Assembly (NCBI GenBank): GCA_033764955.1
Contig: JANRIL010000031.1
Span: 1 to 64,000, forward strand
Length of the DNA stretch: 64,000 bases
DNA from: Cyanobacteriota bacterium
GTDB lineage: Bacteria > Cyanobacteriota > Cyanobacteriia > Thermostichales > Thermostichaceae
Reading direction: 5' to 3'
The position numbers and the translations under genes are program-made. This document shows positions 1 through 64,000 of this stretch, piece by piece. The notes under the pieces were generated by a model. The model had not been told where the DNA came from. It did no database searches and saw only the letters and a list, made by a program, of their open reading frames with translations. Numbering within the stretch: the stretch's first letter is position 1; each line of letters opens with the position of its first letter.

Positions 1-334
1 GAAATAAACAAAATCGTCCGACAGTTGGAATATCAGTGGGAGGCATCAAAATTTTCGCTCCCATTGCCTCTGCTCGTTGTGCGAGAGCATCCACATCATT
101 GACGGTCACGTAGGTACCCCAGTAGGGGGGTATTCCCTGCATGTTGGCGGGCATTTGCATCAAACCACCAATGTCACGATCGCCAACACCAATCACCGTA
201 TAATCCACACCAGCAATTGGCCCTTCTTTCAATTCCCAACCAAATAACTGACTGTAAAATTCCTTAGCTGCATTCGCATCGGTTGTCATTAACTCACACC
301 AGCTAAATGCTCCATGTTGTTGAAATGGATTCAT
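1..334 (-). CDS. VOC/glyoxalase family protein (partial, runs off left edge; absent from ORF track)
   Basis: Manual translation from ATG 334: MNPFQQHGAFSWCELMTTDANAAKEFYSQLFGWE...PYWGTYVTVNDVDALAQRAEAMGAKILMPPTDIPTVGRF; AAGGAG RBS upstream. Confidence 0.85.
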   Translation of the reverse strand, partial: MNPFQQHGAFSWCELMTTDANAAKEFYSQLFGWELKEGPIAGVDYTVIGVGDRDIGGLMQMPANMQGIPPYWGTYVTVNDVDALAQRAEAMGAKILMPPTDIPTVGRFCLF

Positions 335-748
335 CACACACTCATCTCCTTAGCTAAAGATCCTGAATAGTCTGAGGTTATTGAGTTAACCCTATCCACT
401 GACACCACTTAAGCCCTAGTACTTTAGATCTAAAATTTTAATCCGTCAAGATCATTTCTCTGTGGCTTAACTGTGCTAACTTAAGCCTGCCAACTTAAGT
501 CCTAGTAGCAAGTGAGCGGAGTCGTTGGTGAAGCCTGTCCAGAGGACTTAAGGAGCCGAAGCCAGCGTACAAGGGGGGCAAAATTTAGAGAATTGTATGA
601 ATCGAGGTGCCCTACTGCCATCCCAATCAACCGAGTTGGCCATGAATTCTTTGGGCTTCAGGTGATTCAAACGATCTAACTTCAGGTAACTTAAGAATCA
701 GTCCTTCAGATATCCACAACTTAGGACGATGGGGTATCAAGTTAAGGC

Positions 749-781
749 TGGAAAGTGGGGCGCGGAGCATCCCACTTTCCA
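749..781 (-). terminator. Hairpin downstream of tRNA-Val (terminator or REP-like)
   Basis: TGGAAAGTGGG (749-759) / CCCACTTTCCA (771-781) perfect 11-bp inverted repeat about 40 nt past the tRNA 3' end. Confidence 0.5.
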
Positions 782-819
782 ACAAAATCTTTCCCGCCTT
801 ATGCAGATACTCCGGACTA

Positions 820-891
820 TGGGCGATATAGGATTTGAACCTATGGCATCCTGCTTGTAAGGCAGGCGCTCTACCGCTGAGCTAATCGCCC
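820..891 (-). tRNA. trnV: tRNA-Val(TAC)
   Basis: Reverse complement GGGCGATTAGCTCAGCGGTAGAGCGCCTGCCTTACAAGCAGGATGCCATAGGTTCAAATCCTATATCGCCCA folds as a cloverleaf, anticodon TAC, CCA not encoded. Confidence 0.97.
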
Positions 892-1097
892 CAGACACTT
901 ATTACATTTAAGCCTCACAAAGGATAACACATTCTTTTTGAGACTGCCTGAGCGGGGTTCGCAATCAACCGAATAAAAATCTGGCAATATCGACTTCTAC
1001 CCCTTCTTTCTTCCCCTTTTGGCTGGCTCTTGCTGAGGCAGCCGAACTCCTGCCGCCAGGAAATTCTGCGAAACGCTAGTTATGCCCTAATCTAGAA

Positions 1098-2888
1098 GTG
1101 ACCTGCCCCCTTCCTTCCAATGCTATGGCTCGGATCCCCTCTCCCTTCGCCTCTTCATCATCGGGATCCCTACCCACTTGGTGGCCCCCTTATCCCAGCG
1201 AACGTCTGCCTTTGTTTCGCCCATTGGGGGCAGCCGCCCTGGAATCCCTCACGGTTTTTGATCAGCAGTTGTTGGGGCTTGACCGCCATTGGGGCTATAT
1301 TTTGGCTCTCGATCCTCGTTCTGGCGATCTGAAGGTGCTCAATCCTCGCTTGGCTCCCCAACTGCGCGATACTTACGCTCTGACCGTTGAGTCTGGATCC
1401 CCTGGCTATCTCTGGGTTGCCAAGGAGCAAGCCCTCTATCGCATCCCTTGGACAGATTTGGGCAGTGCTACGCAATTGGATCCTTATCAGGTGTGTCTAT
1501 TACCCTATGCCATTGAGTCGCTGTCAATGGGTGAGGATGGCCTGTATGCCAGTTGTTTTCAACGGGAAAAGATTTTGAGACTGGATGCCACCTCCGGCAC
1601 AATTGTGCAACAGCTAGCGGCTCCTGGTGTTGGGCGGGAACAAATCCAGGTGGCGGGGGAGGTAATCTGGGTGAGTGATCGCATCGAAGAAACTGTCTAT
1701 GTCTTGGATCGGCAGAGTGGCGAATCGCTGGCGCGCATTTTGACCCCTTTTCCCTCACCAACAGGGTTGGTGTTTTGGCAAAACCAGTGGCTAGTTGCCT
1801 ATGCCACCGAAGAACCCTACATTCGGGATAACCCCAATGATCCAGAGCCTTTGTCAGTCGATTTTCGCAATAAGACCCTGATTGCCCCCCTCTCTCTGCA
1901 TCCCCCCAGCCTGTATCCTCTGCCCGAACCGGCTCCGATTATTCGCTCTGCCCCCGCCTGCTCCCTCCATTTTTTCCCGCAGGTTTTGGGATCCCGTGCT
2001 AGCTATACCCTGTCCAGTGGCTATCGTCTGGAACTGACTTATCTGGAGGAGTTTGCCCAGGAAGAACCTGTGGCGGTTCCCCATCTGGTTTGGAAAATTG
2101 CTCTACCCTGCCATAGCCCTCGCCAAAAGGTTCACTCGGTGAGGTCGATTGGGGATCCCTTTCAGCTTGAGCAGCAGTTTGGGCAGCAGGTGGCGGTATT
2201 TGATCTGGGATCCATTCAGCCGGGGGAGTGCCGCATTTTTGGCTGGAAGGCGGTGATGGATGTTTTTAGCATCAAATATCTGATTACTCCGGCTGATGTG
2301 GAGGACGCCGTTTTGCCGGAGGATTTGAAGGCGCGCTATTTGGTGGATGACGATTATCTGGCGATGGATACAGCAGTGGTGCGGGAAGCCGCCCGCCAAG
2401 CGGTGGGGCGGGAAACCAATCTGCTGCGAAAGATGGCTCGGATCCGCGAGTTTGTCTACGACAAGCTCTCCTATCGGGTGACCCCGCGCATCGAGCCGCC
2501 GGATGTGGTGCTGCAAAATGGCTATGGCTCCTGTGGGGAATATGTGGGTCTGCTGTTGGCGCTAGCCCGTTTGAATGGGATTGTCTGTCGCACCGTCGGT
2601 CGATACAAATGTCCCCCTCACCCCGAACTGAGAGGGATCCCCCTCCTGCCGGAATACAACCATGTTTGGATCGAGTTTTATGTGCCGGGATGGGGCTGGG
2701 TGCCGATGGAGTCAAACCCCGATGACCTGGGAGATCGCCCCTATCCGGAGCGCTATTTTATGGGGATCCCGTGGACTCATGCCGAAATCGCCAAAGGCAT
2801 TCCGTTTGAAACCTGCAATGCGGAGGATGCCTCGATTGGTCAATTGGCGATCAACCATGTGCAGTTTCGCATTTTAGACGAATTGTGA
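1098..2888 (+). CDS. Transglutaminase-like family protein with N-terminal beta-propeller-like region
   Basis: C-terminal GSCGEY and HVWIEFYVPGWGWVPME motifs; N-terminal short repeats (WVSDR, PTGL); start uncertain. Confidence 0.8.
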   Translation: MTCPLPSNAMARIPSPFASSSSGSLPTWWPPYPSERLPLFRPLGAAALESLTVFDQQLLGLDRHWGYILALDPRSGDLKVLNPRLAPQLRDTYALTVESGSPGYLWVAKEQALYRIPWTDLGSATQLDPYQVCLLPYAIESLSMGEDGLYASCFQREKILRLDATSGTIVQQLAAPGVGREQIQVAGEVIWVSDRIEETVYVLDRQSGESLARILTPFPSPTGLVFWQNQWLVAYATEEPYIRDNPNDPEPLSVDFRNKTLIAPLSLHPPSLYPLPEPAPIIRSAPACSLHFFPQVLGSRASYTLSSGYRLELTYLEEFAQEEPVAVPHLVWKIALPCHSPRQKVHSVRSIGDPFQLEQQFGQQVAVFDLGSIQPGECRIFGWKAVMDVFSIKYLITPADVEDAVLPEDLKARYLVDDDYLAMDTAVVREAARQAVGRETNLLRKMARIREFVYDKLSYRVTPRIEPPDVVLQNGYGSCGEYVGLLLALARLNGIVCRTVGRYKCPPHPELRGIPLLPEYNHVWIEFYVPGWGWVPMESNPDDLGDRPYPERYFMGIPWTHAEIAKGIPFETCNAEDASIGQLAINHVQFRILDEL

Positions 2889-4186
2889 AGGGATCCCGAT
2901 GGTGGTTTTGGGCAGGGGAGACCAAGGCTGAACCGGCAGGGGATCCCTACGGCTGGTTCCGACGGGCGTTTTGGTTAATGGGGGGAAGTGGGATCCGCCT
3001 GATCCTGTCAGGGGCTTACTTTATCCTGTTGGCTCGCCTCCTGGAACCCAGTCAGTTTGGCTTGTTTTCGGGGATTGCGGCGGGTTGCAATCTGATTGCC
3101 CCCTTCGCCTTTTTGGGACAATCGGACGGGTTGATTCAACGGCTAAGTCGTCATCCGGAACAACACCCGTGGGCGTGGGGCAATGCGCTCCTGATCGCCA
3201 GTGTGGGGGGAGTGGGTTTGTTGGGGGCGCTCAGTCTGCCCCTCAGTCTTTGGTTGCAGGTGGATCCCGTCACCGTGCTGGCTTTGGGCTGGGCAGAAAT
3301 GGTGGTGGTGGGGTGGCAGGAGGTACAAAAGGGGGTTCTCGTCGCACGGGAGCAGATCAAAGAGGTTGCCCTGATCGATGTGGGGATGGCGCTGGGGCGC
3401 TTGCTGAGTGTGCTGCTGGGGGAGGGATCCTTGAGCAGTTGGGCGATCCACTATGCCTTGATCTTGGCGGGGGTGGCGGGGCTGACCCAGGTAGCGATGC
3501 TGGGCTGGGTGGGATGGCCGCGCTGGGCATTGGGCAAACTGCCAGGGATGGTGCGGGAAGGATGGGATTTTGCGGTGGGGTTAGCGGCGATGAAAACCTT
3601 TACGGATCTGGATAAGCTGCTCTTGCCTGTTCTGGCTAATGCGGCGGCCACGGGTTTTTATAGCGCAGGCTATCGAGTGATTAACTTTGCCCAAACTCCT
3701 GTGCTTGCCCTCTTAACCAGCAGTTTTGCCGAAGTCTGCCGGCAGGGATCCCAGGGCATCCACGCGGGTTGGGGCTATGGACGGCGACTGCTGCCTTGGA
3801 TTGTCGGCTATGGCGGGATCGCCAGTCTTGCCATCCTGCTGCTCTCCTGGGGGATCCCGTGGGTGTTGGGAGCCGCCTACAGCCAAACCGCTCAAGTTCT
3901 GCGCTGGTTAAGCGGAATCGTTTTGTTGGAAGGGATGCAAGGGTTGTTTGCCAATCTCTTGACAGGCATCGGGCAGCAACGGCTGCGGAGTCGCTGGCAG
4001 TTGGTGGCACTTACCTTGAATGGGTTGCTCAATCTTGGCTGGATCCCCCTCTGGGGATGGCAGGGAGCTGCCGCCGCTACCCTCTTCTCGGAGATTCTCT
4101 TGGTGGGGGGCTTAGGCTGCCTGATTTTCAGGGAATATCAACGGGCTGAGGTTCAGGCAGGGCAGGAATCGAGAAGGGATCCCTGA
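2885..4186 (+). CDS. Oligosaccharide flippase (Wzx/MOP family)
   Basis: Many TM helices, ARLLEPSQFGLFS, DKLLL..GFYSAGYR, GWQGAAAATLFSE; GTGA overlap with upstream stop. Confidence 0.8.
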   Translation: MKGSRWWFWAGETKAEPAGDPYGWFRRAFWLMGGSGIRLILSGAYFILLARLLEPSQFGLFSGIAAGCNLIAPFAFLGQSDGLIQRLSRHPEQHPWAWGNALLIASVGGVGLLGALSLPLSLWLQVDPVTVLALGWAEMVVVGWQEVQKGVLVAREQIKEVALIDVGMALGRLLSVLLGEGSLSSWAIHYALILAGVAGLTQVAMLGWVGWPRWALGKLPGMVREGWDFAVGLAAMKTFTDLDKLLLPVLANAAATGFYSAGYRVINFAQTPVLALLTSSFAEVCRQGSQGIHAGWGYGRRLLPWIVGYGGIASLAILLLSWGIPWVLGAAYSQTAQVLRWLSGIVLLEGMQGLFANLLTGIGQQRLRSRWQLVALTLNGLLNLGWIPLWGWQGAAAATLFSEILLVGGLGCLIFREYQRAEVQAGQESRRDP

Positions 4187-4283
4187 GGAGTGGAGGCAGG
4201 CGTTCAAAGGTCACAAGCTCCCTTTTGCTGGAAAACACGCCCAGAGCAACCCCTGTTAGCCTGAGGCTGTTCCATTGCTTCTA

Positions 4284-5078
4284 ATGACTGCTATGACTCT
4301 TCATAATCAACCTTTTTTGTGGAAGGGATCCCGCGATTACGAGCAGGCTTTTTTATTACTGCATGGGTTGGGAGGAGGAGTCTATGAGTTGCAGTATTTG
4401 GGAGAAGTCATCCATCACCTGGGCTACACCGTGCAGGGGATTAACTTTCCAGGGCATGACACACCGACAGCTAAAATGCCCCCTTCCCATTGGATAGAGT
4501 GGTATGACGCGATTTTGAGAACTTACGGGCAGTTGCGCCAGGATTATCGGCTGATTTCAGTGGTGGGATTCTCCACAGGCTGTCCGTTGGCTCTCCGCTT
4601 AGCTCTGGCAGAATCTACCCATTGTTTAATACTGTTGGCACCTTTTTTAGCTATCCGTCATCGTTGGTATTATCTTTGGCGACCGGAACAATATCTACAA
4701 ACATTTGGAACGCTAATTGGTGAAGTTCCCCGCCTAACATTGCCGATTCGAGATCCACAGATGCGCCTTGCCGCCCAGAAGGTGGCCTTTTTTCAGACGT
4801 TTAACTTGGGGGCTGTGAGCAGTGCTTTGCAGTTAATTGCTGAGGTAAAACCTAAGCTGGCGGACATTGATTGTCCAACATTAATTGTCCAATCGCGCCA
4901 GGATTCCGTTGTTGATCCCGCTGGAGCTGAGGAAATTTATCGGAAGATTCAGTCTCCCGTCAAAAAGTTAGTTTGGCTAGAAAAATCTGATCATATTATC
5001 TCACTTGATTGGGAGCGAGAGCTTGTCTTTGAAGAGGTTAGAAATTTTATTCAATCCAGTGAGCTGTCAGCTAGCTAA
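4284..5078 (+). CDS. Alpha/beta hydrolase, carboxylesterase-like
   Basis: LLLHGLGG, nucleophile elbow GFSTG, QSRQDSVVD, KSDHII. Confidence 0.85.
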   Translation: MTAMTLHNQPFLWKGSRDYEQAFLLLHGLGGGVYELQYLGEVIHHLGYTVQGINFPGHDTPTAKMPPSHWIEWYDAILRTYGQLRQDYRLISVVGFSTGCPLALRLALAESTHCLILLAPFLAIRHRWYYLWRPEQYLQTFGTLIGEVPRLTLPIRDPQMRLAAQKVAFFQTFNLGAVSSALQLIAEVKPKLADIDCPTLIVQSRQDSVVDPAGAEEIYRKIQSPVKKLVWLEKSDHIISLDWERELVFEEVRNFIQSSELSAS

Positions 5079-5281
5079 GTTTTGCCAGATAGATCGGTTA
5101 ACCCCAGACTAGCCTGGGGTTCCTCTGCCTTTTTAGACGACAGCAACCAGCAAGTTATTCAGTAAGACGTAGTCATTCTGAGTTACACTGGGTCTGTAAA
5201 GATCGGTAACTGCCTGCCAGTCCTTATGCAGCCAGCCGAATTACTTTGCAGCCCTTCGCACTAGACAAGAGGATAAAACTC

Positions 5282-5881
5282 ATGGCATTTGAACTCCCTG
5301 CTTTGCCCTACGCCTCTGATGCTTTGCAGCCTTACATGTCTGCTGACACTTTTTCCTTTCACCACGGCAAGCATCATGCTGCTTATGTCAATAACCTGAA
5401 TAACCTGATCAAAGATACTGACCTTGCCAATCATTCACTGGAAGCTATTGTTACCGCCAGCTTTGGGGATCCCGCCAAAATGGGCATTTTCAACAACGCC
5501 GCCCAGGTTTGGAACCACACCTTTTTCTGGGGATCCATGAAGCCCGGTGGGGGCGGTGCTGCCACTGGAGCTATTGCTGACAAAATTGTGGTTGACTTTG
5601 GCAGCTATGAAAAGTTTGTGGAAGCCTTTAAGGCCGCCGCTACCACCCAATTTGGGAGTGGTTGGGCTTGGCTAGTGCTAGAGAATGGCACCTTGAAAGT
5701 GACTAAAACCAGCAATGCCGAAAACCCCCTCGTGCATGGTCAAACCCCACTTTTGACCCTAGATGTTTGGGAACATGCTTACTATCTCGATTATCAGAAC
5801 AAGCGCCCCGACTTTATCACGGCCTATCTGGAGCATCTCGTGAACTGGGATGCCGCCAATGAGCGGTTAGCCGCCGCCTGA
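5282..5881 (+). CDS. sodB: Fe superoxide dismutase
   Basis: MAFELPALPY, HHGKHHAAYV, FNNAAQVWNH (Fe-type), DVWEHAYY; RBS before ATG 5282. Confidence 0.96.
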   Translation: MAFELPALPYASDALQPYMSADTFSFHHGKHHAAYVNNLNNLIKDTDLANHSLEAIVTASFGDPAKMGIFNNAAQVWNHTFFWGSMKPGGGGAATGAIADKIVVDFGSYEKFVEAFKAAATTQFGSGWAWLVLENGTLKVTKTSNAENPLVHGQTPLLTLDVWEHAYYLDYQNKRPDFITAYLEHLVNWDAANERLAAA

Positions 5882-6000
5882 GGGCTTTTTTGGGAAGTGA
5901 CCGGGGATCCCTGCTTGGAGTAACCTTTCCCATCCAAGAGATGGCCTCCCATAGTTTTGCTAGTGATGTCTTTGACGTGAAATAGTCGAAACCTTCTCAC

Positions 6001-6025
6001 CCCCTGATAGCTTCAGGGGTTTTTT
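6001..6025 (+). terminator. Rho-independent terminator after sodB
   Basis: CCCCTGA-TAGCT-TCAGGGG followed by TTTTTT. Confidence 0.75.
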
Positions 6026-6262
6026 AGTGAACCTAACTGAAATAACCCAAACAATTCTCAACTCGGCTACTCACCGGCTTCTCCAAACAGGGTTTTGTTA
6101 CCCAATATTTCTCTTGCCTTTTTATCTAACAAAACGATGTCATTATTACCCTCAATCGACATGTGTCCCTGAAGGGAATTTCTATTGAGTAGGAAAGCAT
6201 AAGACAATTATTTTTTGTATAATATTAAGCTGTTATTCACTATTTCTGGATCAGCACCTGTG

Positions 6263-7417
6263 ATGAGAGCCTATCGAACCAGTGCCTTTTTGAAAGCAGA
6301 AGGATCCCGTCTCTATACGGTTTTTGGCTGGAGTCAACGGCAACCCGTTCCGATTGTCTATGCTTCGTGGCTGGTCATTCTAGAAATTTTTGTGCATGTC
6401 AGGGATCCACAAACTGCTTTTAGCTGGTTTTGTCGAGTTCGAGATGCATTAAGAGAACAGCCAAATTTATCCAGAGATGGCTTAGAAGCATCTGCTGCCT
6501 TGGTTGGTTTGGTTCAATCTCATGCAACTCAAGCCTCAGAAATTCTCATTTATCTTTCTGAGCAAAAGTTAACCTTTTTGCCAGGACAATTCAAGAGTTT
6601 TGTTGATCAAAATGACCTGGTTGATCTCATTCATCTCAGCTATCAATGTCTGGCTCAGCACCATTATTCATTGCTCCTTAATCTTTTTTATGATTTGGAT
6701 CTTGAGGATGATCTAGCCCACATTGATAATCAATCGTTATTTGAAGATCTCTTGACCCTTCTCACCCGTTTAGGGTTACTTACTCCAGCTCTGGGCACTA
6801 TCGATTGGGGAGATTTTCGCCAAACCGTTCCCCTCTGCCATGTGACGGGCTTTACCCGTGGCACTCCGGTTGATCGCTATTACCTACAGAAATTTGTCGA
6901 AGCAACCCGTACACAAGTCAAGGGAGATGTCTTAGAAATTGGTGGAGTACCTAAAGATCGAGAATCTTATCAATTTCAACAAACTCACACTTATCGTATT
7001 CTTAACATCGAACCGGGAGTAGGAGTGGATTTGGTAGGGGACGCTCATGAAGCGGATCTGCTTCCACAGGGATCCCTAGACAGTGTGATTATTTTTAATG
7101 TCTTGGAGCATTGCCATTCGCCTTGGCTAGTGGTTCACAATATCTATAACTGGTTAAGGGTGGGTGGCAAATGTTTTTGTATGGTTCCTACCGCCCAACG
7201 CATCCATGCTCGTCCTGGAGATTATTGGCGACCCCTGCCGGAGGGCTTGGCTTTTCTATTTCGTGACTTTACTCACCATACTTTATATGTCTATGGCAAT
7301 CCCTTAACCGTTGTGGCCAGTTTTCATGGTATTGCCAGCGAAGAACTTTCTCAGGATGAACTCAATGAATTTCACCCCGATTATCCCGTTTGCACCTGTA
7401 TTGTTGCCGAAAAATAA
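6263..7417 (+). CDS. Class I SAM-dependent methyltransferase with uncharacterised N-terminal region
   Basis: RGTPVDRYYL, VLEIGG, DSVIIFNVLEH, PGDYWR; AT-richer than flanks; start uncertain. Confidence 0.7.
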   Translation: MRAYRTSAFLKAEGSRLYTVFGWSQRQPVPIVYASWLVILEIFVHVRDPQTAFSWFCRVRDALREQPNLSRDGLEASAALVGLVQSHATQASEILIYLSEQKLTFLPGQFKSFVDQNDLVDLIHLSYQCLAQHHYSLLLNLFYDLDLEDDLAHIDNQSLFEDLLTLLTRLGLLTPALGTIDWGDFRQTVPLCHVTGFTRGTPVDRYYLQKFVEATRTQVKGDVLEIGGVPKDRESYQFQQTHTYRILNIEPGVGVDLVGDAHEADLLPQGSLDSVIIFNVLEHCHSPWLVVHNIYNWLRVGGKCFCMVPTAQRIHARPGDYWRPLPEGLAFLFRDFTHHTLYVYGNPLTVVASFHGIASEELSQDELNEFHPDYPVCTCIVAEK

Positions 7418-7474
7418 TCACCCTCAAGCCAATGATGGCCTGCAAAAAACCAAAACCTACCCTTTAGCTTGCTA

Positions 7475-8413
7475 CTAGGCAACCGAAACCGTAGAGGTAT
7501 TGCCCGCAAACAACCCCACCCCTTTTAGGGCATCCAAAAAGGCATACACGGCTGGAACATGCAAAGCATTCGCCAAAACAGCCACCCCGATCACCCGTTC
7601 TAATTTATCCGGCAGGCTATAAATTCGGATACCTTGGGGGATGGGTTCTGCCGCTAAACGGGGCAAAATAGCCGCTCCCAAACCCTGCGCCACCATCCCG
7701 ACAACGGTGGAGTCTTCTTTAACTTCGTAGGCAATATGAAAAGATTGACCATATTTCTTGAGGTGGTTACGCACCAGCAAACTACAGCCCGTTCCATCGG
7801 ATTCTAAAATTAGGGGATAGCGCGCCAACTCTTCCCAGGTCAGCCCTCGCTTATTTTTGGGGCTAATCACATGGCTACTGGCAGGCAAAAGAACGACATA
7901 CTCATCCCGTAAGATCTCCCAGGTTTCTAGCTCACCCGAACAGGGGAGATGGGTAAAGCCGAGATCCGCCCGCCCCAAGCGCAGATCCTGCTCCACATCG
8001 GCATAGTCGTCATGCTCCGTAATCGTAATAGTAATTTCTGAAAAGCGTTCCCGAAAACGGGCAATCACGGGTGGGATCAAATGGGTGGCGGCACTGCGAA
8101 AAGAGGCAATTCGTAAGCGTCCTCCCTGTAATCCCCGTTGCAGTTGCACCTCATGAACCATCCCTTCCAGTAGTTCCATAATCTGGCGAGCACGGGCAAT
8201 CACCTGTTCCCCAATGGGAGTAGTCGTAGCTCCATGCCTCCCCCGTGCTAACAAAACCACCCCCAGTTCTTCTTCGAGGGTGGCAATGGCATGGCTGATG
8301 GCCGACTGAGAGATGTTGAGATGGAGAGCAGCCTCACTGAAGTTGCCCCGCTCCGATACCGCGATTAAGGCTCGCAATTGCGAGAGCTTAATATTCTCAC
8401 TCACTGCTGTCAT
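7475..8413 (-). CDS. LysR family transcriptional regulator
   Basis: N-terminal HTH LSQLRALIAV..GNFSEAA..L.ISQSAISHAIATLEEELG; substrate-binding domain. Confidence 0.93.
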   Translation of the reverse strand: MTAVSENIKLSQLRALIAVSERGNFSEAALHLNISQSAISHAIATLEEELGVVLLARGRHGATTTPIGEQVIARARQIMELLEGMVHEVQLQRGLQGGRLRIASFRSAATHLIPPVIARFRERFSEITITITEHDDYADVEQDLRLGRADLGFTHLPCSGELETWEILRDEYVVLLPASSHVISPKNKRGLTWEELARYPLILESDGTGCSLLVRNHLKKYGQSFHIAYEVKEDSTVVGMVAQGLGAAILPRLAAEPIPQGIRIYSLPDKLERVIGVAVLANALHVPAVYAFLDALKGVGLFAGNTSTVSVA

Positions 8414-8715
8414 CCTCGCTTGTAATACTGGATGTATTATTCCCCAGACTACGACAATCCGCAGTGCTCAAAACGGCTTACTTCTGATGACTTTTGATAA
8501 AAATGGGGGCTGTCTACGGGGAATAACCAACGCTAACCATCTAATTTTAGGGTGTGTTTGGATGGATAACTCAATAGGGAACTCGCTAGGCAAACAATAT
8601 GTAAAGGGAATTTTTTGCTAAGGGTAAAGCAAATCTGAGGATAACCTTAACAATTTTAGGAGGTAAGTCCAAGACTGACTAGGGTAATCAAAATTTTAGT
8701 GGGGAAGCAAAAACA

Positions 8716-9150
8716 ATGTCAGCAAGGTGGTTTTTGATTTGGGGCATCAACCTTCTGAGTATTCCACTGGTCTCCCTGCCTGGATGGGGAACGGATCTGG
8801 GATCCCAAGAGGTTTATGCCACCCCGACATTACGCTACCGCACGGCTCTTGCCACCTGGGGAGCCAACCAAGGAAAAGTCCTGCCGGAAGGGTTATATCA
8901 GCAGGGATCCCAAATTGGCGCGAGTTATTGCCAAGCCAGACAAGCGGGGATCCCTGCCCAGCAGTGGATGCAGCAGCACCTCAATACCCTCGCCTCGACA
9001 CCAGATCTGAGTGTGGCACAGATGCAGAGTATTGCTGTCTTTACGGGGGCGGCTGTCCATGCTTATGCCCCCTACTTTTGCCCTGAGGTGGCGGATCTTT
9101 TCGGAGATCCTTATCTTTTGGAAACCCTTCATATCAACCCCGTCCCTTAA
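8716..9150 (+). CDS. Secreted hypothetical protein, DUF732-like Cys pattern
   Basis: Hydrophobic N-terminus; G..YC....G ... A...FCP two-cysteine pattern. Confidence 0.5.
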   Translation: MSARWFLIWGINLLSIPLVSLPGWGTDLGSQEVYATPTLRYRTALATWGANQGKVLPEGLYQQGSQIGASYCQARQAGIPAQQWMQQHLNTLASTPDLSVAQMQSIAVFTGAAVHAYAPYFCPEVADLFGDPYLLETLHINPVP

Positions 9151-9279
9151 AGATGTATAAAAAAAGATATATAGGTTAAAGATGTACAAATTTTGCTGAC
9201 AGTCTATCTCCCTATGGCATGGGTGTGATAGGGTGTATCCTCTATCCGGCTAACTCAACCACCGGAACAGAAACGAACC

Positions 9280-10299
9280 ATGTCACAGCCCCTTCATGTT
9301 GCGATCTTGGGGGCAACCGGAGCCGTGGGAGCCGAGTTGCTAACCCTCCTGACTGAGCGGCAATTTCCCTTGGCTAGCCTCAAACTGCTGGCTTCCCCTC
9401 GCTCAGCGGGATCCACCCTCTCTTTTCGGGGAGAAATCTTACCCGTGGAAGCAGTCTCCCCGCTGGCTTTTCGCGGGATCGATGTAGTGTTGGCGTCGGC
9501 GGGAGCTACGGTCTCAAAAACCTGGGCTAAGGTGGCGGTGGATCAGGGCTGTCTGGTGATCGATAACTCCAGTGCCTTTCGTATGGATAGCGAAGTCCCC
9601 TTGGTTGTACCAGAGGTCAATCCTGAGGCAGCGTTTCACCATCAAGGCATTATTGCTAATCCTAACTGCACCACCATTTTGATGTGTGTTGCTGTTTATC
9701 CATTACACCAAGTTCATCCGATTCGGCGCATCGTGGCGGCCACTTATCAATCCGCCAGTGGTGCGGGGGCAAGAGCCATGCAAGAACTGGAGGAGCAATC
9801 CCGCCGCTATCTCGACCATCAGCCGTTAGCACCAGAGGTTTTTCCCTACCCGATTGCTTTTAATCTTTTCCCCCACAATAGCCCAATGCAGGATAACCAC
9901 TATTGTCAGGAAGAGATGAAGATGGTGCAGGAGTCCCGCAAAATTATGGGATCCCCTGACTTACGGCTAACCGCTACCTGCATTCGGGTGCCTGTTTTGC
10001 GCGCCCATGCCGAAGCCCTCAACCTAGAGTTTGACCACCCTTTTGCCGTGGATAAAGCCCGTCATTTGATCAGCCAAGCACCGGGAGTCAAACTTCTGGA
10101 AGATTGGCAGCTCAACCGATTTCCAATGCCGATCGATGTGAGTGGAAAGGACGAGGTGGCAGTGGGCAGAATTCGCCAAGATATTTCCCATCCCCACTGC
10201 CTAGAGTTGTGGTTGTGCGGCGATCAAATTCGCAAGGGAGCCGCTCTCAATGCCATTCAGATTGCCGAGTTGTTGTATTCGTTTAGTTCCCCAAAGTGA
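9280..10299 (+). CDS. asd: Aspartate-semialdehyde dehydrogenase
   Basis: GATGAVG, IDNSSAFRM, ANPNCTT, YQSASGAG, DQIRKGAALNAIQIAE. Confidence 0.97.
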   Translation: MSQPLHVAILGATGAVGAELLTLLTERQFPLASLKLLASPRSAGSTLSFRGEILPVEAVSPLAFRGIDVVLASAGATVSKTWAKVAVDQGCLVIDNSSAFRMDSEVPLVVPEVNPEAAFHHQGIIANPNCTTILMCVAVYPLHQVHPIRRIVAATYQSASGAGARAMQELEEQSRRYLDHQPLAPEVFPYPIAFNLFPHNSPMQDNHYCQEEMKMVQESRKIMGSPDLRLTATCIRVPVLRAHAEALNLEFDHPFAVDKARHLISQAPGVKLLEDWQLNRFPMPIDVSGKDEVAVGRIRQDISHPHCLELWLCGDQIRKGAALNAIQIAELLYSFSSPK

Positions 10300-10608
10300 G
10301 GGGGATCCGTTCAGATCCTGAGCAGCTAGAGAACAGCTACGGCTAACTTCATTTTTATCGTTATTTCGGTTCAGAGCTGAACAACCACTCACCTCTTGCC
10401 TAGAGCAGGAGAAGAGAGCTTAGATTAACTGCGATAACGGTGGGGCAGGGCAGATGACTCACCTTGCACAAAATTAACCTTAAATCAACCTTGATAGGTT
10501 ATCGGCCAGTATGCGGCTTGGAACGAGTCAGAGTTTCTTGCTCTGGTTAGGGCTTTCACCCTAGACTCGTAGCAAGTCCTTTTCATCCTGAAATGAGGAT
10601 CTAAAATT

Positions 10609-11547
10609 TTGCTGCCTATTGAAGGATCGACCTACCCGTCTGCTGTGGATAGCCCCCTCCAGTTGGTGGGCAACACTCCCCTGATCCGACTGAGGCGAAT
10701 CACCACTGGTTTGTCTGCTGGGGTGCGGCTTTATGCCAAGGCTGAGTGGTATAACCCTGGGGGATCCGTGAAAGATCGCCCAGCCTTGAACATGATTGAG
10801 CAGGGGGAGCGATCCGGTCAGCTTACCCCAGACAAAATCATTTTGGATGCCACCTCCGGCAACACGGGCATTGCCTATGCCTGGATTGGTGCTGCTAAGG
10901 GATACAAGGTCAAGCTTGCCCTACCTGCCAACGCCAGCCCAGAGCGAAAGAAAATTTTGACAGCCTATGGGGTGGATCTGGTGTTGACAGATCCTGCCCT
11001 CGGCTCGGATGGAGCAATTGAGAAGGCCAGAGCTATTTATCAAGGGGATCCCGACCGCTATTTTTATCCCGACCAGTACAGCAATCCGGGCAATTGGCAA
11101 GCCCACTATCAGACCACAGGTGTCGAGATTTATCAGCAAACCCAGGGAGAAATCACCCATTTTGTGGCAGGTCTAGGCACCAGTGGCACCTGTATGGGAG
11201 TGGGACGGCGGCTACGGGATTTTCGCTCCACCATTCAAATCGTGGCGATGCAGCCGGACTCTCCATTTCACGGATTGGAGGGTCTCAAGCACATGGCTAC
11301 TGCCCTCAACCCAGCTATCTATGATCCCCACCTACCGGATCGCCAGTTAGAGGTATCCACCGAGGCGGCGCAAGCGATGGTGAAAAAGCTGGCCTTAGAA
11401 GAGGGATTGTTGGTGGGCATTTCCGCCGGAGCCAACGTGGTGGCCGCCTTGCAGGTTGCCCAGCAGATCACCTCAGGGGTGGTCGTCACGATCTTTTGCG
11501 ATAGTGCGGATAAATATCTCTCGGAAAGGTTTTGGTTGGATCCCTAG
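10609..11547 (+). CDS. PLP-dependent cysteine synthase family protein (CysM-like)
   Basis: VGNTPL, NPGGSVKDR, ATSGNTG, AGLGTSGT. Confidence 0.9.
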   Translation: MLPIEGSTYPSAVDSPLQLVGNTPLIRLRRITTGLSAGVRLYAKAEWYNPGGSVKDRPALNMIEQGERSGQLTPDKIILDATSGNTGIAYAWIGAAKGYKVKLALPANASPERKKILTAYGVDLVLTDPALGSDGAIEKARAIYQGDPDRYFYPDQYSNPGNWQAHYQTTGVEIYQQTQGEITHFVAGLGTSGTCMGVGRRLRDFRSTIQIVAMQPDSPFHGLEGLKHMATALNPAIYDPHLPDRQLEVSTEAAQAMVKKLALEEGLLVGISAGANVVAALQVAQQITSGVVVTIFCDSADKYLSERFWLDP

Positions 11548-11600
11548 GACAAACCCTACGTTTATGGCTATCATAGTTGAGCTGTCCCGTAGGGATATAC

Positions 11601-11679
11601 GCGGATGTGGCGGAATGGTATACGCGCACGTTTGAGGGGCGTGTGGGCAACCTTGCGAGTTCGAGTCTCGCCATCCGCA
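11601..11679 (+). tRNA. trnL: tRNA-Leu(GAG)
   Basis: GCGGATGTGGCGGAATGGTATACGCGCACGTTTGAGGGGCGTGTGGGCAACCTTGCGAGTTCGAGTCTCGCCATCCGCA; anticodon GAG, variable arm. Confidence 0.96.
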
Positions 11680-11698
11680 TGACTTTCCTCAGCCTGCT

Positions 11699-12334
11699 AT
11701 GAATATCGCCTTTATTGGAATTGGACAAGTGGGTTCGGCACTGGCTGGACACTTGGTTAAGCAAGGACACACCGTCACGATTGCCGCTCGCAACCCCCAG
11801 TCAACCAGCGTGCAATCTGCCTTAGCTCGCTACCCCGATTTGCAAGTGGCGGATCCCGTGGATGCCGTTGCGGCGGCTGAGGTCATTTTCTTAGCTACAC
11901 CCTATGCCGCCAACGCAGAAGCACTCAGGGAAGCGGGTGATTTCTCTGGCAAAATTCTCGTGGACTGCACCAATCCAGTGGGAGCGAATTTGAGCCATGG
12001 ACTGAACAGTGAGCGGTCTGGTGCCGAAGTGGTACAAAGCTTGGTTCCGACAGCCAAGGTGGTGAAGGCTTTCACCATCTATGGCTTTGAAAATTTTGAA
12101 GATAACCACTATCCCAACCCAGGTAACCTCAAACCCGCCATGCTGATTGCGGGGGACGACAGCCAGGCCAAACAAGTGGTCGCCTCTCTCTGTCAAGCAT
12201 TAGGCTGGGATCCCGTCGATACAGGCCGCTTAGCCATGAGCCTACATCTGGAGCACATGACCCTCCTCTGGATTCAGATGGCACGTGTGCAGGGGCGAGG
12301 AGCCGGTTTTGTCTGGGCGATGCTAGAAAAATAA
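11699..12334 (+). CDS. NADPH-dependent F420 reductase family oxidoreductase
   Basis: IGIGQVGSALA Rossmann motif, LVDCTNP, SGAE, VVKAF, AGDD. Confidence 0.85.
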   Translation: MNIAFIGIGQVGSALAGHLVKQGHTVTIAARNPQSTSVQSALARYPDLQVADPVDAVAAAEVIFLATPYAANAEALREAGDFSGKILVDCTNPVGANLSHGLNSERSGAEVVQSLVPTAKVVKAFTIYGFENFEDNHYPNPGNLKPAMLIAGDDSQAKQVVASLCQALGWDPVDTGRLAMSLHLEHMTLLWIQMARVQGRGAGFVWAMLEK

Positions 12335-12425
12335 TCTTAAAAACAATCTTCAGCGCTTATTGGCACGTAGGGATCCAAATTTTTCTGTGGAATGTTAGAC
12401 TAGTAAACTGTCAACTTAACCAATC

Positions 12426-12522
12426 CACACGCCCAATCCATGTCGGGTGTTTTGTCCTGTCTGGGATATCTATCTGCCGATATCTTGACCGAATGAAATG
12501 CAGTGGGCGGAGGTCTAACCCG
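12426..12522 (+). ncRNA. rpsB leader (S2 autoregulatory element, t44-like RNA)
   Basis: CACACGCCC...CGGGTG...GGGCGGAGGTCTAACCCG directly 5' of rpsB, same layout as known S2 leaders (GGGU pairing with AACCC). Confidence 0.7.
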
Positions 12523-12534
12523 TAGGAGAAAAGC

Positions 12535-13335
12535 ATGAGTGTTGTAACATTGCCTCAATTGTTGGAGGCAGGCGTTCACTTTGGGCACAAAGCCAGCCGC
12601 TGGAACCCCAAGATGCGTCCCTATATTTTCACCGAGCGTAACGGCATCCACATCATTGATTTAGTGCAAACTGCCCGTTATCTGAACGATGCCTATGACT
12701 ATATGCGGGAGGCGGCGGATGCGGGCAAGCGCTTTTTATTTGTTGGCACCAAGCGGCAGGCGGCGGGGATCATTGCCCAAGAAGCCCTCCGCTGTGGAAG
12801 TTCTTTTATCAACCAGCGTTGGTTGGGGGGAATGTTGACCAACTGGACAACCATCAAAACCCGTATTGATCGCCTCAAAGAAATCGAAGAAATGGATCGC
12901 AACGGTATCTTAGATCGGCTGCCCAAGCAGGAAGCCTCTGGTTTGCGCCGCGATATGGCCAAACTGGAAAAGTATCTGGGCGGGATCAAGACGATGCGAC
13001 GGTTGCCGGATGTGGTGGTGGTGGTGGATCAGCGGCGGGAATCCAATGCGGTTCAGGAGTGCATCAAACTGAATATCCCGATTGTTTCGCTCCTGGACAC
13101 CAACTGTGATCCCGATCTGAGTGATGTGTTTATCCCCTCCAACGATGATGCGATTCGAGCCATCAAACTGATTGTGGGCAAGTTAGCCGATGCTATCTAT
13201 GAAGGTCGCCACGGACAGCTCGATACTTCCGAAGAAGAAGAGTATGAAATGTATGAGGGAGCGATGGATTTTGAAGATGACTTGCTTGAAGATATGGACG
13301 GGGAGGAAGCGGCTGAAGAATCCGATGAGGGATAG
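12535..13335 (+). CDS. rpsB: 30S ribosomal protein S2
   Basis: [33 protein letters not shown]. Confidence 0.98.
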
Positions 13336-13458
13336 ATGGCTATGGCGAGGAGCGGGCTTGATCCCTGTCGGATCCCGGCGGGGGCTGCACCCCAGTTGAC
13401 GATATGCTTGAGGTAGGCAATTCCTGACTGGAATTCACACAAAATTTGAGGAAGATTC

Positions 13459-14319
13459 ATGGCAGACATAACCTCCCAGATGGTCAAAGAACTGCGTGAG
13501 AAAACTGGCGCAGGCATGATGGACTGCAAAAAAGCTCTGGTAGAAAGCAAAGGCGACATGGAGGCCGCTATCACTTGGCTGCGGCAAAAAGGTCTGGCGG
13601 GTGCCGCCAAAAAGGCGGGACGAGTCGCTGCTGAGGGATTGGTGGATAGCTATATTCATACCGGCGGACGAATTGGCATCTTGGTGGAGGTCAATTGTGA
13701 AACCGATTTCGTGGCACGGCGCAGTGAGTTTAAGGACTTAGTGCGAAGCATTGCTATGCAGATTGCCGCCTGTCCGAATGTGGAATATGTTAGTACGGCT
13801 CAAATTCCGGTAGACGTGGTGGAACGGGAAAAAACCATTGAAATGGGCAAAGATGATCTGGGCAATAAACCCGCCAATGTGCGGGAGAAAATTGTTCAGG
13901 GTCGCATTGACAAACGCTTGCGGGAGCTATCTTTGTTGGATCAGCCCTATGTGAAAGATCAGTCTATTACCATCGAAGAGTTGGTGAAGCAGTCAGTGGC
14001 CTTGCTGGGAGAAAATATTCAGATTCGCCGCTTTACCCGCTTCGTTTTGGGCGAAGGGATTGAGAAAGAAACGGTTGATTTTGCCGCAGAAGTGGCCGCT
14101 GCTGCTCAATCGGGATCCCAACCTGCGGCCAAAACTGCCCCTGTTGAGACCCCCTCAGCGGATGCTGTTGCTCCGATGGCAGCGGTGAGCGTTGAGGCTG
14201 TTGGTGAGCCAAAGGGAGTAGAAGCGGGGGTGGCGGAAGAAAGTGCTCCTCAAGAGGCTGCTGCCGGCGGGTTTGGCAAGTCGGGCAAGTCGGCCAAATC
14301 AAGTAAGAAGAAAAAATAA
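13459..14319 (+). CDS. tsf: Elongation factor Ts with low-complexity C-terminal tail
   Basis: [29 protein letters not shown]; follows rpsB. Confidence 0.98.
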
Positions 14320-14331
14320 CCGGATTCCCTC

Positions 14332-15162
14332 ATGCTAGAGCTACACTGCCATACCACGTGTTCAGACGGGATCCTCTCCCCAACAGAGCTTGTGGTGATG
14401 GCTGTGCAGGCGGGGGTGAAGGGGTTGGCGATCTCCGATCACGATACCTTGGCGGGCTGGGAGGAAGCCGTTGAGGCCGCTCAGCCCTACCATCTTGAAA
14501 TCATTCCAGCGGTGGAATTAAGTACTGTCTGGCGAGGTCGTTCCCTTCATCTGTTGGGATTTTATCCGGATCCCCAGCTTTTGAATCCACCCTTGCAGGA
14601 ACGACAACAGGGGCGGATGCGCCGTGCTGCCGCCATGCTGGATAAGTTAGCAACCTTGGGGTATCCCATAACTCTGCCATTTCGTAATCTGTCGCCTGGG
14701 CGTCCGCATATCGCGCAGGCGCTGGTGGAGGCAGGCTATGTGCGAAACAGTCGAGAAGCTTTTGATCGCTTTTTGGCAGAGGGAGGCTCCGCTTTTGTTC
14801 CCTACGAAAAATTTAGTGCGGTGGAGGGGATCGATTTGTTGCGCCGTTGCGGAGCCGTGCCCGTCTGGGCGCATCCTCCCCTTTTTAAGGGAGACTCTGT
14901 GGAGCGTACCCTACGGGATTTGGTGGCGGCAGGACTACTGGGGCTAGAGGTCTATCATCCCGAACACTCCCGCACCACAACCGCCACCCTCTTGGATTTA
15001 GCCAACCGCTACCACCTTTTGATCACAGGTGGAAGTGACTATCATGGTCCCAACCCTCGTGGACATAGCCTCAATATGATGAAGCTAGAGATGAAGCTAT
15101 TGGATCGGCTGAAGCAGGTTCATCAAGCATTTTGTATGCTACCTGTTCAAGAGAAGAACTGA
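14332..15162 (+). CDS. PHP domain phosphoesterase
   Basis: ELHCHTTCSDG, ISDHD, GRPHIA, WAHP, GGSDYHG. Confidence 0.92.
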   Translation: MLELHCHTTCSDGILSPTELVVMAVQAGVKGLAISDHDTLAGWEEAVEAAQPYHLEIIPAVELSTVWRGRSLHLLGFYPDPQLLNPPLQERQQGRMRRAAAMLDKLATLGYPITLPFRNLSPGRPHIAQALVEAGYVRNSREAFDRFLAEGGSAFVPYEKFSAVEGIDLLRRCGAVPVWAHPPLFKGDSVERTLRDLVAAGLLGLEVYHPEHSRTTTATLLDLANRYHLLITGGSDYHGPNPRGHSLNMMKLEMKLLDRLKQVHQAFCMLPVQEKN

Positions 15163-15207
15163 ATACAAAAACACTGAATACTCGACAAATCATTCTCAGC
15201 AGAGGAG

Positions 15208-15510
15208 TCAATCATTTCTCAGCAGTTCATTTGAGGTGGGTTTCCTCCAGATCTCAATCTTCTGTTCATCCAAATACGCAAGTCCGTACATAATTTGATT
15301 TTGAGTACCCCGCAATTGCAGATCAAACCAGCCATCCTGATTGCCGTTTCCTGTGAGAATTGCCCCGGCAATATTAACAGTCAATCCATAGCGAGATATC
15401 AAGGTAGAAATAACAGGTTGTTGATGATATTCTCTAGGAACTCGGATGGTAATTCGGCTTTCAGTCAAAGAGTTTGTCTCCACAGTTTTGGAGGATGAGC
15501 TGGTGATCAT
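15208..15510 (-). CDS. Stand-alone NIL domain protein
   Basis: RITIRVPREYHQQPVISTLISRYGLTVNIAGA..GWFDLQLRG pattern; ATG 15510. Confidence 0.75.
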   Translation of the reverse strand: MITSSSSKTVETNSLTESRITIRVPREYHQQPVISTLISRYGLTVNIAGAILTGNGNQDGWFDLQLRGTQNQIMYGLAYLDEQKIEIWRKPTSNELLRND

Positions 15511-15577
15511 AGATATCGACTCCTGAAATCTAGAAATGATTAGCCAGTGTTGAGAAGAAAGATATGTTGAGAGAAGA

Positions 15578-16345
15578 CTATGTTGGCTGATATGCAAGAT
15601 GAGATGAATGGTAGAAGGCTGATTCCGGTTGAATTAAAATACGGTTGAGAATTTGTTCTTCCAAAGCAGCAAAAGTGGCACTACCTCGTTGCCGTGGTCG
15701 TGGGAGAGTAATAGGTACATCAAGAGCGATGGATCCCTGCTCAATCAAGATGACGCGATCGGCTAGGGCAATCGCTTCTCCTACATCATGGGTAACCAAA
15801 ATAGATGTAAATTGCTGTTCCTGCCAAAGCTTTTCAATTAATCTCTGCATTTCAATCCGTGTTAGGGCATCAAGGGCACCAAGAGGTTCATCTAAGAGCA
15901 AGAGACGAGGATGATGAACCAAGGCTCTTGCTAATGCCACTCGTTGGCGTTGACCGCCCGACAAGATAGCCGGCCAATCTTTGGCTCGATCGAGTAAGCC
16001 GACATGACTGAGTACTTCTAGCGTTTGATGTTGCCAATTTCCTGTCAAACCCAAGCTAATATTTTGCTGGACAGTTCTCCAGGGTAAAAGACGGGCATCT
16101 TGAAACATGATCCGAACGGAGGGATCCACTCCTTTAAGAGGCCGATGGTCTAACCAAATTTCTCCTTGCGTGGGTTTATCTAGCCCAGCAATCAATCGAA
16201 GAAGGGTGCTTTTGCCGCAACCACTTTTACCAATAATAACAACAAACTCACCAGAACTAACCTGTAGCCGAATATTTTGTAGAACAGGTTTATTTCCAAA
16301 ATATTTATTGAGGTTTGTGACCTCTAGATTGATCCCATTTGACAT
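15578..16345 (-). CDS. ssuB: Aliphatic sulfonate ABC transporter ATP-binding protein
   Basis: [39 protein letters not shown]. Confidence 0.93.
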
Positions 16346-16473
16346 AGATGATCCCTCTCAAGAAATGAGCTTTGAATAATTCACCCAAACTTCTTCCGGC
16401 TTTATTAAGCAATCCAGAATTAGATAAACTGTATAAAGCACAAAGTTAGTTTTTAGTTGCCAACGCTTGTCTG

Positions 16474-17268
16474 TTACTTCTTGGCCAAAGAATAACTCGG
16501 ATGCCATTTAAGTAGATTTTCTTCCAAAACTCTGGCAATAACATCTGCGATTTTTCCCAGCAAGGCATATAGAATAATGCTCAAAACAACTACATCTGTC
16601 TGTAGAAATTCTCGAGCATTCATAGCCATATAACCAATTCCTGAATTCGCAGCAATAGTTTCTGCCACAATCAGTGTCAGCCACATAATTCCTAGTGCGA
16701 ATCGCAGGCCAACTAAAACAGCGGGTAATGCTCCTGGTAAAATTACCTGACTGACCAATGCCCAACCTTGTAAGCCATAAACTTTGCCCATCTCAATTAG
16801 CCCTGGGTCAACGGTACGGATGCCATAGAATGTGTTGATATAAATTGGGAATAATACACCGATTGCAACTAAGAAAATTCTGGCTTCTTCTCCAATGCCA
16901 AACCACAAAATAACTAGTGGAATCATGGCCAAATGAGGTATATTACGAATCATTTGAACGGAGGTATCTAAAAGTTGCTCAGCAGGCAAAAATAATCCAT
17001 TCACCATGCCTAGAGTAAAACCAATTCCTCCCCCAATTAAAAATCCTATAGCTGCCCGCTTAAAACTAATACCAATATTAAGCCATAGTTCTCCACTTTG
17101 AGTGAGTTGAAATGCTGTCAGCAAAACATCACTTGGAGAAGGTAATATGCGTGTCGGAAGGAAGCCAAACTCAGAAAAGATTTGCCAAACAACCAGGAGA
17201 GTAATAGGCAGTAGCCAGGGAAGTAGTTTTTGTGCGTATCGTCCATTTAGTAAGGCTTGAGATTGCAT
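16474..17268 (-). CDS. ssuC: Aliphatic sulfonate ABC transporter permease
   Basis: QMIRNIPHLAMIPLVILWFGIGE, WLTLIVAETIAANSGIGY. Confidence 0.94.
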   Translation of the reverse strand: MQSQALLNGRYAQKLLPWLLPITLLVVWQIFSEFGFLPTRILPSPSDVLLTAFQLTQSGELWLNIGISFKRAAIGFLIGGGIGFTLGMVNGLFLPAEQLLDTSVQMIRNIPHLAMIPLVILWFGIGEEARIFLVAIGVLFPIYINTFYGIRTVDPGLIEMGKVYGLQGWALVSQVILPGALPAVLVGLRFALGIMWLTLIVAETIAANSGIGYMAMNAREFLQTDVVVLSIILYALLGKIADVIARVLEENLLKWHPSYSLAKK

Positions 17269-17331
17269 AGAATATCACCTCGGAGGAATTAGAGAGGAAT
17301 TGAGGAGATCAACAATTTCATTTTGTTGACT

Positions 17332-17928
17332 TCAGCTTGCAATGGGTTGACTATGATGATGCTTAGATTGTGTGGGATCCAAAACAGCTTGATGGATGTC
17401 ACTAGTGATAGCTATGGCTAGCTCTTCCAGAGATTCTTGTAATCGCTGCTCAATCTCAGCATCAATCTGAAAGGCTTGCCCCTCTTGCCAACGGATTTGC
17501 CGATCTACAATATAGACACCCTGCAAAATGTGACGGGATCCTAGAGCATAAAGAACCGGTTTTAGACTGTAGTCAATGGCTAGCAAATGAGCTAGTGTTC
17601 CACCCGTTGCTATGGGCAGTACTATCTTTCCGGCTAAGCTGGCTTGAGGTAGTAAATCCAAATAGGTTTTGAGAACTCCTGTGTAGGTAGTCTTATAGAT
17701 TGGGGTTGCAATAATTACCCCTTTGGCTTGAATAACCCGCTCGTTAGCACTCAGAATGGCTGGGCTATTGTAGCGACCCAATATCAAATCTTCAGTTGGT
17801 AAATCTCGAACGGTGATCCGATCCATACTGATATTTTTTTGTTCTAAATACTGCTGGATATAGGTGAGCAGGGCAGAAGAACGGGAGGGAGAAGAAGGAC
17901 TTCCAGCAATGGCGATAATATCAGACAT
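17332..17928 (-). CDS. ssuE: NADPH-dependent FMN reductase
   Basis: IAGSPSSPSRS, ATPIYK, ATGGTLAHLLAIDYSLKPVL. Confidence 0.92.
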   Translation of the reverse strand: MSDIIAIAGSPSSPSRSSALLTYIQQYLEQKNISMDRITVRDLPTEDLILGRYNSPAILSANERVIQAKGVIIATPIYKTTYTGVLKTYLDLLPQASLAGKIVLPIATGGTLAHLLAIDYSLKPVLYALGSRHILQGVYIVDRQIRWQEGQAFQIDAEIEQRLQESLEELAIAITSDIHQAVLDPTQSKHHHSQPIAS

Positions 17929-18012
17929 ATTCACAGATTGATAAAAGGGCAGATTATCTGAATGTAAGAGGGAATGGGTTTAGTCTGTTATGAGGAGAAT
18001 GAAAGGTAGAGG

Positions 18013-18432
18013 TTAGGCTGAATGTACCATCCGCTGGGAAATGCAAGGAAGCGGAGACTGCACCAGGATGACCACCATTGGATCAGATCCCGTATTTCTA
18101 ATCTCATGGAAGGTATCTTCAGGAATATTGACAAAAGATCCTGATTTTACACTCAAAGTTTTCTCTCCCGATGGCATCTGAATCACTACCAATCCTTCTC
18201 CTCTGAGAAAATAAAGTAATTCTGAACTGGTCGGATGCTTATGAAGACTATTGACCTGCCCTGGCTCAAAGCAATAGGTACCAAAGAGAAGTTGATCTGT
18301 TGAGAAAACAACCTGCTTGGTATATCCTTTAGCGCTGAAGTTAAGAACTTCTTCCAAGGCCTTATATAAATCTTGAGAACCTGAATCGAACAAAAGTGCT
18401 TGATTCGCTGGGATCTCTGTTGGTGTTGACAT
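18013..18432 (-). CDS. Cupin domain protein
   Basis: HKHPTSSELLYFLRGEG and IPEDTFHEIRNTG motifs; AAGGA RBS before ATG 18432. Confidence 0.85.
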   Translation of the reverse strand: MSTPTEIPANQALLFDSGSQDLYKALEEVLNFSAKGYTKQVVFSTDQLLFGTYCFEPGQVNSLHKHPTSSELLYFLRGEGLVVIQMPSGEKTLSVKSGSFVNIPEDTFHEIRNTGSDPMVVILVQSPLPCISQRMVHSA

Positions 18433-18652
18433 GGTAAATTCCTTAAAAGATAAATAAAGATGGTAGAGAAAGATGATCAGAGGATTTGGCTTTGGACAGA
18501 TTTTTTTGCTTTGAATCAGATACAAAAAACTGACTGACTGGGATCCCTGTTGGTGATGAAGAAGAAGACATGGCAAACTTCCTGAAGAGTGGGTAAAAGT
18601 GCTTAAATTTGTGGGAAAACTGGACTTAAGAGGTGAATAATCTTTTATAAAA

Positions 18653-19810
18653 CTAGCTGGCAGATTCTAAAACCCGTTGACTTGGTATAAGCTGATTAGC
18701 CACGATCTCACCGAAAGGGCTAAACAATTGTGGCTGTTTTGTAACCTCTTTTAGCCCCATATTCTGTTCAAAATATGGGAAGAGCAGCTCAGCAACTCGG
18801 TAGGCTTCTTCTAAGTGGGGATAGCCAGATAAAATGAAGGTTTCAATGCCCAAATCGATATATTCCTGCATCAAATTAGCCACGGTAGCGGGATCCCCAA
18901 CTAAGGCTGTACCTGCCCCGCCTCTCACCAAACCTACTCCTGCCCAGAGGTTAGGATAAATTTCTAGGTTGGCGCGGCTTCCGTTGTGTAACTGTGTCAT
19001 TCGCCGTTGTCCTTCGGAGTCCATCCGCGCATAGACGCGCTGTGCCTGAGCAATCGCATCATCGTCCACATAGCGAATTAGGTTCTCTGCCGCTTGCCAT
19101 GCTTCTCCCTGAGTTTCTCGCACAATAATGTGGAGGCGGATGCCAAATTTGAGGGTGCGCCCTTGTTCAGCGGACAATTGGCGAACGGTTTTGATCTTTT
19201 CGGCAACCTGCGCGGGTGGTTCCCCCCAGGTGAGATAGGTATCCACATGTTTGGCAGCAATCTCTTGTGCTACCGGAGAGGATCCGCCAAACCAGAGGGG
19301 GGGGTAGGGATCCTGGAGGGGGGGGAAGAGGAGGCGGGATCCCCTCACATTCAGATAATCTCCCGCAAAATCAACAGTTTCTCCGGCAAGGGTTTGTCGC
19401 CAGACAGTCAGGAATTCATCGGTTAGGGCGTAGCGGGCATCATGATCCAAATGGAGACCATCCCCTGCCAGTTCTACCGGATCTCCGCCCGTAACAATGT
19501 TAATCAATAAACGCCCCTGAGAGAGACGGTCAAAGGTCGCCGCCATACGAGCGGCTACTCCAGGGGAGACCAAACCAGGGCGAATCGCCACCAAAAACTT
19601 CATGTGGCGGGTGACAGAAGCCAAGAAAGAGGCGGCAATCCAGGCATCTTCACAAGAGCGCCCTGTGGGTAGCAACGCCCCCGTAAACCCCAAATGATCG
19701 ATGGCTTGAGCCAGTTGTTTGAGATAATCACAATCCACCGCTCTCCCTCCAACAGAGGTGCCCAGATAGCGACCATCACCATGCAGAGGAATAAACCAAA
19801 AGAGGTTCAT
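18653..19810 (-). CDS. ssuD: FMNH2-dependent alkanesulfonate monooxygenase
   Basis: [41 protein letters not shown]. Confidence 0.96.
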
Positions 19811-19935
19811 AAAGGCAGTTCCTTAGGCTTAAAAACTTGCTGAACTGAGATTGAATTGATCGAGAAAATAGGTGAAGAGTGAGAGAGTTTTATCGATTGG
19901 AAATATCGGTATAGAATCCTAATCCGATAAGTAAA

Positions 19936-20916
19936 CTAGGCTTTAGGGGTCCAGATCACATCTTGTACAACAATCGCCTCTGGGATCAGTTTTAGACCTA
20001 AAAAAACATCAGCAATCGATTGTTGATCTCGAATCGTTTGAGCATCAATCCATTGTGCTCCATAGGCGCGACGGCGGGAAACTTTTTGCAGCACCTCCTC
20101 CGGGATCCCCAATTGTGGAGACAATAGTTTTGCCACCTGATCGGGATTGTTTTTTGCCCAATCATCGACTTTTTGAATCTCTTCAATGATGATTTTCAGA
20201 CGATCAGGATAGGTCTCAGCAAAAGGTCGAGCCGCCAGATAAAACTCTCGGTTGGCGACTAATCCCTCTCCATCTGCCAAAACTCGTGCCCCCGTCGCCG
20301 CTTCGGCTGCCCCAAAGAAAGGATCCCAAATCACCCAGGCATCTACATCTCGCTTTTCAAAAGCAGCTCTTGCATCAGCGGGAGGCAAGAAAATGACCTG
20401 CACATCTGAATATGAGATTCCAGCTTTTTCTAGAGCTTTGACCAACAGATAATGCACATTGGATCCCTTGTTGAGAACCACCTTTTTCCCTTTCAGATCT
20501 GCCACTCTTTGTAAAGGAGAATCTCCATGAATGAGAATGGCTTCACTTTTGGGGCTAGGAGGTTCATTGGCAACATACAGAAGTGGCGCACCTGCGGCTT
20601 GGGCAAAGATAGGTGGAGCTTCGCCGGTATGTCCAAAATCAATACTCCCAACATTGAGAGCTTCTAAGAGTTGTGGGCCACCCGGAAATTCAGTCCATTC
20701 AACTTTGATTGAATCCGAAGCCAGCCGCTTTTCCAAATCTCCGCGAGCTTTCACAATATTAACGGTGCCATATTTCTGAAAACCAATCCTCAACACTTGG
20801 GCATCTTGGGCATAAGCGGAATGTCTAGACCAAATTGGTGACGCCGCTAGACTGGCGAGACCAAAAGCTAAACCGCGAATCGCATGGCGACGATGAATAG
20901 GCGTGCTGAAGATCAT
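19936..20916 (-). CDS. ssuA: Sulfonate ABC transporter substrate-binding protein
   Basis: RIGFQKYG, EFPGGPQLLEAL, GEAPPIFAQAAG, DAWVIWDPF; twin-Arg N-terminus. Confidence 0.92.
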   Translation of the reverse strand: MIFSTPIHRRHAIRGLAFGLASLAASPIWSRHSAYAQDAQVLRIGFQKYGTVNIVKARGDLEKRLASDSIKVEWTEFPGGPQLLEALNVGSIDFGHTGEAPPIFAQAAGAPLLYVANEPPSPKSEAILIHGDSPLQRVADLKGKKVVLNKGSNVHYLLVKALEKAGISYSDVQVIFLPPADARAAFEKRDVDAWVIWDPFFGAAEAATGARVLADGEGLVANREFYLAARPFAETYPDRLKIIIEEIQKVDDWAKNNPDQVAKLLSPQLGIPEEVLQKVSRRRAYGAQWIDAQTIRDQQSIADVFLGLKLIPEAIVVQDVIWTPKA

Positions 20917-20954
20917 AGTATCGGTTAAACTCCTGATGAAATTTCTGTGAAGAC

Positions 20955-21956
20955 TTAAGATGGAATCAACTGGCTGTATTCCTGAATAGGAACTGTTACT
21001 TCCTTGATATCAATGGCTTTGGGAATGATTTTGAGCTGATAGAAGATGTCTGCCACTTCTTGTTGAGCTGCAACAACTACCTCATTAATTGGTAATAAGC
21101 CCCAATTGCGTCGTTGATTAGCTATTTCTAGAATAGCTGGATCAATCTTCAGATCTTTGGCAAAGATCTCAGCAATTTGACGAGTGTTTTGCTGTCCCCA
21201 AACCTCATTGACTTTCGCTTCTTGAAGGATAGTTTTTACTACTTCAGGAAATTGTCTGACAAAAGTTTGAGAGGCCAGGAAGAAAGCCCGCCTTTCTCGT
21301 CCTTGCTTGAGGTTTCGCACTGTATTTGTCCCCTCAATTACCGCTAAAAAAGGATCCCAAATTGACCAAGCATCGACATTCCTTTGCTCAAATGCTGATC
21401 TAGCATCAGCAGGAGAGAGAGAGACAATCTCTACTTCATCAATGGGGATATTTTGCTCTTGCAAAACCGCGATGAGGAGATAGTGGGCACTGGATCCCTT
21501 TTGTAGGGCAACCTTTTTCCCTTTCAAATCGGCAACGGTTTGAATCGGTGAATCTTTAGGAACCACAATATCTTGGGTAAGGGCACCACGGGGGGTAGAA
21601 GCAAGATAGTAGAACTGGGTTCCGGCTGCTTGGGCAAAGATAGGAGGAGTTTCTCCAACCCCGCCAAAATCAAGGCTACCCGCATTGAGCGCTTCCAACA
21701 TGGGTGGCCCAGACTGAAAGAATACCCATTCAACACTCCACCCCTGCTCCCCGATACGTTTCTCCAGCTCTCCCCGAAAACGCAAGAGGTCAAGCTCACT
21801 AAATCGCTGATAGCCAATTTTCTCCACTTCATTATTCGACCGTTGAGTCTGGGCATGAACATTTTGATTGACGAGGCGAGAACTGAAAGCTAGGGTTGCT
21901 GCCACCCCCAGCCCCAAGCCACGCAAAATTTCTCGCCGCTGATAAACATTCATCAT
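20955..21956 (-). CDS. ssuA: Second sulfonate ABC transporter substrate-binding protein
   Basis: FQSGPPMLEAL, GETPPIFAQAAG, DAWSIWDPF; AAGGAGG RBS before ATG 21956. Confidence 0.88.
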   Translation of the reverse strand: MMNVYQRREILRGLGLGVAATLAFSSRLVNQNVHAQTQRSNNEVEKIGYQRFSELDLLRFRGELEKRIGEQGWSVEWVFFQSGPPMLEALNAGSLDFGGVGETPPIFAQAAGTQFYYLASTPRGALTQDIVVPKDSPIQTVADLKGKKVALQKGSSAHYLLIAVLQEQNIPIDEVEIVSLSPADARSAFEQRNVDAWSIWDPFLAVIEGTNTVRNLKQGRERRAFFLASQTFVRQFPEVVKTILQEAKVNEVWGQQNTRQIAEIFAKDLKIDPAILEIANQRRNWGLLPINEVVVAAQQEVADIFYQLKIIPKAIDIKEVTVPIQEYSQLIPS

Positions 21957-22065
21957 GAGTTGTTCCTCCTTATGAAGAAAATGAATGACTTCAATGGGAT
22001 GGAACCCCTCAGGGTGAGGCCCAACTGCCCTTATCTCAGCAATCCTAAACACCATCCTACAAATC

Positions 22066-22091
22066 TACGGCAAACACATCGGAATACCGTT
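22066..22091. promoter_or_regulatory. Imperfect palindrome upstream of the ssu operon (candidate operator)
   Basis: TACGGCAAACACATCGGAATACCGTT; ACGG/CCGT arms with further symmetric positions. Confidence 0.4.
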
Positions 22092-22180
22092 GTTAGTTCT
22101 CGTATCGTACTATGCTTTTTCTGGAAATGCAAGACAAATGAAATTCAAATGTGTTTGATTCGTGTTTTATGACAGATTTT

Positions 22181-23614
22181 CTAGGATCGTAGCGAGAGGA
22201 TAGGGTTAGCCGAACGCTCCAGAAGGGTTTGAGCCAACTGTTCTGCTTGCAGCCGGATTTCAGCAATCGCTGTGGTTTCCCAAAGATTGCCTTTGCGGGG
22301 TGGGCCGAGGGTAAACAGCCAATCGGCAGGGATCCCTGCTTGGTTTAACAACGCCCCATCCTTGGCGGTATCCAGACCTAGTTCCAGAGGATCGGGGCGA
22401 ATTAGCCCTTGTTCTTGCAGATTGATAATCAGTGGATGGGACAGCTTGCGATAGCTGCACTGGGATCCCGTGCAGTTGATCACCCGTGCCACCCGCAGGT
22501 AATCAGCTTCTTGAGTTTGGCGGCGACGGATCCACACGCTCACTCCTTCAGTATCGTCAGCAATGGCTGTGATCCGCCCTGCATAGAGGCGTAGGGATCC
22601 CGCCTTGATTTCTTGCTGAATCTGCTCGGCTACAGGGGGGGCTGTGCGATGGCGATGAATTTCCCAATAGGGACGGACATGCCGGAGAAAGCGTTTTTGC
22701 TCAGTTATTGACCATGACTGCCAGAGGGCTTGTAAATGGGGGCGTAAGCTATCGAGCACCACGCGCCAATCCTGTCCCAGACTGGCGGCTACTTTGACCT
22801 GCCAACGCACTCGCCGCATCACCTGACGCACCGTTAGAGGAAGTTCGGTGAGAGGATCCAAAGGAGTGTAAGTCGCCTGCTTAGAGGGAATACCTAGGCT
22901 GGAGAATCGATGAACCAGCGGCAAGCGCCCTCGCCGAGATACGACTTCAATCAGACCCCGATGCCCCTGTGCCCGTAGTGCCAACACTTGGTCGATCATG
23001 GTTAGCCCTGAACCGATTAACAGCACAGTGGCTTCCGGCTCCAGGTTGGAGAGAGCCGCCGGATCCCAAGCGTAGTGGCGATAACGCTGGCTGTTGAGAA
23101 AAAAGGGATCCCCGGTTACCGGATCCCCTGGCGGAAAATGCCCCAAGGCCAAAACCACTTGATCCAGTAGCAATCGATCTCCACTATCCAACTGCAACAT
23201 GGCTGTGGATCCCCAGCCTTTACCGGAGAGCGCCACTGCTTCCGCCTGCCAAACCCGAAGGGTCACCTCTGGGCTGGCTTGCTCAATAGCCTTCTGCAAA
23301 ACGGATTGGAGATATTGCCCATAAAGCTGGCGAGGCAGGAAGTGATAGGGATCCCCTCCCATCAGCTTCCCGTCCGGCAAGGTTTGTAAGAACTGTAAAA
23401 AATCCATTGGTTGATCGGCAAAAGCACTGGCGGATCCAGCCGGAATATTGAGTAAATGCGCCGATGTGGAGGTACGGTAGGCAACTCCACGCCCAATCGG
23501 GGGATGGCGCTCAATCAAATGGATAGTCAGGGGATGGCTGGCTTTTCGTAAAAGGTGGACGACAACCAAGGTGCCACTCAACCCACCCCCGATCACGCCA
23601 ATTTGCTGCCTCAT
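22181..23614 (-). CDS. FAD/NAD(P)-binding protein (YdhS-like)
   Basis: IGGGLSG, GRGVAY..HLLN, IGSGLTMID, HRHR, INCTG, WETTAIAEIR. Confidence 0.85.
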   Translation of the reverse strand: MRQQIGVIGGGLSGTLVVVHLLRKASHPLTIHLIERHPPIGRGVAYRTSTSAHLLNIPAGSASAFADQPMDFLQFLQTLPDGKLMGGDPYHFLPRQLYGQYLQSVLQKAIEQASPEVTLRVWQAEAVALSGKGWGSTAMLQLDSGDRLLLDQVVLALGHFPPGDPVTGDPFFLNSQRYRHYAWDPAALSNLEPEATVLLIGSGLTMIDQVLALRAQGHRGLIEVVSRRGRLPLVHRFSSLGIPSKQATYTPLDPLTELPLTVRQVMRRVRWQVKVAASLGQDWRVVLDSLRPHLQALWQSWSITEQKRFLRHVRPYWEIHRHRTAPPVAEQIQQEIKAGSLRLYAGRITAIADDTEGVSVWIRRRQTQEADYLRVARVINCTGSQCSYRKLSHPLIINLQEQGLIRPDPLELGLDTAKDGALLNQAGIPADWLFTLGPPRKGNLWETTAIAEIRLQAEQLAQTLLERSANPILSLRS

Positions 23615-23765
23615 TTTTGATTCCAGATTATTTGCAAGTGCATTCTAATTCACTTAAATTTCGCATGCCATGATCACGATCCCTACTGCCACAGTTGGGG
23701 GATGTCCGTTCTGTGGATAGGCATTCACAGATGATGAAAAGGGGGGGGCTCCTGGGATCCCGACC

Positions 23766-24065
23766 TTAAAACTCCATGTCTTCCTCTGCCTGAGCCGGAT
23801 CAATCGGCTGCTGTAGGGTGGGAGGTTGGGAGGCAGATTCAGGCTGCCCCGTCAGGGTTTCAATGATCAAGTCCACCTGAGCTTGTTTGGCATGCAGAAA
23901 CGCTTCACAGTCTCGCAGAGTCTGGCTAGCCCGTTCAAATTGGCTGACAACTTCACCCAAATCCAGCGCTCCCGATTCAATCTGGGTGATAATCCCTTCG
24001 ACTTCTTGGATGGCGGTTTCATAATGCCAAGGAGTCGGGATTGGGGATGAATTCCTTTTCGGCAT
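23766..24065 (-). CDS. xseB: Exodeoxyribonuclease VII small subunit
   Basis: YETAIQEVEGIITQIESGALDL..FE; overlaps xseA end. Confidence 0.9.
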   Translation of the reverse strand: MPKRNSSPIPTPWHYETAIQEVEGIITQIESGALDLGEVVSQFERASQTLRDCEAFLHAKQAQVDLIIETLTGQPESASQPPTLQQPIDPAQAEEDMEF

Positions 24066-25326
24066 GGGCTTCGACTCTTACCCTAAGATGGCCTGATGCT
24101 AGTTCTATCACTAGCGGGGTGCCTGCTGGCAACTGGTTACTGCGAATCCAGACTCCAGTTTCGCCGCGCACAAGGGCATAGCCACGCTGGAGAACAGCCT
24201 GCGGATCGAGAGCCAGAAGCTGCTGTCGGAGTGCCTGTTGCTGAGAGTGGGCTTGCTGCAAACGCTGATGGACTAGCTGTCGGAGGCGATGTATCCGCTC
24301 AGTTTGTTGCTGCTGGTGTTGCTGGAGGTGCTGATCCAGAGGCCAGCGCTCAAGGCGTTGTCGGAGGGTTTGGATGTGAAGATGCGCCAACTGCAATTGA
24401 TACTGAGTCTGCTGGTGCAGGTGTTGGTGCAGACGGGTGCATTGTTGATGCAGTTGCTCAAGACTGGGCACAACCCGCTCAGCCGCCGCCGTCGGGGTGT
24501 GGGCGGCACAATCGGCGGCTAAGTCAGCTAACGTTTCATCTCGCTCATGACCGATACCTGTGAGCACTGGGATCCGACATTGGTTAATTGACCTTACCAA
24601 CCGCTCATCATTAAAGCACCACAAATCCTCCGCTGCGCCCCCCCCCCTCGCCACAATCACTACCTCAGCGCGTCCGTCCTGCTCGACGGTTTGGATGGCT
24701 TGGATCAAGCTGGCTGCCGCCTGTTCACCCTGCACCACAGCCGCCACTAATAAAACCCACAATCCGGGATAGCGGCGGCGCAAGGTCTTTTGGATATCTC
24801 CCCAAGCGGCAGATTGTGGGGACGTAACCACAGCAATGCAGCTAGGATGTCGAGGCAGTGGCCTTTTCAGGTGAGGATCAAACAATCCTTCGGCCTCAAG
24901 ACGAGCTTTCATCTGTTGGTAGCGCAAAGCCAGCAGCCCCTCACCCGCCGGCAGCAGATCCCAGATTTGCAGTTGATAAGTGCTACCTTTGGCGTAGGTG
25001 CGAATTTGTCCCAAGGCCATCACCTGTTGACCCACCTTGGGCAAAAACGTTAGGCGAGCCATCTGATTCTGCCAAGCGACTGCTTTCAGGGCATCCCCGG
25101 TTTCGGCATCGGTTAGGGTCAAAAATAGATGGCGTTGTTGGGAACAACTAGACACTTCTCCCGTCACCCATAGCTTGAGTAAATGGGGATCCTCCTGCAA
25201 AAGCGCTTGAATGTATTGAGCCACCCCGGCCACCGACAGCACCGGGATGCCGGCGGTCAGATCAGCCAGTTGCCGTGCGTTAACCGTAGCGGGGGACAAC
25301 CCGATAGAATAGATAGGCTCTGGCAT
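24019..25326 (-). CDS. xseA: Exodeoxyribonuclease VII large subunit
   Basis: WVTGEVS, VARGGG, GIGHERD, TPTAAAE, LQRGYA. Confidence 0.95.
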   Translation of the reverse strand: MPEPIYSIGLSPATVNARQLADLTAGIPVLSVAGVAQYIQALLQEDPHLLKLWVTGEVSSCSQQRHLFLTLTDAETGDALKAVAWQNQMARLTFLPKVGQQVMALGQIRTYAKGSTYQLQIWDLLPAGEGLLALRYQQMKARLEAEGLFDPHLKRPLPRHPSCIAVVTSPQSAAWGDIQKTLRRRYPGLWVLLVAAVVQGEQAAASLIQAIQTVEQDGRAEVVIVARGGGAAEDLWCFNDERLVRSINQCRIPVLTGIGHERDETLADLAADCAAHTPTAAAERVVPSLEQLHQQCTRLHQHLHQQTQYQLQLAHLHIQTLRQRLERWPLDQHLQQHQQQQTERIHRLRQLVHQRLQQAHSQQQALRQQLLALDPQAVLQRGYALVRGETGVWIRSNQLPAGTPLVIELASGHLRVRVEAHAEKEFIPNPDSLAL

Positions 25327-25333
25327 GAAACGA

Positions 25334-26473
25334 CTATTTCACCTTTTGGGCAATCCATTCGGCCAACTCCCCTGGGGTCATAGCTCCCACATGAGCACCC
25401 AGCGCCACTAATTTTCCGGCTAACTCATGGTTATAAACCGGATCGGCCTGTTGATCGAGAGCTGCTAACCCCAGCAAGGTCACTCCACTTTCTAAGAGCT
25501 GTTTGGCTACCGATAACAGCCGTTGTTCCGGCGCACCTTCAAAGAAATCGCTGATCAGCACGATAATCGTTTGGCGAGGATTGATCACCAAAGACGCGGC
25601 ATAGGCTAAGGCTTGTCCGATATCTGTCCCTCCGCCCAACTGCACCTTCATCAAGGTCTCCACCGGATCGGTGCAATCTTGGGTCACATCCACCACCGAC
25701 GTGTCAAATAAAATTAGGTGGGTTTTCAGGGTTTTGATGCCAAAAAAGATGGCCGCTGTTACCGCCGCATGAATCACGTTGTCCAACATACTACCCGACT
25801 CGTCCACCACCACAATAATTTGCCAACGATCCACCAAACGGCGACTACGGGAATGAAAATAGGGGGTCTGAATAAAAAGTTGGCGAGACTGAGGATCGTA
25901 ATGTTTGAGGTTGCGTTTGATAGTCGTCAAGGGGTCAAAATTTTTGGCGACTTTAAGCAGGGAGCGCTTCTGTTGGTTGACGGATCCTAAAAAGGGAGAC
26001 TGTACCCGACGGGCCAGTTTTTCCATCAACTCGTCAATGACTTTTTTTACCAGTTGACGAGCCATCGCCAGCACCGATTGATTCATCAAATGCTTCGTTC
26101 GCAAAACCGCTTTCAAAAGTGTGGGGCTGGGTTGAGCCCGACTCAACAGGTCAGGGTTGGTAACCATTTCCTCCAGGTTGTATCGCTCTAGAGCGTCTTT
26201 TTCTAGGCGCTCGATCGTTTTTTTGGGAAACAATTCATGCACGCCATTGATCCAATCGGGAACGGTCAACTGGGAGGGATCCAACGAGCCGTGCTGTCCT
26301 CCACCGGGGCGCACATTCTGGGATCCCCCATATTCCCGATCATAAAGAAAGGCCAATAGCTGATCCTGGCGCAACGTTTCCCCCTCCAGTCCACAGCCGA
26401 GGACTTGCTCGGCATTTTGTCCCAACACTAAACGCCAACGGATTAAGCGAGGATGGGGGGGTTGCTGGCTCAT
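25334..26473 (-). CDS. VWA domain protein (YehP-like)
   Basis: RWRLVLG N-terminus, MIDAS DESGSM, VQLGGGTDI, ISDFFEG. Confidence 0.85.
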   Translation of the reverse strand: MSQQPPHPRLIRWRLVLGQNAEQVLGCGLEGETLRQDQLLAFLYDREYGGSQNVRPGGGQHGSLDPSQLTVPDWINGVHELFPKKTIERLEKDALERYNLEEMVTNPDLLSRAQPSPTLLKAVLRTKHLMNQSVLAMARQLVKKVIDELMEKLARRVQSPFLGSVNQQKRSLLKVAKNFDPLTTIKRNLKHYDPQSRQLFIQTPYFHSRSRRLVDRWQIIVVVDESGSMLDNVIHAAVTAAIFFGIKTLKTHLILFDTSVVDVTQDCTDPVETLMKVQLGGGTDIGQALAYAASLVINPRQTIIVLISDFFEGAPEQRLLSVAKQLLESGVTLLGLAALDQQADPVYNHELAGKLVALGAHVGAMTPGELAEWIAQKVK

Positions 26474-26509
26474 AATCAACGATCGATCCTAGGCAGACGA
26501 ATGGAGCCA

Positions 26510-27184
26510 TTAAGACACAGGTAATTCTGTGAGAAGTTTGTTGAGAATTTCGGCATGGCTTAGTCCGGCGTCCACCCAGGCTTCTCCTTCCTTGAGGCGG
26601 GTTTGGGTGGTGATGACAAACAAATTCTCGTTGGCTCCTAACACCTCACTACTGGTTTGGATACAAGCTAACTCTCGTCCTGTCAACTGGCTAAACCAAG
26701 TCGCCAACAGTCCTGCTTCTAAAAATCCCATCGGGCGATTGACGTTGAGGGGGGTAAGAATGTCAAAGGCAGAATTTTGAATGGTGACAATTAGGATCCC
26801 TTGCTCCTTGTGACTCCAATCAATGCTGAGCAGCCCCCAGCCGTGGGTTTTCCAGGCTTGTTGTAGGTTTTGGATAAATAGCCCCATTTCCAGTTGAGCC
26901 AGTGGCTTTTGATAAAAATCACTGAGTTCTCTGGCAAAGCGGCGAAAAAATTCTTTGCCCCACATTTGCCCGCAATGGCGTAAAACTAGGCGGGCAGCCT
27001 GTCCCGTTTCATATTCCAAACCGCTATAAATACCTCGGATCAAAGCGGCAGGCAGAGCCAGCAGCCGTTCCCCATGACGGCTCATCAATAAGCCCGATTC
27101 CAGATCGCTTTGCACATAGATCTGGGGGGCATAATAATTGCCGGGAATAGGGACATTGGGATCAAACAAAGAGGCGCTAGTCAT
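26510..27184 (-). CDS. V4R (4-vinyl reductase) domain protein
   Basis: GNYYAP..Y, ETGQAARLVL.HCG..WG, W.THGWG, EAGLL..WFSQLTG. Confidence 0.85.
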   Translation of the reverse strand: MTSASLFDPNVPIPGNYYAPQIYVQSDLESGLLMSRHGERLLALPAALIRGIYSGLEYETGQAARLVLRHCGQMWGKEFFRRFARELSDFYQKPLAQLEMGLFIQNLQQAWKTHGWGLLSIDWSHKEQGILIVTIQNSAFDILTPLNVNRPMGFLEAGLLATWFSQLTGRELACIQTSSEVLGANENLFVITTQTRLKEGEAWVDAGLSHAEILNKLLTELPVS

Positions 27185-27271
27185 GCGTCAATCCACTCAC
27201 AAAAGCTGGGACAGAGGGAAACAAGTCAGGGATACTAGGGATCCCGTTTGGCTGCCATCAGCACCATGCCA

Positions 27272-27730
27272 TCAGCATAATAGTGCCACCTGAGCCTGAG
27301 TCACATAAGGACGAATCAACTCTAGCTCGCCTGCGGATAGCTGCTGCTTGAGACTTTGTTGCAGGCTACGAAAGGCTTTTTCATAGAGGCTTTGTAGGTT
27401 GTAGAGGCGAACATGCTCCTCCATCCAGTCCACGAGTCGCTCTTTAAGCATCGCCTCATTCTGCAACAACATAGCTAGAGAGGAGTGGCGCAGGATCAGC
27501 ATTAGATCCCGCTGACAAAGCCCCACCACTTGAGGGGGGAGAGGCATCATCTCCTGTTGAAGTTGGGCTAGGACTTGTTTCACCAATACTTCTTCTTGAT
27601 CTCGCAAGGCTCGATAGACATGCAGGCGTTCTGTCCAGCCAGTCACATAGGACTTGAGTTGAGCCAGTTCAGGGGGTTGCAAATATCGACCCTCAGCTTC
27701 AATCAACACTTGCTCAATGGGTTGTGTCAT
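27272..27730 (-). CDS. Phycobiliprotein-like globin-fold protein
   Basis: EAEGRYL...EL..L and CQRDL..ILR motifs; adjacent to V4R gene. Confidence 0.8.
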   Translation of the reverse strand: MTQPIEQVLIEAEGRYLQPPELAQLKSYVTGWTERLHVYRALRDQEEVLVKQVLAQLQQEMMPLPPQVVGLCQRDLMLILRHSSLAMLLQNEAMLKERLVDWMEEHVRLYNLQSLYEKAFRSLQQSLKQQLSAGELELIRPYVTQAQVALLC

Positions 27731-27960
27731 TGACAACCGTGCTCCCTAGTTTGACCCCTGCTCTCTTTATACCGTGAGTCGGCAAGGTTCTTCTAGGCTT
27801 TGCGTTATTTATTCGTATTCATCACCTCACGGTTAGGCTATGTTTATCGATCTTGCCAACTTCATCTCACCCACTCAATCCCAGCAAATCAGCTATCCCA
27901 TCCGTTGATCAACCTGCCCCGATAGCGCAAAGATACAAAAGCAGAACCAAACCAGAGCCT

Positions 27961-29895
27961 ATGCCACTACTCAAGCTGGGGAGTCATCCCTCTCTGTTTC
28001 GCATCGGGATCCCTTTCCTCATGCTAGGGTTTCTGGCAGTGCTGGCTAGCTTGCCGATGATCGAGCAGGGCTATCCTTCCACCCATTCCACCCAATTCAA
28101 CCTGATCTGGGCGTTTCAATATCATCAACAGTTTGTCGGTGGGCAATTCTATCCCCGTTGGCTGGAGTTTTCTAACTTCGGGTTTGGCAACGCTACGTTT
28201 GCTTTTTATCCACCCCTTTGTATGGTGGCGGCGTTGCCCTTTTTGTTGCTGGGCTGGGATGTGCCCACGGCGTTGGTGGGCAGTATGGGGTTAGCTATTT
28301 TCCTGTTGGGCTGGGGGTTGTATGGTTATAGCCGTTGTTTCTTCCCCACCTGGATCGCTTTGGGGATAGGCGGGGTGGGGATGCTCGCTCCCTATTTTTT
28401 GGTGGATATTTATCAACGGGGGGCGATTGGGGAAGTCTGGGCGATGGTGACGCTGCCCTGGATTGGCTGGGCGGGGGAGCGGCTGCGCCGACAGGCTCAA
28501 TCAGCATGGCCGATCTTGGGGTTGGCGCTGGCCTATGGACTGTTGGTGCTTTCCCATTTACCCACGCTACTGATCTTTACGCTGCTGTGGATCCCGTGGC
28601 CCTGGATCGTGGCCTTGCCCGGACAGCGCTGGAGTCTGGTGCTGCGAACCTATGCCGGAATGGCTTTGGCCTTTTGTTGGACGGCGTTTTATCTTTGGCC
28701 TGCCACCCTCGATCAGCGCTGGATTCAAGTAGGATCCGTCAATGCGGATCCCGAATATCAACCGCAAAACCGTCTGATGGTAAAGGGCTTAACCCAATTT
28801 CAGCCGCAATTTACCCAGCACTGGTTCGAGAAACCCCTAGTAAATGTTTGGCTGGTGATGGGGGCGGTGACGCTGCTAGTGGGGGTGGTTTGGGTAATTA
28901 TGGTCTGGTATCAACCGAAGGTGGCGCAGGAGGGCAGCGAAGAAACTCCCCCGCCTCGATCCGACCTGGGGAGAGTAAGTCTTTATTGGTGGCTAGTGGC
29001 GGTAGTGTCGCTGTTGATGATGACGGATCTGCTGAGTTGGATCTATCCCTTATTGACTCCCCTCAAACGCATCCAGTTTTCCTGGCGTTGGATGAGTCTA
29101 ACCAGCGTTGTTGTGCCACTTTTGCTGGGATATGGCCTGCATCAATCCACCTATTGGGTGCGGGGGTGGCGGCGCTTGGGAGCAGGTATTCTAGCCGTAG
29201 CCTGTTTTGGCCTGATGGCCGTCACCGTTACTCAGGGATCCCAAATCCTGGAGAAAGCCTCCTTCAACCCACGGGAGATGCAGATTTTTACGGTGTTGGC
29301 GCAAGCCAAAGCCCGTCTTTATCCGCAGGAACCTCAAGTTCCTCTGAGCGGCAAAGGGGATCCCTTTCTCTACTGGCACTGGATCTTTCCCGATGGCATG
29401 GCCTTTGTGGATGTGCCGGAGTATCGCGCCCGTGGGGTCACTTACCCCATGCCTCCCCAACAACCCACTCCCCTTTTGGCTTGGCAATCCCCCTCCCTCA
29501 ACCCTGATCACCTGCAACTCCAGCAATGGCAATTTGGGATCCGGCGGTTTCAGGCCATCAATCCTTCTCAGGAGAATGCCGTAGCTTTGGTGAGAACCTT
29601 TTATTATCCCGGCTGGTCCGTCCAAATGGATGGGCGGCGGATCCCTACCGAGAAAACCGCTGAGGGGCAACTGCAAGTGACAATTCCCACCGGAGAGCAT
29701 CAGGTCAGGATCACCTATCAAGGCACCTGGGCTGATGGGTTGGGGCGTGCGGTTAGCTTCCTGACGGTTTGGGTTGTTCTGGGGATGATCCTTCGCCCCC
29801 AATGGCTGAGCCGAATCCCTCTTGAAAAAGACAGATTGTCTTCCTTCTGGCAACGTCTGTCTGGGGATCCCCGCCCCCCCACCCCAAAGCCCTAG
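27961..29895 (+). CDS. Multi-pass membrane protein, PTPS-related/YfhO-like GT-C fold
   Basis: YPRW..FSNFGFG..F.FYPP, APY..DIYQRGAIGE, IQFSWRW, FYYPGW; start uncertain. Confidence 0.75.
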   Translation: MPLLKLGSHPSLFRIGIPFLMLGFLAVLASLPMIEQGYPSTHSTQFNLIWAFQYHQQFVGGQFYPRWLEFSNFGFGNATFAFYPPLCMVAALPFLLLGWDVPTALVGSMGLAIFLLGWGLYGYSRCFFPTWIALGIGGVGMLAPYFLVDIYQRGAIGEVWAMVTLPWIGWAGERLRRQAQSAWPILGLALAYGLLVLSHLPTLLIFTLLWIPWPWIVALPGQRWSLVLRTYAGMALAFCWTAFYLWPATLDQRWIQVGSVNADPEYQPQNRLMVKGLTQFQPQFTQHWFEKPLVNVWLVMGAVTLLVGVVWVIMVWYQPKVAQEGSEETPPPRSDLGRVSLYWWLVAVVSLLMMTDLLSWIYPLLTPLKRIQFSWRWMSLTSVVVPLLLGYGLHQSTYWVRGWRRLGAGILAVACFGLMAVTVTQGSQILEKASFNPREMQIFTVLAQAKARLYPQEPQVPLSGKGDPFLYWHWIFPDGMAFVDVPEYRARGVTYPMPPQQPTPLLAWQSPSLNPDHLQLQQWQFGIRRFQAINPSQENAVALVRTFYYPGWSVQMDGRRIPTEKTAEGQLQVTIPTGEHQVRITYQGTWADGLGRAVSFLTVWVVLGMILRPQWLSRIPLEKDRLSSFWQRLSGDPRPPTPKP

Positions 29896-30038
29896 CATCG
29901 GGTTGGATGTGAAAATGGAGGGGGGAAATAAATATAAGTACCGGATTCTCCCCTGGTGCCCTAATTGCTGGTATGACTATTTTGCTGTGGTAGCCAAGCC
30001 TGCTAGCCTGAAAAGCAGGGGTCATGGGGTGAAATGGC

Positions 30039-31409
30039 TTGCAAATACAGGTTTTAGGGCTGGGATCCGCCGGAGAGGCTGCCGCGCAGTTGTTGGCGGC
30101 TCAGCAGCACCAGGTGATCGTACTAGATGAACAGGATTCCCCACTTTTGCAGCGGCGACTGGCCGGCCTGCAAGGAGTAAGCGGGATATTGGGAGAACCC
30201 TTTGCCCTGCTGCCGGAGACCAAACGGGTTGTGGTTAGCCCAGGCATCCGTTGGCAGCATCCGGTGCTAGAACTGGCTCGCACCCAAGGGATTGAGGTGA
30301 TGGGGGAGGCCGAACTGGCTTGGCGCCACCTAGATCATTTGCCCTGGGTGGGAATCACCGGCACCAACGGCAAAACCACCACCACGGCATTGATTGCCGC
30401 TATGTTTGCCGCGGCGGGGTGGCAGGCTCCCGCCTGTGGCAATATTGGTCTGCCCCTTTGTCGAGTAGCCAAAGAAACTCTGCAAGGTCACCGCCAGCCA
30501 GATTGGATTGTGGCCGAACTGAGTAGCTATCAACTGGAGGCTTCCAGCCGTCTGGGGCAGAGAGAGAGGGATCCCTTAGGCATTGGAGTATGGACGACCT
30601 TTACCCCCGATCATCTGGAGCGGCACGGAACCTTGGAAAATTATGCGGCGATCAAAGCTCGTCTGCTGGATTGTGTGGGGCTACGGGTTATCAACGGCGA
30701 TGATGCCTATTTACAGGGGCGATGCCGGGATTGGCCCAACACCCTCTGGACGTCCATCCATAGCGGTGATGCTCCGGTTCGTCTAGCCGGAGGGAACTTG
30801 TGGATCGAGTCCAAGTGTTTAGGTTCGATTGCTCCCTTTGCACAGAAGATGCCTGGGCAGCACAATCAACAAAATCTGCTGATGGCGGCGGCAGTGGCTC
30901 ATCTGGCCAGTTTGCCGGATCAAGCCATCCAAACAGTGATTCACGAGTTTGCGGGCGTTCCCCACCGCTTGGAAACAGTGCGCGTCCAGGCTCATATCCG
31001 CTGGATCAACGATAGCAAAGCCACCAACTATGATGCGGCTGAAGTGGGGCTGGCGGCGGTTGCCCCACCCATCCTTCTGATTGCTGGCGGGCAGGCCAAA
31101 CAGGGGGATGACCGGGCTTGGCTGGCGCTGATTCGAGAAAAAGTGGCTTTTGTTTATTTGATCGGAGAAGCTGCCCCTCGCTTTGCTCGCCGTCTAGAGG
31201 AGATCCACTATACTAGCTACCAGATTGCCCACACACTAGATGTGGCGGTTAGCTTAGCTCATCAGCAGGCCAAAACACTTCAGGGATCCGTTTCTTCGCA
31301 ACCGATCACGGTGTTGTTTTCTCCGGCCTGTGCCAGTTTCGATCAATTTTCTAACTTTGAACACCGTGGCGACGTCTTCCGTCAATGCTGTTATCAATTG
31401 GTCGAGTGA
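30039..31409 (+). CDS. murD: UDP-N-acetylmuramoyl-L-alanine:D-glutamate ligase
   Basis: GITGTNGKTTTT, ELSSYQLE, PDHLERH, NDSKATN, SPACASFDQF. Confidence 0.96.
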   Translation: MQIQVLGLGSAGEAAAQLLAAQQHQVIVLDEQDSPLLQRRLAGLQGVSGILGEPFALLPETKRVVVSPGIRWQHPVLELARTQGIEVMGEAELAWRHLDHLPWVGITGTNGKTTTTALIAAMFAAAGWQAPACGNIGLPLCRVAKETLQGHRQPDWIVAELSSYQLEASSRLGQRERDPLGIGVWTTFTPDHLERHGTLENYAAIKARLLDCVGLRVINGDDAYLQGRCRDWPNTLWTSIHSGDAPVRLAGGNLWIESKCLGSIAPFAQKMPGQHNQQNLLMAAAVAHLASLPDQAIQTVIHEFAGVPHRLETVRVQAHIRWINDSKATNYDAAEVGLAAVAPPILLIAGGQAKQGDDRAWLALIREKVAFVYLIGEAAPRFARRLEEIHYTSYQIAHTLDVAVSLAHQQAKTLQGSVSSQPITVLFSPACASFDQFSNFEHRGDVFRQCCYQLVE

Positions 31410-32496
31410 GGCTCGCCTGCTGCGCTGGCTGACCATGCTGTGGGTAGCGGTGGGCTTAGTTATGCTCTTTTCGGCTTCTTATCCGATTGCCCAAGAATCC
31501 ACCGGAGACGGACTGTATTTTGTCAAGCGGCAGGCACTCTGGATAGGCTTGGGAACGGGAGCCTTTAGCTTGCTGGTACGACTCCCGACCCGTGTTTGGT
31601 GGCGTCTGGCTGGACTCTTGTGTTTGATCAGTATCCTCACCGTCTGGGCCACCCACATCCCTGCTATCGGTGTGGAACGGCTGGAGGCAACCCGCTGGTT
31701 GAGCTTAGGGCCGATTTCGGTGCAACCCTCTGAGTTTCTCAAGCCCCTCTTGGTGCTTCAGGGATCCCTCTTGTTTGGCCGTTGGTATCACCACTCCCTC
31801 CTCTACCGCTGTGGCTGGCTGGCCATCTTTGCCCTCGGCTTGTTGGGGATCCTCACCCAGCCCAATCTGGGCACCACCGCGATCTGCGGCTTAACGCTCT
31901 GGGTGATGGCTTGGACGGCGGGCTTGCCGATCGGGAGTCTTGTGGGCAGTGCCCTGTTAGGGTTACTGATGGCGGTTGCCAGCATCCTGACTAAGGACTA
32001 TCAACGGCGGCGGGTGATGGCGTTTTTGGATCCCTGGGCCAGCGCGCAAGGGGATGGCTATCAACTGATTCAAAGCCTGATGGCGATTGGTTCGGGTGGG
32101 GTGTGGGGACAAGGGTTTGGCCTTTCTCAACAAAAACTCTTTTATTTGCCGATTACCTACACCGATTTCATCTTTTCTGTGTTTGCTGAGGAGTTTGGTC
32201 TGATCGGATCCCTACTCTTTTTGGCTTTGTTGACCGCCTATACGCTACTGGGGCTACGGGTCATGTTGCTCAGCCATGAGATGACCCACCGTCTGATCGT
32301 CTGTGGATCCCTGGGCTTTCTGGTGGGGCAGTCGATTCTCAACTTAGGGGTGGTGAGTGGCGCGTTGCCTACTACCGGTGTTCCTTTGCCCCTCTTTAGT
32401 TATGGAGGCAGTTCGGTGTTATCGGGGATGATAACGGCAGGATTATTGGTGCGGGTGGCTAGGGAAGTGGGGGGATCCAATGGCGCTAATCGGTGA
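31366..32496 (+). CDS. ftsW: Cell division SEDS protein FtsW
   Basis: EARLLRWLT, QPSEFLK, QPNLGT, GYQLIQS, TDFIFS, SYGGSS; follows murD; start uncertain. Confidence 0.9.
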   Translation: MATSSVNAVINWSSEARLLRWLTMLWVAVGLVMLFSASYPIAQESTGDGLYFVKRQALWIGLGTGAFSLLVRLPTRVWWRLAGLLCLISILTVWATHIPAIGVERLEATRWLSLGPISVQPSEFLKPLLVLQGSLLFGRWYHHSLLYRCGWLAIFALGLLGILTQPNLGTTAICGLTLWVMAWTAGLPIGSLVGSALLGLLMAVASILTKDYQRRRVMAFLDPWASAQGDGYQLIQSLMAIGSGGVWGQGFGLSQQKLFYLPITYTDFIFSVFAEEFGLIGSLLFLALLTAYTLLGLRVMLLSHEMTHRLIVCGSLGFLVGQSILNLGVVSGALPTTGVPLPLFSYGGSSVLSGMITAGLLVRVAREVGGSNGANR

Positions 32497-33508
32497 CGGC
32501 GCGGGAGGAACGCTGTTGTAGGGGGTTGAGATCGCTTTCATCAAAGATGTCTCCCACCAATTCCTCCAGAAGATCTTCTAGCGTAATCAGCCCTGTTGTG
32601 CCGCCAAATTCATCTACCACAATCGCCATGTGCTGACGGGAGCGCAGCATGTCTTTGAGGAGAGGGCCAATTCGTTTAGTGGCAGGGACGAAGACAGGTG
32701 GGCGCATGACGGCATCGATTTGATCATTTCCTTTTTCCTCCAGATGGCGGAGAGCCTGCTTGAGATGAATGATCCCAACAATCTCGTCTTTAGAATCTGC
32801 CTGCACCGGGATCCGTGAATACCCCGTGGCTAAGCACAAATCCACCACATCCCGCAGGGTTTTGCTGTGGAGAGTTGTTTCCATCTTCACCCGTGGCTTG
32901 GCGACATCTTTGGCCATCACCTGATCAAGGGAGAGTGCCCCCCGAAACAGGCGGCGCTTTTGCCAATCGAGTAAGCCCCGTTGTCCTAACATATCGATCA
33001 GGGTCTCGAGATCTTGCAGCGAGGCTCCTGCGGTGAGAGGGTTGACCTGTAACCCGCGATAAATTTGGGTGAGCACCCATTCAAAAGCCAACACGACCGG
33101 ATAGAGTAATCGCGACAGCCAATACACCGGTCGAATCAATAGCATAAACACCCGCAAGGGATGGCTAAAGGCCAAAGACTTAGGGGTTACTTCCCCAAAC
33201 AGCAAGATAAGGATGGTTGTGGGGACGGTGGCGATCAGCCCTCCCAACTCTTGACCCAACAACTGGATAAACAAGGTCGTGGTCAGTGCCGCCGATCCAA
33301 TATTGACCAAGTTGTTTCCCAGCAACAGGGTGGTGATGAAGCGAGAGCGGTGTTGTTGCACCAAGCGATAAATCCCTTGGGGATCCCCAGTTTCGGCAAT
33401 CAAGGCTTCTAGGCGCAGGTTATCTAGGGCGGTAATAGCGGTTTCGGCGGCGGAAAAGGCAGCGGAAAAAGCCAACAACACCACTAACAAAAGGGTCATG
33501 CCTATCAT
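32486..33508 (-). CDS. Hemolysin/CNNM family protein with CBS pair
   Basis: FSAAETAI, LLGNNLVN, GEVTPK, GYSRIPV, VVDEFGGTTGLITLED. Confidence 0.9.
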   Translation of the reverse strand: MIGMTLLLVVLLAFSAAFSAAETAITALDNLRLEALIAETGDPQGIYRLVQQHRSRFITTLLLGNNLVNIGSAALTTTLFIQLLGQELGGLIATVPTTILILLFGEVTPKSLAFSHPLRVFMLLIRPVYWLSRLLYPVVLAFEWVLTQIYRGLQVNPLTAGASLQDLETLIDMLGQRGLLDWQKRRLFRGALSLDQVMAKDVAKPRVKMETTLHSKTLRDVVDLCLATGYSRIPVQADSKDEIVGIIHLKQALRHLEEKGNDQIDAVMRPPVFVPATKRIGPLLKDMLRSRQHMAIVVDEFGGTTGLITLEDLLEELVGDIFDESDLNPLQQRSSRAVTD

Positions 33509-33615
33509 CGGGGATCCTTAGTACAGAGAATGGAGATAGCAGCGGGGGGATAGGACCTCTTTCCTCCTTGCTCTTGATATAGGGACACCCATCTCCCACG
33601 CTGGAGAAGCAAAGG

Positions 33616-34239
33616 TTAAGAGATCAGTGTTTGCCAAAACCAATCCATCATCTGCTTCAACATCTGTACACCAAACACCGCCATGAGTGCTAATAAGGCT
33701 GTAATCAGCAGGGTAAATCCGTAGCAAACCATCATCAACAACCCATCTGCCTCCAGCATGGCAACCGACAACACCAAGATGCCTGTGGTGGGGATGGGAT
33801 TGGTGGCCGGGATCGGCAGCATGAGCAGGATGGTCAACCAAACCAGGACGACCCCATTCAACTGCCAAACCCGAGGATGGTTCGCCCAGCCAGCCCAACG
33901 GGGTCGAGCTAACCGTTCCAAGATTTTGCTAACCCAACTCATCAACTGCAAGAGGCGCACCGCCAGCGCCGAGGGGAAAGGCATCCGGGCTACTTTGGCG
34001 GGCAACCAGGGCTGTTGTCGTCCTAAAGCAATCTGACCGCTCAACAGCAGCGAGGCGGATCCCAAAATAGAGGTCAAACCGGGAATGGGGGCAGGAATTA
34101 AAAATGGCAGAGCCAAAAGAGCAATCAACAAGCTAAATCCCCGCTCAGAGGTGCGCTCTAAAATATCCCCCAGAGTGAGGGGACGCTCAGCCAGCTCATC
34201 GAGCAGAGCATGAATGTCTTGCGAAAATCGCAGTTGCAT
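33616..34239 (-). CDS. ExoD family exopolysaccharide biosynthesis protein
   Basis: RFSQDI, ERGFSLL, ALPF, PWLP, LPIPATNPIP, DG motifs. Confidence 0.85.
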   Translation of the reverse strand: MQLRFSQDIHALLDELAERPLTLGDILERTSERGFSLLIALLALPFLIPAPIPGLTSILGSASLLLSGQIALGRQQPWLPAKVARMPFPSALAVRLLQLMSWVSKILERLARPRWAGWANHPRVWQLNGVVLVWLTILLMLPIPATNPIPTTGILVLSVAMLEADGLLMMVCYGFTLLITALLALMAVFGVQMLKQMMDWFWQTLIS

Positions 34240-34521
34240 AGTGTTTCCTAAGCTGTCTGAGGGATCCCGTCTTTTGATCGAGCAAGGCTCAACCTCTCTC
34301 AATCCGTGAGAGCAAAACCTTGTCGCTGTCATTTTATGCTGATCGCCACTATAGCCCTGCCACAAGATTCACAAGTCATTTCCCAGATCATACAGACTGG
34401 CATCCCCGACGCTCCCGAAGCCTAGGGCAGTCGCAGTTGCTGGGGATCCCTTTTACCCCCCTCCTCACCTCGGTTAGAGTAAAGTGACAAGATTTCTTCT
34501 CCCTCAACCTTGGTGGCTGGC

Positions 34522-37500
34522 ATGACCCATCCTTTTCTGCGCCGTTTGCAGGAACATGTGCTGGTTTTTGATGGTGCGATGGGCACGTCCATCCAGGCTC
34601 AGGGTCTGACCGCAGCAGACTTTGGGGGACCCGATCTAGAGTATTGCAACGAATATTTGGTGATCTCAAAACCCGAGGCTATCGAAAAGGTTCATGCCTC
34701 CTTTTTGGAAGTCGGGGCAGATGTGATCGAAACCGATACCTTTGGAGCCACCTCGATTGTCTTGGCGGAGTTTGGTATCGCCGATCAAGCCTACGGAGTG
34801 AATGTGGCGGCGGCTCAGTTGGCCAAACGGGTGGCGGCTCGCTATTCCACCCCCACTCACCCCCGATTTGTGGCGGGATCCATCGGCCCTGGCACCAAAT
34901 TGCCCTCCTTGGGTCACATCACCTACGATGCCATGAAACTCTCCTACCGCACGCAGGTGGAGGGGTTGATCGCCGGTGGAGTGGATTTGCTGATTGTGGA
35001 AACCTGCCAGGATGTGTTGCAAATAAAAGCAGCATTGGGGGCAATTCAGGAGGTTTTTCATACCCGTAAGCTGCGCCTGCCTGTGGTGGTTTCCCTCACC
35101 TTTGAGGTGCAGGGCACGATGCTGGTGGGATCCGAAATTGGGGCGGCGCTGGCGATTTTGGAACCCTTTCCCATTGATGTGTTGGGACTTAATTGTGCGA
35201 CAGGTCCCGACAAAATGACGGAGCATATCCGCTATTTATCCAAACATTCCCCCTTTGCCATTTCCTGCATCCCCAACGCGGGTCTACCAGAAAACCTGGG
35301 CGGACAAGCCCACTACAAACTCACCCCTGAGCAAATGCGCTTCCATCTGCAACACTTTGTGCAGGATTTAGGGGTATCGATTGTCGGCGGCTGCTGTGGC
35401 ACCCGCCCTGACCATATCCGTGCCCTCGTGGAGGCGGTGGGATCCCTCAAACCTAAGCCCCGCTCCCTAGAGCCAATTCCGGCGGCGGCCTCGTTATTTG
35501 CTCCCCAACCCTATCACCAAGACAACTCCTTTTTGATTGTGGGGGAGCGGGTCAACGCCAGTGGTTCCAAAAAAATGCGGGATCTCCTCAATGCCGAAAA
35601 CTGGGATGGCCTGGTGGCGCTTGCCCGTGAGCAGGAGCGGGAGGGATCCCACATTTTGGATGTGAACGTGGACTATGTGGGACGGGACGGTGTGCAGGAT
35701 ATGCGCCAACTGGTGGCACGGTTGGTGGGGATGATTCGCATTCCCCTAATGCTAGATTCAACGGAATGGCAAAAGATGGAGGCTGGCCTCAAATTAGCGG
35801 GCGGCAAATGTTTGCTCAATTCCACCAACTATGAAGATGGGGAAGAACGATTTTTGAAGGTACTGGAGTTAGCCAAAACCTACGGAGCCGGAGTGGTGAT
35901 CGGTACCATCGACGAAGAGGGTATGGCGCGCACAGCTCAGAAAAAACTTGCCATTGCCGAGCGAGCCTATCGTCAAGCATTGGAATATGGGATCCCGGCC
36001 TACGAACTCTTTTTTGATCCCCTAGCTCTGCCCATTTCCACAGGCATTGAAGAGGATCGAGCCAACGGATTTGCCACCCTTCAGGCTATTCAGCAGATCC
36101 GTACCCAGATGCCCGACTGCCATATCATTTTGGGAATTTCTAATGTTTCCTTTGGCTTGAGTGCGGCGGCGCGGGTTGTCCTCAATTCGATGTTTCTGCA
36201 TGAGGCGCGTGCCGCCGGATTAGACAGTGCGATTGTCAGTGCCAGCAAGATTTTGCCCTTGAGTAAAATTGCACCCGATCATCAACGGATCTGCCAAGAT
36301 TTAATTTTTGATCGCCGACAATTTGATGCTCAGGGAATTTGCACCTATGATCCCCTCACCGAATTAACCCGTCTGTTTGAAGGGGTGAGTGCCAAAACAA
36401 CAGGTGGTGTGGATGAATCCTTACCTCTGGAAGCACGGCTAAAACAACACATTATTGATGGGGAACGGATTGGGTTAGAAGCCCAACTAAAAAAAGCACT
36501 GGAGTTGTATCCTCCCCTTGAAATTATCAACACCTTTTTGCTAGATGGTATGAAGGAAGTGGGGGAATTATTTGGCTCAGGACAAATGCAACTTCCCTTT
36601 GTCTTGCAGTCGGCAGAAACTATGAAAGCCGCTGTTGCTTTTTTGCAACCCTTCATGGAAAAAACAGAGGGATCCCACAGCAAAGGAACGGTGGTGATCG
36701 CCACGGTAAAAGGAGATGTGCATGATATTGGCAAAAATTTGGTAGATATTATTCTTTCCAACAATGGCTATCGAGTGATCAATTTGGGTATCAAACAGTC
36801 GGTGGAGTCCATTATTGACGCCTATCAAGCCCATCAAGCCGATTGTGTAGCGATGAGTGGTTTGCTGGTCAAATCCACCGCTTTTATGAAGGAAAATCTT
36901 GAGGTTTTTAATGAGCGAGGGATCCGTGTACCGGTCATTTTGGGAGGGGCTGCCCTGACCCGCCGTTTTGTGGAGGAGGACTGTCAACATACCTATCACG
37001 GACGGGTGATTTATGGGCGAGATGCCTTTGCGGATCTGCATTTTCTTGACCAGCTTATGCCCGCCAAAGCAGCAGGGTTATGGGATGATCAACAGGGATT
37101 TTTGACATCCTCAACGGCTCCCGTCAGCGAGCCAATCGCTAGCAATGGGATCCCGAAACATGCCCTAGCTACTCCCCCCTCCCCTCTTGCCCCTCCGCCT
37201 GTGCATCCGGTGGCTGTCGATCCCGTCATCGATACGGGGCGTTCGCCAGCCGTGGATCCGGATATTGAGCGTCCTATCCCGCCCTTTTGGGGATCCAAAC
37301 TCTTAGCCGCCGATCAGATCCCTTGGTCGGAGGTTTTTGCCTACATTGACAAACAGGCTTTGGTGGCGGGTCAATGGCAGATTCGCAAGCCCCGTGACCA
37401 ATCTGCCGAGGAATTTGCCGACTTTATTCGCCAGCAGATCGATCCAGTTATCGAACGGTGGAAAACGCGCATTCTGGAGGAAAATCTCCTCAATCCGCAG

Positions 37501-38184
37501 GTGGTTTACGGCTACTTTCCCTGTCAGGCGGAGGGCAATCAAGTCATTCTTTATCAGCCCGCCAGCTTTCCCGAACTTTTTGGCTGGGATCCCTCAGAGA
37601 CGATTTTTTATCAGCTTCCCACCCACCACCGCCTAGCGCCCCACCCTTCCCTGGCGGAAGCGGCTCGTTTTACTTTTCCCCGGCAAACCTCTTTGCAACG
37701 GCTATGTATCGCTGACTTTTATGCCGAGAAGCAAAGCGGCGTGATCGACGTTTTTCCCATGCAGGCGGTGACAGTAGGATCCCAGGCCACAACCTTTGCC
37801 CAACAGCTATTTGCCGATAACCAATACACCGACTATCTCTACTTTCATGGCATGGCGGTGACGCTGGCGGAGGCGTTGGCGGAGTGGACTCATGCCCGGA
37901 TTCGCCGCGAGTTGGGTTTTGCCGCCGAAGACAGCTCGGATATGCGGCGCATTTTGCACCAAGACTATCGCGGATCCCGCTATAGCTTTGGCTATCCCGC
38001 CTGCCCCCATATCCCCGATCAACGCATCCTCTTGGCTTTGTTGGGTACCGAACGGATCGGCTTGCAGATGGATGAAAGCGATCAGTTGGATCCCGAACAA
38101 TCCACCACTGCCCTTGTGGCCTACCATCCGGCGGCGCGTTACTTCAGTGTGCGGACGGACAAGTCTCCAGAACAGCCGGAATAG
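34522..38184 (+). CDS. metH: B12-dependent methionine synthase
   Basis: [40 protein letters not shown]. Confidence 0.98.
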
Positions 38185-38196
38185 ACCTCTTGACCG

Positions 38197-38940
38197 TTGG
38201 CAACATCCAGTTCGGACGCGACAGATTCCCCGGTAAGATACAGAGACAGGAGACCCAATCAGGGATCCCTCATATCTGGCGCAGCGAGGCTCCAACTGGT
38301 GCGAAAAGTTTGGCAAGAACCGTTTCTCTGGGTTCACCTGGCTGGTTTACTGGCCGTGCCCTTTTGGGTTGCCCTCACCCTGATCGGGTTAGCCACCTCC
38401 GATCCCTTGTTGCCGGTGGGGCTGGAGCGCCTGCTGGTAGGTTTGGCGGGAACGCTGCCCGTGGCGTGGATGCAGGCTAATCGTCCCTTCTACATTTTCA
38501 GCATCTTGGTGGTGGCTCTGGATCCCGCCCAGCTTTCTCTACAACGGCGACGCATCCTATCCGCCTTTTTGGGGTTTGAAGAGAAGCTTTTGGCTCTGCT
38601 GGTTTCCCTCCTCCTGTTACAACTCGCCGAACGGTTTTATCAGATTGCTCCCCTCTTTCAGTCCCTTAGCCCAATTCATCTGGGAGTGAGTTCGCGGTTG
38701 CTGGGGTTGCTGATCGCATCGGTTGGTTTTTGGGGACTCAATCTGTTTGTGCAAGTTCCGGTGGCTGTTTTGCGAATTTTGTTGTTGAGCGATCCCGAAT
38801 TTGAGCAACTTTCCCCCTTTGCCGTCGATCAAGTGGCAAACCAGTTCACCATTATTGGACAACAGCGCACAGATTTATGGGTGACAGGGGATGATCCTGT
38901 CCCCGAACCTCCCTCTAGCGAAGCCGAATCCTCAGGTTAG
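38197..38940 (+). CDS. Conserved cyanobacterial membrane protein (low-complexity tail family)
   Basis: EPFLWVHLAG, WMQ..RPFYIFS, NLFVQVP; acidic tail; start uncertain. Confidence 0.65.
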   Translation: MATSSSDATDSPVRYRDRRPNQGSLISGAARLQLVRKVWQEPFLWVHLAGLLAVPFWVALTLIGLATSDPLLPVGLERLLVGLAGTLPVAWMQANRPFYIFSILVVALDPAQLSLQRRRILSAFLGFEEKLLALLVSLLLLQLAERFYQIAPLFQSLSPIHLGVSSRLLGLLIASVGFWGLNLFVQVPVAVLRILLLSDPEFEQLSPFAVDQVANQFTIIGQQRTDLWVTGDDPVPEPPSSEAESSG

Positions 38941-39101
38941 CAGTCTCCTGAGAATTTATTTTTTGCCAACTCTTGGGCGTGAATCTTTTCGTTGATTGAG
39001 GGGTAGCCCAGGCCAAGCGGCGAGCCAGATGTTAGAGTGGGTTAACGGTCTTGCCTCACCCCCAGACCCACTCCAGCACGGGATCCCTCATCGCCACACC
39101 T

Positions 39102-39893
39102 ATGGTCAACAGCTTTTCGTCTCGCCTCAAGCTCTTTACCCAACGCCTGCGAGAAACCACCCAAATCCCTAACTTTTTTGCCGATCAATCCCCCAGCGAA
39201 AGCCAAAATTTAGCCAAAGAATTGGCGGAGGCAGGGGAATGTGTTTTGCAACTCAGTCAAGTGGTGATGGAGGTAGAAATCCTCAATCAATTGCATAGTC
39301 GACTGGTTTATGAACGGGAAGTTTTGCAGCAGGAAAAAACTGATTTAGAAACCCGTGTCTTTGAATTACAACAGGAACGCAGCGAAATTGAACCCCAGGT
39401 GATGTACCTGCGGGAGCAACTCAGTCAAGCCAGCATTCAACTGGAGCAAACCCAAAATCGTGAGCGCAACCTCAGTGATCGAGAACGGCAACTCACCGAA
39501 ATTGTTGCTCAATTGGAGCGGCGGCGGGCAGTCCTTAACCAAACCATCGAAAACCTGACAAACCAAGAGGCGGATTACACCGTTCGCACCAAAGAACTCA
39601 GCCAAATCGTAACTGAAAGTGACAAAAAGGCCAAACAATATATGGAGGCGGTCAACTCCTACAAAAGCTATCTGGAAGAACTTCAGGCTCAGGTGATTGA
39701 AGAACAAAGCAAATTGAAAGCGATGGGGGTTAACCCGTTGGAGCGATCCCTCCCCGATATCCCCACTCCCCCGCCCCCAGAAGCTCCGCCCCTGCCCCCC
39801 CGCCGTGCGGATCCTGCCCCCGCTTACCCCGCTTCGGGCAGCTATTGGGATGAACCCACCTCTTCCCCTTTCAGTGACAATCCCTGGGGTTAG
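39102..39893 (+). CDS. Coiled-coil protein with Pro-rich C-terminal tail
   Basis: Long Glu/Gln/Leu heptad region then PPPP linker. Confidence 0.7.
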   Translation: MVNSFSSRLKLFTQRLRETTQIPNFFADQSPSESQNLAKELAEAGECVLQLSQVVMEVEILNQLHSRLVYEREVLQQEKTDLETRVFELQQERSEIEPQVMYLREQLSQASIQLEQTQNRERNLSDRERQLTEIVAQLERRRAVLNQTIENLTNQEADYTVRTKELSQIVTESDKKAKQYMEAVNSYKSYLEELQAQVIEEQSKLKAMGVNPLERSLPDIPTPPPPEAPPLPPRRADPAPAYPASGSYWDEPTSSPFSDNPWG

Positions 39894-40026
39894 TCCTTCT
39901 CCGTGACTGGCTAGCCATGGCTGCAAACACTAGCCATTGCTGCAAACAACAGTGGGGCTTTCTCTTGTCCCTCTATGCCGCGGGGTTGCGTTTTCCTACA
40001 TTAGGATATGCGCTTCCAACGTTCTC

Positions 40027-40245
40027 ATGGCTGACTTAGGATCCCTGACCACATCAGACCGCCAACTGGTGGATTATGTGCGGCAACAACGAATGCTGCA
40101 TCCCAAGCAACTGGCGCTGGCTCTCAAAGTGCAACGACAAAACCAAGGCCCCCTTGACATGGTGTTGTGGCAACTGGGTTTCATTGAATTGCAGCAGTTG
40201 AATCAGTTTTGGGAATTTAGAAACCAGCGGGTCGAAGCATCCTAA
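40027..40245 (+). CDS. DUF2949 family protein
   Basis: PL.MVLWQ.GFI.L.QL motif. Confidence 0.7.
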   Translation: MADLGSLTTSDRQLVDYVRQQRMLHPKQLALALKVQRQNQGPLDMVLWQLGFIELQQLNQFWEFRNQRVEAS

Positions 40246-43079
40246 AGTTCGGCTGGATCTACTCCGTCCGGGGCAAGTGGCATCAGTAAGCGCGTAATAT
40301 TTCGCCCGTCTTGGGCTTGATAAAAGGTTAACTGTCCACCCATGCGATGGATGACCCGCTGACAGAGGCTCAGTTCTTGACCGGGGCTAAGTTTCAGGAT
40401 AGAAGGAGCCAACGGATCCGCATAAACTACCATTTCGGGATCCAACTGCAACGCCTGCATCAAGGCGGGATCAAACTCCCCCCCATCCGCCAGCACTAGC
40501 TCCAAAAAGCCCGAATTATCCTGATTCCAGATCTCCAGCCGTCCTTCTTCCGGGCTACGGAGTGCTGCCGCTGTCAAGATTTCGTAAAGCACCATTTCCA
40601 GCCGCCCCGGATCCCCCAGGATCGCCACTCCGGTATCCCCATGCACCCGCGGCCAGAGCTTGCGTTTTTGTACCAAACTTTCTAGGCGGCGTAGGGTGCG
40701 GCGGATCAGGGAGGCCACCGGCACGGAAACCCGTTCGGGATCCGGTTGCCAGCTTTCTGCTTTTAACAGGTGTTGGTTAGGAATCGTTAGATCCCGCAAA
40801 CTACGGGCAATATCCACAACTTTTTGCCAACGGGAGTGCTCATCCCCTGGAGTTTCCTGTACTTGGCCAAGGCGCTTCAGGTTGTCCATCAGGGAGGCTT
40901 GATAGTCGAACAGTCGCCGATGTTTGTACCAATTCAGTTCGGTGAGAGCCTCACTTCGCTGCATGAGGGTTTGGCTCCACAGCAGGCGTTGGAGGGCGGC
41001 ACTGGTGATGCTAGCTAAAAGCGCCACCGCTGCTCGTTCCTCCGGCTCCCAGACATGTCCGGCCTCTGCTCCCAAAACCAGTACCCCTTGCGAGCCAATG
41101 TTCATGCCCAACACCCGCCCCAGTCCGGCGGCACTCAACCAACCACGGGTGGCTGAGGTCAGTTGCTCCACCCCAAAATCTTGGGGTTCCGAGGCATGGA
41201 GGCAGTGCCCAATTAAGGGATCCCGCAGCAGATCCACCTCTGTTCCCGCCACCAGCTTAAAGTCAGCACTGGTGCTAAAGGGATCCTGCACATAGCCCTT
41301 GGGATCCCCCGGCTGCCACACCACCGCCACCCCCAAAGAGGCTCCCAACAACTGAGCCGCTCCCTGAGCAAGGGTGGCATAAAGTTCGGCGGGCGTGGTT
41401 AGGCTTTGCAGAAAGAGGGCATTTTGAATCAAACCATCCAGGAGTTGAGCCTGCTGCTGTTGCAGTTGGGTGAGATTGGATTGACGGAGGGCTAAGCCGA
41501 TTTGTTGCGCCACCGCCCGCACCAGTTGTCGCTCCTCTCGTCCCCACGCACGCAACTGTTGGTGGGTCACCAAAATAGCCCCATCAATGGGTTGACTGGT
41601 GGGCTGATCCTCCGTTCCCGTCTGAGCCAGCAGGACGGAACGCGCCCCGGTTTCGGTTAATTCCTGTCGCCACGACAGTAGCCGCAGATCTTGGTTGTAG
41701 TTCTCCGCTACCACCGCATCCATCCGCATCAAATCCTCCCAATCCTGGGGGCTAAGAGATGCAAAGCGCTTGGGAAAGGGCTTTTTGCCTTCGTTACGGT
41801 GTTCGTGAAAGAGGCGAAAGGTTTGGGAGGTGGGATCAAACAGCAAAATGCCACAGGCGGAGGCATGTAATCGCTGGCAAATTTCCACCGCCACCTGTTG
41901 CAGGATCTGCACCAAATCCATTTGGGCATAGATGGCTCGGTTAATCTGGGCGATCAAGGCTTGGTGACCTTGCACCTGCTGAATCTTGATCTCCAGTTGA
42001 TCGAGAGGAGCGGCTAAGCTCAGCCAATTGGCAGCCCCAGCGATCATCTGCCGTTCCACATCCGGCCAAGGACGAGGCACCTCTGACTCAACACTGATAA
42101 ATCCCATCAAATCTCCCGCCAGCACAATCGGAGCGGCCAAAATCGCTTGGGCACGCAATTGTTGCATCAACTTAGGAGTCACTTCAGAGCGGGTAGTCCC
42201 CATGGCTTCCGCCGCTGCCACCACCTGTCCATCCGCCAGGGTATAGTACATATCCCCCAGATCGCGGGTGGTCAAGATGTGGCTAGATTTTGCATCATTG
42301 GCGGGGGATCCCTTACCCTTTCCCAAATTGGGGGGAAGATTTACCGCCCCCTTCCCGGCTAGGGGTGAACCTCCCCAGCGCAGGACAAACTGCATATTTT
42401 CCCGTTCAAACCAATACACCCGCACCCGTCCCACACCCATGAAGGTTTGCAACTGGTTGATCACCGCCTCCACCCGTTCATCCAAGGTGGGCAGATCCCG
42501 CATGGCAGTGCCCAACGTGATTAAGGGATCATCCACCCGCCGCTCGGTTTGCTGCTTCCACATGGTTTCCAGTTGTTGCAGGGAGGCGGACAGTTGTCCT
42601 AAGAGGATCCCCAGGAGGGCTTTTTCTTCGTCGCTGGTGGTGATCCCCCACACCTGGGATCCCAACATCAGCACCCCTTGACAGCGCCGTTGCCCCCGCA
42701 TCGGATAGATCAAACAGCCTTGAATACCCCCCAGTCGCTTGGCTTCCCGTTGCCAGATGCCCATGCGGGGTTCCTGCGACATATCCGGCAGACTAATCGG
42801 TCGCTGCTCAATCACCACCTGTTCCATGATTTCCCCCGGTTGCAGGGGAAAAGCCGCCTGTAAGATGGAGCCATCCTCCAAGAGGGTAACCCCCCCTTGT
42901 CCCACAAGCTGATGGTTGGCATAGTCATAGATGGCTAACCAAATCAGGGGAGCCACAAAAATATTGCGGATGTAGTCGAGGGTTAGCTCAATCAAAATTT
43001 TGGCATCGGTTTGCTCACGCATTTGTTGCAAGACCGTTTGCAGAGCCACCAAGGGTTTGTCAGCGATGGATTGAACCAT
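40242..43079 (-). CDS. Multi-GAF sensor with degenerate histidine-kinase-like C-terminus
   Basis: Repeated GAF endings (PRPW..E, RAW..EE..L..AVAQQIG); HATPase-like tail ...RMGGQL. Confidence 0.8.
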   Translation of the reverse strand: MVQSIADKPLVALQTVLQQMREQTDAKILIELTLDYIRNIFVAPLIWLAIYDYANHQLVGQGGVTLLEDGSILQAAFPLQPGEIMEQVVIEQRPISLPDMSQEPRMGIWQREAKRLGGIQGCLIYPMRGQRRCQGVLMLGSQVWGITTSDEEKALLGILLGQLSASLQQLETMWKQQTERRVDDPLITLGTAMRDLPTLDERVEAVINQLQTFMGVGRVRVYWFERENMQFVLRWGGSPLAGKGAVNLPPNLGKGKGSPANDAKSSHILTTRDLGDMYYTLADGQVVAAAEAMGTTRSEVTPKLMQQLRAQAILAAPIVLAGDLMGFISVESEVPRPWPDVERQMIAGAANWLSLAAPLDQLEIKIQQVQGHQALIAQINRAIYAQMDLVQILQQVAVEICQRLHASACGILLFDPTSQTFRLFHEHRNEGKKPFPKRFASLSPQDWEDLMRMDAVVAENYNQDLRLLSWRQELTETGARSVLLAQTGTEDQPTSQPIDGAILVTHQQLRAWGREERQLVRAVAQQIGLALRQSNLTQLQQQQAQLLDGLIQNALFLQSLTTPAELYATLAQGAAQLLGASLGVAVVWQPGDPKGYVQDPFSTSADFKLVAGTEVDLLRDPLIGHCLHASEPQDFGVEQLTSATRGWLSAAGLGRVLGMNIGSQGVLVLGAEAGHVWEPEERAAVALLASITSAALQRLLWSQTLMQRSEALTELNWYKHRRLFDYQASLMDNLKRLGQVQETPGDEHSRWQKVVDIARSLRDLTIPNQHLLKAESWQPDPERVSVPVASLIRRTLRRLESLVQKRKLWPRVHGDTGVAILGDPGRLEMVLYEILTAAALRSPEEGRLEIWNQDNSGFLELVLADGGEFDPALMQALQLDPEMVVYADPLAPSILKLSPGQELSLCQRVIHRMGGQLTFYQAQDGRNITRLLMPLAPDGVDPAEL

Positions 43080-43192
43080 AGGAAATCGAGGCGGGAGAGG
43101 GAGTGGGGGTGGGCTTCGTCGAGGCAAGGGCTGTCTCGTTTAGAAAGCCCTAAGCTTTAAGGTTAGCCTGAGTTTTTTGGGATTGCTGCCCT

Positions 43193-43852
43193 CTATTCTG
43201 TGATCGCTAACAATTCGTTGGCGAGTTCCAGAAAAAGATCCCGGTCAAGATAGGAAATATCCCCCACCCATTCCCCTAACTTGACCACATAAACTTCTGT
43301 CAAAACGGCACGGCGTTCTAAATCTCGAGAATAAGCTTTCACCAACCCAATCACCGATTGCCGCTTGACAATGCCATTGTAGCGGGGCATGTCTCTCGCC
43401 CGCACGCGGTAGGTTAAGCCTGTTTCATCCCCCACTTCCATCTCAAATTGTCGCTCCCGCACCTCCTCGATATAAAGCTCTCCATTCTCATCCAGTTTTT
43501 CCCGTTCCTCGATGACTACATTGACCCGACGAGTTCGCATCACTTGACCAAAAAAAATGCCCGCGTAGGGGATGTCTCGGAAGGCCAGGTTGCGGCGGGA
43601 AATCACAAAAACAGGTCCCCACAAAAACGGATAGAGCAGGGAGAGGATGCCAATCAGGAAGAATACCAGGCCAAAAAAGTTGTTGTCTCCAAAAGGACGA
43701 GACACGATTAAACAGGCTACTCCCACCAGAATGGCGGTGATAATCCGTCCGGTTGAATTGAGGGCATCACTCCAATAGTTGCTGTATTGAATGCGGGTCG
43801 GCACAATCGGAATCACCGACTGGGCTTCTTCGGGGGTTAGCTCCAGCAGCAT
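43193..43852 (-). CDS. Conserved cyanobacterial membrane protein
   Basis: Two TM helices, LWGPV..SRRN, EVGDETG. Confidence 0.7.
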   Translation of the reverse strand: MLLELTPEEAQSVIPIVPTRIQYSNYWSDALNSTGRIITAILVGVACLIVSRPFGDNNFFGLVFFLIGILSLLYPFLWGPVFVISRRNLAFRDIPYAGIFFGQVMRTRRVNVVIEEREKLDENGELYIEEVRERQFEMEVGDETGLTYRVRARDMPRYNGIVKRQSVIGLVKAYSRDLERRAVLTEVYVVKLGEWVGDISYLDRDLFLELANELLAITE

Positions 43853-44054
43853 AATGGGTGCTCACTTGAGGATCCATAAATTTACGCCTATACGCTCAGC
43901 CCTGCCCTTAAAATTGAGCAGGTATGCGGGGCAGACTCCACCCTCTCATCAGGGAGAGAACAGGTCAAGGGGATGCTCCCAGCCTTGATGGCTATCTCTC
44001 AAGACCCATCCCTCAAGGCTCATTGTTCAACGGCAATATCTCACAGTTTTTGGG

Positions 44055-44639
44055 GTGCTTATCGTGACAAGTCTTTCGGATCCGCCAGCTTCTGACCAAC
44101 CCAGCCGCCTCTATTATGCCGTGCGGGGATCCCGGCGGACCAGCGTTTATTTTTGGGCGATCGCTCTGACGGGGGGCAGTCTGGGTTTCACGCTGGCCGG
44201 AATTTCTAGCTATCTGGGTCAAAACCTCTTGCCCTTTACTGAAACCGCCAATCTGATCTTTATTCCCCAAGGGATCACGATGCTGTTTTATGGTCTGGCG
44301 GGATCCCTAGCGGGTCTATATCAGTGGTTGAGCCTCTATTGGGATCTAGGGGGCGGCTATAACCAGTTTGATCGGGTGACGGGCAAGGTGGAAATCCTGC
44401 GGCGCGGTTTCCCCGGCAAGGATCGACAGGTGAAGCTGGTTTATGACTTTGCGGATGTGCAAAATGTGCGGGTGGAGTTGAAGGAGGGCTTAAACCCCAA
44501 ACGAGCCATTTATTTGCGGGTGAAAGGTCGCGGTGATATTCCCCTTACCCCTGTGGGGCAGCCTGCTGCTTTGGCGGATATAGAGAACCAAGCCGCCGAG
44601 ATTGCTCGCTTTTTGAATGTCAGTCTGGAAGGAATTTAA
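44055..44639 (+). CDS. ycf4: Photosystem I assembly protein Ycf4
   Basis: GSRR.S.YFWA, PQGITMLFYG, GGGYNQFD, GFPGK.R, EGLNP.R, PLT; start uncertain. Confidence 0.95.
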   Translation: MLIVTSLSDPPASDQPSRLYYAVRGSRRTSVYFWAIALTGGSLGFTLAGISSYLGQNLLPFTETANLIFIPQGITMLFYGLAGSLAGLYQWLSLYWDLGGGYNQFDRVTGKVEILRRGFPGKDRQVKLVYDFADVQNVRVELKEGLNPKRAIYLRVKGRGDIPLTPVGQPAALADIENQAAEIARFLNVSLEGI

Positions 44640-44796
44640 GGTTGGGTTGCCCCAGGATCCCGAGTCTTGAGGGGGGGAGGAAGTCTGGGTTAAGAGGAGG
44701 CAAGAGTTAAGGGAGCGTTATTCTGGGAGAGGTGAGGGATCCCTCACCATATCTGAGACTATTTGAGAACACCTGAGTTTGATATCTCAGGCTGTA

Positions 44797-44844
44797 TGGA
44801 CGGGATCTTTTATCCTTCACGTCCACTGCTGCGAATGGTTAGGA
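44797..44844 (-). other. Degenerate (left-half) integron attC-like site
   Basis: Minus strand TCCTAAC-CATT-CGCAGCAG-TGGACG...CGTCCA; the outer right arm and GTT core are missing. Confidence 0.45.
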
Positions 44845-44903
44845 AACGCAGACCCAGACAAGCCACCTCACTCACCTAGAACATTCTTGCCTGGGGATCC
44901 GAA

Positions 44904-44990
44904 CCCTAACGTTCGCGCTCGCCGGACGCAGATAATATTTGCAGATCAGCCAACCATTTAGGACGTTCCGGTGCAGCGCGGTTGTTAGCC
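44904..44990 (-). other. Integron attC recombination site
   Basis: Minus strand GGCTAAC AAC CGCGCTGCACCGGAACG...CGTCCGGCGAGCGCG AAC GTTAGGG: R'' and R' cores, complementary L arms with unpaired bases, 87 bp, 6 nt after the stop of the upstream ORF. Confidence 0.8.
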
Positions 44991-45873
44991 TGCTGATCAC
45001 CGCATCCTTGCATACATACTCTCAACCTCTTTATCATATATTTTTGACAAGACACTTTTGGGAGAAGCTAGTTCTACAAGACTACGTACATCAATAAGTA
45101 ATTCTCCAGAATCTCTCAAAAAAAAACCAACAGGAATTTTTGGAAAATTCTTATCATTCACGAAGATCATAAAACGATGCCCCCAAATCATAAAGCTTTG
45201 AACAGTGAATATTTGATCGTATTTCCTAGGGGGAAATCCTATGATCATGCCTGGATGAAAAACTTTATCAAGTTCATATCTCGAAACCATAATTGGATAG
45301 TTTTTTTCGCCTGGAACATCCTCATCAAATAACTTTTGTCTTAATTTCTCTTCATAAATACCCAAGCTATATGACTCAAAGAATGGGTCAGATGTTACAG
45401 ACATCCGCCACAAAATAGATAGAATTGCTAACTTAAATTCTTTGTACCAAATACCTTCGACCTTGAAGAGGTTTTCACCTATATGGTTTATGGTTAAAAA
45501 TTCACTCTTTTGATTCCCAATATCAATTAAATCTCTTTTTAGAGCTGACTCTCGTTTAGAAAATTTTTGCTCGCAACCTCCACAAAGCAATTTTTCTCGA
45601 AAACCTTTTCGAATAAATTTGAGTTCGGAATACTCCATAGAGATAGGCACTGCTCTATGTCTTTTATCATAAACACCTTCGTAAAATGCTTCTGATATGA
45701 TGTGAGATTCTCTCAAGTCATGTTTTTGTTGACAAAGCTTACAAACCATCATTTAGCTGTTTAACTCAATAATGCAGAACAGTTTATTTGTTTTTATAGT
45801 ATGGCTGAACTAAATCTGGGTACTCACTGATAACATTTAGGGACTGTCCTTATCCTGAGACAAAGCAGGCTAA
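44910..45873 (-). mobile_element. Integron gene cassette without integrase in the window (CALIN/solo cassette)
   Basis: Begins G|TTAGCCTGCT at 45874 (minus strand), perfectly complementary to AGCAGGCTAAC at the attC R''; single AT-rich ORF. Confidence 0.72.
44997..45752 (-). CDS. HNH endonuclease-like zinc-binding protein (cassette cargo)
   Basis: CKLC..SHII..LLCGGCEQKF pattern; very AT-rich. Confidence 0.6.
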   Translation of the reverse strand: MMVCKLCQQKHDLRESHIISEAFYEGVYDKRHRAVPISMEYSELKFIRKGFREKLLCGGCEQKFSKRESALKRDLIDIGNQKSEFLTINHIGENLFKVEGIWYKEFKLAILSILWRMSVTSDPFFESYSLGIYEEKLRQKLFDEDVPGEKNYPIMVSRYELDKVFHPGMIIGFPPRKYDQIFTVQSFMIWGHRFMIFVNDKNFPKIPVGFFLRDSGELLIDVRSLVELASPKSVLSKIYDKEVESMYARMR

Positions 45874-45940
45874 CAATTCCATAAGCTGCTACACCACTAC
45901 CCCTAGTGTGAGATTTTCACTAAATTTTCATAGATCACGA

Positions 45941-45967
45941 GAAAACTGGGGAGAGTCGTTTTCCCCA
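45941..45967 (-). terminator. Probable intrinsic terminator
   Basis: Minus strand TGGGGAAA-ACGAC-TCTCCCCA-GTTTTC downstream of the truncated glutaredoxin gene. Confidence 0.4.
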
Positions 45968-46036
45968 ATCCCTTATTTCCCTGATCGGGATGACTCCTCT
46001 ACCTGCACTTGTCCATGTCGGACATGATGCCGAGTT

Positions 46037-46198
46037 TCAGTGGGATCCCAGCTTGATGTCGGTAAACGGGATCCCTTTTTCGGTCAAGAGGTTGACGGCT
46101 CGCAGCCCCCAAGGACATTCATGGTCAGGCGTGGACATCCGATAAAGTTTTACCGTTGATCCAGTCGTTAAGGGGAAGGGGGTGATCAGAGTGGTCAT
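46037..46198 (-). pseudogene. Truncated glutaredoxin-domain (glutaredoxin/MauE-DoxX type) gene
   Basis: MTTLITPFPLTTGSTVKLYRMSTPDHECPWGLRAVNLLTEKGIPFTDIKLGSH*; AAGGAG RBS; ends at GGGATCCC 46042-46049. Confidence 0.7.
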
Positions 46199-46238
46199 GA
46201 GGTCGTCTCCTTAGACATCGGCTTTTGTTGATAAACCA

Positions 46239-46270
46239 ACCCTAGACGCTGTCGTAGACTCTAGAGTCAA
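46239..46270 (-). promoter_or_regulatory. MerR-type promoter for the glutaredoxin fragment
   Basis: TTGACT-N20-TAGGGT with imperfect dyad in the spacer. Confidence 0.65.
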
Positions 46271-46317
46271 GCGAAAAATGGCTTGAACCGCGGACAATAA
46301 TTTCCTTGGCTCATGGT

Positions 46318-46349
46318 TTGACCCTCTACCCGACTAGAGGGTTTATGCC
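46318..46349 (+). promoter_or_regulatory. MerR-type promoter/operator, divergent
   Basis: TTGACC-N20-TATGCC with perfect dyad ACCCTCTA-N6-TAGAGGGT (46321-46342). Confidence 0.75.
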
Positions 46350-46682
46350 GGATAGACTGCGTGGAAAATTCGCCATGACGGTAACAGCCCTCTTAAGTGG
46401 CTACAGTAAACAGTTCTGAACAGTTAATTTGCCGAAACATACCCAATTGGCAGAAATTAAATCAACGATTTAGACTTGCAATAGAGCACTTTAATCTAGC
46501 TTCAGGGAAGAGCTGTTCGATACAGCATCATGGTACAACTGGTTGCAGGCATGAAGCTGATTCTGCTAGGGTTTGCTGGTCTGTTTGCCTGAATCCAAAA
46601 TCGAACTGAACCCATTAATCTGAGAGAAAGTACAGCAGTTCAGGCTCTCTCATAAACTGTAGTAACCCGTGAGAATCATCCA

Positions 46683-48719
46683 TTGCGAGATCTTTTAGCC
46701 CCGCTACTGCCACCAGAACCGATTACGGATCCGGTCGCAATTTTTCTTGTCATCATCGCAATTATGCTGGTGGCCCCGTTGCTATTCGAGCGGTTTCGAT
46801 TGCCTGGTATTGTTGGTTTAATCCTGGCAGGAGTCGTGGTCGGACCGCATGGCTTTGGGGTTTTAGAGCGGGATAGCACGATTGTCCTCCTGGGGACCGT
46901 TGGACTGCTGTTTCTGATGTTTATGGCGGGGTTAGAAACCAGTCTGGATGACTTGAAATACAACGCTGATAAAGCCGTGATTTTTGGTTTGGCAACCTTT
47001 GCGGTGCCAATGGCGCTGGGTGTGGCAGCCATGATGCTGTTGGGCTATTCCTTCCTAGCTGCTGTTTTAGTGGCTTCCTGCTTTGCCTCGCATACCTTGC
47101 TGGCATTACCGATCGTTAGCAAACTGGGAATTATGCGATCGCAGGCTGTCACCGCTACCCTTGGTGGCACCTTAATTACGAATGTTTTAGCGTTGCTAGT
47201 ACTAGCAGTTGTCGTTAGAGCACATCAAGGAAATCTCACCCTCAGCTTTTGGCTGTTTCTAATTCCCTCTCTCAGCGTCTACACTGTGGCAACCCTCTGG
47301 GGTGTGCCTAGACTGGGGCGTTGGTTTTTCCGGCGCTTTGGGCATGACGAGGGTGCTGAGTTTACCTTTGTGGTCGCAGCGTTGTTTGTGGTGTCCTACG
47401 TTGCCAAACTGATTGAAATCGAACCCATCATCGGTGCATTTCTAGCAGGAATTGCAATTACTCAACTGATTCCCCAGATGAGTCCATTGATGAATCGAAT
47501 TCAATTTATTGGTAACACGCTGTTTGTGCCATTCTTCTTGATCTCTGTGGGGATGCTGGTCAATCCCTTGATTCTGTTTCAAGAACCTCGATCGCTGCTC
47601 ATCTCTGTCGTCATGGTGGGAGTAGCGCTGATTGCCAAGCTAGTCCCTGCCTGGGGTTCCAGCAAATTATTTCGCTTTGATTTCTCCAATATGATGGTCA
47701 TGTTTGGGCTATCCGTTGCCCAGGCTGCGTCAACCCTGGCAGCAATTACTGTTGCCTACAACATCAAGCTGGTGGATCAGCTCACGGTCAATGGCACGAT
47801 CGCTATGATTCTGGTGACCTGTCTTGCCTCTCCCTGGATCACAGACCGCTGGGGGCAGAAAGTGAACTCTAGTCCTACCCCTAGCTATCCATTGCAATTG
47901 GCTGATCCGGCTCATGCTCCTTCTCAGTATCGAATTTTGGTACCCATTGCAAATCCCAGTACGGAAGATAACCTGCTGCAACTTGCCTTGATTTTGGCAA
48001 AGAGTACCCATGGAATCTTGTTGCCGTTGCATGTATTGATCGACACCCATGGACCTATTTCAACTGAAGCCAAACTGCACCAAGAGCGGCTCTTGGCGGC
48101 GGCTGAAACGATTGCTCATGCTGCTGTGACTGCTGTGGAGCCGATCAGTCGGGTCGATGACTCAATTGATAAAGGTATTTTGAGAACAGCCCAAGAACGC
48201 AACGCTAACCTGATTATTTGTGGCTGGAAAGGGCATTCAAGCTATCAAGATAATTTCTTCGGCAGCGTCATCGATAACATTACTCGTCAGACTCCTGTTC
48301 CGATCCTGATTACTCGCTTTACTCACCCGATTCAGTCAACTCGGCGACTCTTTTTAACTATCTCCAATAGTGAAGCGACAATGCCCAGTTTCTGGCGAGC
48401 CCTGAGGCTTATGCAAACACTGGCTACTGAACTAAAAGCGTCTCTACAGATCTTGCAGGTTCTCCCGAATGCTCACTCAGCCAATGCAGCTCACGCCATT
48501 TCTAACTTAAGTGAGGAGGTGCCAGTTCAATACGTGCGCGGCAACTTTGTGAATCAAGTATCCCGCATTCTAGAGATAGACGATCTGCTGGTCTTAACCC
48601 ATCATTCCCGTTCAGAACCTTTCGGTATCCCCACGGTGGGAGCACTGCCCACAGCGATCGCCCATCAGCATCCCACCATCTCGATGATCATTGCCCATTT
48701 TCCTCAGCAGCGGATTTAG
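46683..48719 (+). CDS. CPA2 cation:proton antiporter with C-terminal USP-like domains
   Basis: LPGIVGLILAG, LMFMAGLET, ASHTLLA, IIGAFLAG, PFFLISVG; RILVPIANP USP start. Confidence 0.9.
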   Translation: MRDLLAPLLPPEPITDPVAIFLVIIAIMLVAPLLFERFRLPGIVGLILAGVVVGPHGFGVLERDSTIVLLGTVGLLFLMFMAGLETSLDDLKYNADKAVIFGLATFAVPMALGVAAMMLLGYSFLAAVLVASCFASHTLLALPIVSKLGIMRSQAVTATLGGTLITNVLALLVLAVVVRAHQGNLTLSFWLFLIPSLSVYTVATLWGVPRLGRWFFRRFGHDEGAEFTFVVAALFVVSYVAKLIEIEPIIGAFLAGIAITQLIPQMSPLMNRIQFIGNTLFVPFFLISVGMLVNPLILFQEPRSLLISVVMVGVALIAKLVPAWGSSKLFRFDFSNMMVMFGLSVAQAASTLAAITVAYNIKLVDQLTVNGTIAMILVTCLASPWITDRWGQKVNSSPTPSYPLQLADPAHAPSQYRILVPIANPSTEDNLLQLALILAKSTHGILLPLHVLIDTHGPISTEAKLHQERLLAAAETIAHAAVTAVEPISRVDDSIDKGILRTAQERNANLIICGWKGHSSYQDNFFGSVIDNITRQTPVPILITRFTHPIQSTRRLFLTISNSEATMPSFWRALRLMQTLATELKASLQILQVLPNAHSANAAHAISNLSEEVPVQYVRGNFVNQVSRILEIDDLLVLTHHSRSEPFGIPTVGALPTAIAHQHPTISMIIAHFPQQRI

Positions 48720-48721
48720 CT

Positions 48722-49171
48722 ATGTTAAAGATCGGAGATATTGCCAAACAAACTGGGGTTAGCGTTGGTACGTTACCCTACTACTAGGCTCAAAAACTAC
48801 TCCATGCTCCTGAACGCAGGAAAAATGGCTATCACTACTACGGCACAGAGACTCTAGAACAGGTGCAATTTATTAAGAAAGCCCAATCTCTAGGATTTTC
48901 TTTAGAGGAAATCCGTCATATCCTTGAGGTGAAATTTTCTGGTGAGAAACCCTGTGAACTGGTACAAGATTTGCTGGCAGAGAAGATTAACCAATTAGAA
49001 AATCAGATCCAACGGATGATCCTATTCAAGACTGAGCTAGAAGGGTATCGAGATCTGTGGGGAAAAACTCCTGCTGACCAAGAACTTTCTCGTGAAATCT
49101 GTCCCTTAGTCGCCAGTGTTCCTTTGAGAGCCAGTGTTGAATCTCTCACACCTGTATTTCAGTCTATCTAA
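48722..49171 (+). pseudogene. MerR-family heavy-metal regulator with in-frame stop
   Basis: MLKIGDIAKQTGVSVGTLPYY*AQKLL..NGYHYY..QVQFIKKAQSLGFSLEEI..PC..ICP; TAG at 48785-48787 replaces the Glu of TLRYYE. Confidence 0.85.
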
Positions 49172-50199
49172 CTCAGTTCTTGCCAGGTTTTACCCTGATC
49201 TTGGGAGCGATAAATTTGGTTGTTTTGGTTGACTGCGTAATAGATGTCTGGATCCTGGGGGGAAATGGCGATGCGAAGTAAAGCTCCCTCAAAGCCAGTG
49301 CCCCACAGATCCCAGGTTTGCCCGTTGTCGGTGCTGCGATAAAGACCAGGAGTCGTTTGCAAAGCTCGATAGCCAACCATGAGCAGAGCCTCTCCTTCTC
49401 GTTGAAGAGCTAGCCCGACAACCGGAGCGTTTTGAGTGCTCGGGATCCCTGTCCACTCATCTCCACTGCTGCGACTTTCAAACAAGCCAAGGCGAGTGGT
49501 GGCAAAGACCCGTTGCGGATCCTGGGGATCCACGGCCAGCCCAAAGGGAGCATCGGTTAGCCCTGCCATAGGCGGCTGTGTCCACGTCTTACCCCCATCT
49601 CGACTGAGAAATAATCCTCTGGCTCCTGAAGCCGCCCATCCATACAGGATCTTGGGATCGCTGGGGGCAATGGCTAGGGCATGAAAATCCACCCCAGGCA
49701 TAGAAACAGACTGCCAGGTTTCCCCCTGATCATCACTGATCTGAAAGCCCAGATTGCCGCCTGTGGCAGGATGTCCACTCCGATAGAAACGATTGGCTTG
49801 AGCAGGATCCGAGGTGAAACCCATATGATCCGCGCGATCCTCACCGACCCAAAACCATTTGCCTGCTTGGGAGCGCTGCAACAGCCCGTGGTGAGTAGCG
49901 ACATAGATCACGTCGGGATCCGTAGCACTCACGCTCAGACCATGCACATGAGTTGTTTCTCGCCAGTTGGCCGGAGCAGGGAAAAGACTGACAGCAGGCT
50001 TTAGTGCAACCGTCCTGGTGGCAGAATCAACTTGTTCCGAAGCAGGAGCCGCATCACCAGAGGGACTAAGCCAGGATCCCAAGCCAATGCCTAAAGCTAG
50101 CAGCAGCATAGTGGGCGTAGCCGAGATCAAAACCCAGGATCCCAGTTTTTGCCGTTGATCAAGCTGGCGGGGAGGGTAATGATCGTTCTGGATAGACAT
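49168..50199 (-). CDS. BNR/Asp-box repeat protein (F510_1955 family-like)
   Basis: HVHGL, VATHHGL, DHMGF, SGHP, DFHAL, repeated SxDxGxTW. Confidence 0.85.
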   Translation of the reverse strand: MSIQNDHYPPRQLDQRQKLGSWVLISATPTMLLLALGIGLGSWLSPSGDAAPASEQVDSATRTVALKPAVSLFPAPANWRETTHVHGLSVSATDPDVIYVATHHGLLQRSQAGKWFWVGEDRADHMGFTSDPAQANRFYRSGHPATGGNLGFQISDDQGETWQSVSMPGVDFHALAIAPSDPKILYGWAASGARGLFLSRDGGKTWTQPPMAGLTDAPFGLAVDPQDPQRVFATTRLGLFESRSSGDEWTGIPSTQNAPVVGLALQREGEALLMVGYRALQTTPGLYRSTDNGQTWDLWGTGFEGALLRIAISPQDPDIYYAVNQNNQIYRSQDQGKTWQELS

Positions 50200-50222
50200 T
50201 GCCGTGCCTTTAAGATCTGAAA

Positions 50223-50882
50223 CTACTGGTTATACCAAGCTTTGCGCCATGCTTTCATCTGATCGATCTCCGCTTGCTGACTGTCGAGAATCGCCTGAGC
50301 CAGGGTTTTGATCTCCGGTCGCTGAGATTTTTGTTGGGCATCTTTGGCCATGACCAAAGCCGCTTCGTGGTGGGGGATCATGGCATCGATAAAGCGCCGA
50401 TCAAACTGGTCATCCGCCGCTCCTAGCGACTGATCCATCCGCATAGAAGCCATCATTTCAGATGACATGGCCATCATGTGCCCCATGCCGGGATCCCACA
50501 TTTGGGCTTCCGCTGGGGCATCAGGATACCAAGCCTTGCGCCACGCCTGCATTTGTTGGATTTCTTTTTCTTGAGCGTCAATGATCGCTTGCGCCAGTTG
50601 CTTAATTTCAGATCGCTGGGATTTTTCTAGGGCTTCTTGAGCCATGATCACGGCTCCCTGGTGGTGGGGAATCATGCCATCGATAAAGCGCAAGTCAAAG
50701 GCAGCATCGGCAGGGCCGAGATCCATCTGCATCATGCCCATACTGGAGTGATCCATCTGGGAGTGATCCATCATGGGCATGGAGGACTGAGCATCGGTAC
50801 GGCGGCTCAGTAGCCCACCTGTCGTGAGGGCAGCACCCGTCAGCAGGGCTAGCAGGCTGAGCACAAGAGATTGGCGATTCAT
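50223..50882 (-). CDS. copM: DUF305 copper-binding protein, CopM-like
   Basis: Signal peptide, Met/His-rich linker, two FDxRFIDxMIPHH repeats. Confidence 0.8.
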   Translation of the reverse strand: MNRQSLVLSLLALLTGAALTTGGLLSRRTDAQSSMPMMDHSQMDHSSMGMMQMDLGPADAAFDLRFIDGMIPHHQGAVIMAQEALEKSQRSEIKQLAQAIIDAQEKEIQQMQAWRKAWYPDAPAEAQMWDPGMGHMMAMSSEMMASMRMDQSLGAADDQFDRRFIDAMIPHHEAALVMAKDAQQKSQRPEIKTLAQAILDSQQAEIDQMKAWRKAWYNQ

Positions 50883-50929
50883 AGGGATCCCTCACTGGCT
50901 ATCGTTGATCTCCACCCTAGAAAATAGTT

Positions 50930-50946
50930 ATGAAATCGGTATGAAA
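50930..50946 (-). promoter_or_regulatory. CopR-like direct repeat upstream of copM
   Basis: Minus strand TTTCAT-ACCGA-TTTCAT, then 10 nt, then -10 TAGGGT. Confidence 0.7.
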
Positions 50947-50973
50947 TCCACCTCTGTCTACGGTTCCAAGCCG

Positions 50974-50990
50974 TTTCATCTCAATTTCAT
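50974..50990 (+). promoter_or_regulatory. Second, divergent CopR-like direct repeat
   Basis: TTTCAT-CTCAA-TTTCAT on the plus strand. Confidence 0.55.
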
Positions 50991-51135
50991 TTCTCTATGT
51001 CAGCCTGTCTTGCAAGTACTCCATCCTTCTAATGGGGAATAAGCGGTAGGCGATGCCAGGGCGTGATATCCTTTTGCCCGTAGTGCTCTCTAGCTGTGGC
51101 TAGAGCGATGACCTATTTCCCTTTGAGGTGCATCT

Positions 51136-51654
51136 GTGATCAATCTCTCTCAAATCCCTGCCCAACCGAAACCTGGCCTCCTCAACGTGCTGATCGAAAT
51201 TCCAGGGGGTAGCAAAAATAAATATGAATTTGATAAAGAAATGGGAGCGATGGCATTGGATCGGGTTCTCTATGCCTCTGTGCAGTATCCCTACGACTAT
51301 GGGTTTATTCCCAACACGTTAGCTGGAGACGGGGATCCCTTAGATGGCATGGTCATGATGGATCAGCCCACGTTTCCCGGCTGCGTGATCACGGTACGTC
51401 CCCTCGGCATGTTGATGATGATCGATGGTGGGGATCCCGATGAAAAGCTGTTGTGTGTGCCGGTCAAGGATCCCCGCTACAAGGATGTTTTGAAGCTAGA
51501 GGATGTTGCCCAGCATCGCCTAGATGAGATTGCCGAATTTTTTGCCACCTATAAGCGCCTAGAGAAAAAAGTAACCGAGATTCAGGGCTGGAAAGGCTTG
51601 GAAGAAACGCAAGCGGTCATTCAGGCTAGCCTGCAAGCCTACAGCCAAGCCTAG
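51136..51654 (+). CDS. ppa: Inorganic pyrophosphatase
   Basis: IEIP.GSKNKYE, LDRVL, YGFIPNT, DGDPLD, DEKLL. Confidence 0.96.
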
Positions 51655-51724
51655 GCCAGGGGGGTGGCTAGTCGATCTCTCTTTAAGGATCTTCTGACGC
51701 TCATCAATTTTTTGGGGGGTAGTC

Positions 51725-51754
51725 TAGACAAGCTTAGCTCCCTCTCGCTATGAT
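51725..51754 (+). promoter_or_regulatory. Candidate sigma70 promoter of the r-protein operon
   Basis: TAGACA-N18-TATGAT. Confidence 0.45.
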
Positions 51755-52186
51755 GTATGACTGTTGCCAAGAAGGCACATTTGCACTGCTAACACGGATA
51801 CTGTGGCCTTCTCAAGTAGGTTGACAAGTCCAAGCAGTCCCCTGATTGCTTTTTTAGTGTTGTGTAGATGAACCCAGGCTCTTAGTCAGTCGAGTTTTCT
51901 ATCTTCTCAAAAGAAGGGAATTACTCGCTTAGATAAAGGGCTAGCCAATGGCCGTTTATAGCGGAAATATGGCACTGAGCCGAGAAAGTTTGCTTGTCTC
52001 GCTCTTTTTCAGTCGGATAGTTTAAGGTTCTTGGGGCAAGGGATGAAACCATCTCGACTCTCAGGGGGTTCAGCATCCCAAGTGAGTTCGATTTTTGCTC
52101 AAAGAAACTAGGGATCCCTGATCCTGATCGGAAAGCCGTCCCTATTTCGGGGCAGACGCAGTTGAACCCACCGGAGATCTTGAACG

Positions 52187-52840
52187 ATGGCACTCGGTAT
52201 TTTGGGCAAAAAGTTAGGCATGACCCAAATCTTCACCCCTGAAGGTTTGTCGATTCCAGTAACGGTTGTGCAGGCAGGTCCTTGCACCGTCACCCAGATC
52301 AAGACTCAATCCACCGATGGCTATGCTGCTGTGCAAGTGGGGTTTGCACCCACTGCCCCGAAACACCTCAACAAACCCGAACAGGGACATCTTGCCAAAG
52401 CTGGTGTGATGGAGTTGCTCCGCCATCTCAAAGAGTTTCGGGTGGAACAGCCGGAACAATTTCAGTTGGGACAAACCCTCACGGTTGAAATGTTCCAGGC
52501 GGGACAACAGGTGGATGTGGCAGGAACTAGCATTGGACGGGGCTTTGCTGGTTATCAAAAGCGACACAACTTTGCTCGCGGTCCGATGTCCCACGGTTCT
52601 AAAAACCATCGTCTGCCCGGTTCAACGGGGGCGGGTACCACCCCTGGACGAGTTTTTCCAGGCAAACGCATGGCAGGGCGCTATGGGGCTAGCCGTGTCA
52701 CCACTCGCAAGCTGACGATCATACGGGTGGATCAAGAACGGGGACTCCTGTTGATCAAAGGCTCTGTACCAGGAGTGGAGGGGGGGCTTTTAGAAATTAC
52801 TCCCGCCAAAACTGTCGGGCGAGTGGGCAAGGGTAAGTAA
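52187..52840 (+). CDS. rplC: 50S ribosomal protein L3
   Basis: [27 protein letters not shown]. Confidence 0.98.
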
Positions 52841-52985
52841 GCAAAAATGAGTGTGGGGAGCCTTCGGCTATTCCTTCTGCCATTTTTGTATTCACGAGGA
52901 ACAGGGATCCTTCCTCATAAACAATAGATGTTCCGCAGATCTCCAAGATCATTAAGGTTGGGCAATAGGTCAGGGAAGTAAGGTT

Positions 52986-53699
52986 ATGGCAAACTGTGTC
53001 GTAAAAGATTGGCAGGGAGAAGTTGTCGGTAGCGCCGAGCTGAGCTTGGCGGTGGCAAGACCAGAAACCGCCACCCATCTGCTTTATTTGGCATTGCGTC
53101 GCCAACTGACCAATGCTCGTCAAGGTAATGCCCATACCAAAACTCGCTCAGAAGTGCGGGGAGGCGGGCGCAAACCCTGGAAACAAAAAGGGACGGGACG
53201 TGCTCGCGCTGGATCCATCCGCTCTCCCCTTTGGCGCAAAGGCGGGGTAATCTTTGGTCCACGCAAGCGGGAATACCATCTCGACATGAATCGGAAAGAG
53301 CGGCAATTGGCTCTGCGAACAGCTTTGCAAAGCCGCGTCGAGGATTTGATTGTGGTGGAGGATTTTGCTCCACAGCTTGTGCAACCCAAAACAAAAGAAG
53401 TCGCCCAAGCCCTCCTGCGTTGGGGGGTTGCCCTCGATCAATCAGCTTTGGTGATCGTAGGCGACAAAAATGAACAGGTGGAGCGGGCTGTTCGCAACAT
53501 TGCTCGTGTCAAATTGCTGACCATTCACAACCTAAACATTTTTGATCTACTGAATGTGGATTGGGTCATTATTACCCAACCTGCCCTGGAGAGCTTGAAA
53601 TTGAACTGGTCAGCCGACAAAACGAAATCGCCTCACCCAGCCCCCTCGATTCCTGCATCCCCCGTTTTATCCGATGATTCCCAAGGAGAAGCGTCATGA
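52986..53699 (+). CDS. rplD: 50S ribosomal protein L4
   Basis: [33 protein letters not shown]. Confidence 0.98.
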
Positions 53700-53995
53700 G
53701 CCAAAGTCAGCGTATTCTGGCGGATGTCCTATTGCGCCCCATCATCACCGAAAAAGCGACTCGGCTGATCGAAGAGAACAAATATGTTTTTGAGGTCAAG
53801 CCAAATGCCTCGAAAACCTTGGTTCGCTATGCCGTAGAAGAGATGTTTGGGGTCAAGGTAACGGCGGTCAATACCTTCAATCCCCCCCCCAAGAAGCGGC
53901 GAGTCGGTCGATTCGTTGGCTACAAAACTCGCTCCAAGCGGGCGGTGGTCACCCTGCGAGCGGGGGATTCGATTACCCTCTTCCCCGATGTCTAG
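53696..53995 (+). CDS. rplW: 50S ribosomal protein L23
   Basis: PIITEKA, YVFEV, KRAVVTL. Confidence 0.97.
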
Positions 53996-54064
53996 CCTTA
54001 GGGGATCCCTTTCGGTTTTTTCTGAGTTTAGGTCAGTTCACGCAAGCATTAGCGGCATTATCTT

Positions 54065-54913
54065 ATGGGCACTCGATCTTTCAGACCCTACACCCCCAGC
54101 ACCCGCCACTCGATTCTTTCCGACTTTGAGGAAATCACAACCTCCAAACCGGAGAAATCCCTCGTCAAACACATCCACCAAAAGAAGGGACGTAACAACC
54201 GTGGGGTGATCACGAGCCGGCGGCGGGGTGGTGGTCACAAGAAGCTCTATCGGATCATTGATTTCCGCCGTGATAAGGTCGGGATCCCTGCCCAAGTCCT
54301 GACCGTTGAATATGACCCCAATCGCAACACTCGCATCTCCCTAGTGCAATATGCCGACGGAGAAAAACGCTACATTCTGCATCCCCGTGCTTTGCAGGTG
54401 GGATCCACTATTCTCTCTGGCTCAGAGGCTCCTTTTGAAATTGGCAATGCGATGCCCCTCGAGCGGATCCCGTTGGGAACCATCGTCCACAACGTGGAAC
54501 TGATCCCTGGTAACGGCGGCAAGATTGTTCGGGCAGCAGGGGGTGGCGCGCAGGTAATGGCGAAGGAAGGCGGCTATGTCTCCCTGAAGCTGCCCTCTGG
54601 AGAGGTGCGGATGATTCGCGCCCAATGCTTTGCCACGATTGGTCAACTGGGGAACGTGGAGGCCAGCAATCTCAAGTTGGGCAAAGCCGGACGCAAGCGC
54701 TGGTTAGGTCGTCGTCCGGAAGTGCGCGGATCCGTGATGAACCCTGTCGATCACCCCCACGGGGGTGGCGAGGGTCGCGCCCCGATTGGCCGCAGTTCTC
54801 CCGTTACCCCTTGGGGTAAACCTACCCTGGGCTACAAAACCCGCAAGAAAAAGAAAGCCAGCAGCAAGTTGATTGTGCGGGGTCGCAAACGGGGCAATCG
54901 ACGCGAAAAATAA
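54065..54913 (+). CDS. rplB: 50S ribosomal protein L2
   Basis: [25 protein letters not shown]. Confidence 0.98.
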
Positions 54914-54982
54914 ACCCACTTCCCTCTATCATCAGCCTCTTTTGCTTTCTTCTCTTTTTGTTGTCGTTCTCCTACGGAAACT

Positions 54983-55264
54983 ATGCCACGCTCCCTCAAA
55001 AAAGGTCCATTCATCGCCGCCAGCCTCCTGGAAAAAATTGAGAAGTTGAACGCCCGCAACGAGAAGCAAATGATCAAAACCTGGTCACGCGCTTCTACGG
55101 TCATCCCCCTAATGATTGGGCATACCATCGCTGTCCACAATGGCAAGCAGCATGTCCCCCTCTATATCACCGATCAGATGGTGGGGCATAAGTTAGGAGA
55201 ATTTGTTCCTACCCGCACCTTCCGAGGTCATGCTGGCAGTGATAAGAAAGCTTCTCGCCGTTAA
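54983..55264 (+). CDS. rpsS: 30S ribosomal protein S19
   Basis: [21 protein letters not shown]. Confidence 0.98.
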
Positions 55265-55303
55265 CGCTTCCCACCCGTTCATTCCGCCCAGCAAGAGGTA
55301 GTC

Positions 55304-55657
55304 ATGGCCTTTGATCCATCCGAAACCGTCGCTATTGCCCGATATATCCGCATGTCCCCTTTTAAGGTGCGGCGTGTCCTGGATCAGATTCGTGGGCGTA
55401 GCTATCAAGAGGCATTGATTCTGCTTGAGTTCATGCCCTACTCCGCCTGTGATCCAATTCGTAAAGTCTTGCGTTCGGCGGTGGCCAACGCGGAACATAA
55501 CAACGGGTTGGATCCCCGCGATCTGGTCGTCAGCCAAGCGTTTGCGGATCAAGGCCCTACCCTCAAACGCTTCCGTGCCCGCGCCCAAGGACGGGGCTAT
55601 CCCATCAAAAAGCGCACCTGTCACATTACCGTTGCAGTCAAGCCGATAGCCTCCTAA
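55304..55657 (+). CDS. rplV: 50S ribosomal protein L22
   Basis: [24 protein letters not shown]. Confidence 0.98.
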
Positions 55658-55720
55658 TGCCTGTTCTCCAGACATCCATCCTTTCTACTCAAGTATTTCC
55701 CCAAGCAGGACTGACATTTT

Positions 55721-56476
55721 ATGGGACAGAAGATCCATCCAAACGGGTTTCGCCTTGGCGTTATCAAAAATCATCGCAGTCGTTGGTTTGCGGATACGTC
55801 TCGTTACCCAGCGCTTCTGCAAGAAGATCATCGTATCCGTAACTACATTGTCAAGAACCTGAACAGTGCAGGGTTAGCTGATATTCAGATCGAGCGGAAA
55901 GCGGATCAAATTGATCTAGAAATTCGTGCCTCCCGCCCAGGCGTTGTGGTGGGTCGAGGGGGATCCGGCTTAGATACTCTGCGCCAAGGTCTGCAAAAGG
56001 AACTGGCCTCCCATGGACACAGTGCTGCCGATCGCACCATTCGCATCAATGTGGTGGAAGTAACTCGCGTCGATGCCGAAGCTCGTCTTTTGGCGGAAAA
56101 CATTGCTCAACAACTGGAGCGGCGCATCGCTTTCCGACGCATTGTTCGTCAAGTCGTTCAACGGGCACAACGGGCAGGTGTCCAAGGAATCAAAATCCAG
56201 ATTGCTGGGCGTCTGAATGGAGCGGAGATTGCCCGTACCGAATGGACACGGGAGGGACGGATCCCTCTGCACACGCTGCGCGCTGACATCGACTACGCCG
56301 AATACACCGCCAGCACTACCTTTGGCATTATCGGTGTCAAGGTCTGGATCTTTAAGGGAGAAGTCTTGCCGGGACAGGAACGGGCGGATCAAAAACCCGC
56401 TCCTCTCCAGCAGCCTAAACGACGCCAGCAGCGGCGGCGACCCACCTTTGAAGACCGCTCGGAAGCTGAAGCTTAA
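55721..56476 (+). CDS. rpsC: 30S ribosomal protein S3
   Basis: [34 protein letters not shown]. Confidence 0.98.
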
Positions 56477-56533
56477 AAACTACCTTTTTCCCCACCTTCG
56501 GGATCCCCTCCATAGCCTTAAGGAAGCCCCGTT

Positions 56534-57028
56534 ATGTTAAGCCCCAAACGCACCAAATACCGCAAACAACAACGCGGTCGCATGAAAGGGAAAGCCACCC
56601 GTGGCAATGCCCTCAATTTTGGCGAATACGCTCTGGTGGCTCTAGAGCCATCCTGGATTACCGCTCGCCAGATCGAAGCCAGTCGCCGCGCCATGACCCG
56701 TTATGTCCGCCGTGGTGGGCAAATCTGGATTCGCATCTTCCCCGACAAGCCAATCACCATGCGCGCCGCAGAAACCCGTATGGGATCCGGTAAAGGCAAT
56801 CCTGAGTTTTGGGTAGCTGTGGTCAAACCAGGGCGAATCATGTTTGAAATGGGCGGAGTTACCGAAGCGATTGCCCGAGAAGCCATGCGTTTGGCGGCGC
56901 AAAAGCTGCCCATCAAGGTCAAATTCATGACTGCCGCCGATTTGGCCGAAGCCAATCTGAGTCAGGGATCCCGGCCTTCAAGCGAACCCGAACTTGCTGT
57001 TCCCCATGCTGGTGAAGAAGGAGCGTAA
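56534..57028 (+). CDS. rplP: 50S ribosomal protein L16
   Basis: [18 protein letters not shown]. Confidence 0.98.
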
Positions 57029-57030
57029 CC

Positions 57031-57261
57031 ATGCCAATGTCCAAGATTGCGGATGCCCGCGCCCTCTCGGATGAAGATCTTTCCGAAGAGATTATGAAAG
57101 TGAAGCGAGAACTCTTTGAGTTGCGCCTACAAAAAGCTACCCGCCAGTTGACCCAGCCCCACCTGATTCGTATGTCCAAACATCGGCTGGCTCAGCTTCT
57201 GACCGTAGAGGGAGAACGCCAGCGGGGAATCACCTTAACTCAATCTCCTCAGGAGGACTAA
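57031..57261 (+). CDS. rpmC: 50S ribosomal protein L29
   Basis: ELFELRLQKAT, PH, operon position. Confidence 0.95.
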   Translation: MPMSKIADARALSDEDLSEEIMKVKRELFELRLQKATRQLTQPHLIRMSKHRLAQLLTVEGERQRGITLTQSPQED

Positions 57262-57513
57262 ATGGCTGTTCGAGAAAAAGTGGGCATTGTGGTCAGCAAC
57301 AAGATGCAAAAGACGGTAGTGGTAGCAGTAGAGAACCGCACTGCTCATCCTAAATACGGCAAAATTGTTGTGCAAACTCGCCGCTTCAAAGCTCACGACG
57401 AAGACAATCGTTGCAAAATTGGGGATCAAGTGCGCATCTCAGAAACGCGCCCCCTTAGCAAAACCAAACGTTGGCAAGTATCGGAAATTCTGCGGGAGGT
57501 TACCAAGCTATGA
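57262..57513 (+). CDS. rpsQ: 30S ribosomal protein S17
   Basis: [26 protein letters not shown]. Confidence 0.98.
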
Positions 57514-57878
57514 TTCAGCAACAAACCATGTTGACGGTAGCCGACAATACGGGAGCGCGTCGCCTTATGTGCATCCGTGTCCTTGGCAGCAGTGGTCGTC
57601 GTTACGCCAGTCTAGGGGATGTGATTATCGGTGTTGTTAAAGATGCTTTGCCCAACATGCCGGTCAAAAAATCGGATGTTGTCAAAGCGGTTGTCATCCG
57701 CACCGTAGACACCATTCGGCGCCCTGATGGTATGAGCATCCGCTTTGACGACAATGCCGCCGTCATTATTAACAATGAGGGCAACCCCCGTGGCACCCGC
57801 GTGTTTGGCCCGGTGGCGCGTGAGCTACGGGAGAAAAACTATACCAAAATTGTCTCACTTGCCCCGGAGGTGTTGTAA
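57510..57878 (+). CDS. rplN: 50S ribosomal protein L14
   Basis: [31 protein letters not shown] 57510 overlaps rpsQ stop. Confidence 0.98.
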
Positions 57879-58276
57879 TGGTACGCCGCCTAAAACCCAG
57901 CCAAATTAAAGAACTCACCAAGCGCCCTGGCATCCAAGCCCACCGCAACAGCCTTCGCTACAAGATGAAAATCAAGAAGGGGGATACGGTGCAAGTGATC
58001 TCTGGTAGCGACAAAGGACGAATCGGGGAAGTCCTGCAAACCCTCCCTGCCAAAAACATGGTGATTGTGGAAGGGGTGAATATTGTCACCCGCCACCGCA
58101 AACCCCAACGGGAAGGGGAATCTGGCACGATTGAAAAAAAGGAAGGCCCCATCCCAGTTTGCAAGGTGATGGCCTATTCCAATAAGCAAAAAGTAGCCAG
58201 CCGCATTGCCTATACCTTCACGCCCGAAGGCCGCAAGGTTCGGATGTTGAAAAAAACTGGAGAAATTCTCGATTAA
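57878..58276 (+). CDS. rplX: 50S ribosomal protein L24
   Basis: [18 protein letters not shown] motif, VEGVN. Confidence 0.97.
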
Positions 58277-58328
58277 GCTTGACCGCCATTTCGCTCTGAC
58301 CCAGCCCAGAGCATTAGGAGATACCACC

Positions 58329-58868
58329 ATGCCCCAGCGACTACAAACCGTTTACACAGAAACCATTGTCCCAAAGCTCAAACAAGACCTGGGATATACC
58401 AACATCCATCAGGTGCCCAAAGTAGAAAAAATTGTTATCAACCGAGGATTGGGGGATGCGGCTCAGAACGCCAAAGCTCTGGAGGCTTCCATCGCGGAAA
58501 TTAGCACCATCACAGGACAAAAACCCGTGATCACCCGTGCAAAAAAGGCGATTGCCACCTTCAAAATTCGTAAGGATATGCCTGTGGGTTTAATGGTTAC
58601 CCTACGGCGGGAAAAAATGTATGCCTTTTTGGATCGCTTGATCAATATTGCCCTGCCCCGCATCCGTGATTTTCGCGGGGTGAGTTCCAAAAGCTTTGAT
58701 GGACGCGGCAACTATACCCTAGGGATCCGTGAGCAACTGATCTTCCCCGAAATTAGTTACGACTCGATTGACCAGATTCGTGGAATGGACATCTCGATTG
58801 TGACCACCGCCCGCAACGACGATGAGGGACGCGCCTTACTCAAGGCATTTGGAATGCCCTTCTCTTAA
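58329..58868 (+). CDS. rplE: 50S ribosomal protein L5
   Basis: [22 protein letters not shown]. Confidence 0.98.
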
Positions 58869-58933
58869 CCCCAGGAATCCACCCCCCTTTCCGAACCCAT
58901 CTCATCTCAGGAGACACAGAGGTATCCCTTAAT

Positions 58934-59338
58934 ATGGCCCACACCAACGACACCATTGCCGATATGCTGACCCGAATCCGCAATGCAACCATGGCCAGAC
59001 ATGAATCGGTCGCTGTCCCAGCGACCCGCATGACTCGTAACATCGCCAAAGTGCTACGAGAAGAGGGTTTTATTGCCGATATTACCGAAACTGGAGAAGG
59101 GATCGCGGTCAACCTCGTTTTGGGGCTGAAGTATAAAGGAAAAGGTCGCAAACCGATCATTACGGGTATTCAACGGATCAGTCGTCCGGGGTTGCGGGTT
59201 TATAAGAACCGCAAAGACCTGCCACGGGTTTTGGGGGGTATCGGTGTTGCCATTATCTCTACGTCTAGCGGCATCATGACAGATCGGGATGCGCGGCGGC
59301 AGGGTGTAGGTGGAGAGGTTCTCTGCTACGTTTACTAA
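58934..59338 (+). CDS. rpsH: 30S ribosomal protein S8
   Basis: [27 protein letters not shown]. Confidence 0.98.
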
Positions 59339-59451
59339 CCCCCTCGGCTGATCTGAACTTGCTAGATTAATTTTTCTTTCCCCTACCTGGAATTCAGAGC
59401 CTTTGCCCTTTCGTTAATTTGTGTCCGGTCATTGTTCAGGAGTTGTCATCT

Positions 59452-60000
59452 ATGTCCCGCATCGGCAAGCGCCCTATCCCCATTCCCGCCAAGGTGGAAG
59501 TCCGTATCGACGGTCAACATGTGGCTGTCAAAGGCCCTAAGGGTCAACTGGCTCGCAGCCTACCCACCCAAGTCCTGATCAGCCAAGAATCCCAAACAGT
59601 AGTGGTAACCAGAGCCAACGAATCTCGTCCGGCTCGCCAGATGCACGGGCTTTGCCGCACCTTGATTGCCAATATGGTGGATGGGGTATCGGTGGGCTTC
59701 CAAAAGAAGCTGGAGTTACAGGGGGTCGGCTATCGAGCTTCTATTCAAGGCAGCAAGCTAGTGCTGAACGTGGGCTACAGCAATCCGGTAGAAATTCCTT
59801 TTCCCGAAGGGATCCAAATCGCGGTGGAGGACAAAACCAATATCATCACGGTTTCCGGCATCGACAAAGAGCTGGTGGGTAATACGGCAGCCCGTATCCG
59901 AGCCGTTCGTCCCCCCGAACCCTATAAGGGCAAAGGGATCCGCTACTCCGGTGAGTATGTCCGTCGCAAAGCAGGTAAATCAGGCAAAGCCAAGAAGTAA
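59452..60000 (+). CDS. rplF: 50S ribosomal protein L6
   Basis: [26 protein letters not shown]. Confidence 0.98.
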
Positions 60001-60003
60001 ACC

Positions 60004-60366
60004 ATGAAAACCAACCGCAAAACCACAACCCAACGTCGTCACCAACGCATCCGTCGCAAGGTAGCCGGAACCGCCGAGCGTCCTCGTCTGGCCATTTTTC
60101 GCTCCCATCAGCACATCTATGCTCAGGTGATTGACGATCTGGCTCAACGCACCCTGGTGTCGGCCTCCACCGTGGATAAGGAAATTCGTGAGCAGCTCAC
60201 CAGCTCCGCCACCTGCGAAGCCGCTACGATTGTGGGGCGGACCGTGGCAGAACGAGCTATGCAAGCGGGAGTGACCCAGGTTGTTTTTGACCGAGGCGGG
60301 AAGCTTTATCACGGGCGAGTGCAAGCACTGGCGGAAGCCGCCCGCGAAGCGGGGCTGGATTTCTAA
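60004..60366 (+). CDS. rplR: 50S ribosomal protein L18
   Basis: RPRL..FRS..HIYAQ, FDRGG..YHGRV. Confidence 0.98.
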
Positions 60367-60445
60367 CGGACGGGGCAACTTTACCCACAACCCAAGCGAG
60401 CAACTACTCTCAACCATTAAACGCACACAGAAAAGGGATCCCAAC

Positions 60446-60988
60446 ATGGCTGAACAGCAGCGTGAGCGGCGCAAAGGCAAGAAAAACCGCGAAGAACGAG
60501 AAACCTCCGAATGGCAAGAGCGTGTGGTACAAATCCGCCGCGTCACCAAGGTTGTTAAGGGGGGCAAAAAACTCAGCTTTCGGGCTGTCGTCGTGGTCGG
60601 CAACGAACGGGGGCAGGTGGGGGTTGGTGTCGGCAAGGCTAATGATGTGATCGGAGCTGTTCGCAAAGGGGTGGCTGATGGCAAAAAGAACTTGATTGAT
60701 GTGCCCCTCACCACAGGACTGTCGGTTCCTCATCCTATGAAGGGATCCGGTGGTGGAGCCACTGTTTTGGTGATGCCGGCTGCCGCCGGAACGGGGGTAA
60801 GTGCGGGTGGGGCAGTTAGGACGGTGCTGGAGTTGGCCGGAGTCAAAAACAGCCTCGCCAAACAACTGGGATCCAGTAATCCCCTCAACAATGCTCGTGC
60901 CACGATCAACGCTCTCAGCCGGATGCGTACCTTTGAGGCGGTGGCGGCGGAACGGGGCATTGAAATCAGCAAGCTGTTTAGCAAATAG
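60446..60988 (+). CDS. rpsE: 30S ribosomal protein S5
   Basis: [26 protein letters not shown]. Confidence 0.98.
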
Positions 60989-61008
60989 CGCTTTCGAGGA
61001 CATGCACG

Positions 61009-61500
61009 ATGCGTATTAGTGATATTCGCCCACAAGCTGGATCGATCCAGCGTGGCCGTCGCCTGGGACGGGGGGTGTCCGCAGGACAAGGAGCCTCCTG
61101 CGGAAAAGGAATGCGCGGCCAAAAAGCCCGCAAAGGGGGCAGCACCCGTCCCGGTTTTGAGGGTGGACAAACCCCTCTTTATCGGCGGGTTCCCAAGTTA
61201 AAGCATTTTTATCAGGTCAATCGGATCACCTATACCGAGATCAACCTACTATCCCTCAACAGTCTGCCTGCTAATGCCGTGGTCACCTTAGAAAGCTTAC
61301 TGGAGAGCGGTATTGCCACTAGCAACGATGGCCCTCTTAAGGTTTTGGGGCGAGGGGAGTTGACCGTCAAGCTCACGGTCAAAGCCAGAGCTTTCACTGC
61401 TTCGGCTAAGGCTAAAATTGAGTCCGCCGGGGGCACAGTCGAGGTGTTAGAAGCACCTAAACGGCAACCCCGCTCCCAAAAAGTAGCAACGGCTTCCTGA
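61009..61500 (+). CDS. rplO: 50S ribosomal protein L15
   Basis: [19 protein letters not shown]. Confidence 0.98.
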
Positions 61501-61662
61501 AGGGAGGGATCCCCATCCCACTAAATGGTTGGGCGGACTGAGAGAGAATTTCTCAGGAATTTACCCTAAGATGGTTAAGGTATGGGTAACCCAGTCCCCC
61601 GCCGCTTTTTTCCTGGCATTTTGTCATCCCATCCTCACAAGCTCGTCTAAGGATCCCCATCT

Positions 61663-62961
61663 ATGGTTGTCACGCGAGGCTCCACCCCTTCCGCTCAAGA
61701 GACCTTCATGCAAATGGCACAGGCTGCGGGTCTGCGGGGGAGAATCTTTCTGACCCTTGGCTTGTTGTTATTGGTGCGTCTCGGCATCTATATTCCGATT
61801 CCCAACATTGACCGTGTTGCCTTTGCCGCCAATCTGCAAAACAGTCCGGTTTTGGGTCTGCTTGACATTTTCTCGGGGGGAGGTATTTCGGCGGTTGGGG
61901 TATTTGCCCTTGGTATTCTGCCTTACATCAACGCCTCCATCATTTTGCAGTTGCTCACCTCGGCTCTCCCTTCTCTAGAAAACCTCCAAAAAAATGAAGG
62001 GGAACAGGGACGGCGGCAAATTTCCCAATATACCCGTTACGCCACCCTGGTTTGGGCAATTATTCAGGGGGTGGGCATCGCCATCTGGGTGCAAGAATAT
62101 GCCATCACCACCAACACAGTTGGCTTCATTATTTCTACAACCCTGGCCTTGACGGCGGGATCCATGTTCATCATGTGGCTGGGGGAACTGATCACCGAAC
62201 GTGGCGTGGGGAATGGTCCCTCCCTGCTGATCTTCATCAATATTGTTGCCACCCTGCCCCGTGCCCTCTCTCAGACCATTTCGCAGGTGCAAGCCAACAG
62301 CGCCTACTTGGGGGGAACGATTTTACTAGCGGTGGTCTTTCTGGCGATGATTGTGGGCATTGTTTTTGTGCAGGAGGGAAGCCGTCAGATTCCGATTGTT
62401 TCCGCCAAGCGGCAAGTGGGGGGTCGTCTCTACCGCGAGCAAAAAAGCTATCTGCCGCTGCGTCTGAACCAGGGGGGGGTGATGCCGATTATTTTTGCCT
62501 CCTCGGTTTTGTTCTTGCCTGCTTCCATTGCTCAATTTGCCCAAAATGATACGTTGATCCAGATTGCTAACTTGTTGTCTCCTAGCTCCTGGTTTTACGT
62601 CCTCGCCTACTTTGTTCTAATCCTCTTCTTCAGCTACTTCTACGCCTCTCTGTTGATCAATCCCGCCGATTTAGCTCAAAATCTGAAGAAAATGGGATCC
62701 AGTATTCCCGGTATCCGTCCTGGTAAAGCGACTTCCGAATATATCGAGCGAGTCCTGAATCGTCTTACCTTTTTGGGAGCTATTTTTCTGGGCTGTGTAG
62801 CGATTATTCCAACGGCTGTAGAGCGTGCTACCGGCATCACCACCTTTCAGGGGTTGGGGGCAACTTCCCTACTGATCTTGGTGGGGGTAGCGATCGATAC
62901 CTCCAAGCAGATTCAGACCTATGTGGTTTCGCAGCGTTATGAAGGAATGGTGAAGCAATAG
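61663..62961 (+). CDS. secY: Preprotein translocase SecY
   Basis: [48 protein letters not shown]. Confidence 0.98.
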
Positions 62962-63551
62962 TGCCACGTTTGATCTTTTTAGGCCCTCCGGGAGCGGGAA
63001 AGGGAACCCAGGCGGACAAATTGGCCGCCCTGCTGGGGATACCCAAGATATCGACAGGAGAATTGTTGCGAGCGGCGGTGCAAGCCGGATCCCCTCTAGG
63101 GCTAGAGGCCAAAACCTATATGGATCGCGGGGATCTCGTCCCCGATGCCGTGCTGATTAGCATGGTTAAAGAGCAACTGCTATCCTCTCCACAAGGCTGG
63201 ATTTTGGATGGATTTCCCCGCACCCTGCCCCAAGCACAAGCCCTCGATGAAATGCTGCGGATCTTAAACCAGCCTTATGAGCATGTGATCAACTTGGATG
63301 TGCCAGATCAGCCGATTATCGAGCGAATGCTGAAGCGGGGTAGAGCCGACGACACTGAGTCGGTTATTCAAAATCGCCTCCAGGTTTATCGAGATCTCAC
63401 CCAGCCCGTCATTGAGTTTTATCGCGCCAAAAACTGTCTGGAACGGGTAGATGGCAATCACGAACCGGAAGTAGTCCATGAGTATCTCAGGCAGGTGATC
63501 ACAAAATCCAGCCCAGTCTCATCCTCTGACTATCAAACAGCGGGACACTGA
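62961..63551 (+). CDS. adk: Adenylate kinase (short, LID-less type)
   Basis: [27 protein letters not shown]. Confidence 0.97.
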
Positions 63552-63552
63552 T

Positions 63553-64000
63553 ATGGGCTTGCAGATGATCGAGATCAAATCTCGGCGGGAGATTGAGAAA
63601 ATGCGCCAAGCGGGGCGGATCGTGGCGCAAGTGTTGCAGGAAATTTCACAGCGGGTGGCCGCCGGTTGGACAACTGCCGACATTGACACCTATGCCGAAA
63701 AGCGAGTAGCTCAGTTGAATGCCCTGCCCAGCTTTAAGGGCTATAGTGGGTTTCCGGCCTGCGTATGTGTGAGTGTCAACCATGAAGTGGTTCATGGGAT
63801 CCCTAGCTCCAAAAAAGTGATCCAGCCTGGGGATGTGGTCAAAATTGATTTTGGCGCGATTTATCAGGGCTGGCATGCCGACTCCTGTTTGACCGTTGGT
63901 ATCGAACCCCTCACCGCCCAAAGTCGGGATCTCATCGAGGCGGCGGAGCAAGCCCTCATGAAGGGCATTCGCCAGGTGAAGCATGGGGTGTATCTGCAAG
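63553..64000 (+). CDS. map: Type I methionine aminopeptidase (partial, runs off right edge; absent from ORF track)
   Basis: Manual translation MGLQMIEIKSRREIEKMRQAG...FKGYSGFPACVCVSVNHEVVHGIP...GDVVKIDFG..YQGWHADS. Confidence 0.93.
   Translation, partial: MGLQMIEIKSRREIEKMRQAGRIVAQVLQEISQRVAAGWTTADIDTYAEKRVAQLNALPSFKGYSGFPACVCVSVNHEVVHGIPSSKKVIQPGDVVKIDFGAIYQGWHADSCLTVGIEPLTAQSRDLIEAAEQALMKGIRQVKHGVYLQ

Follow-up and report, generated by a model that had tools for sequence, protein, structure and literature searches.

In a cyanobacterial genome of 48 contigs and 3.8 Mb (89% complete), contig C1 (74.5 kb) carries a gene cassette of the integron type downstream of ycf4, which we analysed within the window, that is the whole stretch of DNA of 64 kb. 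Read along the minus strand, a flank ending in GGAATTG leads into TTAGCCTGCT and the rest of a leader, followed by an open reading frame (ORF), a spacer of 6 nt and an 87-nt palindrome (Table 1). The ORF starts with the ATG at 45752 and its TGA stop occupies 44999-44997, and after the spacer the palindrome begins with the R'' box. These elements were already named in the original prediction, which had described an AT-rich ORF with its stop 6 nt before an 87-bp imperfect palindrome, an R'' GGCTAAC, an R' GTTAGGG and unpaired bases in the L arms, all next to ycf4, and we could see each of them again. The same text had named ppa as the neighbour on the other side, which we could not confirm, as no ppa was seen there and the right side consists of a glutaredoxin-like fragment, a split MerR-like gene and a gene for a Na/H-exchanger with a Usp part.

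Table 1: Features of the cassette and its surroundings (positions within the window; strand given where it applies).
Feature	Position	Strand	Remarks
ycf4, host gene to the left	44055..44639	plus	PF02392, E 5.8e-74
62-nt repeat	44675..44736	plus	only other copy at C30:2052-2114, 90% identity
attC site, imperfect palindrome of 87 nt	44904..44990	minus	R'' GGCTAAC 44990-44984; R' GTTAGGG 44910-44904
Integron gene cassette, 964 bp	44910..45873	minus	begins with the TT behind the crossover G at 45874 (5' end) and ends with the R' G at 44910
Inverted-repeat partner arm, 13 bp	44982..44994		TTGTTAGCCTGCT; spans R'' and its outward extension
Cassette ORF, 251 aa, no assigned function	44997..45752	minus	motif CxxC ... 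SH ... CxxCE
Cassette leader, 121 nt	45753..45873	minus	starts with TTAGCCTGCT; kept in the L061 copy
Inverted-repeat arm, 13 bp	45864..45876		marks the 5' crossover, G at 45874; 100% complementary to 44982-44994
5'-side flank, 165 nt	45877..46041		unique in the genome, no second copy by blastn
Truncated paralogue of a glutaredoxin-domain membrane-protein gene with divergent promoter region	46042..46394	minus	84% identical to C11:148851-149202

The GC content of the ORF is 0.34 (0.32-0.36 in 200-nt windows), with flanks of about 0.50-0.55 and a genome average of about 0.51. The window has 2.77 GGATCC sites per kb, but none is present between 44895 and 46043, and so none in the cassette, as had been predicted. 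Of the 176 gaps between such sites in the window, this one of 1148 nt ranks seventh in length, and a stretch of 964 nt would lack GGATCC with a Poisson probability of about 0.07, so that its absence, taken on its own, is weak support. The inverted repeat that was said to bracket the ORF is real and perfect, but its arms are 13 bp and not 11 bp long. It had been explained as the cassette's own remainder at the 5' end, complementary to its R''. The complementarity does exist, but it is in part a conserved extension of the attC stem throughout the family, as many attCs of the genome carry CAGC[AC]RGCTAAC and many cassettes begin with GTTAGCYKGCT. The TTAGCCTGCT at the start of the leader is the cassette 5' end typical of this family of attCs and cassettes, and GTTAGCCTGCTT of the leader is also found after the attC at C11:180401.

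In canonical attC sites L'' is longer than L' and an asymmetry of the bulges between the arms is known; the consensus of the core sites is RYYYAAC for R'' and GTTRRRY for R'. GGCTAAC and GTTAGGG each fit six of the seven positions, the mismatch in R'' being a G at position 2, where a Y is expected. In the layout that the site shares with its family, R'' is followed by AA and a stem of 6 bp, then come a bulged G, the second stem and a bulged A, and a variable loop leads to R'. Both the bulged G and the bulged A are carried by the R''-L'' arm on the side of the ORF, which agrees with the known asymmetry of attC sites.

The family of such palindromes (85-90 nt) was first found by a crude scan beside both integrase genes of the genome. 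Twelve other attCs of the genome, seven of them from the two arrays beside intI, were used for a covariance model (R1), and the site of the window as well as its closest relative (C7:3469-3555) were excluded from this training set. The consensus fold of R1 has 19 pairs, 10 of them with compensatory changes, and in the alignment to the model the extra unpaired bases in the 5' arm are present likewise in all 12 training sites. Under R1 the attC of the window reaches 63.5 bits (E 3.5e-13) when read on the minus strand, against 12 bits for the same positions on the plus strand, and the next best match in the window has 13.4 bits. The home-made model thus bears out the earlier claim of a complete attC, for which a covariance model had been proposed as a check.

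With the profile TIGR02249 and a cut-off of 265 bits we identified two full-length intI genes in the genome, at C9:19-960 (463 bits) and at C38:63588-64529 (451 bits), and several further intI fragments are located on other contigs. Contig C1 gave no match to this profile. The earlier statement that there is no integrase is therefore correct for the window and for C1, but not for the genome with its two full-length intI, attI and arrays, which the proposed genome-wide search for intI brought to light. On C9 seven attC matches on the plus strand follow intI (minus) and on C38 three matches on the minus strand precede intI (plus); in both cases the matches are co-oriented and run away from intI. 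The intI-proximal regions of C9 and C38 have about 210 nt in common, which end with TAG|TTAG and then diverge, and this shared end is the predicted attI crossover. Because of the co-oriented arrays beside intI and the shared attI, the 87-nt family is the attC of the organism's own integrons, and the site in the window is a member of it.

Using R1 at E < 0.001 the census of the genome comprises 56 attC matches in 36 groups (joined if at most 4 kb apart), which are 11 clusters of two to seven sites and 25 single sites. As 18 of these 25 single attCs are at least 5 kb away from contig ends and have no intI fragment within 6 kb, solo placement of attC is common in this genome. We also searched 40 relatives, and among the 41 genomes altogether the attC family is present in 32 and intI over the cut-off in 20. 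Strong attC matches close to intI, on the strand opposite to it, were also found in relatives such as G014, G003, G034, G039 and G005. One 87-nt attC family is widespread across a cyanobacterial class.

A scan for relatives of the ORF with one genome per species returned 106 loci, of which the best 80 were examined. The best locus, L061, is found on a contig of an Oscillatoriales cyanobacterium MAG (G041) and encodes a protein with 84% identity to the cassette ORF, followed by an attC match of 61.3 bits. According to whole-genome searches in both directions the two cassette copies are 89% identical in their nucleotides over 967 nt (44908-45874 of the window). The homology extends from GTTAGCCTGCT, with the 5' GTT, as far as the GTT of R', and outside these limits the flanks of the two copies are unrelated. 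Such homology from GTT to GTT is the signature expected of a cassette that would have been cut and joined at G|TT. It agrees with the G|TT boundaries proposed originally and also backs the proposed length of 964 bp, which we recounted. The attCs of the two copies are identical at 80 of the 87 positions, and three of the seven differences fall within the four bases after the GTT of R'. These four bases should derive from the target and differences are expected there.

Between the same two genomes ycf4 shows 65% and an RNase Z-like (Lactamase_B-family) gene 64% DNA identity. Because these host genes are so much less similar than the cassette copies with their 89%, the cassette is much younger than the split of the hosts. 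Together with the GC content of 0.34 this comparison supports the proposed acquisition from a foreign source, and it shows a cassette that is foreign to its host and mobile between genera. In L061, a locus of 5.7 kb, the cassette is again alone, with an RNase Z-like (Lactamase_B-family) gene on one side and unrelated ORFs on the other. G041 contains six attC matches on six different contigs, and no intI over the cut-off was found in it, with the reservation that it is a MAG.

Homology to the C11 paralogue on the right-hand side of the cassette begins abruptly at GGGATCCC at 46042, and the Glutaredoxin match in this region is weak (PF00462, E 0.0021, 18.7 bits, below the gathering cut-off of 22.9). 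The MerR-like gene to the right is split by a segment of 2330 bp, which carries the gene for the Na/H-exchanger and Usp parts. A second attC next to the 5' end of the cassette was considered and rejected, as the best R1 score in the 184 nt at and upstream of this end (45862-46045) amounted to 6.9 bits (45868-45964, plus strand). Directly before the 5' end of the cassette stand 11 nt (TTATGGAATTG) that agree at 10 of 11 positions with the first half of a 22-nt motif. This motif directly follows four other attCs in the genome and is also located about 250 nt beyond one intI; an origin of the motif from attI was discarded, since C9 and C38 have an attI in common whose sequence differs from it. 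The C30 copy of the 62-nt repeat lies directly after another intI-linked cassette. The product of this C30 cassette was considered as a candidate paralogue of our ORF product, and the two gave a BLASTP E of 1.6 and an hhalign probability of 9%.

The 121-nt leader yielded no sigma-70-like site. Upstream of the ORF and in the same orientation lies the truncated glutaredoxin-like fragment (46198-46037, minus), whose promoter region is retained at 46200-46394, so that read-through transcription from there into the ORF would be conceivable.

The ORF product has 69 relatives in a large protein collection, and the sole functional name among them is 'HNH endonuclease', given by UniRef to the most distant match. 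No family match was found in Pfam (E up to 1), PADLOC or NCBIfam. The conserved cysteine motif (Table 1) is located in the first 61 residues. In a language-model atlas the protein is placed beside clusters named hypothetical and one named HNH endonuclease 5 (score 0.97, to be taken as a lead only), and Pfam HNH_5 is faintly matched by two of 27 relatives (best E 0.025). An AlphaFold2 model from 27 sequences is confident with a pLDDT of 93.4 and a pTM of 0.91. Searching the PDB with the whole chain for a similar fold, Foldseek gave nothing at E up to 0.001 and VIA-align wide a best Z of 3.2. A candidate relative from a profile search of PDB sequences was dismissed as a chance-level match (E 0.029). 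In BFVD one uncharacterised Myoviridae protein matches the model (E 9.5e-10, TM 0.63), and three IMG/VR contigs encode relatives of the ORF with 28-32% identity. As a speculative assignment, which we consider doubtful, the protein might be a zinc-ribbon, HNH-like nucleic-acid enzyme with a C-terminal domain without a recognised fold, possibly having a defence or accessory function.

The ratio dN/dS between the ORF and its L061 copy is 0.30, which points to purifying selection and thus to a gene that is being maintained. An attC (E < 0.01) located 10-80 nt after the protein match was found at five of the best 80 relative loci (of 106), namely L061, L062, L080, L085 and L138, which belong to several phyla; among the relatives with such a match downstream are those of a Desulfobacteraceae and of a Burkholderiales MAG. 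The ORF is a travelling cassette gene. In the part of the preprint bioRxiv 10.1101/2024.07.02.601719 available to us, cassettes with unassigned function have been proposed as phage defence. With its confident predicted structure, no solved relative and an occurrence in several phyla and a few phage contigs, the cassette protein is a reasonable candidate for functional screening.

How did the cassette arrive downstream of ycf4? We favour, with a probability of about 0.78, a single cassette outside any integron (SALIN) that was inserted by IntI acting in trans at a G|TT which is not an att site. One attC with its CDS is present, no other attC was found in the 64-kb window and no intI on C1, and the cassette fits the definition of a SALIN as a single attC lacking an integron-integrase. 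An intI acting in trans was part of the original prediction, and the two full-length genes elsewhere in the genome, each with attI and an array, could provide the catalysis. IntI encoded on C9 or C38 of the same genome, or that of a former donor, would have excised the cassette as a circle, and an attC x attG reaction would have followed between its folded attC and a double-stranded G|TT of the chromosome, outside any att site, downstream of ycf4. Such a reaction would leave the cassette's own TTAGCCTGCT at its 5' end and a hybrid R' at its 3' end, composed of the G of the cassette and TTAGGG of the target. What we infer here is the part of IntI as the catalyst, along with the kind of target, the date of the insertion and the present excisability of the cassette.

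The reconstructed target GTTAGGG is a near-consensus R' core with six of the seven positions of GTTRRRY. Because the target is R'-like and the flank TTATGGAATTG resembles the motif found after other attCs, the cassette may have landed in a sequence that was att-like or the end of an array, and not in ordinary DNA. A DNA search of the 40 relatives for the empty site returned ycf4 (up to 73% nucleotide identity) and attC matches, with the ORF in none of those listed, and the 19 metagenome loci that were found through Ycf4 (at most 78% identical as protein) were, like the relatives, too distant for this purpose. The order of genes downstream of ycf4 is not conserved in the 40 relatives and the 19 metagenome loci. 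With the right-hand neighbourhood being rearranged, a translocation of the cassette by other means is possible as well.

Some of these observations would also be explained if the cassette had once entered an integron or CALIN via attI or attC and had later been stranded by deletion or rearrangement. The surrounding DNA is indeed a mosaic, with the truncated paralogue of 84% identity from 46042 and the insertion in the MerR-like gene, and the genome has 11 small attC clusters as well as intI fragments on other contigs. The 11 nt before the cassette, which resemble the start of the motif after four other attCs, and the 62-nt repeat, whose only other copy follows an intI-linked cassette, point in the same direction. 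Nevertheless, we regard a stranded array as unlikely, since neither a second attC nor a trace of intI is present in the 64-kb window, C1 as a whole is without intI and the cassette stands alone in G041 too, with different flanks. Moreover, the majority of the single attCs in the genome are internal and distant from any intI fragment.

It is very improbable that the locus is no integron element at all, being an ordinary acquired gene with a chance or terminator-like palindrome behind it or with a member of another cyanobacterial hairpin-repeat family. In line with such an origin, the single-strand DNA folding energy of a 106-nt stretch with the palindrome was no better than that of shuffled sequences (z -0.49 and -0.99), and no Rfam family reached its gathering score between 44000 and 47000, where all matches were far below. 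Against it stands the high and strand-specific score under a model whose sites come from arrays beside intI and attI. What two genomes have in common is, moreover, exactly the unit between one GTT and the other, and in other phyla, too, an attC match is located downstream of ORF relatives.

The insertion of a single cassette by IntI at a non-att site, which we prefer, has been described before. SALINs and the attC x attG reaction are treated in bioRxiv 10.1101/2022.09.11.507474, the available part of which deals with class 1 (also 2 and 3) integrases in E. coli and with an IntegronFinder census of 3400 SALINs. As in that description, as far as available, our locus has one ORF and one attC, no att site or intI nearby and a G|TT crossover, which fits the consensus 5'-GWT-3' given there for attG. 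In the same part of this preprint genome-inserted cassettes are said to be expressible when located near bacterial promoters, and similar to these the cassette studied here is co-oriented and downstream of a retained host promoter region. Unlike the attG sites, which are described there as very different from att sites, the target in our case is R'-like (GTTAGGG). In contrast to the work in E. coli, the host is a cyanobacterium having its own intI genes and an 87-nt attC family, and the natural junctions were set by comparison of two genomes.

The locus also resembles CALINs, as the same attC family forms 11 clusters of two to seven sites in the genome, two of them beside full-length intI; unlike a CALIN, it has one attC and stays below the IntegronFinder 2.0 threshold of two. 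A precise insertion of a single cassette outside an integron, at a GTT-type core, is also reported for the aadB resistance cassette, which Recchia and Hall are said to have found in 1995 at a secondary site in RSF1010. In contrast to this antibiotic resistance gene on a plasmid, the cassette described here is chromosomal, its gene has no assigned function and the host is a photosynthetic bacterium. In the limited library that we searched, cyanobacterial integrons appear in passing mentions, and no paper devoted to them was found. PMC4889954 mentions cyanobacterial integrons as well as CALINs and single attC sites, and PMC9024848 the handling of single sites.

The locus is a clean natural example of an already described route of spread, and the known picture of integrons is left unchanged by it. 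Solo cassettes are counted in thousands by IntegronFinder and their natural origin is mostly inferred from E. coli and clinical integrases. The cassette next to ycf4 adds a natural case, precise to the base, in a phototroph with two apparently intact integrases, attI and arrays. As the genome keeps all of these, a test of attC x attG insertion and excision in the native host is feasible. On a wider scale, and as a tentative idea only, the integron of this lineage might act as a genome-wide disperser, with IntI routinely dropping single cassettes at non-att G|TT and the same cassettes moving between genera. The 22-nt motif could then serve as a preferred landing pad and natural attG hotspot, or else be the terminal repeat of a unit by which whole integrons are moved.

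Members of the 87-nt attC family occur widely across the class: our covariance model built from 12 sites of this genome found matches (E up to 0.001) in 31 of the 40 other genomes searched, with a maximum of 92 in one of them (G040). In several complete genomes, for example G035 and G014, the matches are spread over megabases. Within the genome itself the attC nearest in sequence to that of the window's cassette is C7:3469-3555 (85% identity), which forms the end of a short array at the start of contig C7 (locus L019, positions 1-3600). Its cassette carries two opposite-strand genes with ORFs of 396 aa and 344 aa, the latter presumably ParA-like as judged from reading its sequence, and the ORF following this cassette is, on the same basis, assumed to be an ABC-transporter permease.

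At four attC sites of the genome the G of R', the attC end core, is immediately followed by a 22-nt motif (TTATCGAATTGATGACAGACC and variants of it). Wherever this motif occurs, the DNA beyond it is different. On C38, one of the two contigs with a full-length intI, attI and array, a copy lies about 250 nt past the stop of intI and its orientation is opposite relative to the array. The 5' flank of the window's cassette (TTATGGAATTG, 45874-45884) agrees in 10 of 11 positions with the first 11 nt of this motif. The motif may serve as a favoured landing site, mark the end of an array or represent a terminal repeat.

Features near attC sites and in the window
Feature	Location	Strand	Remark
22-nt motif	C4:15558, C11:33787, C27:18906, C27:112545		directly after attC
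22-nt motif	C7:103492, C23:45267, C38:64786		further copies
intI N-terminal fragment	C30 646..894	minus	
273-aa ORF	C30 1079..1900		CxxC..DH..CxxCN
Weak attC	C30 1916-2008		25.8 bits
22-nt motif, degenerate copy	C30		between weak attC and 62-nt repeat
Na_H_Exchanger+Usp gene	window 46683..48719		inside 2330-bp segment

The window also shares sequence with locus L028 (C30:1-2200), where an intI fragment, a 273-aa ORF, a weak attC, the degenerate motif copy, a 62-nt repeat and a last ORF follow each other, the last being one that we take from its translation to be SRP GTPase (ffh)-like. The sole other copy of the 62-nt repeat is located in the window at 44675-44736 (90% identity). Comparison of the 273-aa ORF with the ORF of the window's cassette gave a BLASTP E of 1.6 and an hhalign probability of 9%.

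To the right of the cassette, window 46042-46394 is 84% identical to C11:148851-149202, the start of an intact gene for a 281-aa glutaredoxin-domain membrane protein, whose counterpart in the window ends after 53 codons. This homology starts exactly at the palindrome GGGATCCC, which is highly iterated in the genome (4915 copies, 1.29 per kb); GCGATCGC, the usual cyanobacterial iterated palindrome, is rare there (109 copies). The adjoining 2330-bp segment (46395-48724), inside which no attC match was found, splits a MerR-like gene that is uninterrupted in the paralogous locus (C11:149201/149202), and the C-terminal part of the MerR-like gene picks up again at 48725 with 90% identity to C11.
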